A stretch of DNA of 56,771 bases, the filler included, from Platydemus manokwari (lineage: Eukaryota): assembly GCA_037951405.1 (NCBI GenBank). It is 5 parts of 5 records of this genome, joined end to end, with 100 filler letters (N's around TTAATTAATTAA, not from the genome) between each part and the next. Parts side by side here need not be neighbours in the genome. Positions count along the whole stretch, not along the records: positions 10,978 to 25,358 come from JBBMOY011449198.1; 4 more parts are not named here. One strand, 5' to 3'. Numbering within the stretch: the stretch's first letter is position 1; each line of letters begins with the position of its first letter. Below the pieces are notes generated by a model, which was not told the origin of the DNA, ran no database searches, and saw only the letters and a list, made by a program, of their open reading frames with translations. The translations under genes and the position numbers were made by a program. Positions 1 through 56,771 of the stretch are shown piece by piece.

Positions 1-356
1 TAATGATATCATTTTTTTAATTTCTCTAATACTATTCTATATTTTCTAAAAAGAAAATGAAATTTTTTGATTGTCAGTTATTACACAAGACTGTCATGAT
101 CTGATCACAATGAAGTCATGGATAATAATAAAACAATCATATGTTGTATATTTATCAATCATTTAATGAACGACTGTATATATCTTGATAAAGGAGCCTA
201 CTTCCAAATATTGACATGTTAAAATTATGACATTTTTAATCTTTTGCAAAATCCACATATTATCACATGAATCCACTGTTCACTGAAGCATAAACTATAA
301 TATGATAATCGTGATTGTAAATGTAAAAGCCATGAATTAAATTTTCAGATATTTAC

Positions 357-3300
357 CGAGTGCAATATATTCTTCACTTTCACAAAATCGGTGAGAGGTT
401 CGTACAATCGTTCATGTTTCTCCAGACCGGGTTTCATAAAATCACCAAATATAAGAGGAACTTTGACAAAAGTTTCAGGTTCGATATTCTAGAATTGAAA
501 ATCGGGGGAAAATTTCTTGGAAAAATACTTTTACCTCGCCAAAATATTTTGATGCCATTTCTGAAACGATTTGATGAAAAAACATTTTATCTTCATGATT
601 TATTAATCGATCATGGAATACACGTTGAGCTTCATGACAAAATAGTTTGAACACAGATGATTTGTCTCTAACACTGGACGAATCGCATTGTAAAATTCCT
701 GAACAAATGAAAAAACAAAATATTATTTGAAATTCAAAATTAATTTCTTTCACCTTGAATACATTTGGAAAGATCACGTAAATTAAAAACATAATGCGAT
801 TTGGCAGGAGTGGGAAGTAAATCAGTGTACATACGATTGTAAATCTCAACTGCTGCAAGAACAATATTCTCGGTGCAACCTTTTACTGTTTGAGGAAAAT
901 CGGTAAAGAATCCAGACAAGATCGATGTGAAAATTTGTTTCAAACTGATTTCACTCGGAGCCGGAATCGAAAACATAGCAAAATGCCTTATCAATCGAGC
1001 AGAAACAGGATTTCTCCCTCCTCCAGGCGGTCCACAAGCTGCTGATAATGTCATATCCTAATTTCAACAAAAACTTAATAATTTTCAGATTAATAAGAGA
1101 TTAATTTAATTTAATTTAATTTAATTTAAACTTTACAACGATTACATAACATAAAGAAAATGATATTAAATTAATAAATTAATTAACTGGCACCTGAATC
1201 GTTATCCAATTAAGCTTGTCTCGATCATAAAATCCTCCAAAATCTTGATATTGTCGAAGTAATTCAATTGGTGGCTGGCTACCGTACGTATCCAATTTTG
1301 GCATATTAAGATCATCTATGAATATGATCACTCGTTTATTTGTTGGAGCTCCTAAAACTGCTTTGCGTTTCTTTTCTAATTTGTTTTCAATCATATCCTG
1401 AGTCCGATTGCTACTAGTTTGAGCGGAAAAATTTATGAAAACCGGTACATAACCAGCCTTATCACTGATATTATTCAATGTTCCTCTGGCCACAACAGAC
1501 TATAATCATTTTGATATTGCTTTAATTGAAGTGGCAATAAAAATTACTTTTCCAACTCCAGTTGCACCAGTAAACAACACGCTTTGTTTGACGTAGAGCA
1601 ATTTTTCTAATAAATATCCAAAACGAATTGTGTCCACTGTTGGTACGATCATTTCGAAAAAAGGTACTTCTTTATTAAATTTAAATGAAGGAACAACTCT
1701 CTCCCACAAATCCATCTTTCTCGTGTCAAGATCAGCATAAGAACTCCATAAATCACCTTGAGATGGCATCTAACAGAAACCAAAATCAAATATATTAAAT
1801 TGAAGATATAAATTACTCGGCAATCGCCATTATCTTCAAATTTATTTCTAATAAAGTTGTCAAATATATCCCAATTTGATTCATGAAGATTTCCACCGAT
1901 TCCCCACAAATAACAAAAAACGAACGCTATAGCTATCGTTGGATTCAGTTTCTGAGCATCCATATGCATATTTGGACAGCCAGGACCCGTCAGTAGGCTT
2001 TCTAATAACTTACACATGGTTTGAATTTTAGCTATGGAAACTTGAGCCATGGTTTGAATGCATTTGTTTTGTACGAATTTTAATCCATCATCAATGTATC
2101 TTTCGAACATATTTAACAAATAATCTCGAACTTCAGTTTTCAATTTGCTAGATAATGATTCTAACCAAGTCTATAAATATAAATTTCATTGCTAAGCAAC
2201 AACCTAGTCACATGTGTCGATAATACAACATATTAGAGACATTATATATAATTATTTTTATTTATATAAAATAGATTAGCATTTATTTATTTTATAGCAT
2301 AATATGAGATATCTATTTGATGTTATTTAATATGATTGATAATATATACCTTGACAAATGGTAGCCATCCCAGTTCTTCAGGATCAATGTAAACCATACC
2401 ACAACGACTGACAGTGGCCGGTGAAGCTACAGATAAATCTTGAACTTCAAATAACATATGAACAAAAGGTGTCAATTTTATCCTTTCAGAATTGGCTAAA
2501 CACAGCATTTTATTGTCATCCAAAACTGTGTTCATGTTTTCTATCCACAATGCATCAACAGGTCCATCACAAATTACCCACTGATGATCTTGAGTTGTGT
2601 CCTAGAATCATATTATCGAACATATCATCATTATTAATAACAAAATGTCGATAAACTTACCACACATGTTATTCTGACAACATATGGCATCAAACCATCA
2701 TGCCATTCGAGGGTGAGTTTATTTATTTCACCATAAAGTTCGCCCATTGTTATAGATTTTGGATTAAGAATATACATCTTTACTGGTTGATAATCTGGTC
2801 TTTCATCTGCTAAACCTGCTTCATTAAGATTTCCTAATACCTAATATGTTGTTCATTATAAAAGATAATAATTCCTATTTGATAATTTTAATGAACCTTT
2901 GCTAGAACATTATAAACTGTAGTTTTTCCACCACCGGTAGGACCAACCAACATCACACCATGTCGAACAGCTAAAGTTTCATAAAATTGAATAACTTTCA
3001 ACACCTGACTAGCATTGACTTGAAGACCTAAATCCACGATTACATGTTCGATTTCTTCTTTAAATCTTCCATAATCATGTTCTGGCAATTCAACACCAGG
3101 AAACAAATCTTGAAGAATGGCCTGTAAGAGGTTTAAATAATTTATAAGCAACATTTCAAATTTTAAATGCTTATTTATTCGAACTTTTTGTTTAGATAAA
3201 TAATTCAATGAATTATTCATTAAAGAGTTTTGGATCATTAATATTTTTCAGCTAAAACATGTTTTGTTTCTACTTCTTTCGAATTAGTTGATATTAAAGG

Positions 3301-3908
3301 AGATGGCAAAAATAAAAAATCAAATAAATAATTAGCTATGATAAGCTGATATATCGATAATTTTTGATAGCAAACAGACATTATCAGATTATGTCAAGAA
3401 ATGAAATAATGTTGACTATAACGATGACAACATTACACTGAATAGAGACTAATTGTTGGAAAAATAACAGCTAAAAATAATAATAGAATCAATCTAACCA
3501 TTAGTAAACAATATTTCAAAATATTTTCCAAGCATTTTATATTTTAATTCTAGATATTGAATGGATCACTCTAAATGAATTGATGAACTTTTTCAATCAA
3601 CTATTGAATAAATTAAAATGATTCAAATAGATTTGATGTGCGATGATAAAATATATCAATAAAGCTCAGAAAAACATCAATGAAAACATAAAACTATTTC
3701 ATGTTTTATTATATCGTGCTTAAATTGAAAATTCTTTGTGATCATTTGACTGCTTTCCGAAAAAGCCGGTTTAAATCGATAAAAACAATTTGCTTAAGTA
3801 TGTAAAATTATTTATTTTAGGCTCATCAATACTAAATGATATAAGGTGAAAATATTATTTTAAATTTTGATAATAAATTGCATTGTTAATATTCCTTATC
3901 ATTCAATG

Positions 3909-3941
<33 letters not shown>

Positions 3942-6821
3942 TCGATGGAAATGGTTTTCATTAATAATTTAAATTGAATTGATAATTATTTTTCATGGAA
4001 CTCGTACTCTAAATAGTTCGGCATCCTGTTTGAGAAATTTAGGCAAGTTACTGTCTCTGAGAGCTCTAATCAAAACAACATCTTCCGGTTTGTCTGGATT
4101 TTCTCGTTTCAATTGACCTGCCATAACCAGAACAGATTTCAAAGCTCTCATACCGAAATCATAATGATCTTGTTGTGACAGTTGTTCACTACACAATTTG
4201 TACATTTGAGTCATTTTTTGAGCTAAAGTCTTTGATGATTCAAAGCCTTCTGAATACAGAATTACTTCAGCAATCAATCCTAATTAACATGAAATTAAAA
4301 ATAAAAATTCGATTTCAACAATGCAAATTACTATAATCAGGGACCATCATTGCTATTGGTCGAAACAATGCTTTCAAATTATCAGGTAATTCAGTACGGC
4401 CAGCATAACCCGGATTCATTGTTATAAATGCAGCACATGTCATCACTAGTTTAATTTCTCTTCCCTCAAACATGAATCTTGTTATCTATATTATTAAGAC
4501 ATTATCAAAATGAACAAAATAAATATAAAATAAATATAAAAATATAATTCAATATTAATAAAAATTTATATATGAATTGAAAATGGCTTCTACAGAATTG
4601 CCTTTATCTTCAACAAAACAGTGCGATATCTCTATTATTTAATAAACTCGATCAACACAGATAAGAAATGAAAGAAATTCATTTTAAAACTCATCATATC
4701 TCGATATGAATGCACATTATAAATATCAATTGATTGATAATATTAATCGGAATATTGAGGAGATTTTATTGATCTTTGGAATCAGAAAGAGAAAGACAAT
4801 CATAAGAAATAATAATTAACCATCGTGATAAAAACAATCGAAAATAACATTTATAAATATTTAATTATTAATAATATTATCATTGAAATAATTAATAATA
4901 TTATCAATGTCAAAAATAAAAATTATTATTAATAATAATTATAATTTCTATGACATCTATAAATAATCTATAATAAAACTTATTTATTTCGAAACTTAAA
5001 CAGACGAATTCTAACATGATTATATAGTGATTATATTCATTTATATTTATAAATTATTTCAATATTTAATTTAAATAAAATTATAATCATTAATTGTAAT
5101 TAAATTAATCACTTAATTATTTACAGCCAAATAAATAAAAATATTATGATTATAAATAAAGATGATTTCAATAAATTCGTTACCTTGGCAGCTTTAGCAT
5201 TTCTAATAGTTATTAATTGTTGTGCAATAACGGATAACACTTCAATATCAATTCTGTTAAATTCATCAAAACAACACCAAGCACCAGATTGTGCTAAACC
5301 GGAAAAGAATCGACCCATCATTTTGTAATCAAGACCATCAGAACAATTAAATACAACACACTGTTTAGCAAGTGATTTAGCCAAATCCTTTGTTGTTTCG
5401 GTTTTACCAGTACCAGCCGGTCCAGCTGGAGCTCCACCCAAATCGAGTTGCAATGCTCCCATCAGACATAAATAACATCTAATTAATGTTGTCATTATTA
5501 TTCACAATAATCGCAATTATACCTGTCAGTTAAAGGCGTTATTACTAATCTAGGTGAACAACCTAAATACTCATAACCATATGTATATAATGAGTTTGAC
5601 ATTCGCACAACACAATTATCTAAAGAAGTATCCCAATAGTATCTTAACTGTTTCTGCCAATCAAAACTGTTTATGTCAGAGACTTTTTGTTTAACCATTT
5701 CAGTAACCATATCTCGTGCATGAACATTAACAGTGATAAGAGCACACAGTGTTGCTCTAAATAATTTTGGTAATTGTCCTCTAACAAGTCCGGCCAAATA
5801 ATTTAAATCTTGAAAACATTTCTTTTCAAAATCGCCCATTCCCTGAAGCCGTTCTTCTACAGCATCTTCTAAGATTGCACTGATTTCTCTACACCACATC
5901 ATTTGTTCCACTGTTAGCACTATTTGATTAGCATGAGCTTTAAGCCAGTCTTCTCTTTCTAAAGTATCGAATTCTGATATAGATTGTCTTAAAAGTTTTC
6001 TTAAATTTGTAAACATGGCTTCCTCAACCTTTCCTAACCATTCTTCTACATTTCCTCTAGCTTTGAGACCCTTGAAAATATAATATTTAATATCCGTTAA
6101 GATTGTAGATAACAGGAATTTACTTTTCCTAATGAAACCTTTTCGCCCTCAGGAGAAATCATGGCTAGAATATCATTGGTGAATTTGACCTCGGGAGTTT
6201 GAGCAGGCTGAGGACCTAAAATTTCGAAATATTTAAATTACTAAATTCCTATTTAATAGAAAATTAATAATATTAATAAAAATTAAAATATAAAACAATG
6301 TCAAAGGAAGACAATGCCATCGGTTTGAAAGTAATTAATTTAGAAATACCTTAAATCGTTGAGGATTGAAAATAAATTGAACTAGATATTAAAATTGATA
6401 AATGTGAGTGCAAGAAGGAAAAATGAAGAGAAATAACTAAATCATTAAGATTTTAAATAGATTTAGAGCAAATAAAAGTTTAATTTCTGGGATTGCTGAG
6501 GTCGACAGTTATTTAGGATATCCATTTATCTAAATAAGGAAAATCTATTCACTGATAAGTAACATCGGTTGATAAAAAATAAATTACGAATTCCTATAAA
6601 TGTTCAGAGACATTGAAATAACGTTGAGCATAAATTTTTGAACTTTATAGGAGTTTATAGGTGCGTTTATTCTAATTTTTAATTTTCAAATGCTGGATAT
6701 ATCTCTGAAATATAATCATTCAATTTATAAATAATAAACTCAATTAAATTCAAATAAAATTTGTCTTAAAGAAATATTTTACCTAGACCGTTTATGTAGG
6801 GTTCTCATATAATACAAAAAT

Positions 6822-6870
<49 letters not shown>

Positions 6871-9821
6871 CCATCTCTTATTTTACATTTATTTAGAAGT
6901 TACTTTCAAACAACAAAATTAATAATTTGAATTTTCATTTAATAACCAGAATTATCTATTCGATTTCCTAGAAGAGTTCAATTATAAACGTAATGGAAAG
7001 AGTTTATATATTTTATAATAATATTAATAAAATCATAATTTTTATAATTTTTATTTTAATACCTCCATCATGAGATTCAGTTTTTGGCATTTCGGCAATG
7101 GCAAATTCCAATTTAGAAATAGCATCGAAACATTTACGCAAATGAGGCTGTACTGCAAGCGGATTTCTAGTTTGTGCCAGTATTTCCAATAATTCATCGT
7201 TAGATAGAAAATAAAATCGTGGGAAAATGACTCGTTTCGATTCTAAATATGCCTCCAAACATTTTTGTATTTGGTCTAATAATTGATTGTTGTTCTTGAA
7301 TGTATCCAATAGACCAGGAGTTGTCGTTGCTCTCATTGCCAATGGCACTTTTTGAACTTTACGCATTATTTCTTTGTAAGATTTGTCGACAGACATGAAG
7401 CTCTTGGCTTCACTAGGTAATTGACGTTGAATATCGGGAGCAGAAAATATACTCTCCAGATATAACCAATTTCTTTGACAATTCAACCATTCTTCCTATT
7501 TTATTAAAACAAATCCAATGAATTAATTAATAAAAAATGATATCATTGTGATTAATGGGAGAATTATAAAATATAATCATTACCAAAGTCTTTCCGAACA
7601 GTTCTAAATTTTTGACCCACTCATCAACTCGGGGTTTGATTGGTCCAACGTGACGAGAAGAAGCAATGGTTGAAATATTGATATTCGAATCATCCCATAA
7701 TTGCTGTATTTCGTCAGTACCACCAAGAATAAATATATCTTTACTATCTTTATGGGGAAGAACAACATATTCAGTTGCTTGCCATGCTTCCTCAACCTGG
7801 CAATGATAAAAACAAATAAATAATATTCTAACAAACAGAACTATTTTATACTTTTTTCAACAGAGCCTCGAGACTTGCTTCTGAACTGGCTTGACCAGAT
7901 ATTTCTTCAATATCCTCATTATAATCGAATGCATTTAGTTCAATTAATTTTCCAAGAGTTAATTTCTCTTCACTTTCTGAAAATTTATAATTGATGACCT
8001 CTTCAAGTTGTTGCCAATGACGTTCTTGTAAACACGGATTCAATAGATTCGTTATTACTGACATCTTTATTTAATCAAAAAAAATAAAATAAATTCTTTA
8101 TTATAATGAACCTTTTCTCTCATCTGCTCAACTTTCTCTTTCAAAACCGGTACAACTTGATTAGGTGGTAGACCTTTTTCTAATTGAGCGACAATTTTAA
8201 CATATTTCGTAGTCTGTACACCCAGATCTTCTGGATTTAGTTTCATAAATTCCTCTCTCAACCATTCTTCATATCGACTATCCCATTCATCTAGTGAATC
8301 CCAAAGCATTTGTTTTAATTTCAGCTCAGCAGCCACTTCTTCCAGGTCTTCCATTCTGGCTTGCTCAACCTATATTAATATTAAAATTATCTAATAACAT
8401 CATTTAATATTATTTTTATCATTTCTCTGAATTTTATAAATTCAAATAAAATAAATTTATTAATTTGTTTGTTTTAAACGGTTTCATAAATATAAAATAA
8501 CTGAGTTTTTACTGAATTTATCCATATCGATTTCTTCGTATATTTATTAATAATATTATTATAAGAATACATTTTGAAAATGTATTTCATAGAGTGATTT
8601 TTGTCACCTGATGCTCAATATTTCATTTAGAGTTCACGAAATTTTAGACATTTCGTATAAAATTAACGCTTATATCGTTGTTTATAAATATTTGTACTCT
8701 CGAATTATAAAAATTTGTATTATTAAACTATATCAGAATTTCAGCAATAATACAGCCAATTTTATATATCCCGTGTTTACTGGCACACAACGAAAAATTG
8801 TATTATTTCGTTTACATTTCCACTTAGTATAATACTCGCATCAATCACATGATTGTCATCTTTTCAAACAAGAGGATTGGATGATGATGACAGATATCGT
8901 AAATTTTGAAAGATAGAAAAAATGTGTGACAAAGTGCCAGCAAAACTTCTGCATTCAGTAACTAATCGTATTAAAGTCGAATAAATAACTTATTTCCAAA
9001 AATCACGTGTGACTTTTAAATAAAATTAATTTTTGTCACAAACCACACACACACAAATATGAAACTCGAGATTTGTTCATAATTCTAACATTAATAAATT
9101 AATAAACAAACCAAACCTGTAACTAATTTAAAACAAATGAAAATAAATACCGATAAAATATTGGGAAAAGCACGTTTAAGAAATTCCTAATTATTTCAAA
9201 AAAATATCCAATATTATTCGTTGAAAATTGATGTAAAAATTCTACCAAAAATGAGTTAACTTTCAATTTAGTTCTGGCTAGAATTTGATCCTATGTAAAA
9301 TTACATTTTAATCATCATATAAAATAAACGACAAATAATGATTGAATCTCCTAACAATAACAATGATAACAATATCTTTCAAAAACAGTAACCTCCAAAG
9401 AAGAACCGGTAATTTTTAAAGTCATTTCCTATTCATAGAAATGTTTGAATAAATAAAACAATAATTTAAAAAATATTGAAAACAAACTTTGAAATTTCTT
9501 TGATAGGATTTGTAGGTGAAAGCTCGGTTTTGTAATTCATTCATTGTTGCTTTCAATTTTTCCAGTTCTTCTTTAACTTCATGCTTATTAGCTTTAATAT
9601 CAAGAATTAATGGATTCTGGAAACAGAAAAATAACTTATAGATATATCGATTGATGAAATCATAAAATTACATTTATTGCTTGTCTCATTTCTTTCACTT
9701 CTCGTTTCAATTCTGCAATATCCTTATCAAGAGATGCACAAAATTTGTCAATATTCCCATCTCTGTCAGCTAAAGCTTTATCGATTGCATTCTTGGCTCT
9801 ATCGATTGATGGATAAAGTGT
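357..9821 (-). CDS. DNAH6: Axonemal dynein heavy chain, DNAH6-like (multi-exon, partial: late tail/linker through AAA1-AAA3; both ends missing)
   Basis: Many GT-AG exons give dynein motifs: [53 protein letters not shown]1 GPAGTGKTE and [33 protein letters not shown]2 [12 protein letters not shown]3 [32 protein letters not shown]. The most 5' exons seen are 9672-9821 and 9488-9616 (not in the ORF track); the most 3' exon ends at a donor at 357. Subfamily assigned by recalled similarity. Confidence 0.93.
3908..3940. repeat. (TA)n(TG)n microsatellite in dynein intron
   Basis: Direct reading of the sequence. Confidence 0.95.
6827..6870. repeat. (TA)n(TG)n microsatellite in dynein intron
   Basis: Direct reading of the sequence. 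Confidence 0.95.
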
Positions 9822-10877
9822 CTGAATATTATTGATTTGATTATAATATTATTTTTGTTTTAATTCATTAATAATTATTATGAAAATATAATTAAAAAAT
9901 CATTTCAATTTTATTTTTAGTTATTATGAACTCAACAAGATAATTTTTATTGAAAATTCCAAGATTTTCGATTTCTTTTAATGATTCAAGCACTATTTGT
10001 AGTCTGAAGAGCTTTGCTTGAATTATAATAAAAGAAAAAAGTAAATGAAAAAAATATTTATAGAAAATTCAAGTATATGAAACGCGATTATATTATATTT
10101 GAAAACTCAATTGAGTAAATAAGTGCTTAGAATATTTTATTAATAACGAAGAAAAAATTATCGATTGATTTAATTGCAAATATGTATTTACTAATATTTT
10201 CAATACCAATAAACCAATTACAGACGGTGTGTCTTATAAAAGTAAGTAGTTGGTTCTTACTGATATTTGTCATTAAAAATATGAATTGTGATAATATATT
10301 TATGCAATCAAGTGTTTATACAAAAGGGTTGTGAATTTTATTTTATCTTTATTAGCTTCAAAAATTATATCACGATCACCAGAATGTGGTTTTAACATTT
10401 TCATTCATTAAAAGATCTTATAAAATTAATTAACATTGACAGAACAATTTGAAAATTTTAATAAATTATTGAAAACCTGGACTAAACGTTAGAAAATCTT
10501 CAGTTAATGTTGACAATGATATGTCGATATGACTTGTAAATTTCGAACATTTAAAATGCTTATAATGAAAAATATTTGATGAATTTCAAAATATGAGAAC
10601 AACTGGCACAATTTCGTGATATAAAATATGAAGATATAATTACAGATTAATTTAGATCAAATATGCAATTTATTTACGCTCAAAATATTTGCGAGTTGAA
10701 TTAATAAGAATAAAGATTAAAAAGACACATATCGATGAAAAGTAGGGACAAAAAGACAAAAAGAGAGTAAGTAAAAATGAGAAGAAGAAACTATGACGAC
10801 AAAGAAGATGAAGAAGATTTTTAAGTAGAAGAAAACGGACAACGAGAAGAAAAATAGAACAAAGAAAACAGCTGAAA

Positions 10878-10977
10878 NNNNNNNNNNNNNNNNNNNNNNN
10901 NNNNNNNNNNNNNNNNNNNNNTTAATTAATTAANNNNNNNNNNNNNNNNNNNNNNNNNNNNNNNNNNNNNNNNNNNN
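10878..10977. other. Assembly gap with artificial six-frame-stop linker
   Basis: N44-TTAATTAATTAA-N44, identical in all four gaps. Confidence 0.98.
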
Positions 10978-12029
10978 ATATCAAATATATTACTTACTAA
11001 AATTGTATGTAATTCGAGCTTGTTTAAGCTGGTTTAATACTAAAAAGATTTAAAACTAAATATGATAAAAATTTGGTATTTCAAAAGTAAATGTTCTTCA
11101 CCATAGCTGCTCATAAATTCCAAAAATAAATTGGAAAATTCAATTAAGATAAAACTACTGATTTTAAATCTATAATTAGTTAGTTACTGAAAAATCACTG
11201 ATCAAACTGAAAGGAATTTATGAGATTACCATTGAAAAAATGACAGCTTATAAAATACAACTGAATCAAGACACTTTTATGAAGATGTAAAAAATGAATT
11301 GATGACATATTTCTTGTTTAATCGAAATATCTCTGGGTTAATTAATGATTTAATGCCAGTGGCATAATAAGTAAGAAAAAGTGGCTTCCAACATTTAAAG
11401 AAGATGCGGAAATTATTGCAAAACATTGTAATAGTGAAATATTATTTTGTTCTTGGAAGTTGAAGAACAAGACATTAAAAATGAATAATATCATGAAATT
11501 TATTACCAAGTTTGGGAATTTTATTTGAACCCAGGGAATCAACGATTCTGAGAATTTCTAAAAATGATGAATGTCTACTACTATCATAATATCTACTTTT
11601 CAAAGTTAGGTGTTGGTGAGTCGAGCCAAAATATTTGATAAAACAGAATAAATTCACACTTGATCAGAAACCCAATCATGAAAACTGGAGGACAGATTTT
11701 GAATTCTCTCGATAATTTAATCCTTTTATTTTAACGAAATCAATTTTGTATGCTCGATATTAATGACCTCTTAGTCATATTGGGCTCGAAATATTAATAA
11801 GACTTTTAAAATGAATTGTATTGAAAAGATTTTAAAATCTTATCTTTGTTTAAATGATTAATGTTTAAATACTATTTGATTAGTTATCAAGGCGAACAAA
11901 AAATGAAACTAAGATTATACAAAGATCAAATTAGTAAGAATAACTACATGCTTTAAAATAAGAATCCACCAAATGGTCTCGTAATTCCTTTAAACATGTC
12001 TTTCTTTTTTTTATAGATCTGTCATGAAG

Positions 12030-12590
12030 ATTTTATTTAAAATTGTATTTTTTTGTTTAAATAATTGTATTTAAATAGAGCTTGTTGTCGTGACTTTTCA
12101 GTTCGTTTTTAATGCGTGGTTTTTAAATTAGTAGTGGCTTACATAGTCACCACGCATCTGGATTAGATTCTAAGAAGATCAATGACTGAGAATTATGGAA
12201 AAGATGGAGGAATGTGTTCAGACTATATAGATAATGTATAAAGAATGTATACGATAGATATATAGAAAATATAAAGAAGTTGTTGGACAGATATAAAGAA
12301 GATTTAGATAAGATATAAAAAATATATTAAAATATCGAAGAATTAGAGATTTTTATTTAGTTAAATATGGAGAGTATTATATACAATGTCAATTAAGAAT
12401 TCGAGGAAAATTTAACATTTTAAAGAAAAGGAGATAAATTTAAATAGGATTAATTTTTAAAAATTTAATTTTATATAAAATCATATTTTATATAAATTGT
12501 ATTTTTTGTTTAAATAATTGTATTTTTTTGTTATCGTGACTTTTCAGTTTTTTTTGTATGTGAATTTTAAAATAATGGTGGCTTACAATT
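12030..12590 (-). repeat. Interspersed repeat family, copy A (about 445-bp unit plus start of a second unit; TGTAAGCC start)
   Basis: Direct repeats about 12040-12143 and 12495-12587. Core GATGCGTGG..TGTAAGCC..TACTA..AAAAACGAACTGAAAA recurs at about 24135 and 31297. Confidence 0.7.
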
Positions 12591-15500
12591 ACAAATTCTA
12601 ATTTAAGTGGACATTTTATTTGTAATATGTAAGTTCACATTCACGCATTAAAATGGAAGAGAATTTTTGCTAATCTTACTTTCAGAAATTTGTGAAGAGG
12701 TTTACTAGAAATGCTAAGAGAAAATCAGTAGATTCCATTTCTGTTGACCAAAGCTTCTATTGCTACAAGTCAAGCATAAGCATAAAAATAAATATTATTA
12801 GAATAAAGATTCAAAGAACCTCCGTTGAAAAATACCAATGGGATCAATGAAACCAGATGTATAATCTGCATTAATATTTTCACTATTTTAGAATGCACTT
12901 AAGAAATCTATATTAAAGTCTAATGTCAAAGATTGGATACAGAAGATATGTGGTTAACTCCAATTGTGCATTACCTGCTAATTTATTTAATAATTTTTAA
13001 TGGAATTAGTAATTTTATGTGAGGATAAGAGAATTTTATTTTTCATTATACCCAAATTAATGAAAACATAAAAAGGCGTCTAATATCTGATCTACAGTAA
13101 TATTGGTTAGGGGAAGAACTGGAAATGTAATAAATTCATAATACTCCTCGAATCATAAGTGCCGCTGAATTAGATATAATTTTTTTTCCTAATGCATCAT
13201 GTAATTATAGGTCTAATAATGATTAACGGATATTTTCTATAGAATTCTTAAAGATCTCGATCAATTTTACTGCAATAAATAATTTATGAAATAATTAAAA
13301 GTATGTAGTTGGCAATTTTTAATATCTAAAATCAACAAAATTCATGACATTGATAATTCTAGTCTACGAATTAAACATCAATAATATATCTTTATGTGTG
13401 AATATTCTTACTTTGTATGAAGTATAACATTCAAACATGTGGTAAAAATAGATTTAAATTAGCATTTTCCCATTAAAATATCCTAATTATACTAAATTCG
13501 AAAATATGTTCACATTTATTTAATAATCACTACTAGATTGGGATAAAATATTCATTATCTCAATGCCGATTTCAAGATGATCTCATTAAATTTGAGAGTT
13601 GTAAAACTATTTCCCACTTAAGAGTAATCCTTGACAAAAATATCGCTTATTGAAAGGGAATCATTTTAAATATATTATTTTTTCTATACAAATGCATGAG
13701 TTATGTTGGTTTTCCAGCACTGACCATTTTTGTAATCCTTTCGTTTCATCGGCATCCACTAGTATTTCAAATTCGTAATTCCTAACTTGTTCACCAGTGG
13801 TATTCGAACCAGAGTATTTAATATTGCTTAGTATTAACTAGATGGTATCAGTTGTAGATTTCAAAGCACCATGACCTTCCAAAAACAAATTAAATCCAAA
13901 CAACTTATCGAAACTACATGATGATTGCACTTATTTTTTCAAATCAGTTACCGGAGAATCTCCGCTTTACATCTCTAATTTTATAGAAGAGCTTAAAGAT
14001 TATAACGTTATTTACTCGTGAGTAACTGGCCATAATGTAAAATAATTGTTTTTATTAACCATTTTAGATTAAGAGACCAGTTTAGTTTTATTTATCAATA
14101 TTCGTGTCGATTAAATCTTGTAGTATATTAGGATCAGTGTGTGCCAGTAACTATAATGCCGAGTATTATTGTAACCATGACAACTTAATTGCCTATAATT
14201 GAAGGCCATTATTTAACATATTATGATTGCGATGGGTTATATTTATTTTGATGAATGTGAGTCGATATCAGTGTATTTATATTGATTTCGTCAAAGTTAA
14301 TTAGAATATCATTTTTAAATTAAAGACAATGCAATTCAAAAACACTGCTTTGTAATCTAATGAAGAATTTATTGAGTAAAAAAATACAATCAATACAATA
14401 GAATCAACCCTTTATATCAATCCGTCAATGGTTCTACGATATGTTGAGTGGCATTGGATTTATCAGTTTATTCTCCACATTTTTCTTCACACAGACTCGA
14501 CACAACATTGTAAGAATATAAGAGTAGATGATAACATAATAATTAAAACAACAAAAATATTCTTTACAATCAATACATCGTTTAATATATCATCAAAAGA
14601 TATAAATATTGATTTTATTAATTTATTGTGTTTATCTAAATTCAGTGAAGTGAAGAATAATCGTTCTGGCGCGAAATTATATTGGGTAGTTTTTAAACTT
14701 AATTTGGTCTAGTAAAAAAATTTGTAATATTAAGTTAGACTCAATTATGGATAACAAAAATAATTAAATTGTCCGTGTTTAGGAGTATTTGAAGCCTCGA
14801 TATTCTGCGCTGTGGTTTCGTAAATTAAAACAAAAGCTTTAATTTGAATTTATTTATTTATTAAATTAAAATATTCATATTATTATTATTATCATTATTA
14901 TTATAATATTATTATTATTATTATTTTATCAATATTTTATTATATATTTATATTATTATGAAAAATAGATTATCTAATAATAAAAAATTACTAATCGATA
15001 ATTATAAATAAAGGATTACATGAAGAATCCTACAAAACACTATAAGAAATGAACTAAATCGATAAATATGGTAGATTAGATTTCGGAATTAGAATATTTA
15101 TTAATAACATAATAAATAAAGCTTACAAATATCACAATAACGATATTAATTTTAAAATTATCAAATCACGGAAATTATTTTAATAAAAAAATATTTTTAA
15201 TCATTTCATGTCGATAATCATGAAGTGGAAAAGTGCGGGGTTATTTTTAACCTCTGGCAAAATTTAAATAAATAATAGATAATTTTCATTAAAATTATTT
15301 AATGAAAATTTATCAGTAGAAATTATTGATAGAATTTCAAAAATAAAATCTAGTTTCACTAAACTAATTCTTTTAACAAAACCATTAAAAATTTAATTGC
15401 TAACTCAATCAAAGTTCGATCTACCAGTTAGCAAGAACCAATTCCAGGTTTTATAATTTTATTCCAATCTAAAATAATTAATGAAAATAAGAGATTTATT

Positions 15501-15843
15501 TGCAGAGAAAACTCTTCCAATATACGTCCATATCTGTAATAATAATACAACAAAATATGTGTTCTGTAACAGATCTAATAAAGATTTCGAACTCATTGAT
15601 TTGATAATTATCAGAAGGTAAAAAGGAAAGAAAAATATAGTTAATTTTTCATTATCATCTAACCTAAAAATGTATTTTTTGTTTTAATTCTGCATAATGC
15701 ATATTAGGAATTATAGATATTTCGTTTGGTCTGTTTTGACCGAAAATCGAACTACAAAAACAACAATCAAACGAGCATTTATTATGTGATGTAAAACACG
15801 TTTTAAATCATCGTATATGCTAAAACAAATATATCAACTACCG

Positions 15844-16071
15844 TCATTCGAATCGTTTCCAATAAATGATTCTTTTATCAAGTGGCCGATTTCGTTTCCA
15901 ATAGATAATTCTTTTTTCTTCTGGAGCTTGTAAATCAGAATTCAATAATCTATCGATTAACGCTCTTTTCCAGTATAAGATCCTTTTTTCAGGATAAGAT
16001 TCTGCTGTGACAATGGATAAAAATTGAGAACAAACGCCAATGATTATGAGAAATAGTAGTTTGCTATTCAT
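15844..16071 (-). CDS. Neuropeptide/peptide-hormone precursor, 75 aa, yielding ILYW and two IIYW
   Basis: ATG at 16071 (the ORF-track upstream extension from a TTG is probably spurious). Signal peptide MNSKLLFLIIIGVCSQFLSIVTA, three KR-I[L/I]YW-KR cassettes, AATAAA at 15778-15783. Confidence 0.88.
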   Translation of the reverse strand: MNSKLLFLIIIGVCSQFLSIVTAESYPEKRILYWKRALIDRLLNSDLQAPEEKRIIYWKRNRPLDKRIIYWKRFE

Positions 16072-19000
16072 TTCTGTCGTTGGTGAAGCGTTGGATTTCT
16101 TATATTTATTGATTGAAGATTTCATTGGTTGAATGACCTGGGCTGCATTGAATCTGACTGGTTGCCATGAATCCTGTTTTGCAAAATGCCATTCATTTGT
16201 TCGATGTAGGTGGGCGAATCCACTTATAGAAAATAAACCTATTAGAGAAAGGAACAATGAAGATTCGATGGGAACGGTTTTAGGCTTTTGAAAATTGTAA
16301 TCTTTAATAAAGGAATGGTGCAAGCTTTTCTAAGATTTGATATCTTCATTTCCATATGATCGATCAATATCTGGCTATTAATGAGTTATTTATGATGTTT
16401 ATGGGCTTCATGGTGTTTATGATTCGACTCCATGACGAAATTTTGGAATATGCGATGTGTGCTTTACTAATAAAGCACCTTGTCGGATAAAGGTGATCAA
16501 ATAAAATATTTATCAAATCTTTATACTTCAAAGAATTCATACAAAATCTAGTATCATTTTAAAATGAAATTAAATCATTAATATCGATAATAATAATAAT
16601 TTAGATATTAAAAGATAAGTAACATAAATTACCTAAGGTGCATATAGAATGCTTTCACACACAACTAAACACGCACAGTAGCCGACTTTTCACCGGTATT
16701 AAGAATTACTAATCCCAATTATAGTTTTGGAAACATTGAAGAAAAAAGAAAACATAGAAATCTGTTACTATGTGGACAGGAATAACATTGAATATTGACA
16801 GTTTGAAGCAATGGCATATTTAGTTGCTGCATGCTACTTTCAATGAATCTTACACAAAAAATGCTTTGTTGAAAATCAACATTACCAATCCTCTGGTAAC
16901 CAAATTACTTCAGTTCAACTATTAAGTTCAATTTCAGTTAGAGTTGCACCTCAAGAGCTGGTTAAGGATCTTGTGTAGATGGAAACTTTCAGCCAAGTAA
17001 ATATCGATGCTTTAATGACGAAGTATTTTATATTGGTCACATTTTAAGGATCTGTCTAGAAAACAATGATATATTGACTCTTGCTTTAGTCAATAGAAAC
17101 ATTAAAGAAAGACTTTGATAAGATAAATCTCAAAAACATTATCCAGTGAATTACCATGAAGAAAATTTCGTGAGCAAAAATTGATCAGCACATACGCTGT
17201 CTACTTAAATCGACGAAAATTCTTTTCTTGACTTATAAAAAGAAAGAAAATAGTAGGATATATCTCATACCATTTATTTAAGTTATCAGAGAAAGCAATG
17301 GGACTTAAACTAGATTGGCAATATAATGAGATACTAATGCTTAAAAGAAGTACACCATATCATCAGTGCATCACTTAGCTTAACAGTCTGTGCTAATCAG
17401 GAGAAAATCATTAATCAGGTGCTGAGATTAGATGAAATGAAAAAATAAAAAATGTTATCGCATTGATCTCCAATCATCAATCAAAATCACAGCTCAGCTT
17501 CCTATCTGCTAGGTATTGGTTTACTAGAGACTTAATAAGAATATTTTGTTTGAAGCCTTTTGGATTTCTCAGAGCATGTTGAAAGTTAGAGTCACAATAC
17601 AATAATCCCTTATTTCTCATTATTTGATCTATTATAGGCTTATTTGTAAAATATCTTAAGTCCTCTATGACTTTATGTGAGGCCTGCTTAGGTTCAAATA
17701 GAATTGTTGATGATAGTTCCGGAACCTTGTAAAAGTTATTATTATTATATTTTTTTTAACTCCTTACACAAACAGGCACTGCTCTTTAGTCGTCTGAAGG
17801 GGATAGCTGGAGAATATTCAAAATTTATGTAGATCTCAGGAAACAGTAAGTTGGTCACTGCACTAGCAAATACTCGAAAAATTGTTGAATAATCCTAATT
17901 TTTCAATTATGAAATGCACAATCACCAGCTTGATTAAGCAGAACATGTTGTAGATGTGATAAGCATGGTCATAATGCCAAGGATTTTAGATATTGAACTG
18001 TTACAACTCTGCTCAACGAATCAGCCAACATTCATGGCCATATTTACCGTTTTTTGTCGAGAATTTCGATCTTGTTAACAAATTGTGGAACCGTTAAATA
18101 TGTAATAATGCTAAATTTATAATAGTAATTAATAGGTTTGAATAACACCAGTTTTCTAAGCAATCTGATGAAGAAAATCAAAACATTGATCAAGTTATGT
18201 GGATAATCTTTATAAAAATTGAATTATTGATATTGAATCTTATTGGTTAGATTGGTAATCTATCAAAAGTGATTGTAAAAATACACTCAACACTGATCTA
18301 TTGCCAACATAAAAAATTTCCCATTCGATATATTTTATAACTCTACATGATGAATGAAATGTTTATCGTGAGAATGAGAATAATGCTAAATAACCGGAAA
18401 CCAGATAAATAAAATGGATGGACTGCATTTATGATGTCACTTGTGATATATCAATTCTATTCTAATAAGAATCTGCAACTAATTCGTCATTTCTAATTAA
18501 CGTGATAGAGAAAAGGTTAATTAGATTAAGTATTTTTCTTCATTCAAATAAAGAACAAGTTTTATTAAAATTTTGACTTCTACTAATGAACCGATAACCG
18601 TTTTCGTAGTTAAATAAAATTTCATTTATTGAAGTCGAATTGTTGTAGTTTACAGTTGTATTTGTATTTGTATTAATATTTCATCCATTTGCCCGATTTG
18701 ATCAAATTAAGGTTTAAAATGTATTTATTTTATAAAACTACTATTTTATTAAGTAGGAATTTTAAAAAATCCAACCAAAAACATAGTTTATTACAGTTAT
18801 TCTTATATTGATCATTTATTTTAAGTTCTTCAAGTGTAAATCAGCTCCAAATACTTTCGCATTTCTTTGCTTGTTGAAGTCGTCAATAATAATTTGATGA
18901 TCACACAAAATACTCAATATTTTTTAAAATAAATATCTATTGCCAAATATTTAAGCAATTTTTTAAAGATAATAGCTGACAAAATCCCAAGGAGAAAAAA

Positions 19001-20247
19001 TTGATTATAGAACTTCATATTACATTAATAGTCTTTAAATTAATAGACTATAATATAAAATAAGGTTAGTCGCAACCTTAAAAATAATCATCAAACATTT
19101 ATCAACAACAATTTTAATAATAATTCCAATGATAAAACAGGAAATACATTCATACGAATTTTCTGAATCAATAAGCTGAATTGATTTGATAGATAAACTA
19201 TTTTTTACTTCATAATAACTTCGGTCCAGAATTAAATTTTTATACCTACTGAGTAATACTACAAGTTTAAAATATATAAGTAATTGAAAAGAAACAGTTT
19301 AATTGTCATGTAACTAACTCAACACACACACAATTATCAATATCAATTCGATCTTTGTTCATACTTGAGTTGAAGTCTTAATTGAGTTAAAATGATAAAT
19401 GAATTTAAAAATCATGTTTTTATAAGTGAAAATGATATTAAAAAGATTCTATCCTACAAAGTTTTCACGTAACGTTAAAGTTTGTCTTCCAATCATAATT
19501 TTCAAAAAACACGTTGACCCATCTGAGGAGCACAATAAAGCAAACTTGGGCAACTTCTGGCCAATTTTCTCATTCGAATTTTGAATAATTAAGTCTTCAT
19601 TATTGTCAATTATTGTGATTAATTAGCCAAAAAATTTCAAAATTTTCCAATCAAAATCAAATCCAGTTAAGTGACAAATGAAGTTTCTCCTTCACAAAAC
19701 ATCAATTATCAAAACAATTTTTCGTTTTTTTTGAAATTTGGCTTCTGGGTTTTATGGTAATTATTAAAATGTTAATATGAATACATCCGAACCAAGCCAG
19801 TGCTAGAATAGTGTTACAAAATTTTCAGTACATGGATCAAAATTAGTAGTTGGATTTCATAAGTGATCGATGAAGCTATTTCATAAAAGGAAAATCGAAA
19901 ATATAGGGAGACATATAGATGTGAGTATTTAGTCCACATTCCTCAGAAGAGTGTGATGAAAACAAAGTTAATGAAGACTTAATATGTTTATCGCATTAGG
20001 ATGTTGTTACTTGCAATTGTTTAAGCGAACAACATCATTCGATCAAATTTATACTATTCTTTGAAATTAAAAGAATCTTTATAGAGAATAAAATTATTAT
20101 TACTAAAAAAATAATTTCAAAAGCTTCATTATATAAAATAGCTTCACCATAAATTTATTAACAGTTCATTGGTTTGAAGGTTTTATTACTAAACTCCAAT
20201 TTGTATATTTGTTTTTTTATTTTGGTTGTTAAATATAAAAATATTTT

Positions 20248-20958
20248 TATGACTGATGGTAATAACAATGATGTTCATAAATTATTATTATTGCTATTAT
20301 TATTAATATTCCTACTGTTGTTACAACTCTTTCAAATTTTTCTTTCAATTCATAATGGTGAATAGGCACATATATATGGCATTGAATAATAGAATTGGAA
20401 ATTTTCGAAAAAAATTGGAATACGATGATGTAATGATCTATTTATATTTTTGGGTCAAATGATCACTAATTCCATCTAAGAACTACGAGGCTTGAAAAAA
20501 TCTTTCGTTGTTGTTCAATATGGAGAATATGAAACTCGATGTTATGGAATTTTCTCAAATATTCTTTTATGCGATTATATGTTTAATTATAACAAAAATT
20601 TGTCACTTTTGAATATCAAATTAGACATGATATTCAATTATTTGAGTAATGTTGATGGTTTTGATAATATGTTAAACACTGACAATGTTGTGGATGATAA
20701 AGATTAAAAAGTTTTTAAAAAAGCTCAAAGACTGAGTGAAAAGAATTTAAATTTAAAAACCAGAATAGAAAAATGTCACGAAATATTGAAAAAGTCGAGA
20801 TATCCGATCCAAACGATATATTAAATGAAATTTTTAATTGTTTTCCGGATAAAATATCAAATCAAAATGATAATCAAAACAAACCATATTTAGGAGTAAG
20901 CAAGGGATTCAATAAAAACGCTAACGATTGCAACATGAAAACGAGCTTTTTAAGCAAT
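20248..20958 (+). pseudogene. Disrupted putative 5' exon of the sushi-domain membrane protein gene
   Basis: One frame joins ORFs 20174 and 20492 (Leu-rich hydrophobic start) through several stops, then shifts into ORF 20773. That ORF has a phase-0 donor GTGAGA at 20959 compatible with exon 21250. Confidence 0.35.
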
Positions 20959-21249
20959 GTGAGAAAGACTATTGGTGATTGTTAGCCGCTCATACTATTT
21001 TATTAACCACAAAATAATATCAAACCAAAAAAAGTCAAGACACAATCAAGTCTATTTTAAATCCAATTATTTAAACAAATATTTTCAATTTTACATTAAC
21101 TTAATTTTTTATAAAATTAAATTAAATCTGAATAAAATTTGAAGAAATGTAAATTAAAATTGTTTCAAATTAAATTGAAATTCATTTAATATCAATAATC
21201 TCACAGTGATAATTCGGGTTTCAAAACAATTACAATTTTCAGTTTTCAG

Positions 21250-24200
21250 CGTCTGTTGAAATTATTTGCATCTCTAGCATATCATAATAAGTACGAAATT
21301 GATTTTATTAATAACCTTGTAACGTTATATTAATAATACCATTACAATTTTTACGTTAAATATTTTTCCAATATTAAATTAATTTAGACAAAAATTGTTG
21401 GAGGATTATTTGGAAGGACAGATAGTGATTCTGATAATAAGACATTGTCAAAACGGAATTCCGATGAATATCTTTTACCGGACTCATTAAATAACTTAGA
21501 AAACGTGTATAACTTTGCCATAACTTGTAAGCATTTTAGTTCTCGATAAAACAATTGATATTCTATTTACTGAGATCATTTTATATATTGTTATAAAATT
21601 GCGTATACATTTTAATTATAACTAATATTATTCTATTGTAACTTAATTTTAATATTCAAAATTACATTTGACTCGATTAATATCACTCACCCTAATATCA
21701 TGATTATTGGAAAAAATAAAATTTTCATTTAATAATTTTAAATATCGTTTTAATAAATTTGGAAAAATCTGGTTTGCTAGATTTATGAATAAATTAGATT
21801 AAGAAATTTTCAAAAAGTGGATAAAGATAAATTGATCGTTTTAATTGGATTAATTATGATTGGTTATGAAATAATCATTTTTCCTGCAACAGATGATGTG
21901 ATATTAATTGATTTAGGCCGTATTTTAAAATATTTTTAATTTTCACACATTTTAAATCTATTTTATTATCGTATTTAAATCAATTTTACTAAAAGCTATT
22001 TGTAGGGAACACGAATACAGAAACAAATTTATTTTTTGATATGGAATTTAAATATGGAATAGAAAAGTCCTATGTATATTCGGTTACAAACTATACTGAA
22101 TGTGGAGATAGTTTTATGTGTAATTTTGATAGAACTTATTATATCGATAAATCGATCTATGAGTCTACATTGCGAGTCTACAATTCAAGAAAAAAATTAG
22201 ACACGGATTGGATAAAAGCTTCTTTAAGCAGTGAGTTCAACAGTTCATCTTTGATTAAATTTTATTTTTTTATTTTATTTTATAATTCTTGCTAGCTAAT
22301 ATGCATTATAAATTTCATTTCATCTATTTTTTATCTGTTTATTCTATTATTTTTACTTATCATTAATCTTTGACGGCCTGTACTTATGATAAATTAATTT
22401 TCTAATAGATTTAAAACAAATTTCAATTTTTAATAAAAAACAATTCGTTCAGGAGCTTGATTCCATATATTGGATCAAATAATAGAAAAATTCTCCAGTC
22501 ATCCATTAAATGAAAATACTTTTACAAAAATTATAAATCTGACATGTATTTTGAGAAAATTATTTCACCGAGAAACATTTATTAGAATTAATTTTTATGG
22601 ACGGAATTTCAAGAAACATTATTTTCTTTGATTTTCCCAATTTCGTGTTAAGGGTATTTTGATATGTATTGAGATGCGTTAAGATTAAATAATCAACACT
22701 ATGGGAAATCAAACTAAAGTGCTTGATGTTTGAGGTGTGAAATTATTTATAATATTTCAAAAATAAAGCATTGAGAAGTTTCAATATCGACAAAGCTTCC
22801 TGAAAAGTTGAATCGTCGAAAGAAATTTGCGGGATTAATTTCAGTAAAACAATGAGTCATTGCCAGTTGATTTGTGTGAAATTTGATTTGACAATAAAAG
22901 GTTTCTGTGTTCATTTGGAAGGACAATTCGATAAAAGACATTATAAAAAAATCTATAACGTGGTGATAAGGTTTGTTAGCCTTTCATTTATAATAACCTT
23001 TAATCGATGTAAAATATGAGAAATAATCAATCAATCAAATCACAAAGACTCGGTTTCCCGTCCTGTATCTCAAAGATTATTCCAACTTTAAACCACCCTC
23101 GTGTGTTTAAACGAATCGATAATGTACTCATTAAGCAGATAACACAATGAGACTCATTAATATGATAAAAATTGATCGGTGTAAATCAAAATATGACTAA
23201 ATTTGTGATATTTTTTAAACAATAAAGTTTTATTTAAATGACCTTTGTTATTTATCATGATTGTTGTGCAAAACATTAATAATTTGTTTCGGATTGAAAT
23301 ATTTTTACCATTATGAATGGATTATAATTTATTAAAATGTTCTGCTGTAGTTATCAGTAATATATTTCAGGAAATGTTTGTGACCATCCCAAATGGAAAC
23401 TGGTGAAGCTTAATTCAATGAAATTTAATGAAGGCGAAAATATAACGATTGTTGAATGTATTGATCCATCAATGAAAATGAAAAATTCATACCAGATATT
23501 GACATGTGTGAAAATGTCGAATGGTGAAATGCAATGGCAACCGAATCCATTTTTCGATGGTGAATTCTGTGAAAGTATTTCTGAAAGTATATTTTATTTT
23601 CATTTAACTTATTTATGGTCCAGGGAATAAAAACCTTTTCCAATAATTCCTAAATTTTTTGTTTTCTATTGATTTTTATCACGATAACTAATGCGTATTT
23701 TGAGTTTGGAGAATTTTTAAAGATTTAATTTTATAAAATTAAACAAATAAATTTAATTTATATAAATATGATTTTATATAAAATTTGAAATAAACATTTA
23801 ATTCATTTAAATTATCTCACACCCCCCTTTTTTTAAAATCTTTGATTTTGTTTATTGTCTCTGTACCGGATACTCAACATATTTCATTACAACAAAATTC
23901 TAATTCTTCTATCCTTTAATATCTTCTTTTACATTTCCATTATATCTTATTTTATATCTCCATTATATTTTCCTTAATATTTCCTGTATATCTACTTTTA
24001 TATTACCCTTTTATCTCTTCTACGTCTTCATATCTTCCTTTTATCTTCTTTATATGTTGTCAATATAGTCTCAGTATCTTTCTCCTTCTTTTATATAGTT
24101 TTCAATCGTTGATCTTTTCAGAATCGAACCCAGATGCGTGGTCGCCATGTTAGCGGCTACTAATTTAAAAATCACAAATTAAAAACGAACTGAAAAATCA

Positions 24201-25308
24201 AGACAACTAAATTCTATTTTAAATACAAATATTTATACAAATAAATTTAATTTTATATTAATATGTTTTCATCTAAAATTAGAATTAAAAATTTAATTCA
24301 TTTAAAACATATCACAATACCACATAGAGTGTTTTTAAAAAAGCTGAAGAAAATCAAAGGATTTTAAAGAAAAGAAGTATGGCGAATAAATGAGAATTGT
24401 TAAAGGTTTAATGTTACATAAATTTATATTGATTTGTTTATATAATTCGGTGTCTTGACTTTTCAGTTTGTTTTCGAGTCGAGTTTTATAAAACAGTAGC
24501 CACCTTACATTATTAAATAGGTCTATTATCATTTTTTTTTCTAATGTCTATCTTGTCTAATTCATTAAATATTCTTTTATAGAATTAGATTTTATGTCGC
24601 AAATTAATTTAATTTAATTTATCTTTTTCAGATCCTGATAAACCACAAGTTCTATTAGAAGGTAACGTAACATATATTTTAATTGGAGTGGCAGCTTTGG
24701 TTTTGATATGTCTTACTATTTCCATTGTAATCATTTTCAAAAGAAGACAGAAAAATAGACTTACTTCCAAGTTAGTTTCTGGATGTAATTGCACTATCGA
24801 TCTGAATGAGAGTAATATAATCGAAATTATAAAATAAATTTATTTAATAATCTGAGATTTTCATTAGATAATCTAAGTTTTCTTTATCATTAAATTATTG
24901 CCTAAAATGGTTCAATTGTTGCTTTTAGGTATACGACTGAATTCATTTCATAATCATTTAACTCAAATCTTATATCTTTAATGTGTTTTTTTGATAAGGT
25001 TTTTTCGAAAATAATTTTTTGGTAATCAATATATAAAAAATATCAAAAAATAAAATAAGATGCATGGATTGGAATAAATTATTTGTCTGAAACAATAAAA
25101 AGAGCAAACCATTTTGAAACTAACTTGATAATTTTATGAAAAATGGATTCATGTAGCTTTTAGAGTTATTATTATTATTATTAAACAGTTATTTTATTGA
25201 CGTTGTTATAAATTTGCAATTAAGAACATTTTAATTTTAGCACAAATTTGGGCTTGAGTGTCAGTTCAGAATTTCCCATGGAAGGAATATATGAAAATCC
25301 TTTAGACG
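21250..25308 (+). CDS. Type I membrane protein with sushi/CCP-like domain, TM helix and cytoplasmic YENP motif (multi-exon, partial)
   Basis: Phase-consistent GT-AG exons 21250-21318, 21388-21526, 22006-22230, 23371-23574 (CDHP...C...LTC....W......C, phase 1-1), 24632-24770 (YILIGVAALVLICLTISIVIIF-KRRQK) and 25241-25308 (EGIYENPLD). Confidence 0.7.
23700..24300 (+). repeat. Interspersed repeat family, copy B (intronic)
   Basis: Reverse-complement similarity to 12030-12500, including the pyrimidine-rich tract and CAGATGCGTGG core; boundaries approximate. Confidence 0.65.
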
Positions 25309-25358
25309 GTAAGTGTATTTAATGTTAAAAATAAAATTGATGTACAAATACACTTATT

Positions 25359-25458
25359 NNNNNNNNNNNNNNNNNNNNNNNNNNNNNNNNNNNNNNNNNN
25401 NNTTAATTAATTAANNNNNNNNNNNNNNNNNNNNNNNNNNNNNNNNNNNNNNNNNNNN
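25359..25458. other. Assembly gap with artificial linker
   Basis: N44-TTAATTAATTAA-N44. Confidence 0.98.
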
Positions 25459-25759
25459 AATTTTGTTTTGTTTGTGTTTTGTTTTTTTTGTTTAGCGAAA
25501 AAACCGGAAAGGAATTACCGACACACCTGGTATATATACACTGTCTAGATGTCCGATATGTTATTAATTTTGAAGCTATGTATATAATGCAGGAAAAATG
25601 TAAGATGTTGAATCTTTAATCCTAAGGAATTTTGCATTGTTATCTTATGGTTCTCATAGGACAATTTTTAATTTGAACAATGAACAAAATATAGTGCAAA
25701 ATGAATCAATAAATTATACAAGTATTGTTAAAATATTTAATTTTTAACTGTCTTTTATG

Positions 25760-26900
25760 AACATGAAATACACAAATTCAAAACCAGAGTGGAAAGGATT
25801 TGAGTATCGAAGAGAAATAGAAATTGTTAAAATTATTCGATGAACATAAAGGTTGCTCTCGACGCTTTCTTTCATCAAAATATAATCTTTCATTAGGCTG
25901 TATAAATAATCTAATGAAATCTAAAGACTCGATTTTGAATTTAAAGAATATGAAGATAGGAACGTTTATAATTGTGACGAAACTGGACTGTTTGGAAATG
26001 CTCATTAAACAAAACATGTATAATTTCTAAAGAGGATAAGGCAAATGGTAATTTTTCTAAATATCGAATTACTATACTCTCGGGAGCAAACATGTTAGCA
26101 GAAAAATTAAAGCCTTTAGTGATAGCAGATCGAAGAAACCTGCTTGTTGTTTTCAAAATTTTGATATAGGAAAATTGCCTACTTATTATCTTATACATTA
26201 TCTTAGATGACGTTGGCAGTTTTCAAAGATTGATTTAAAGATTTAAACAGTATAATGAGAGCAGAGGATCGGAAAATTTTATTAATTTTTTGACAACAAA
26301 CCTATTCACCCAAAAGACATTGAATTGAGTAATATCGAATTATTCTTTCCCTACCAAATACGTCATCTCTTATTAAACATCTTGATCAAGGTATTCTAAA
26401 AAGCTTTAAAGGCCATTATAAGAAACTTGTGAGCCTGTTAGTGAATTTTGATTTAGATAATAACATTACACAAGATATATGATGTAAAAAGGATGATTTA
26501 TATCACGCAGTAGTTTGGATTTCGAAAGTATCGAATAGTGTAAAACCTGTGACTATTTCTAATTGTTTTACCAAGTCTTTCGAAAATGCATATGTTAAAG
26601 AAGGGAATACTGAATGTGGTGATTTTCTACGTTTTGAAATTAATCCAAAATTTGACGAACATCTCTTGTTTAATTTTGTCGAATAGTATGAAAATAAAGA
26701 AACAAATGATAATTCTTTTGAAGAGGTGAAAGAAGATACAGTAATAATAGGATTTAAAGCCTATGAGATGCAAGAAAACTTGAAAAATACTTCCAAGCTA
26801 ATATTTCTGACAAGCTAAATAAAAAATGGGATTTGATTGAAGAAATTCGCGGAGAAAAAGCATCTAGACAATTGAAAATCACTGACTTTATTATGTGTCA
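25760..26900 (+). mobile_element. Degenerate Tigger/pogo (CENP-B-like) transposase remnant
   Basis: HTH-psq-like LSIEEK..LLKLFDEHKGCSRRFLSSKYNLSLGCINNLMK and DDE_1-like RKILL..D...HPKDIELSNIELFF..PNTSSLIKHLDQGILKSFKGHYKK, with frameshifts and stops. Confidence 0.8.
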
Positions 26901-28589
26901 AAGAAATACAAATTGTGATAAATAAGTGTAATAAATACTTTTTGTGAAATCTTTGATATTGTTATGTTAATAACTGGTCATATTATTTTTTAATATGAAA
27001 ATTTTAAAAAAATTGGAACGCTAGTGTTCATATTGAACAGGGTTGTCCATGTAAATATATAAGAAAAAATGAATAGTTTTAGCAAATATAAAATCCCCAT
27101 ATTTAAATAAAGATTTCATTTTTATTGAGAGCCATGTCTTATTCATTATTAACGAAATGCTCGAGAGAACTACATATAAATTTTGCAATGTTCTTATTCT
27201 TAAGTAACTTGCATTGAAAAATCCTTTATTTCTTTGCTTCCCTGATAACTTATCATTCTTTATTCGTTCATATTACAGTACAAAAGGCCTTATTAATTAA
27301 AGCATGAACTGTCTGTCTTTATTTGTAATTTCTCTCTTTTTACTTCAATTGAAATCATTGATCAAAACTATTGTGTTCAATTGTTAAGATGTTGAGATAT
27401 TTTTGTTTTCAGTTGTGACATTTTATCACTTGTTAGTTTCCAAGAAATCATTCTAATATGAATTCAAGCACGTTTTTCATTACAAATATTTATTTTATTT
27501 TATTTTCCCATCAACATTAAATAAGAACGAAATATTTTTTGTTACTTTTTCGTCAAATTTTTGAATAATTGTTTAAAAATTTATTTTAATTTTATATAAA
27601 TCAAACAGTATTTTTTCCAATGTTTCTGATTTATGAATCTTTTACGATTAGTAAATCTGGACTGATTTTTAAGAAAATTTCAAGTAGTAGATTGTTAAGA
27701 TTTTTTAAAATATATCTTTCATTTAATATTTTAAATTTGAATGGTTACCTCAATGTTTCTCAATTATTGATTACTTTTGTAAATCTCATCGGGATGATCG
27801 ACTTTTTTTTTATTAATTTATAATCTTTTAAAAATAACTATTTATAATCTTCAGTATCAATATCGTAATTGTGGTTTAGCCTATAGTTATGTCAAATACC
27901 CGAATATTCCGAATACTGTATGTTATGATGTATTTCAGGCTTGTAGTTTTTTTATTTTTTATGTTTTTATCAGTCTCAAATTTCTTTTTGTGAAAAATCA
28001 CCGTTGTCTTGATCAGTCTCAATGACTCCTAATCAAGCCCAAGGTACAATCTATTAAACCTTTAATTTTTCTTTTCTTCACCTCAAGATCAATACTACAT
28101 GAAGATAATATGATCGGCAGCAATGATCGTGATGATTTTAATGTTATCAGTCTCAAATTGATATTTTACTCCTATAGCCTATGCAATCTATTTGACAAAT
28201 TTCAAATCAATAACGCTTCCGATACACTGATTTTTATTATTAAAACACCAATACAACAATTAAATATAAAAACCACAATTGATTTTAATACTACGATACA
28301 CCCTTAAAATACACCGAAACGATTTTTCTACAAATTCTGGATAAGAAACCGTAGTTTACTCCCATTCGCGGATCAGTACCAATTACCTTTAAGGGAAGAT
28401 TTTGAGACAAACCTCGATTATAAAATAATAATAATACGATATGTAAGATAATAACAATCAGTGGATTAACAAATCAATCGGATTCACGTTGATTTGAAAT
28501 AATATAAATTGAGATATGAATTCCGCAAAACTCAATAGACTTTGGGAACTATACGATATAAGAATTTTCAACCAACAATAGGCTGATAT

Positions 28590-29010
28590 AATATCGAAGC
28601 TAGCCGGACAGAACGTGGTTATTATTGCTGACGACCTCTCAATGCTTTTAAACCAGATGAATGCACATCAGTGTTAGTGAAAACCGTTTTTTTAATCAAG
28701 TGAACAGTGACAGTATTACACAGCTAATCATCTGAACCCTGTTTGAGGTTAACGTGCACTTCAATGACGCTGTAGCGTTTCTTACTGATAATGCAGCTCA
28801 TATGAAAAGTTTTGCATTACAATTTACGAGGAAAATTGCCTAACACCGTTTATATTTCATGTTGGGGTCACATTTTATCATTAGTTTAAGATGAGTTTTG
28901 TGAAACACTATGATTCTGATAGATGGCTGCTTCTATCAAGGTCATATTTTTCAAAGCATCAGGACGCCGTACTAGATATCTTCATCTGTGTAAAATGAAA
29001 GTTGAAAGTG
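28590..29010 (+). mobile_element. hAT-type transposase remnant
   Basis: KLAGQNVVIIADD ... AFLTDNAAHMKS ... LPNTVYISCWGHILSLV (TDNA and CxxH motifs of hAT transposases), interrupted. Confidence 0.75.
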
Positions 29011-30007
29011 TCTGCATATGACGATATGTGTTTCAGTTTGGTCGGCTTAAATTAAATTTGTGATTAAAAATGTGCGGATATGAACGCTTTGATTTACTTA
29101 TTTTATAGAAAATTAATAAAAATATCAATGAGTATTTATTGATTAAGAATTAGAAAAATCGCATTTATTTTTCTTTGGTTATGAATTAGTCTTATGGAAT
29201 TGTGTCACTGCATTCGCTACGGAATTTGAAAAAATCAGTCTGAATTTAAGGTTTCCTGGTGTCATACATTCCAAGATAGTTAAAACGAGGAATATAGTGA
29301 CAATGATAAAAACGAGCTTCCAAATTCTTAAATCCTCACTGAGAATAACAGATTTATCTTTTGTTCTAGTTGTTTTAAGACTAGTTTGTGATAAGAATAT
29401 ATAACTATTTTTTGTCTGTGCTTCGAGAATTATCTATAATCATTAGGAGTGGTTAAAATCCGTACTTGAGCATATATCTTACAAAAAAATTATTTTTCAA
29501 CATCCTCATGTTAACTCAAGACACCAGAAAAAATGAAAATAATATAGTTAAAAGTAATATGGATTTTATGTGTAAAAAATTGCACATGATCTGAATCATA
29601 ATGATCGAATCATCGAACATATAGAAGCTTAGAAGGAACTTGAATTTTTGTAGTTTGAGAAGAAGATTAAGTGAACATTTGGCCTCTACTAGATATTTGA
29701 ATTTATCAATCTTTACCACGATTGATTTTCGTGAACCAGGGAAATAGAAAAGAATGGAATGATTGGTGAAGTCTTCATAATTTATCAGAGAAGGAAGTGA
29801 GAAAGAGATTATGTAACTTTTTGTTATTTAAAATTTGGCTTTTTTATTTATTTGGCCTGTTTCGTGGAATGAAGATCCACAGTGACATTAATTACGAATT
29901 TTGATTACCATAAAACATTCGTTACATCATAACTGTAAATTTTAAGAGCTTTGTGAACTTCATAAATTTATAAAAGTAAATAATTTTTATCATTAATAAT
30001 AATAATA

Positions 30008-31114
30008 CAATGAACTCACTGTATAAGCAACTCCTGTGAACCAATTTTTAAAAAAAAGTTTCTTATATAGAAAAGTTGCTTATAGGGAAAAGTGATATAA
30101 AAATATGTATCCCCGAGAAAATATTTTTAGCTATTCATTTGTACACTTCATCTAATTAGAAAAAAATATTTTTAGTTTTGTTTACAAATGAAAACAATTT
30201 TTTATTTTATAAAACTAGATATTAGTTCGGATTTTACAAATTTAAGAATCAAATTTAAATAAATATTTAATTAAAAGCAATACAAATTACTAAACAAAAC
30301 AAGCAATTAAATATATTTTTTCATAATAGCATTTTGTCTCATTCTTTGCAGCAACAGAATCTCATTACAAGGTAAATCATTTTCCTTTGCCCAATCAACC
30401 ACCAAATTAAAAGAATTTATACCATCATCAATGTATATGATATTGTCTCCCGAGTTTATCACTCCCTGTTTAGCAGGAATTATTTCATTTTCTAGCTCTA
30501 TATTTTCTTCAAGGTCAGATAAATAATATACCTCGCTAGCTCCGCTTGCCCAATCCATAATTTCATTATTCTCTAAGTTGTAATCATTAAATGTTGAATC
30601 ATACAATTTTGGTAAGTGAATATCATCTTCTTCAGAAAAGTGAATAGAATTGATATTGTTTTGAATCTTATACTCCGACGGAAAAAGATGTTTAAATGAA
30701 TTCTGTATAATTGATACAGGAATTTCACAACGAAATAAACAACATCTTTTAAATCTAAATTTTTTAATGCAGAAACTATTCGATTTTCTGCTCCTAAAGT
30801 CTCAATACATGCTAGTAAATGTTTTCGATAGCGTTGTTTTAGGGATTTCATAATATTTTGATCCAATGGTTGCAATAGTGACGTATTGTTTGGAGGGTAA
30901 AACATAACTTTAAAATTCGGGTCTCTATTAAAGTTATCTTCCGTTGTCTACTAAGAGTGAAGCTTTAACTTGAAGATTTTTAGATTCTAGGTGTCGAGTT
31001 ACTGAATGTATAAGCATATCATTGTACCTAAGTCAACAATCTATATTCAAAAATGAAGTTGCTTATACAGAGCGATTTAACATTAAAAAAGTTGCTTATA
31101 TAGAGCGTTCACTG
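30008..31114 (-). mobile_element. Internally deleted Tigger/pogo element with TIRs and TA target duplication
   Basis: 25-bp TIRs CAATGAACTCACTGTATAAGCAACT / CAGTGAACGCTCTATATAAGCAACT (21/25) with TA on both sides. FYPPNNTSLLQPLDQNIMKSLKQRYRK motif; subterminal AAGTTGCTTATA repeats. Confidence 0.9.
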
Positions 31115-31129
31115 TATCTGCAATCGGCA

Positions 31130-31410
31130 TTGTAACGAATTCTGATAAATCTCTCTACATAAAAAACTAATTCTTCTAGTTTTTTTATATCTTCTCTACA
31201 TCTTCTTTATATATATATATATATATTCTCCACTCACGTCTCAAAACCCGTCTCATTCTTTTCCATAATTTTCAGTCATTGATATTCTCAGAATCGATGC
31301 GTGGCGGCCGTGTAAGCCGTTACTATTAAATAAAAGATGCATCAAAAACGAATTGAAAAAACGTGACTTAAAATTATATTTCAATGCAATTATTTAATCA
31401 AATTATTTGA
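31130..31410 (+). repeat. Interspersed repeat family, copy C (truncated)
   Basis: GATGCGTGGCGGCCGTGTAAGCCGTTACTA...AAAAACGAATTGAAAA matches copies A and B. Confidence 0.6.
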
Positions 31411-33729
31411 TTTTTTACAAGAAAAATTTCTACAGAATAAATTTATTAATTAAATCTATAAAAATTTCAATTCAATCTAAAATGCTCACAGGGTATGTGA
31501 CGTGGAACTAGTAAATAAAATATGAATCCCGTTGCAGTTCAGTAGCAATAAATACTTGAACAAATGAAAAATAAATCAAACTGCTTACAAATAATCGGTA
31601 ATGTATATGCTTTTCGATATCAGTTAAATTTGCCAGAACACAGATTTTCAAATATGATATCGATTAATTTAATCAAGTAAAAAATGATCATAAAATTATT
31701 AAAAACCCAACGAGGTTTATTATTAACAAATTACGATTGCAGATGAAATATTTTAAAATGATTTTCTCCCGATAAATCTTATTTCCTAGAATCTCAAGTA
31801 CGGCTTTAACAGCATCCTAACATCGAAAAGACGGATTCATGAAATACACCTCCCTACCAATATTGTATCGAATATAGATGATAAATCTAGCCGCAAAACA
31901 TGATATCTCATTATTGATTGCAATGCTATAATTCATTACAAATTACTCCTTAATATTATTTTTTATTTTCCCGACCAACAAAATGCCGGCAATTTAAAAT
32001 CAACAACATTTTATTCCTTGTTGCCTATTTGTATCAGTTTGTGAACATTTCTATCACAATTTATCGGCTCATCAAAAAATAAATTGTTATATTTCGCATT
32101 TGTTGTCGCAAATTATGAACAAGTTCAAATTTATTCTCAGTTAATGAAAATGTCATTAATGTATTAAATATTTTCACTAGATTAAAAAATTTCCGATAAA
32201 ATTAATCAACAATAATTGGCTTAGATTAAGGAAACAAGTCCTTCGATCTAATTTTAATGTAATGATTTTTCTTGTATTATTTAATTTCAAATTTTATTTA
32301 TAAATGATGTGTTGGCTAAAGTTAAGAAAAGAAGTCCTAAAATTAATTTTTAAATTTATTGAATGCATTGCAAAAATCTATATAGTTTATTTAATTAAAT
32401 TCTTTAAAACCTTATTGAATTTATTTATTAAATACACTAAAGCTTAAAAATCTACTAAAATTTTATTATTATAAAAAGAGATCAAAGTAGGTCGAATTGC
32501 AATTAATTGAAAACTAGATAGGACTCCGATTTTAACATTAAAACCAAATTGAGAGATATTTTCAATTTTTCCAATTTTCGATTAGGAACTTGGTTTTAAA
32601 ACCATGTTTTGCGGCTATTAGACATTCTAACAAATGAGATATTAACTGCATTATACGAATAAATCTAACATCTCAATTATATAAAAAATTAAGTTATAAA
32701 ATTATCTCATGAGCGAAAATTCATTATTACACAAGTAGGTCAAAAGACCCCTTTGAAATTTAATTTTAGATGAATAAAACAATGAAATTTTATTAGGAAA
32801 ACAATAATCACAATTTAATGACGATTCAATGTTTTGAATATGGAGTCATATTTTAATGCAATGTTTTATCTCTAAAACTGTCACAGCTCGACACTGGTAT
32901 AGAAAAGAGAACAGGACTATTGTAATTACAATGCTTCTACATGATTCTTTGAGTTTTTAAAAAAAAATTAATTATAAATCGAGTTGGTCAACTGCAGACA
33001 TGTTTAATAATCTAGCACCACTTATTTTATAAAATAATTATCATTATTTAGAGTGTTTTATTAATTTATTAACTTTATATTGATTGGTTTATAATTAATT
33101 ATAATAATTAAAACTGATTTGTAATTAATAATTTTTTATTAATTTTTATAAGAATCAATTTTCGATAATCAAGTATGCAATAATTAATCAAGTTAGATTG
33201 ATCTATGATTTTATATTTTATTTTCATATCGATTTATCATGAAAACAAATTGTATTATTATTCTCATTTCCACAAATACCAAAAGAACATAATTTCTGTT
33301 ATGGTTTCTCAGTCTGAATCAACGAAAATCTGAGAGAGTATCTCAATAAGAGATCCACTAAAATAATGTCGTGTACGTTGTTTCATTAGAAACCTTTCGT
33401 ATGGCTAATATATTGAAAAAGAATTTCTCAAAATCCATACCAAAAAAGTATTTATTTTACCATAATTATGTATTAAATTAGTTTTAAAGAGTTCACTCGT
33501 TTCAAATATCTCTGTTATCTAAATATTTTACTATATCAGTAAGAGAATTAATTAGAAAATATCAGGTTATGTATTTATTGAATTACTCAGATATTATGCA
33601 GGTTATTTAGAATTGAAATTTCTATCCATATCTTGATGATTCTAATTATCAGTTATTAATAAGTCAAGAACATTATTAATAAAGAAATTATTTAAACAAA
33701 TTTTTAATTTCATTTTATATATATATATA

Positions 33730-34373
33730 GTTCTCAACTCCGAGCTGAGCAAGCATTTTTAAAGGGGTCGTGTGTTACAAGATTTATTTAATACAATTTT
33801 GTTGGGATTATTGGATTGATTGTAACCTGCTTAGGTCTGAAAGCTTTGATTCGTGAAGTCAATTTTGCATTTTCATTCATTCATCTCGGCCTTTCGTTGG
33901 GTTGGAATTGTTTGATTCTATTTTGTGTTAGATAAAATCTATCAAAACACTGGTCGAGTGAAAATTCCAGATTTGTGCAGAATGTTCAATATTTTCCTTT
34001 CGGTAACAGTGAGCACATTTGGTTCACTACTACAATAATATTTTTTGATAGAAGATAGTCAACAATTTTGTTCAGGCATGCATCATGGTGAGCAGTTTGT
34101 AGCTTTTTGTTCGGGTTGCAACACTGTAGTACATGTGTCATGGTTTCAGGGAAACTAAGGCAGCGTCGATACTTTTGACTTTCCTCGTTTGACTTCCAAG
34201 GCGATGCATTAATTGCTAGAGTATTTGTTCTAGCTCGATGAATGAACTTAAACGCAAAAGATTTCAGTTCACTATGGGAAATCATCTTATTAATTAGTGG
34301 AGATAGCTTAATTGTATCTGCAATAAAATTACTGCGTTTACTATCAAGCCATTTTGACGAATAAGATTCCTGA
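33730..34373 (-). mobile_element. 3' fragment of RLE-type non-LTR retrotransposon (R2/NeSL-like group)
   Basis: FKFIHRARTNTL, degenerate CCHC knuckle YRRCLSFPETMTHVLQCC, HHDACL. Cut by the assembly gap; ends next to (TA)n. Confidence 0.8.
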
Positions 34374-34473
34374 NNNNNNNNNNNNNNNNNNNNNNNNNNN
34401 NNNNNNNNNNNNNNNNNTTAATTAATTAANNNNNNNNNNNNNNNNNNNNNNNNNNNNNNNNNNNNNNNNNNNN
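34374..34473. other. Assembly gap with artificial linker
   Basis: N44-TTAATTAATTAA-N44. Confidence 0.98.
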
Positions 34474-37400
34474 TTATGTCGAACATTTTATTTGATTGTT
34501 TTGAGGTAAATTTGTATAATTGTGATTAATAGATTATTTATAATTGTTTGTCATTTTTTTATATTCAACAATATTCAATCAGTAGTCATTCGCACGATGA
34601 TGTAAATTATTTGTAGATCGCATCAATTTGAGTTTAGAAATTTGATAGGAATATTGGTGTTAACTTGCTTAAGTAATTTCACATACATAATTTCTTCCAT
34701 ACATAAAGTAAATGCGGTTTCATTATTAGTTTAAATACAATAAATTCCAAATAAATGTTATATTCAAGCCACTGTATATTATCTTCTCCGTCTGCTTTGG
34801 AATTCTGGCAATTCAGTGTTGATTTCTCCAATCTCATTATAATTCTTCATAATTTCATAATATATTTGTAAATGTTCCTGAATATTCGAACCTGGTTGAA
34901 AGAAATTACGTACAACATTAGTAAAAACTTGACTTAATGACCGAAACATCTTAAAAAACTATAGAAAAATACACGATCAAAAGAAAGGTAGCAGACTAGG
35001 CTTTGAAACTGTTCTTTTTGTTGTTAGGGTTCTAAGAACTTGGAAAACACAGACCAGCAATATTGTCCTAACTAAATTAGGGATGGATGAGGAAAAAAAT
35101 TAAAAATGGCTATTTCTTGTATAAAGTCGAATATAAATGTGACGTATCTGCAATGGAGTTTCCAAAGGGGAAAGAAAACAGCAACAAAGACATCTTTAAA
35201 AATAGGGGAAAAGGATATCTCAGACAACAGTCACTGGAAGGCAGAAACAGAATTGATTTTACGATTGATTACACGTGATTCATAGAACAATCAAAGAAAA
35301 TAACCATGTTCATCCCATTAAAGTATGGGTACCTCGATAATCAATGTATATGAATAAATATTTGTATAGCTTGTTGTAAATGAACAAACCACATACGTGC
35401 TACGTTCGGGTCTGCTTGGCATTTTATTAATATTTTGTTGAATTAGTTTGGATCTAAGATCACCGTTGCCTTAATTAGTTTCAGTGAGTTTGTTGTTAAG
35501 TCTTCAGGTGCATTTGTAACTTGTAATTGTTAATTTATCACTTCGCGCCTCAATATCATACGAAGACGATAAAAACGGCAACAGTGTTCTATAACTTACT
35601 ATCAGTCTTATTATGAAAACTCAACCTTAATGACTCTTATTACAAAATTGCCTTAAAGTTGTTGACAGTCTCAATTTACCAACACTTGATAAATAAAAAC
35701 GTTTATTCTGAGCAAATTACCAATGCAACACCAATATAAAAAGTTACATATTGATTTTAAAATACAATATACGTTGAATACTATGCCGAGATTCTTATCT
35801 TATTCTTGAAACAAGTGAAAGTAAATAGACCCCACACTCTTGGAGCAAAACCGATTATCTCAGGAATTTGAGAAAATGTCGAAAATACTTGTTAAACCAT
35901 GATTATAGTGTAGATCATTATACATATTATCGCTTACTTAGCATTAAAGACTTATTGGTAAATGGTCGGACAAATTAACGTGAATTATTACAACATAGTT
36001 GATTACGTACACGAACGAAAGTTATGCTAGTGATTTCTTATGAATTAAAGGGCATCGATTACTGATCTCTCCCTGTTTATACAGTTGTTCTTCATTTATC
36101 TCTTCAATTAATTTTGAATTGCGTCGAATTTATCAAAATTCCCTTAATATTTTGCATATTTGTTACATTATTATTCTGTTTAAGACTGTAGGTTGTGAAA
36201 ATAGCAATTCGGTTGGGTTCAGATTAAAAATGTACAATTTTTAAAAATTATTGACTAATACTTGTATCAGAAGGATTTTATAATAATTATCAAAAGAATT
36301 ATAATACTGTTAGTATATAATCTTTAACTTATCTAGACTCTTATACATAAGGTTGTTACTACTTTCTATTGCTCGGTATTATAATAATAGATAATATTTA
36401 AAATAAATATATATAATCAAAATAAATAAGTCGAAAAAATAAAATTTATTCAATTAATAATCAGATGATTTTATATATTCAAGATAATTACAATTACTAT
36501 TGTGATAAATAAAAGAATCCTCAAGCAAAAAGCATAGGGTGTGCCACTTAGGTGGCCCTGGCAAGTCTCTCAAAAAATTCGATGGGGAACCAGAAATGTG
36601 AGCTTGCGTGATTTTATAAGACCGTAAGGCAAAAACTAGCCTTGGGTCGTGATTTAATTAAAGCAACAAAGAATTTACTAACGTTTATAGCTGGAAAAAT
36701 GAAAATAAAAAATAATTTCTTCCTACTGTAGTAAGCCGGGCAATGAAATCAAATATCAATTGGACATAATTCTCCGGATATCGCGATGAAAATAAAACTT
36801 GTGCAGATGTAAAATCGTGTTTGTCAATATTGTATAGTCGAAATTGTGCCGATATGAAATTTGCGAAAAATGATTATTGATGCAAGTTTATATATGGTTT
36901 TAGATATTGGTATGTCATGCACCTTGTCGCTATTTTTAGTAGCACATGTTACTATTTTTAGTTCGAGTGGTTATTTTTAGTAACTTTTGTTGTTCTTTCG
37001 ATTTATCATAAAATGCAACTTCTACTTTTGGAGTTTAATGCGATTTTTTCTAATAACCTTGATGTTGATGATTTCAATGAGATAAAACAAACTTTAAAAT
37101 TTTATGAATATTTTTGTTTTATTTGAAAAAAATTATATTAATATTTATGATTGTTCGATAATTTGGTTGGGTCAAATGTCCCGAATGGTTCCCAACAATT
37201 CCTATAATGAGAATAATCATTTAATATTATCGGCCTAAATGGATATTTCAAATTCGTTACTTTGATTTTATATTTTTTAAAGTACTTTAGTCATAATTAT
37301 TGATTAATAAAATTAAATTTTAACTATTTTTAATTCTCTTGAACAGATAAAAATTATTAATTGTTAAAAATTGTTACAAACATTAGTTCATGAAATCGTT

Positions 37401-38275
37401 GATACAGTAAATGAATACAGTTATATAGCCATAAACAAAAAACATATTGTTACAAAATTTAACGATTAATTCATACGTGTTAAATGAATTATAGCTGCTT
37501 CATACAAAATAATGTTATTGTTCATGGGGATAATGCCAATTTTCTAGAATTCTCAACATATGTGGAACTCAGTAAACGATCACTGATAACAAACCTGAAT
37601 AAGCAATTCCTTTACAATACAACTACTGCATGAAATCAGATCTTTATTGAAAATAGAAGCACAAATTGTAAGTGGAATAAAAATCATCATAATTTAATGT
37701 GCCAGAAATGACGAACAATAATATCGATTAATAAATGCAATAATATACACAATAGAGAATCAGGAACCAATAACTCGATGGTAAATTTAACGAAAATCAG
37801 TTGCATGTTTATCGACTCTGGCAAAGAATATATAAACAAGACAACCAAAAATTTGTGGGAAGCTAGCAGTTTGAGAAATTTTGATTATCGATTTTGCGTT
37901 ATCGTATTCAATGTTTAACGAAATATTATTTCTCTAAATCCATTTGATGTTTTATTCCGAGTATTTGTTTGGAATATCGGTAGAGATGGAATCCGAGGAA
38001 ATCTTTAATAATACTGTGAATTATGTCGCGATTTAAATTAGTGGGTACAAATGTAATTATTGGCATACCTAAGGGACCCGACATTGATTTTAGTAAACTC
38101 GACATAACGGAGACCAGGTTTGCAATTTTAAAAGGTCTTTAAAAATATAAGCAAAATAAAATCAATTAAATTATACCCAGGAATAACCCGATCAAATTTC
38201 ACCACCTCGACCGGGATTACTTTAAACCTATTTAAGACAGAATTCCTCGTATTGAAAGAAAAAATTCCAAATAAT

Positions 38276-39565
38276 CTAATTGTGAAGCTTTATTCGAGAT
38301 TTTTTCGCTTCCGTTTTGTCAAAATTTTTCTTTCGTTTTTGATGCCTTCGGCTCGATAAATGGGTTTCCCATTGTTGTTGGGAGACAAACAATTGATTAT
38401 CACAAATGTCACAAATCTTTTGACATGGTGTATATTTGACGTCACACCTCAATGGTTCCGGTTCGATTTCCAATTGACTCACAAAATCCGAATATCCCAT
38501 TTCCGGTTTCGAATGTCGTATTTGTTCAATGATTGAAATACTTCGTTGAAAGACATTTTCATGCCACATGGGCACATTCGATGAATCCAATTTGAACAAA
38601 GGAATATTTTCCCTTTCACCTGCTTGTCGTAAGAAACGATTCTTGATCCATTTGTTTTGAATTTTAACATATTGTTTGTTGGCTGTTTTTAACTTTTCAA
38701 TGCATTCTTTCAAGGTTTTCTCTTTTCCAATCTCATCACCATCCTCGAGATAATTGAAATAATCGTGAAATTCTTTGAAACCAATCGCTTGGAAGATTCC
38801 TTTTGTATAATCTTTTGATGGGGAAAGTTTTTCGAATAACTTTTGAATGTCGGATAATTCGTTCAACAATCCCAATCTTATCATTTCATCAACACGTTTA
38901 TCCAGACGAGGAAACAGACTGTCTTTTGCACAAGAAATCCACAACAAAACCACTTCATTCAGACCGAATCGTCGAGATTTTTCTTGTTCATTTAGAAAAT
39001 CGGATTGTGTACGTTGAGAATTCAGAGCTATTGATATTGCTCTCCACACTTTTCGACGATTATTAGGATGGAGTAATGCAGCAGAATCACTATCCAAACC
39101 CTGTAGAATTTCATGCAACTCTTCATTTGTCATTGTATTATATTTATCCATTTGACTATCTACTTGAATATCAATCAATCTTGGCCATAATACCGATTCG
39201 ATATAATAATTTGTACCACCAACTAAAATTGGCATTTTATTTCTACTTTTAATTTCTTTAATTTTTTCAAGAGCCAATTTTTGAAAGTCATGAATTGTAA
39301 AATCCAAAGTTTCAATACTTTTAAAACCCAGAAGATGATGAACAATTCCTTGGCATTCTGACTCTGTAGCTTTATTGGTAGCTATGTCCATTCCTTTATA
39401 AATTTGAAGAGCATCGGCATTAATGATTTCTCCATCATAATACTTGGCAATTTCTATTGAAAGTTTTGTTTTTCCTGTACCTGTAGCACCAGAAACAACA
39501 ACAATTGGAATATTTCGATTTGATATGAAAGAGTTTTTTATCAAAGAAATTAATTTTGAAAGAAA
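38276..39565 (-). CDS. TRIT1: tRNA dimethylallyltransferase (isopentenyltransferase, MiaA/Mod5 family); single exon starting at a splice acceptor
   Basis: P-loop GATGTGKT, NADALQIYKGMDIATNK, PILVGGTNYYIESVL, HPNNRRKV, GIFQAIGFKEF, C-terminal C2H2 finger CDIC...WETHLSSRRH and basic KRKK. Confidence 0.95.
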   Translation of the reverse strand, partial: FLSKLISLIKNSFISNRNIPIVVVSGATGTGKTKLSIEIAKYYDGEIINADALQIYKGMDIATNKATESECQGIVHHLLGFKSIETLDFTIHDFQKLALEKIKEIKSRNKMPILVGGTNYYIESVLWPRLIDIQVDSQMDKYNTMTNEELHEILQGLDSDSAALLHPNNRRKVWRAISIALNSQRTQSDFLNEQEKSRRFGLNEVVLLWISCAKDSLFPRLDKRVDEMIRLGLLNELSDIQKLFEKLSPSKDYTKGIFQAIGFKEFHDYFNYLEDGDEIGKEKTLKECIEKLKTANKQYVKIQNKWIKNRFLRQAGERENIPLFKLDSSNVPMWHENVFQRSISIIEQIRHSKPEMGYSDFVSQLEIEPEPLRCDVKYTPCQKICDICDNQLFVSQQQWETHLSSRRHQKRKKNFDKTEAKKSRIKLHN

Positions 39566-41327
39566 CTAAAAATGTAAAATAATAAAAATAATTTTACTTT
39601 TAAATTAGTACAAAGTTAATGTATTATAGAAACAATTAAAATTATATTTTTTATAATACTATGTAATATTATTGGACATTTTCTAAGTAACAACAAAAAA
39701 TAAATTTATTAAATAAAAAATTATTTTTAATATTAATTTTAGCTTTGAAGTTATTCATTAAAACAGTTAAAAATTATTTTGATAAATTTATTGTTATATT
39801 TATACAATTCTATAATATAATCCTTTTAATTTTCGATAAAAGGGAAAGACAATATCTTGACAAAATTTTCTTTTACAGCGGCACTATTTTATCGAATCTG
39901 ATAGTAAATCCAATGGCAAATCACTTAATAATTGCATAAATATTGTTCCATTAAATTCGCGAAAATTGTTAAAATGCATTGGCCATTTTTTTATTTATCA
40001 CATTTTGATTATTTAAAGATTCTCAAAGTTGCATCTAATTTAATTCGAATCACAAAATATTATTTTTATTTACTGCCAAAAATTGATTTACCAAGGACAA
40101 ATGCCTTGAGCTCGTCAGAAATCTCTGAATTATTTTCAAATGTTTTAGATAATTCGATCACAAAATTGTACCTACATAAAATACTTTAATATTGTTAATG
40201 TTATTGTTGGAATTATCATTTCTGCTGCTGTTTGTTTGAAGTTGGAATAGCAAATATAAAATTTACTTCAACGCCTTTATTTGAGATTTGATATACATCA
40301 TAATCGCTAAATTTATGACAAATTAACGAATATCAAACTTGTTTCAACATTCTCAAGCATAATTACAATTTTCGTCAAAAAAGGATCTAAGAAGTTTATT
40401 TATTTCCATCTTTTTTTAATATTGATACTAAAATGTTTCGTAATTGAAAATTTTCATCTTTAAATTTAAAATTTTGTTTAATTATCTTTAAATAAGTTTT
40501 TTCTGTGAGATTTAGTAGAGTAAGCAATAATTTCAGACAAAATAAATTTACAAGTTTTGTATACTGTCAGAATTTTAATTGACTCTGAATGCTGAAAATT
40601 ATAATTTAAATTACAATGAACTACCAACTCAGCTTGACTCCCAACACAATTGAACATCACCATAACCCAACAATAAATAATCATTCAAGATGGGATTAGC
40701 ACCAGAAAGTAGAATATAGATATCACAAAGACTGGATGTCAGAAAAATCACGTAAAGTCATACAGAATGAGAGCTACAGACCAAAAGGACTGGCAGTTGA
40801 TGTCAAAAATGAACTCTTTATGATGTTCCTGCATACATTATTAAATTGATTTATTTAAATAAAGTTTTTAGAATATTCTATTCATTTTTATTTTTTTTAT
40901 TTTATTATGAATGATTTTTTTAGAATTTATTTTATTTTTAAAATTTTATTTTTACGTACTCAATAATATTACTTCTCGCAAAAATAGTCTACCATATTAG
41001 TTTACAAATGAATGGCGTTTAATTTTTCAATTTTATATTTTTGAAATTTAAAATATTTTATGTCTGTGAATAAAGAGATTTTTGTACGAAACTTATTGTT
41101 TTCGGAAGACGAAATGATTATTTGATATATTTAAATTAGAAAACTAATTTCAAATATGATAAATATAATATAGTTTCTCAATTCACGGATATTAAAATAT
41201 GATTGCAAATGATCATTCAGTCACTGATGTTCACTAGATATAATTCTTGTTATGAATTATTAAACATCATTGTCTAAAGTTCAATAAATATATCATTTAA
41301 CATCATCTAATTCGATTTTCACTTATC

Positions 41328-42878
41328 ATGTACGAAAATTATAGATCTGATATCTTTGAAAAACTGCTCCAATTTGTTGGTCTCACCTATTTTGTAATTG
41401 GATTCTTTATGAATTATGCTTGGCTTTGTGCACAATTGGATTATCGATCAAGTAGCAATGATATTCTCGATTTTTGGGAACCGGTTGCAGGTATCACTGG
41501 AACGCTCAACTTGCTGCATGCATTATTAGTCGTCATTTACATTTTTCAAAATAGAAAAACGACATTCAATATCAAAAATTCAGATAGTAATACATTGTTT
41601 TATCTTGTAACTACTCCATTGTTTATAATTTCTATCGTTTATATATGCATCGTGATAGTGCGTGATAGCCTTGTGGTTAATGTATATGGATATTTTACAA
41701 TTGTGTTAAATATTGGAGAGCTGGCTCTGTACTGTGGAACAGCGTATCTGATTATCGCAATTAATTCCAAACAAGTTTTAATCACTACTACAAAACAAAG
41801 GCATGTCTTTCGATTTGTGATGCTAATTTCGATAATTGGAATGGCAACGTATTTCATCCATCATGTTCTTTCACAACAGGTTTTCAGTTTTGTGAGAGTG
41901 GCTTCCAATTATACTGAATATTCCAAATACTATGGGAAATCATTGATTAATAAAATTGGGAATCCATTTTCTTTCAACATTATCAAGCAATTCATGCAAC
42001 CAATAGTCATTTTATTTTGTTGCGTTACCACGATATACTTAATAATACTTAACAATATACAAATCAATAGAAATACTGAATCAAACATTGTCAATAACCA
42101 AGACGAATTAAGTCATTTAATGGAAACTGTAACGACTTGTCAATATCAAACTGAAGTGGAAAATGTATCTTCAAATTTGAATACGTTTCGATCTTTGCGA
42201 TTACCACCTTTTTCACTTATTTTTGGAATTCTACTGATTACAACTTCTATATTGATAATTATTATCACAAACTCTTTTATCAATTCGGAGTTTTTTGATG
42301 TTGCACAATTGTTATCGACAATCTTCTCTGCTATTCTGTATGTATTAGCCATCATCTTATTGTCGTTACAAATCAATGAAATGAAACGATGGCCATTATC
42401 GAAAAAAAATGAAAATTTGATTGACAAGATCCTGCTCTGTATTGGAATGTCAGGTCAGTTGGTTCTATTTTTAGCACAAATCCAATTAAATATTTTTAAA
42501 TTTTCTTCGATATTGTCTGCCAGTGGATTAATACAATTTATTTGTCTCTTTATACAAATTGGAATGCAATATATTGCTGTGACATTAGCATTCGATCGCA
42601 AATGTATCCCACCATCGATTAAAACATGGCAAGAATACATCTGTCCATCGATGGGAATACTGAGTATTAATTTGGGAATGCTCATATACAGTACCTTTGA
42701 TGTTCTTAATCCAAATTCTATTAATAAATTTTCCGATAAAAATAAGGATTGTCTATTTCTGAATTTATTTGGTGTAGGATTTCAATCATTTGGTGAAACG
42801 TTATCAATACTACAACGATTGCATTCGATATTAATTTTTGGAAAAATAATTATCATCACTAATCGAAAAAATGCTTAA
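41328..42878 (+). CDS. Divergent otopetrin-family multi-pass membrane protein (516 aa, intronless)
   Basis: About 12 hydrophobic segments in two halves. C-half motifs IDKILLCIGMSG, FIQIGMQ, ILSINLGMLIYSTFD and QRLHS resemble otopetrin LDxxLL, QxxxQ, NxxxW..TF and FYRFHS. AATAAA at 42962. Confidence 0.7.
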   Translation: MYENYRSDIFEKLLQFVGLTYFVIGFFMNYAWLCAQLDYRSSSNDILDFWEPVAGITGTLNLLHALLVVIYIFQNRKTTFNIKNSDSNTLFYLVTTPLFIISIVYICIVIVRDSLVVNVYGYFTIVLNIGELALYCGTAYLIIAINSKQVLITTTKQRHVFRFVMLISIIGMATYFIHHVLSQQVFSFVRVASNYTEYSKYYGKSLINKIGNPFSFNIIKQFMQPIVILFCCVTTIYLIILNNIQINRNTESNIVNNQDELSHLMETVTTCQYQTEVENVSSNLNTFRSLRLPPFSLIFGILLITTSILIIIITNSFINSEFFDVAQLLSTIFSAILYVLAIILLSLQINEMKRWPLSKKNENLIDKILLCIGMSGQLVLFLAQIQLNIFKFSSILSASGLIQFICLFIQIGMQYIAVTLAFDRKCIPPSIKTWQEYICPSMGILSINLGMLIYSTFDVLNPNSINKFSDKNKDCLFLNLFGVGFQSFGETLSILQRLHSILIFGKIIIITNRKNA

Positions 42879-44490
42879 AAGACAAAATTCCATATTAATT
42901 GATTATTTTAAGAAATGTTATTGAATAATTATTTTATGTTATTGTCTTATTATTTGAAATGAATAAATTTTTAATTTCTGGTTAAATTATGTGAAACAAA
43001 CTTAAATAAAAGGTTAATTAATCGAAATTTATTGACGCATACTGATGAATTTCGCCTTTTAAATAATAATTTCCCACTCCAGCCAGTGATGACAGTTGTA
43101 ACAATCACACAACACACAATTACAAGAGTTCTTCAATCTATTATTATAACTATTGTTACAATATAAATCACTCGATAATAATTTAGTAGATTTTAAGTTA
43201 CCTAATCACAAAAGTATGCGTCTAAAAATCACAGAGAGCCACTCCCAGGATGAAAGACATTCACACCAAGAATTATCGACCTTAAAATACTGGCAATTCT
43301 TTTCTCAAGAGTTGACTTTTTACGTTGTTGATTTTTAAATTTAAATCGCTTTTTCTGGATGTAAACTATTTGAAAATCATAATCAAATCAGAGAGTGGTA
43401 ACTTCATTGGTTATTAGTGCGCATGTCGATTTTGCTCACGCGTCTCAACTTCTTGAAGGTTGTTCCAATCCTTTTAATAAGAATTTCTAGTTCATTTACC
43501 TCAAACCTCACACTAGAATCATCCAAGATGATTCCAAGAGTTCTCAAACACAAGAAAAAATAATTAACTTCCTTATTTAAATTACGATGTGAGGTGTAAC
43601 CACTGGAACCGGTAGTCTTCAGGAGACTCGATCGTATGGTGATAAATCATAAAAAATATATAAATATTGCTTTAATTTGATTTTATGATTAATGTCTTCA
43701 ATAGTCAACACTCTCTTAAGACAGAGAGAGGGTTAATTAACAAAATATTAAATATGAATAAATCAGAATAATTTACGATAAATATACACATAATATTCCA
43801 ACATCAATTATTTCCCACGTATTTTTGGAAGTGAAACCAAAAGCAACAGAAAAAGTTAAAATGGGAGAGGATAAAAATAAATTTATTTTAAATTAAAATC
43901 ATACACAATTAATCATAACTTTAATTAATTGGACGTTTGAGATTAGACTCCTCCAATCTTAGTAAAATTATCAATTTTAAATTAAATTAAATACTTAAAT
44001 CTAAGCAACAAATGTAAATTCAAATTACTAATCAAAACAAAATGAAAAAGTGTAATAACAATGTTTACTAACATTCAGTTAAACTTATACAACAATAAAC
44101 ATGAATATTTATGAAATTAATTATAGCTAGATAGCCTATCTACAACATTTACTACATGAATTCTATAAATGTCAGTCTATAAATATTGTTTGATGTCATA
44201 CAATATTTAAATTCTAGTTTTCTTTAATAAACACATTTCTGATTGTTTAATGCTTTGCTGATTTATCATTGAAGTTTCATTTTATCAAGTATTTGAACAA
44301 TTATTGAGTGTATTTGGTTATTAAATTACTTGTTCATGTCCAATGTTCAATTGATTCAGTTAATATTTTATTATTAGTGATTTATACTTAATTCATTAAA
44401 TATGAATAAAACATATAAAATTGATATTTTAAGGAAATTATTAAATTTTACCATTATGATCTTCTTCGTTATTGGATTTCTCAAGAATTA

Positions 44491-44590
44491 NNNNNNNNNN
44501 NNNNNNNNNNNNNNNNNNNNNNNNNNNNNNNNNNTTAATTAATTAANNNNNNNNNNNNNNNNNNNNNNNNNNNNNNNNNNNNNNNNNNNN
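44491..44590. other. Assembly gap with artificial linker
   Basis: N44-TTAATTAATTAA-N44. Confidence 0.98.
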
Positions 44591-45249
44591 AATTGTACAA
44601 GATTTTCTTTAATAAACACTCAATTGTTCTAAAAAAATTCCGGTTTTTAAGTTATAGACCCAATAATAAATTATAGGTTGAAAAATTATTAATAAATTAT
44701 CACCAAATAATCCAACTCAGCAGGTTTCCATCAATATTAAAACGACCTTTTGGTTTGGATACAATTTTATTAGATAAAAAAAAGAAAAATAATTACATAC
44801 TTATACAATGATTTTATACACGACATAAGTTCTGGTTACAACTCCTGGAAAAGCTTGTAGTTAATGAATTTCAAAATTTGCACAAGAATAGTTTCTTCTT
44901 TTTCATCTTTAATTAGTTTATTAAGAGACTGCTTTAAATAGATTCCTTAGATTAATTGACAACTAAAATTCCTCTCGGTAAAGTGGATTAATCTGTGGGG
45001 GTATTTTGCTTGGTTCCGAAAATTAATCAATAACATTGAATTGCCACTGTGAAATTTTCCAACAATGAGACTTTTCGAGAGTAATGAGCTTAATGAACAT
45101 TAGTTGTGGGCTTTTGTTGCAGTGACTGTGAGCGTAATTTTGATTCACAACTGTTCTTTTATTCTATTCTTTTCTTCTTTTTTGACTAATCATCTTTTTA
45201 TTATTATTGTATTTTATTTAGTCTATTTTTAGGTTACTATGGCAACTTT

Positions 45250-47575
45250 GGTTTTATTTTTAGAATTATTTAATTATATTTATGTTTTCTATTTTTAAGA
45301 GGAATGTAGCATCTAGCTTTTAAAAAAATTATATGCTTTTATTATTACTTGTATTGGGATATTTCGGTACCCAACAATATACACAACACACATTTGGAGC
45401 TTTCTGTATTAAGATTTGTCTCGTTTCTTGTTAACATTGCGAATTTGCATTGTTAGTTTTGCTATGCAGTGTTGGTAATTAAATTGAACGCTCGTTTCCA
45501 CAAAAAGTTGTCATTTTACTCTGATTGGTTTGGGCATATATTGGTTGTGAAGGCATCCTTCAGGAAGGCAGTGATTAGGAAGCCCGAGATGAAGGTTGTC
45601 TGTGATTTTTTCAGGCCTATACTTGATAGGACTTTGTTATTTTTTTATTCCAGGATCTATTGAACTCCGACATAGATAACATCTAGACTGGTGTTGAATC
45701 GCGATTTCTTGCTTATTTCAACCGCGATATTTCAGTATTTTTCGTCATTCAGATTCCGATGTTGTTCAAAATTATCCATTATATCAGTAGGCATTTTTAG
45801 ATCAACGATGTAGACATGGTACTTGATCTTATTCCTGGTGATAAGGTCTGATCTCAGTTTTGTAGTTGATTTTTGTGGTGTAGAATCAACATCGAGGAAA
45901 CTAAGCGGAGGTACAAGATTGATTTATTCAATTTGATAAAGTATTATGTAAGATTCAGCAAGAGAGATTGTTGCATGTGTGGTGGGTAAAAATCCCAGCT
46001 TCCTGCAATAAATTGAAAGTTTTTAAAGGTTTTGTGATAAGTTTGGAGAGAGAAGCAGTTACCAGTCTGCCCTGCTTTTTCATGGTTGCCTATTCGTTAA
46101 AGAAATTCATTGATCCCGAGTCGTGAAGGATGTCACACAGTTTCCCGTGATTGTCCTTTGAGAGGAAGTAAGTCTTATCCGGGTTGACAGTTATCTCCAA
46201 TTGAATTTCTGTGTCGCAGTGACTGATTTTGACATCAATTTTGAGCTTCTTTAGTTTCGGGTTTGGGTACATCAGGTTGCTTTTGTGCTTTTTTATTAGA
46301 GGCGATTTTATCAGAGATGCAGTACAATGCTGTGGTTAAGTCTGAAGCATCCAGTAGCCTGTATTTGAAAAGGTCAAGTAGATATTGGATTATAAAAGTT
46401 CTGAATTCCTGGTTCGGACTTTTCAGAAATTTGAAGGCGCAGACGATGCTTTGGATACAATATTCCACTAAAGAAGTAGTTAGGCTAAATCCATCCAGTT
46501 TTGTTGGAGCGTATAGATAAAAATTGTTGCTTAATTTCGAATGGTCTAGCTTTAAAATGTTTCGACAGATGGCGCGGATTTTCTTATCAAATTATTACAC
46601 TGGTTCTTCGTCTCCGTTTGTGATGAGAGTCCAGGAATCTAGTGTCTTTGTTTTGACTTGTTGTATCCTGAAATGGAATATCAGCTTTGAGTGTAAAAAG
46701 ATATTGTAAGGTTGGAATTTCTGTGATGGATGTCGTTTTTTATTCTGCTATTACTTCAAAGTTGGTAAAAATTGATTGAAGAATATCATTGCTAGTAGAT
46801 GTTTTGGAAGACCAAATGGGACTCCTATATATTTATACAAATTGGTGCTATGCACAATTGGCACAAATTCGTCGAAAATTATAAGATCAATTCTGTCTAA
46901 AAAGTTTTTGGTGAACTATCCACATTTGTTGACATTGATGTATAGATGAATATCGGTAGTAAAATAAATAAGATGCTTCAGTCTTTGTTCTAAGTTCTCA
47001 GCGGGATTTGGCAGAATGGCTATATCATTGGTGTAGGCTAATATCCGGCATTGATTACCATGTTTTGTTAGAGACTCCAGGAGTTTTGTGGATAATTTGA
47101 TTGGGTAATCAGTTGAAAGGCAAAAAATAATGTCATTGGAAGACGACATCCTTGTTTGACACCACTATATATATTGATATTGGTGATGTCTTCAGCTGAT
47201 CGCAAGAATAAGTTGATTTGGTATCCTTATGGAAGGCTTTTATCACGTGGATGTAGTACTCCTATTTGTTGAAGTTATACTAGATGACCTCACGAGGTAA
47301 GCTTGGGTATGTGTCTTTACAGCCGATCCAGCACATATAAATGTCTTTGTTGTGTTGCACTGCGTATTCTGAAAGGGGAAATAGATATGCGTTGTGTGTT
47401 TGCATCCGTCAGAGGCAAACATTGCCTTTTGGTTTTGAGATATTAGGTTGCCGAGTCAACCCATTTGAGTAAGCGGAGATTTAAAATCGCGGTGAATATC
47501 CGGCATGAGGTATCAGTCAAGGCGATCGGTCTCCATGATGTAATGATATTTGCACACAGCTGCTTTAGTTTCTTA
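45250..47575 (-). mobile_element. Degenerate RLE-type non-LTR retrotransposon (RT plus restriction-like endonuclease)
   Basis: WRPIALTDTSCRIFTAILNLRL, SGVKQGCRLP, ILAYTNDIAI (mutated YADD), YKYIGVP, KLRSDLI.....VYIVDLK (PD..D nuclease); many stops and frameshifts. Confidence 0.85.
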
Positions 47576-48047
47576 AATCTATGGTAAAATATTAATCTCT
47601 TTAAAATGTAACATACATACACACATATGTATATATGCAGACTTTTTATGCGAAGCACTATCTCAAAATCATCAATAAGATTGACATCATTATGAAATAA
47701 ACAAACATTCATGTGATATATAACAAGTGACAATTGTTAGTCTCACACCTTAGAGGAATCTAAATTGAAAATTTGAAAATCACTAGGATCAAATCTTATG
47801 TGTGGAAAAGATTTATCGACAAGAAATAAAACAAAAAACTAGTCATCTTGGTCGGTTATTCGTCATTGGTAATTGAATTACTTTGTACGCTTGCATCCAA
47901 TTTTGTGAGAACAATTGTTACTTGTATCACTGCTCAAATGTTATTTTAATAATAAATTTATGAAATCAAAGTTGCCATTTTTGTAATTCAAATTGATAAC
48001 AAAAGATACATTTAAGACTTGTATCTTTTTGAAAGTGTGATCTACAC

Positions 48048-48152
48048 CAAGGGTGGCCAACCAGTCGATCTTGAAGCCAATTTTAGTCTATCAAATGAGA
48101 TGTTATTCAAATGAAAAGTCGATCTTACGTACACGAAAGTTGGCCACCTCTG
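48048..48152. mobile_element. 105-bp hAT-derived MITE
   Basis: 14-bp TIRs CAAGGGTGGCCAAC / CAGAGGTGGCCAAC (12/14); 8-bp TSD ATCTACAC / ACCTACAC. Confidence 0.85.
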
Positions 48153-48627
48153 ACCTACACTATGCCATTGATGTTTTTGCGTCGATTTGTTTTAGTTTTA
48201 ATTAAATTCAAAATTTTATGACTCAGTGCACATCAATGTTACTTTTTTTGCAAATCATTTTAAAAAAGGGAACAGTTTTATTTATTTCAAATTAATTTTA
48301 AATAATCTTCGTTGTTTGTTTCCATCAATAATTGTTGAAATAATTAATTGGAATTAATAACAGCAATTAAGAAGTCTATTTTGAATTCAAAGTTGACATA
48401 TTATATTTGCAAAGTGTATTCAGTGACAAAATTTCAAGTAAGCCAAAATAAAAATTTCTTAAGATTAAAATTCATAATATTTTAAAAATAAATTCAAACA
48501 TAAAACCAATAGTTTCCGTTGCTAAATTGTAATTTTAAATTAATTCACCGTTTAAGTTTCAACTAAATAAATTAAGATTGAAATCAAAATATGTATTGAA
48601 AAACATATTTTTGATATTTTTAATCAA

Positions 48628-48701
48628 GTATTCTCGATTTCATCAGCAAATTTGGACATATATGTTTATGTTTACCAGATTTGCGTCATATATGAGAACA
48701 C
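48628..48701 (-). promoter_or_regulatory. SECIS element (type II) of selenoprotein F
   Basis: GTGTTCTC-ATAT-ATGAC-GCAAATCTGG-TAA-ACATA..TATGT-CCAAATTTGC-TGAT-GAAATC-GAGAATAC: helix I, AUGA/GA quartet, helix II, unpaired AA and apical mini-stem. Confidence 0.93.
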
Positions 48702-48707
48702 ATCTCC

Positions 48708-49207
48708 TTACAAAAGACGTTCTTCAAAAAATTCAATAATTGTGTCAGTATCCCATTTTTCTATCCCAAGCTCTTCAACCATAATCTTGTTCTCATCTAA
48801 CAACCTGATAACAGGATCAGAACCACGAACGTAGCTTATTTCAACATTAGGGAATTGCGCAACTTTAGCGCTTTTAACAAACGCTTGAATTTGCGGATAT
48901 CGACCTAACTGTCACCCACATACAACTAATTTCGCATAAGGGTATTTCACTGTTTTAGATTCTGTGGAATTTTTGTCACAACAAGACAAACATGAGGACT
49001 GAATGGATAATAAATTAAAATTCTTCAATTCTGAACATCGTGAGCATTTAAGATCTGATGTAAATCCGGATGATTTACAATTAAATGACTCGGAAAACAC
49101 TGAACTCTGCATTAAAATAATAAAAATAAGCAATGTTTATAAGATTTAATAATGCTTACGATAAAGTAAAAAAATGACGAAACAAAAATATATGATAACT
49201 CTTTCAT
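48708..49207 (-). CDS. SELENOF: Selenoprotein F (Sep15), 148 aa, Sec at TGA 48912-48914
   Basis: Exon 1 49160-49207 (MKELSYIFVSSFFYFI), 53-nt GT-AG intron, exon 2 48708-49106. Cys-rich domain, then VVCG-U-QLGRYPQIQAFVKS...YVRGSDPVIRLLD...EELGIEKWDTDTIIEFFEERLL*. Confidence 0.95.
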
Positions 49208-50444
49208 TACCAACTTATTTTGACGTTGATCATAATTCAAACAAATTTGTTTATATAAAATTAGTCATAATATTAAAACTTCGACTTTGTAAAATCAATT
49301 AAAATCTATACAGAAATATCTATATTGAAATTTTTATTTTGTAGCACTTCATAATTATGCATAAATTATTCATAAAGTACTGAATGTCGTTGGGTTATTT
49401 TTAATCTTGAATTTTAATTGATGATATTAAAGATCGTGTAAAATTTGAAAGCTTGTCAATACAAACTATCATGAAGTACATTTAACCATACATATCAATT
49501 AGTTATTGACAAATAATTAATAAGTTTTAGAATTTATTTTCATTTTAATATTATTTACTTCTTATAGTGCAATAATTAATATATATTAAATTAAAATCTG
49601 AAACTTTTGTTAACAGATTAGTTTCAAGCAAACTAAAAAAATTTACCATAGATTTTATTTTAATTATTCCATTACCATTAAAAAGTAATTTTACTATTAT
49701 TTAAAATGAAAATTTTTGTGCAATTCATCTCAACCTTAACTTAAATGGATTGGAACTATTCCAATCATTCTAATAATTAAAATCTATAACAACCAAGAGA
49801 GTTGCTGGTACTTATAGGCATAACATTTAGCTAGCTAATTAACGATTAGGACTCTTGCTGCGCAAGCACAGGAGACTTAAATCTAATGTTATAAAGAACA
49901 ATAGATTTGTTTATTAACGTTAATTAATACCTGATAACTGTAGCAAATCTAAATTTCAATTTTCTCAATCTTCTTTTCCATTTTCAGATTATAAGAAACT
50001 AATGAATAAACTCTAACTCTCTCAATCCTCAAGCTACTCTCAATATAAACACCTGCAATCCTCCTCAACAGAAACAAGCTATCAGAGATCACAATATTCA
50101 AACAAATCCTAATTCTCAAGGGCTTTGAATCCAAAACAATCCAAATTCTCAAAGATCTCGTATTGAAAAGTCGACATCAACGAATAGCATATTTTATTTT
50201 GATTAGGACTTTATGATCTTATGATATTTGCAGGTGACATTGCAACATTATTTGACTTCAACTAATAACTAACGTAGATAATTTTATTCTGAATTATTAA
50301 TGAATTTGGCTATAATTTTATTCTGAATTATTAATGAATAAACTCATTATTGAATCTTTTTCGCTGAACTTTGAGTTAGACTATGGAATTATTATTACTG
50401 TTATAAAAATAGTTGTATTGGGATAATAAGGAAATAACTAAATC

Positions 50445-51812
50445 ATACTAATATCTACGGCTTTGTGTGCCAATTTTTATGACAATTGTATTATATGTGC
50501 ATTAATTTTTATTACATTAATTTTTTTTAATCAATGTGTATTTTTTACGACTTGGAGTGATTTAGTAAAATCAGTTTGAAATCATATTTATAAAATAATA
50601 TATTGAATGTTTATAATAATTATTATCCATAAATATTTAAAATAATAATACCCGAAAAACTTCATTGAAGCAAATCCTTTGAATTCCATAAATAATGAAT
50701 TTATTCATAAAATAACAACCCGTAATATATTATCGCACAACAACACTGGCAAATAAATCGTCCCATATTACTGCGCTCAATAAATATAATGAATAAATAA
50801 AATATTGAGCTTATTGGATTTAATTAGAGAGAAATTATGTCAGCGATAAATAAATTTCATCGAGAAAACGATAAATGGATGGCATTAAATTTAATTGCAG
50901 AAAATATTCTCATCACGTTACTACAATTGTTATACACGGAGATAGAACACGTTATTTTGCAATCAAAAACAGTACTAGATAAGAATATTCAGTGTCGAAG
51001 ATTAGGACTTCCTATATGCCCAACATTTTATTTGAAGTCCCTACAATAAGATATATTTGCTCTTTGAGCAACAAACTTGATAATAAGATTAAAACTATAC
51101 TATATATAACATGAATCAGTATTTTACACAAATCGATCTTACTATGGTCTTCCAGTAAAATACCGAGTATATACGGGAATATTGTTCTTCTGAAGCAGAT
51201 GATGTAACTTCTCCAATTGATGCGTATAACAGGGTCTTAGCAAATTTGAAATTGTGGGACAAATTAATTGTGACCGCTGCCTTATATAGGTAGTGTGAAC
51301 CACTCGCAGATATTCTTTGCGATTAAATTTAATGCCAGTGTATTTTTTATTTTCTTACTGGAATTTATTTATCAGAGAGAGAAATTCCCTCCAATTAAAT
51401 TTATTTCACAGAGAAATATTTTCTCTGATTTAATTTCACTGACGGAATATTTTATTCAGTGATCGAATTTATGAATGAGATAATTTATTTGTCGATGTTA
51501 TTGCGTGATATTATATTGCATGTTGTTATTTTATGAATTCATTTTTTATTTAAGGTATTTAATGGATTTTTATTCCATGGGAATTTTCGGGTGTTATTAT
51601 TTTAGATATTTACAGATCATAATTATTTTATAAATATAATTTTAAACTAGGTTCACACAAGTGTTCCAATAATTGTTCAGTCATAAAAAACTGAAGCTGA
51701 TTAAATAAAAATTAATACAATAAAAATTGCTGCACATTTCGTACGTATTGTCATGCATAAAAATAAAATTGTTATAAAAATTGTTATACAAAGTTGCACG
51801 AAGTTTTAGTCT
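50445..51812. mobile_element. Foldback-like element: diverged inverted arms of about 450-500 bp around a 400-bp spacer
   Basis: GGCATTAAATTTAATTGCA (50881) vs TGCGATTAAATTTAATGCC (about 51318); ATAATAATACCCGAAAA (50642) vs TTTTCGGGTGTTATTAT (about 51584); TTCATAAAATAACAAC vs GTTGTTATTTTATGAA. The matches are colinear. Confidence 0.75.
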
Positions 51813-53834
51813 ATCGTCAATTATTTGGTCGAAATCCTAAGATATGTATTATTAAATAATAGGGATCTATACTCGAGAATATATTCGTAAATTCAAAGAT
51901 GTAAATTCACAAATATCAAAATAATAAATAATGAAAACAATGAAACTGTTAAGTTTAGAATTACTCTAACTTAACGGCATGGTCTTATTCTGATAATCTG
52001 ACTCCTATTCAAAATTTGGTACACACTAGGTAAAGACAACTTTCTGATTAAGTTATATTTATATAATAATTAACACCGAAATAAATAACATCGAGGGAAG
52101 ACAAGTCCATAAAAATTCATGTTAATAAGGCTAGGACTAAGTCCCAACACTATGTTGAATACCTTGGCTCAGAATCTACTCCTAGATAATATTACACAAT
52201 AATTCTTTACTATACGGACTAGCGCGCTCCCAATACCAAAACAAAGTACTTCTAAGATATTTTTAATCCCGTACAACTACAGCGTTACTACAGCACGAAC
52301 ACATTTATTTCTTCTAATTATCGGATATGGTCGGTAATTGCTATTATTTTCCACAAATTCCATATTTGCATTTTTGATATTTAATTTAACTCTTTAAAAA
52401 TATTTTATTTTCTATATTTCGTAATTAATAGCAATATAATTACATTTCATTTAAATATCTTTTTTTTGCTTTATCTTTATTGTTTATTTTTGAACTCATC
52501 AAAACAAATATTTTATTAGTGATGAGCTGTATTTTTACCAGTATAGAATAAAGAAGAAAAATTACTCATTGGTTTTTAAACATATTAAAATTGCACTTCA
52601 CGTGTACTTTACTCCGCCTAAAATATCTGATTATTTTACTCTGCTCCTTTATTTAACATAAATTTACTAATGGTAAATTGGTAAACGACCTTCAACACAC
52701 AAAAACCAATCAAATCCGCTCATTCTTTTCCAACGCTTAAGCCCTACCATAAAAATACAATTGTAAAAATCCTAAAGGCTACATCCAAAATAAATAATTA
52801 TTGACTATTAATTACGTAATTAGGAACATTATAATTAAGTGCCATTTTACATTTATAAAGTATTATAAAATGGGTACACTTTTCATTAATACTGTGAAAT
52901 TTTCCAACATTTCCTATACCATCTTTGACCAAAATATAATCGATCGAAGAGATTGTTGACCTTTATTAAACACATTAAGTTCATAATCGCCCTAGGCTGG
53001 TGTATAACCAGTATAAATAATCAATAAATTATATAAAAACTTTTAAAGCAATATTTGTTGATAAATATCAAAAATGGGAGTTGATCTATTTACAATATAT
53101 TACACCGAAAGAATTATTAATCAAATAAAAATAATATTGGGATAATTTACAGTCACAATAGATAAATTTAATTAACGAATTATTTTCGAAATTATTCATG
53201 ATTCAAAATGATCGATAAAGCTTCATGACGATCAGGCACGTTGTCATAACACACATTAATGGCTTAGCAAATTTGGAGAGAATTTCAATCAATTTTGTAT
53301 GGACATATTATTGATTGTCAACTCAATCAAATTGTCAAGTCCACACAAAACTCTTATAATTGGTTTATTAAATATTTTAATCAAAAGTTCATTTTGCATT
53401 TTTCTATTCAAATAATTTTAGATTTCTTCAGAAAACAAATTAACAATTATCAAATATCTTGAGAATAACTGATGATTAATTATGGAGAAATTATTCAGAA
53501 AAATCAGTTCCGTTTGATATATTAATCTAATGCTTGGATTCTCCTGTTTGGAAAGAGTGAATTTAAACAAAAATAATCAATTTAAGATTTCCAGTTATAA
53601 AAATATAATTTATCTCTGAATTATTTTATTTGTAAAACTGGAAATCTGAAATTGTTTATTTTGTTTAAATTGACCATTTCAAAAAGTTACAATTTTGTAA
53701 CAACTTATTACCAAATATATGCTAAGGGAATAAATCAATACAAACAAATGAAAACAAGATAATTTATATTTTTAAATTCGAATACAATTCAAGACATAAA
53801 TGAGAACAAATCAATGTACAGATTGTTGAGAATA

Positions 53835-56294
53835 TTAATGAACTAGAACTTGATCCCAATTGATAGGAACTGAATATACTTCTTGTTCCAACCATTGTTC
53901 ATAATTTTGTTTGAATTCATCACTGAGAGCCACTGGTTTAGACAACACACTGAGTAAACTCTTATCAACAGCCACGAAATCTGGATCGAGATCTTCTCCA
54001 CCATAGCGTCGACTATTAAAGCGATTCACATTAGCACGCAAACTACATTCTTCAGCCTGAAAATCCCATGGACGTGCATCAACATCTAATAGAATATCCA
54101 TCAACACCCAACAACATCATTGCCTTCTTAATCTAACCATTTCCATAAGCCCAATCATCAGTCAATCGATGTCGCACCTTTTGGTATATAGCGGACATGA
54201 TTTGCATATTTGATTTTCTCCACTGTCTTCCGAAATATCTGGTTTGTGATTTCAACAATTTTAATACATATAATTGTAACATGGCCTGTCGCACTTTAAG
54301 AGCTCTTTTAAGAATTGGGGCCGATTTAAAGACTACCATCATCTGTATTTTCATGAATATTTAATGGAATAATAGCTTGTATAGATCTCTCACCATAGTT
54401 CTAGAATGTTTCCATTTCGTAAGCATATTAAGTATTCGTAACAAATTAATGCATGAGAACACATTACGCCAACAATATGAGCCCTGTTCATTAGCTTCCT
54501 AACATATCACATCAATAATAACCAACAAGTTTCCATATCAAATAAAATATCAAAAAATAAAAATAATTATACAATGAATATTTTCTTGAACAAAACATTA
54601 TCAATTGAAGTTATTATTTTTAATGTAATAATAAAATAATTTCACTAATTTTTTAAAGAAATAAATGTTATAGAAAACGTAATATTTAGAAATTCAATAT
54701 TGGCTGCCGAATCTCAGAATAGTGATCACGGAAAAAAACTGAACGAAATATTCTGAGCCTAATTCTAAAACACAATTGCAAATATCTACTTCTGTAGTAC
54801 TTTCAATTTAGGCGTTTATTAAACTATCAATTTTGTTACACACACAGACACGCACATATGTATATATATATGTGTGTGTGTGATTTTGTTGGAAATTTAT
54901 TTCGTATAAATAAGCAGTTCGAAATGCAACCAGATTACAACAGCTTTTTCAATCCTAATGTTTTAACATGATGATCACCGGTACTTAAAGTTATTTTAAT
55001 ATTATTTTGTTTTTTCTTAAGTACAATGAAACAAAATAAAAACCTGAACTTTATAATGTAATAATATTATATGAATTATATGCTAGTCACTGGACACAAA
55101 TGAATGGATTATTGTATCAGTAATCAATGTGTTTAAGTCGTTCATCGGAATTCCAAAATATCACAATAAAAAATACTCGATCGGATAAATATTATTGATT
55201 CTTTCCAGTCTGATATAAATATCTATTTTATACAAATTTTTCAAAATTGATCACTCAAATAAAGTTATCAATTGAATACCGTATGGAAGGAAAATTACAA
55301 CATAAGAATTCATTAATTTTACATTGATATTAATAAACATTATTTTTATAAAAGTACTCAAATTATCGTCAAGCATCAATAACACTCGAACAGATGGCAT
55401 TGATCCAAACAATCGATAATATCAATTTTTTGAATAAATTATTATAACAAATCGATAATGATAGAAATAATCAATAAAATGAAAGTAAAGATATTTAATT
55501 ATTTTTTCCACGAAGTTGAAAGTGAAATATATTATCATTATTATTGTAATAATATTAAGTAAACAATTACTGTAATAATAATAAAACATTTGAACAAATA
55601 TCAATAAAAATCAAATAATATTATAAAATATTGTTTACCATTAACAAATAAATAGGATTAATGTGGAAATAATGGATAAATATTAATAAAAATCTTAATA
55701 ATTTCATGATATTATATAGGTAATGTTATGATAAAAATGCTCACCAAAGTTTCAGCATTCAATTCTGAACAATCCCCAATAACACATGCAGGAAAATCAA
55801 TAGATTGAATGCTAAATATCAGAAACAAATTAATCATCCGATTTCAATAATTCAATCAAATCCGTACGAATTTTTCGCTTGTACGTAATTAAGAATATTT
55901 TGATTGAAAAACTTGAGAACCAGAGGGATACAATTGGCGAAAACGAGATGTTGAGAAATATATTCAAACTGAAAGTGATGATAAACAACAAAACGATAAT
56001 AATCTATAAATTAATCCAACTTGATAAATATGATTAAGCTTGAATTGTTTCAATAACAATAATAATAAACCAGAAATTGCTTTGACAATGATTTCTTTAT
56101 GTCGATTGACATCATAATTCAATTTAATGGACTGCACAACAGTCGTTCTAAAGGAAACCATTAAATCAGCTAGCACACACACACACACTCTATTACGGCA
56201 TCTCATCTGGCACTACTTCTGTTAAAATGTTGATAGATTCAGTTTTAGATTTCGATGTTGGAGCAGCTGCCAGAAGTATTTTCAATAATGCTAT
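53835..56294 (-). CDS. STRIP1: Striatin-interacting protein (FAM40/Far11 family), 3' exons
   Basis: Phase-consistent exons 56197-56294, 56021-56147, 55868-55968, 55745-55811, 54394-54498, 54138-54342 and 53835-54085: IALLKILLAAAP, RHKEIIVKAIS, FSCINLLRILNMLTKWKHSRTMMMVVFKSAPILKRALKV, AIYQKVRHRLTDDWAYGN, DARPWDFQAEEC. Confidence 0.95.
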
Positions 56295-56771
56295 CTGATA
56301 AAAATGATTCAATAAAGCATTTTTCAATGATCTCCATTACATTTGTTCAATGGATATTGGTGAAATTGTATCAATATATTTAACGGTTTTTTAATGAAAT
56401 TTTTATCAAAACATATATTTAACAAATTTATTGGAGCAAAATGTTAAATATGATTAAGAAAAAACATTTTAGTTTTACAAATAATTTACATATTACCAAT
56501 ACTAAAGGATAAAAATAATAATTTTTCTTGTGAATCTATTTCATGTTAATCGAAAAAGAAATTTTAATCAACTCTTAATGAAGCTTTTTGTAGAAATAAT
56601 ATGAGATACAAGCATAGCTTAAGGTAAAAATCTCATAAAGTTTCCTAGGAAAAGATATTAAAGATATTAAACAATGTATAATCTTATGTGATCATCAAGT
56701 GATTTCATTAATATTTTCAAAGGAAATAAAATACATAAAATAGTTATTGAAGATTTATTAGAAATTAATAA

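What the first reader, a model, noticed from the sequence alone, without database searches (positions are those of the whole stretch)
15778..16110. Compact prohormone encoding non-amidated aromatic tetrapeptides ILYW and IIYW: candidate undescribed peptide signalling system
Seen: a 75-aa intronless ORF with a signal peptide and three KR-flanked copies (ILYW, IIYW, IIYW), spacers ESYPE, ALIDRLLNSDLQAPEE and NRPLD, a TATA-like TATAAGA about 30 nt above the ATG, and AATAAA 60 nt after the stop. Known: KR is the prohormone convertase site, and no Gly means no amidation. I do not recognise xxYW-OH among the flatworm peptide families I recall (FMRFamide-like, NPY/F, pedal peptide, GLRxMRLa, AYWASRMa). 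Inference: a new ligand family with an unidentified GPCR or peptide-gated channel. The ORF track hides it behind a spurious 84-aa extension.
Basis: partly seen in the sequence, partly recalled or inferred. Interest (0 to 1): 0.82.

Follow-up and report, generated by a model that had tools for sequence, protein, structure and literature searches.

The report
Small secreted precursor of I[IL]YW tetrapeptides
A 75-residue gene-like reading frame encodes a signal peptide followed by three Lys-Arg-flanked copies of the tetrapeptide ILYW/IIYW, which looks like an ordinary kind of secreted peptide-hormone precursor carrying an undescribed peptide, but neither its expression, its conservation nor its host organism could be checked.

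Summary
It lies on the minus strand: ATG at 16071, TGA at 15846-15844, 75 aa. The protein has a hydrophobic signal-like N-terminus and three [E/D]-KR-I[L/I]YW-KR units, none followed by Gly. The copies differ almost only by synonymous changes, so the peptide and its dibasic sites appear to be under selection. This open frame is by far the longest in a 14.4-kb, 25% GC, otherwise non-coding piece.

The best reading is a multi-copy secreted peptide precursor. A kexin/prohormone-convertase enzyme would cut it at KR, and a carboxypeptidase would trim it to free-acid ILYW and IIYW (x2).

No relative was found in Pfam, two word searches over 5.8 billion protein clusters, HMMER over 1.84 billion representatives, JGI metagenomes, planarian prohormone tables or 8.4 million full texts. 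These collections are poor in animal sequence. The only run holding the DNA is genomic, so expression and conservation remain untested.

The TATA and AATAAA motifs are near chance frequency here. Compact precursors of non-amidated, aromatic-ended multi-copy peptides are already known (planarian SPP-16, acoel LWDY/AWDF, achatin, fungal KEPs). I rate it a probable new member of a known kind, of modest interest.

The parts
15844..16071 (-). Coding sequence of the 75-aa precursor (ATG at 16071, TGA at 15846-15844)
   Evidence: It is part of the longest stop-free frame in the 14.4-kb piece (161 codons, the next longest being 110).
16003..16071 (-). Signal-peptide-like N-terminus MNSKLLFLIIIGVCSQFLSIVTA, with probable cleavage between A23 and E24 (V at -3, A at -1)
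   Evidence: Kyte-Doolittle 9-residue means reach 3.5 over residues 3-13 and fall below 0 after residue 20. The cleavage site is inferred from the -3/-1 rule; no SignalP was available.
15964..15987 (-). Copy 1: KR-ILYW-KR (AAA AGG ATC TTA TAC TGG AAA AGA)
   Evidence: (family D1)
15892..15915 (-). Copy 2: KR-IIYW-KR (AAA AGA ATT ATC TAT TGG AAA CGA)
15853..15876 (-). Copy 3: KR-IIYW-KR (AAA AGA ATC ATT TAT TGG AAA CGA), followed by FE and the stop
15985..16003 (-). ESYPEK segment directly after the signal peptide: probably a decayed fourth copy of the unit
   Evidence: It is 84% identical at the DNA level to the adjoining RILYWK segment 15966-15984 (family D2). The Tyr codon is retained.
15778..15783 (-). 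AATAAA 60 nt after the stop: a possible poly(A) signal
   Evidence: Position confirmed. The motif occurs 3.3 times per kb per strand in this piece, so it is weak evidence.
16098..16104 (-). TATAAGA 33 nt before the ATG: a doubtful TATA box
   Evidence: Position confirmed. TATA-like heptamers occur 2.8 times per kb per strand. A TATA here would place the transcript start at about the ATG itself.
16072..16329 (-). 86 stop-free codons in frame upstream of the ATG, with the only in-frame ATG at 16125 (an alternative 93-aa product with a long n-region)
   Evidence: The stretch stays open in only 0.35% of mononucleotide shuffles. The other two frames have 4 and 5 stops. Unexplained.

Best explanation
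This is a small, single-exon eukaryotic gene for a secreted multi-copy peptide precursor. The proposed mechanism has four steps. (1) The N-terminal 23 residues direct the protein into the ER and are removed. (2) In the secretory pathway a subtilisin-like proprotein convertase (PC2/PC1 in an animal, kexin in a fungus) cuts after each of the six Lys-Arg pairs. (3) A carboxypeptidase E/D (or Kex1) removes the C-terminal Lys-Arg. (4) This releases one ILYW and two IIYW tetrapeptides with free carboxyl ends (there is no Gly, so PAM cannot amidate them), plus acidic spacer peptides ESYPE, ALIDRLLNSDLQAPEE, NRPLD and FE. The hydrophobic aromatic tetrapeptides are the likely active products, acting as extracellular signals (a neuropeptide or peptide hormone if the host is an animal, which I consider most likely). 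Shown: the sequence architecture and the selection signature on the repeats. Inferred: every processing step, secretion, bioactivity, cell type and receptor.
For: The ORF and its peptides are exact. The N-terminus is strongly hydrophobic with a polar c-region and V-x-A before E24. Three units [E/D]-KR-I[L/I]YW-KR form a DNA repeat family. A two-copy pattern is never seen in 100 shuffles. Between units, 6 nucleotide differences fall in synonymous codon pairs and 2 in a single Leu/Ile codon, although only 18% of random single changes would be synonymous (binomial about 7e-4). The frame is the longest in the piece, and local GC rises to 31-36% against 18-25% around it. Protein-language-model neighbours are mostly animal neuropeptide precursors (PDH, DH31, tachykinin, galanin, NPF, PrRP, NPS), though all score below 0.9. 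The same compact architecture with MS-confirmed non-amidated products exists in planarians (SPP-16 and SPP-11) and acoels.
Against: There is no evidence of transcription: the only public run holding the DNA is genomic. No homologue was found in any search, so conservation is not shown. The exact protein is not on record. The language-model recognition score is low (1901). The promoter and poly(A) motifs are near chance frequency. The host organism is unknown. The upstream 86 open codons are unexplained. The tetrapeptides are unusually hydrophobic for a soluble signal.
Confidence: 0.6

Rival explanations
1. It is a fungal (or other non-animal opisthokont) Kex2-processed repeat protein (KEP). 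The host would be an AT-rich fungus such as a glomeromycete or an anaerobic gut fungus, and the tetrapeptides would be secreted signalling or pheromone-like peptides, or the Tyr-containing cores of a cyclised RiPP. The processing chemistry is the same as in the best explanation; only the organism and the biology differ.
For: All three criteria of the KEP pipeline are met: signal peptide, at least 3 repeats, and KR between repeats, with repeats covering at least 15% of the length (12 of 75 aa = 16%) (criteria read). Rhizophagus irregularis has expanded, Tyr-rich KEPs, and its genome is AT-rich (my knowledge). Nothing in the piece proves an animal origin.
Against: Most R. irregularis KEPs carry STE13 X-A/X-P dipeptides after KR, and none is present here. 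Each copy is bracketed by KR on both sides with unrelated acidic spacers, which is the animal prohormone layout rather than head-to-tail KEP units. No IYW/LYW/YWKR motif occurs in the KEP paper's supplements. No RiPP tailoring gene, or any Pfam-recognisable ORF, lies in the 4.9 kb and 9.3 kb of flank held on the two sides. There is no RIP signature (TpA/ApT 0.79, (CpA+TpG)/(ApC+GpT) 1.37). 14 kb with a single gene is sparse for most fungi.
Confidence: 0.15
2. It is an ORF that is not, or no longer, expressed. It could be a recently dead copy or a retro-copy of a real prohormone gene located elsewhere in the genome, or a young lineage-restricted ORF without function.
For: There is no transcript evidence and no homologue. 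It is intronless and sits in a gene desert between interspersed-repeat copies, as a processed copy might. The promoter and poly(A) motifs are not above chance.
Against: The frame is intact, including the start, signal peptide, all six KR pairs and the stop. The synonymous-only divergence between units records selection on the peptide, at least in the past. Local GC is elevated as in exons. No poly(A) tract or target-site duplication flanking the ORF was noticed in the sequence read.
Confidence: 0.15
3. The coding region is longer than 75 aa. The 86 open codons upstream (16072-16329) would belong to the protein, either from the ATG at 16125 (93 aa, with a long n-region before the hydrophobic core) or through a splice acceptor from an upstream exon. 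In the second case the hydrophobic stretch would be internal.
For: The upstream stretch is stop-free in only 0.35% of shuffles, while the other two frames hold 4 and 5 stops. There is an in-frame ATG at 16125. Out-of-frame ATGs at 16148-16196 would hamper scanning from a far-upstream transcript start.
Against: There is no ATG upstream of 16125 in frame. The extension has no Pfam match and no homologue. Met1 sits directly in front of a canonical n/h/c signal sequence. That strand is T-poor and G-poor there (73 T and 33 G of 258), which lowers stop frequency.
Confidence: 0.08

Closest known systems
Schmidtea mediterranea SPP-16 and SPP-11 (secreted peptide prohormones; Collins et al. 2010, PMC2953531)
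   Same: These are compact (about 70-100 aa) precursors with a signal peptide followed by short KR-flanked peptides. SPP-16 gives several copies of a non-amidated peptide with an aromatic C-terminus (KR.QFDPIMY.KR) that was confirmed by mass spectrometry.
   Different: The peptide sequences are unrelated (heptapeptide QFDPIMY versus tetrapeptide I[IL]YW). No IYW/LYW/YWK string occurs anywhere in that paper or its 8 supplements. Homology is not shown, and the host of the present gene is unknown.
Lineage-specific non-amidated multi-copy peptides of acoelomorphs (LWDY, AWDF, SSxxxF; Thiel et al. 2018, PMC6188537)
   Same: They are short multi-copy peptides ending in a free aromatic residue. They are clade-restricted, were discovered from sequence and were confirmed by LC-MS/MS.
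   Different: The motif differs (Trp-Asp-aromatic). Those precursors carry many evenly spaced copies. No sequence relation was tested beyond motif comparison.
Achatin-type peptides of molluscs and annelids (GFAD, GFGD, GFWD)
   Same: They are non-amidated tetrapeptides released from precursors by dibasic cleavage.
   Different: Achatins are acidic (C-terminal Asp), begin with Gly-Phe and need a D-residue at position 2 (title of ref. 42). I[IL]YW is neutral, fully hydrophobic and ends in Trp. The motif test is not met.
Fungal Kex2-processed repeat proteins (KEPs; Le Marquer et al. 2019, PMC6339444; Umemura 2020, PMC7329392)
   Same: They have a signal peptide, at least 3 near-identical short motifs and KR sites, and the products include 3-8 aa peptides. 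The authors themselves note the resemblance to animal neuropeptide precursors.
   Different: There is no STE13 signature, the spacers between doubly KR-flanked copies differ from the KEP layout, no fungal context is present and no matching motif occurs in their tables.
Proenkephalin (vertebrate opioid precursor)
   Same: It yields non-amidated short aromatic peptides (YGGFM/YGGFL), each bracketed by dibasic pairs and present in several copies per precursor (my knowledge of the family, not tested here).
   Different: It is much larger, has a Cys-rich N-terminal domain and its aromatic residue is N-terminal. There is no sequence similarity.

Membership tests
Animal multi-copy neuropeptide / peptide-hormone prohormone | N-terminal cleavable signal peptide | tested here: met
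   n/h/c layout MNSK / LLFLIIIGVC / SQFLSIVTA, hydropathy up to 3.5, V-x-A before E24. This was judged by hydropathy and rule only; no dedicated predictor was available.
Animal multi-copy neuropeptide / peptide-hormone prohormone | Repeated peptide copies flanked by dibasic convertase sites | tested here: met
   Three copies of KR-I[L/I]YW-KR, each preceded by Glu or Asp.
Animal multi-copy neuropeptide / peptide-hormone prohormone | Peptide copies more conserved than spacers / under purifying selection | tested here: met
   This could be tested only between copies within the gene. Six nucleotide differences fall in synonymous codon pairs against 2 in one Leu/Ile codon (P about 7e-4), and the spacers are unrelated.
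Animal multi-copy neuropeptide / peptide-hormone prohormone | Orthologues with conserved peptide in related species | tested here: inconclusive
   No relative was found, but these collections hold little animal sequence and the host is unknown.
Animal multi-copy neuropeptide / peptide-hormone prohormone | Transcribed in neurons or endocrine cells with PC2; mature peptides detectable | not testable with these tools
Animal multi-copy neuropeptide / peptide-hormone prohormone | Host is an animal | tested here: inconclusive
   The piece has no other recognisable gene, no tRNA and no Rfam hit above threshold. CpG o/e is 0.92 and GC is 25%, which fits planarians but also other taxa.
Named Schmidtea mediterranea prohormones (Collins 2010; SPP-20 of Ong 2016) | Identity or shared peptide motif with a listed prohormone | tested here: not met
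   No IYW, LYW or YWK occurs in the text or in the supplementary sequence and peptide tables held as text (8 files for Collins, 2 for Ong). The listed families are RL/RMamide, RFamide, Wamide, planarin and others.
Fungal KEP (Kex2-processed repeat protein) | Signal peptide, at least 3 repeats, KR/KK/RR between repeats, repeats at least 15% of length | tested here: met
   Criteria. Here there are 3 repeats and KR sites, and 12 of 75 aa = 16% (32% if the KR pairs are counted).
Fungal KEP (Kex2-processed repeat protein) | Fungal host; often a STE13 X-A/X-P signature after KR | tested here: inconclusive
   The host is unknown. There is no X-A/X-P dipeptide after any KR (the residues are IL, AL, II, NR, II, FE). 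The signature is optional in the definition.
Ustiloxin/phomopsin-type (dikaritin) RiPP precursor | Precursor clustered with tailoring genes (UstYa/DUF3328 oxidases, tyrosinase, methyltransferase, peptidases) | tested here: not met
   No ORF of at least 76 codons in the 14.4-kb piece has a significant Pfam match.
Achatin-like peptides | Motif G-[FYM]-x-[DE] with an acidic C-terminus | tested here: not met
   The peptides are ILYW and IIYW.

The most novel reading that the evidence does not exclude
I[IL]YW-OH is the ligand of a previously unknown, lineage-restricted peptidergic signalling system in an AT-rich invertebrate (possibly a planarian). It would be a fully hydrophobic, non-amidated aromatic tetrapeptide acting on an orphan GPCR or a peptide-gated channel, perhaps after a further modification such as L-to-D isomerisation at position 2, as in achatin.
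Probability: 0.35. Interest if true: 0.5.

Novelty: new member of a known kind. Interest (0 to 1): 0.3.

Why it matters
If the gene is expressed, it adds one more lineage-specific multi-copy peptide to the invertebrate repertoire. The product is unusually short and hydrophobic, cheap to synthesise, and easy to screen against orphan receptors or in behavioural, regeneration or reproduction assays. It also shows that bacterial-style ORF tracks (TTG start, 159 aa) can mask small eukaryotic prohormones. Such clade-restricted precursors are found routinely whenever a new transcriptome is mined, and the processing logic is textbook. It therefore opens no long-standing question, and a specialist would be only mildly surprised.

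Tried and rejected
(1) Pfam scan of the 75-aa protein and of the 161-codon frame gave only noise (E of 0.17 or worse).

(2) The word-based search of 5.8 billion clusters found nothing. The 75-aa query had no candidate. The 161-aa frame with region 87-161, used to reach longer kin, had 5 candidates and none scored.

(3) HMMER over 1.84 billion representatives gave one hit, P0001 (E 4e-4). It is a 729-aa helicase-like protein with its own repeats and was rejected as a repeat-driven chance match.

(4) The JGI metagenome scan with a two-copy degenerate pattern gave one hit in a bacterial contig, in the wrong frame, and was rejected.

(5) Exact-sequence look-ups of the 75-aa and 93-aa products found neither on record. 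One search used a start one codon short of the ATG and is void.

(6) In the sequencing-run search the single holder, X1, is genomic: one contig spans 15373-19179 at even depth. No expression test was therefore possible.

(7) The first literature search was swamped by 'familywise'. Repeat searches for IIYW, ILYWKR, KRILYW, IYWKR, LYWKR and others found nothing relevant. Flatworm, spiralian and xenacoelomorph neuropeptide papers hold no such motif. Koziol 2016 is not held.

(8) Alternative genetic codes (ciliate-type) gave no coherent long ORFs.

(9) The RIP-type fungal AT-isochore idea was rejected on dinucleotide indices.

(10) The search for paralogues or other prohormone-like ORFs in the piece found none. 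A YWKR string at 23660 (-) lies in no ORF.

(12) Structure prediction was not attempted. A 75-aa processed precursor has no fold to compare.
Full report
**The observation**

The finding's coordinates bracket a minus-strand ORF. The three units are:
- KRILYWKR at 15964-15987
- KRIIYWKR at 15892-15915
- KRIIYWKR at 15853-15876

AATAAA lies at 15778-15783, 60 nt past the stop. TATAAGA lies at 16098-16104, 33 nt before the ATG.

**Is it more than chance?**

Yes, for the ORF and its repeats.
- The stop-free frame (161 codons) is the longest in the 14.4-kb piece. The next longest are 110 and 100 codons, and the mean stop-to-stop length is 11.5 codons.
- The three units form a 27-nt DNA repeat family at 89% and 78% identity (D1).
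- A degenerate two-copy pattern occurs once in the window and in none of 100 dinucleotide-preserving shuffles.
- The units differ at 6 nucleotides in synonymous codon pairs (AGG/AGA, ATC/ATT, ATT/ATC, TAC/TAT, AGA/CGA) and at 2 nucleotides in a single Leu/Ile codon. Only 18% of random single changes in a unit would be synonymous, so the binomial probability is about 7e-4.

This last point is the signature of selection on the encoded peptide and on the Lys-Arg pairs, not of a drifting DNA repeat. Each KR is also preceded by Glu or Asp. The segment ESYPEK right after the signal peptide is 84% identical in DNA to the adjoining RILYWK (D2), so it looks like a decayed fourth copy.

The transcription signals are not above chance. 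In this 25% GC DNA, AATAAA occurs 3.3 times and TATAWAW 2.8 times per kb per strand. A TATA box 33 nt before the ATG would start the mRNA at about the ATG itself.

**The surroundings**

The piece (10978-25358) is 25% GC with CpG observed/expected 0.92. It has only three ORFs of at least 80 aa.
- None of the ten longest frames has a significant Pfam match.
- There is no tRNA, and no Rfam family reaches its threshold.
- GC rises to 30-36% from about 15700 to 18100, a block that includes the ORF.
- Alternative genetic codes do not reveal hidden genes.
- No second prohormone-like ORF or paralogue is present.

The gene therefore sits alone in a gene-poor, repeat-bearing region.

**The upstream 86 codons**

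Positions 16072-16329 are stop-free in frame with the ORF. The other two frames carry 4 and 5 stops, and only 0.35% of composition-preserving shuffles stay open. The only in-frame ATG there is at 16125, which would give a 93-aa product with a long n-region. Out-of-frame ATGs lie at 16148-16196. The stretch has no family match and no homologue. I keep the 75-aa reading, because Met1 directly precedes a canonical signal sequence. I record the open stretch as unexplained rather than 'spurious'.

**What it most likely is and how it works**

The architecture is that of a secretory multi-copy peptide precursor:
- The n-region is MNSK.
- The h-region is LLFLIIIGVC, with hydropathy up to 3.5.
- The c-region is SQFLSIVTA, with V at -3 and A at -1.
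- Six Lys-Arg pairs then bracket three near-identical tetrapeptides and unrelated acidic spacers.

From the established biochemistry of kexin/prohormone convertases, carboxypeptidase E/D and PAM, the predicted products are ILYW and two IIYW with free C-termini (no Gly donor), plus ESYPE, ALIDRLLNSDLQAPEE, NRPLD and FE. These steps are inferred, not shown.

A protein-language-model neighbour search returns mainly animal neuropeptide precursors (PDH, DH31, tachykinin, galanin, NPF, PrRP, NPS). All scores are below 0.9 and the recognition value is low, so this is only a lead.

**Searches for relatives and for expression**

All of the following came back empty:
- Pfam.
- The word search in 5.8 billion clusters at 41-131 aa and, using the 161-codon frame with region 87-161, at 89-282 aa.
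- HMMER against 1.84 billion representatives. Its one hit is a 729-aa repeat protein that I reject.
- A JGI metagenome scan with a two-copy pattern. Its one hit is a bacterial chance match in the wrong frame.
- Exact look-ups of the 75-aa and 93-aa products. One search used a wrong start.

These collections are dominated by microbial sequence, so the blanks do not prove that the gene is orphan.

Only one public run holds the locus. It is genomic, with a 3807-nt contig spanning 15373-19179 at even depth. Transcription could therefore not be tested, and the reads tools are exhausted.

**The organism**

- Low GC, absence of CpG depletion and low gene density fit a planarian-type genome. They also fit other AT-rich eukaryotes.
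- A RIP-mutated ascomycete isochore is excluded by dinucleotide indices (TpA/ApT 0.79, (CpA+TpG)/(ApC+GpT) 1.37).
- An AT-rich early-diverging fungus cannot be excluded.

**Comparison with what is known**

- The exact peptides appear nowhere in 8.4 million full texts.
- They are absent from the text and supplementary files held for Collins et al. 2010 and for the SPP-20 paper, and from the main text of recent flatworm, spiralian and xenacoelomorph surveys. So this is not one of the listed Schmidtea prohormones.
- The principle is not new. Smed SPP-16 is a roughly 100-aa precursor whose KR-flanked, non-amidated, Tyr-ended QFDPIMY copies were seen by MS.
- Acoelomorphs have MS-confirmed LWDY and AWDF multi-copy peptides.
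- Molluscan achatins are non-amidated tetrapeptides.
- Fungal KEPs share the same blueprint, and their authors note the resemblance to animal neuropeptide precursors. The present protein formally passes the KEP pipeline criteria. It lacks the STE13 signature common in Rhizophagus KEPs and has the 'KR-peptide-KR-spacer' layout typical of animals.
- No RiPP tailoring genes are nearby.

**Verdict**

- The most likely reading (about 0.6) is a genuine secreted precursor of I[IL]YW tetrapeptides. Within that, an animal neuropeptide or hormone is the commonest case.
- The rivals are a fungal KEP (0.15), an unexpressed or dead copy (0.15) and a longer coding region (0.08).
- It would be a new member of a well-known kind, so interest is modest (0.3).
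- The decisive data are organism identity, RNA-seq, sister-species loci and peptidomics at [M+H]+ about 594.33. They lie outside what these tools could reach.

Noticed in passing
window 16072-16329 (-): 86 stop-free codons lie in frame upstream of the precursor's ATG. They stay open in only 0.35% of shuffles, while the other two frames have 4-5 stops. They include a second hydrophobic stretch (SLFLSLIGLFSISGFA) but no ATG before 16125.
   Followed up: partly
window 15985-16003 vs 15966-15984 (-): The first spacer, ESYPEK, is 84% identical in DNA to the adjoining RILYWK unit. It appears to be a decayed fourth peptide copy that has lost its N-terminal KR.
   Followed up: partly
window 14457-14549 (-): There is a C/D-box snoRNA-like match to Rfam snoZ159/U59 (29.6 bits, gathering score 39). 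The D box CUGA and part of the guide align, but the C box is degenerate (AUUAUUA). It is probably a chance match or a decayed copy. It lies 1.3 kb downstream of the peptide gene on the same strand.
   Followed up: partly
window 12084-12266 and 24025-24207; also 12030-12134, 12483-12580, 24411-24499: A 183-nt inverted repeat (78% complementary) has arms 11.8 kb apart that bracket the gene region. Related direct copies suggest an interspersed repeat family (MITE/SINE-like). No associated coding ORF was found.
   Followed up: no
window 15700-18100: A 2.4-kb block has raised GC (30-36% against 18-25% around it) and extends about 2 kb upstream of the gene. It holds no ORF above 58 aa. It could be regulatory sequence or non-coding exons.
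   Followed up: no
window 14865-14959: A (TAT)n / 23-35-nt AT-rich microsatellite array lies here. Logan contigs of the only holder run break at this place.
   Followed up: no

Follow-up and report, generated by a model that had tools for sequence, protein, structure and literature searches.

A gene for a TRIT1/Mod5-type tRNA isopentenyltransferase, situated on the minus strand of the window (the whole stretch of 56,771 nucleotides that was analysed, the gene lying in its 10-kb piece 34474-44490), does not possess an initiator codon of its own. As judged from the sequence, the best explanation is that a working intronless TRIT1 gene receives its AUG from a spliced leader, a reading that we put forward tentatively and at somewhat less than an even chance. 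That an AUG is spliced onto the acceptor at 39567-39566, be it from a spliced leader or from a cis exon, appears likely on the same basis.

The minus-strand frame at 38276..39565 is a single exon of 429 codons (39565..38279) followed by the stop codon TAG (38278-38276), and its assignment is based on the translation, the Pfam profiles, the match with structure 3eph and the dN/dS ratio. The frame is matched by IPPT (3e-60), IPT (4e-8) and zf-met (1e-4); positions 1-242 of the 243 of the IPPT profile (PF01715) are covered, indicating a full-length domain, and the structure of yeast Mod5 (3eph) aligns over residues 21-417 with an E value of 4e-58. All the columns that are invariant among nine diverse homologues are retained in the window protein. 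They include G26, T28, G29, G31 and K32 of the P-loop, whose GxTGxGK[ST] motif with the catalytic Thr is present as GATGTGKT at residues 26-33 (39467..39490, minus strand), and C385, C388, H402 and H408 of the C-terminal C2H2 zinc finger of zf-met type (PF12874, 1e-4; residues 384-408, 38342..38416, minus strand), a finger found in the eukaryotic TRIT1/Mod5 subgroup. The DSMQ motif, which provides the general base D and takes part in the recognition of A37 (PMC7200024), occurs in 116 of 121 homologues; in the homologue alignment it is replaced at residues 51-54 (39404..39415, minus strand) by DALQ, with D51 and Q54 kept, a form observed only in the window protein and in two relatives, P0001 and P0002. 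The same three proteins are also devoid of the Gly-rich loop ahead of the LRF motif (EQEKSR-RFGLNEV).

The Gln codons of the frame are 22 CAA and one CAG and no TAA or TAG is found in frame, in agreement with the standard code, while the G+C content of the whole piece is 28%. P0001, which is encoded by L001 (a metagenome contig of 1.7 kb from ENA), is the closest relative, with 75% identity. No other intron is present in the window gene, in the divergent neighbour gene or in the gene of L001. The comparison of the window and L001 copies gave a dN of 0.17 and a dS of about 1.2, and the resulting ratio of about 0.14 is that of two genes under purifying selection. On its sequence, the window TRIT1 is thus an intact, working intronless tRNA isopentenyltransferase gene.

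The second relative, P0002, is a UniParc-only entry with 61% identity. Beyond these two, the best matches reach only 34-42% identity and are spread over many phyla. A scan of the JGI metagenomes for closer TRIT1 relatives gave nothing above 34-48% identity, the contig L021, considered as a closer relative, was rejected as a bacterial queA-miaA contig, and the word search returned no protein matching the window's own TRIT1. The window protein, P0001 and P0002 form one clade in the TRIT1 tree. Its branch is 2.07 substitutions per site long, and the clade falls within no phylum, standing outside the arthropods and beside the tunicates; the tunicate placement is probably due to long-branch attraction.

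The sequence-only reading had proposed that the gene lacks a usable ATG, and the translation bears this out. The first in-frame ATG (39389..39391, minus strand; KGMD) is codon 59, located past the P-loop, and is preceded by none in the TRIT1 frame. Initiation at codon 59 would remove the P-loop, and out-of-frame ATGs near 39446 come before this codon. The same reading had the frame opening at a phase-0 acceptor whose AG forms part of an in-frame stop, and it was right on both points. A T-rich, acceptor-like tract (39566..39585, minus strand; TTATTATTTTACATTTTTAG) is closed by the in-frame TAG at 39568-39566, which contains the AG at 39567-39566; the TTT at 39565 serves as codon 1 and the sequence continues downward as TTTCTTTCAAAATTA. 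Eleven of the 14 bases that precede the AG are pyrimidines; of the 563 AGs counted on both strands of 14.3 kb of non-coding sequence, no more than 25 have 11/14 or above. From the in-frame TAG to the P-loop the sequence contains no other AG, which leaves this one as the only place where an AUG could be joined in frame. The frame being open for 19 codons is not unusual by itself, as this is the case at 24% of the non-coding positions. The arrangement as a whole, in which an acceptor in phase 0 is followed by an open frame with no AUG of its own ahead of an essential domain, is nevertheless beyond what chance would give, judging by the rarity of such a pyrimidine-rich AG and by the same boundary in the relative.

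Indeed, comparison with an orthologue had been suggested as a check, and the acceptor, its phase and a 12-codon peptide (in this frame only) proved to be conserved in L001. In this contig the sequence before TTT also ends in TTTTTTAG, in the same phase and with the TAG in frame; the tract TTATTATTTTTTAG is located at L001:52-69 and the TTT begins at L001:70. The distance from the acceptor to the conserved SNRNIPIVVV is 17 codons in both sequences. When codons 1-12 were compared without gaps, 18 of the 36 bases were identical (10.9 under the null, P 0.01), and the identities were concentrated at codon positions 1 and 2 (15/24, P 0.001) with only 3/12 at position 3 (Fisher P 0.04). The 12-codon peptides following the AG reach a BLOSUM62 score of 24, compared with -10 +/- 8 for a composition-matched null (P about 1e-4), and the two remaining frames of the same codons score -10 and 3. 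As for the flanks of L001, their alignment with the window was no better than that of shuffled sequences, both for the 69 bases preceding the AG and for the 346 bases that follow the stop codon. Since the 12 codons are kept as a peptide in one frame only and no alignment is obtained for the non-coding flanks, the N-terminal extension looks translated in both species, and a translated extension requires that the AUG of both comes from beyond the in-frame TAG.

Upstream of the acceptor, an AT-rich region without any convincing coding exon had been described, and this is supported, no convincing ATG exon being present there. The stretch directly upstream (39566..39840, minus strand; about 12% G+C over about 270 bases), which could be an outron, an intron or a promoter region, shows no alignment with the 69 bases that precede the L001 acceptor. 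Between the acceptor and the divergent neighbour gene, over 1.76 kb, there are 22 candidate phase-0 exons running from an ATG to a GT, and none has a good donor. Both upstream regions also harbour an ATG-started mini-frame (ATG..AATAAT.. and then a stop) at 39659-39679 (minus strand) in the window and at L001:31-54, each in the frame of the main gene; this shared feature may be due to chance (1 in 9) or be an upstream ORF belonging to the outron or leader.

In the spliced-leader reading, the pre-mRNA would be spliced at the conserved acceptor 39567-39566 and an AUG would be joined in phase 0 right before the TTT at 39565, giving the product M-FLSKLISLIKNSFISNRNIP followed by the P-loop. The donor would be a spliced leader with AUG as its last three bases, as in the reported flatworm leaders, and trans-splicing would then be obligatory for the production of an active enzyme. 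We infer both that the organism has an AUG-ending leader and that such a leader, rather than a cis exon, is the source of the AUG. All the reported flatworm leaders end in AUG, and in S. mansoni the leader AUG is in frame in 28% of transcripts that undergo trans-splicing while more than 40 cDNAs need it (PMC12582326, PMC9851317). A search of the 10-kb piece against Rfam gave no match, and no common 5' leader was found on the contigs of the database matches. To our knowledge, AUG-terminated leaders have been reported from flatworms only. A flatworm origin, which we rate at about an even chance, and the lack of any workable short cis intron together set the weight given to this reading.

The AUG could also be provided by an ordinary cis-spliced first exon, made of a 5' UTR and an ATG with or without a few codons, lying further upstream or carrying an atypical donor and spliced in phase 0 to the same acceptor. 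We hold this as a serious possibility but a doubtful one. The evidence for an AUG spliced onto the acceptor AG serves it equally, its mechanism works in any animal lineage, and short first exons that end just after the ATG are common in many genomes, including intron-poor ones. The upstream sequence of L001 is limited to 69 bases, leaving room for such an exon there as well. Two places in the window can be named: an ATG at 40663-40661 followed by GTGATG, within a G+C-richer island (40560-40860), and a 10-codon exon at 41216-41187 with the donor GTGAAT, beside the divergent neighbour gene. Against these stands the fact that the 22 candidates are about the number expected by chance and that none exceeds 3/6 against the usual donor consensus, which may not be that of this organism. 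The 32-base GT...AG segment just upstream (39597-39566) does not supply an in-frame ATG either, and other introns are absent from both genes of the piece and from the gene of the relative.

Initiation without any splicing, at a near-cognate codon within the extension, is considered improbable. The codons available are ATT (codon 6), TTG (codon 8) and ATA (codons 9 and 14), those at positions 6 and 8 being present in both species, and for many organisms starts at codons other than AUG have been documented (PMC9851317). However, the context is poor for all the codons listed (T at -3), the peptide is kept from the first codons after the AG, that is to say upstream of them, and an unspliced leader would include the upstream ATG mini-frame (39679-39659).

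More improbable still is a start codon lost very recently or altered by an assembly error, for instance at the ATA of codon 14, the locus being then a young pseudogene or a misread one. In place of the TTC ATA of the window (codons 13-14, 39524..39529, minus strand), an ATG occurs in L001 and P0002, 6-7 codons ahead of the conserved P of PIVVV, and a single base separates ATA from ATG. Nevertheless, the frame is open over 429 codons in DNA of 28% G+C with every invariant residue retained, and the one sequencing run found to contain the stretch, which is not recorded as RNA, shares 0.99 of the sampled words. The start ATGs of the two relatives are located at differing codons (codon 13 in L001, where the gene caller began P0001, and the position of codon 14 in P0002, which starts with M), and the conservation of the peptide upstream of them points to an earlier start of translation in any case.

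Several other routes to a start codon were rejected. A ciliate-type code, with TAG and TAA read through to the in-frame ATG at 39679, is contradicted by the 23 Gln codons out of 23 that are CAA or CAG, by the lack of in-frame TAA and TAG and by the gene's own TAG stop; in L001 such a readthrough is interrupted by a TGA. If the 32 bases 39597-39566 were a mini-intron, the upstream frame would meet a TAA at 39618 and no ATG, and short introns starting from the upstream ATG mini-frames of the window and L001 are in the wrong phase or too short. A retrocopy of a trans-spliced mRNA was discarded as well, no leader-like ATG being found upstream of TTT and the relative being also intronless.

If, as in the spliced-leader reading, the AUG is donated at the acceptor, the enzyme would begin with the extension encoded by codons 1-19 (FLSKLISLIKNSFISNRNI; 39509..39565, minus strand). 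This segment is outside the catalytic core, which begins at residue 21, corresponding to chain residue 4 of Mod5 in the 3eph alignment. It would form a short basic and acid-free N-terminal peptide, whose place and length resemble those of the M1-M12 segment of yeast Mod5, a segment needed for mitochondrial import (PMC7200024). A likeness to a mitochondrial presequence had been pointed out from the sequence, and it is a weak one. The extension contains no acidic and three basic residues, and its helical hydrophobic moment is at the 87th percentile of non-coding 19-mers (97th for the L001 extension). The make-up itself is common in translations of AT-rich DNA, acid-free 19-mers with at least three basic residues amounting to 12% of the non-coding 19-mers. 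The features of the extension are compatible with a mitochondrial presequence, which it may be, without being strong evidence for it, and its role in mitochondrial targeting is putative.

The further idea that trans-splicing controls targeting could not be maintained for the window species. Mod5 and GRO-1 rely on an N-terminal extension for their mitochondrial targeting and have two starts, whereas human TRIT1 has one start (PMC7200024). The Mod5/GRO-1-type pair of in-frame AUGs flanking a targeting peptide is absent from the window, in which the acceptor is followed by no second AUG ahead of the P-loop. A single functional isoform is hence possible, and splicing would switch the enzyme on rather than select its compartment. 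In L001 a second AUG is present at codon 13, by means of which that species could, as far as its sequence indicates, make two isoforms in the manner of Mod5. It is conceivable, if unlikely in our view, that a leader-donated AUG is wholly required for an essential tRNA-modifying enzyme in a fast-evolving and poorly sampled animal lineage, in which L001 keeps a Mod5-like second ATG and two isoforms, the window species has lost this ATG so that all of its active enzyme bears the leader-initiated presequence, and trans-splicing acts as an on/off switch.

The arrangement can be compared with several known systems. In flatworms, mRNAs have been described whose initiator Met is supplied by the AUG at the 3' end of the spliced leader (Cheng et al. 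2006, J Biol Chem 281:733, as cited in PMC12582326 and PMC9851317). Like them, the window frame opens in phase 0 at a trans-splice-type acceptor with an in-frame stop codon directly upstream, and no AUG of its own precedes the essential domain; unlike them, the case is known from genomic sequence, the leader, the junction and the flatworm origin being postulated. In the tables that supplement the 2025 survey of flatworms, TRIT1 was not found. The mitochondrial and the cytosolic/nuclear isopentenyltransferase of yeast (MOD5) and of C. elegans (gro-1) arise from alternative in-frame starts (PMC7200024). The window gene shares with them the enzyme family and a short extension before the P-loop (19 residues before the core, 11 in Mod5), and the second ATG of L001 is at a position like that of Mod5 M12. 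In contrast to MOD5 (M1/M12) and gro-1, the window gene has no second AUG and its first AUG is not encoded by the exon; it is nearer to human TRIT1, in which one start serves all compartments (PMC7200024). In Trypanosoma brucei, the isoleucyl-tRNA synthetase is dually targeted by means of alternative trans-splice sites (PMC3273800). In both cases trans-splicing would set the N-terminus, and hence the compartment, of a tRNA-related enzyme; the trypanosome gene relies on genomic AUGs and on the choice of the acceptor, whereas the window has a single acceptor and the AUG would be that of the leader.

The mechanism of leader-donated AUG is already known. If it operates here, the gene would be a clean and conserved case in which a housekeeping enzyme obligatorily receives a donated start codon. 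The pair formed by the window and L001, which has a genomic second start, would then offer access to the joint evolution of leader-dependent initiation and dual mitochondrial/cytosolic targeting. If a cis exon is the donor, the finding is an ordinary one. On the practical side, gene-prediction programs that insist on an ATG will cut TRIT1 to codon 59, with loss of the P-loop, or miss the gene, and other genes of the genome are likely to be affected by this error as well.

As regards the surroundings, no long ORF and no Rfam match were found in 34474-38275 and 42879-44490, where the ten longest stop-to-stop frames have no Pfam match, and neither tRNA nor tandem repeat was detected in 34474-40911. 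The piece apparently consists of two intronless genes amid several kb of AT-rich, gene-free DNA. The island at 40560-40860 (30-38% G+C) stands out in an intergenic spacer of 12-28% G+C. It contains an ORF of 68 codons on the minus strand (40684-40481) with no Pfam match, and is a candidate promoter, 5' exon or relic. The second gene, divergent from TRIT1, occupies 41328-42878 on the plus strand and encodes, in a single exon and with its own ATG, a multi-pass membrane protein of 516 residues with a weak match to Otopetrin (PF03189, 4e-9). An exhaustive search among 1.84 billion representatives yielded only two relatives of this otopetrin-like protein, with 38% and 28% identity, and both come from one sequencing run, SRR33002330 (contigs L082 and L083).
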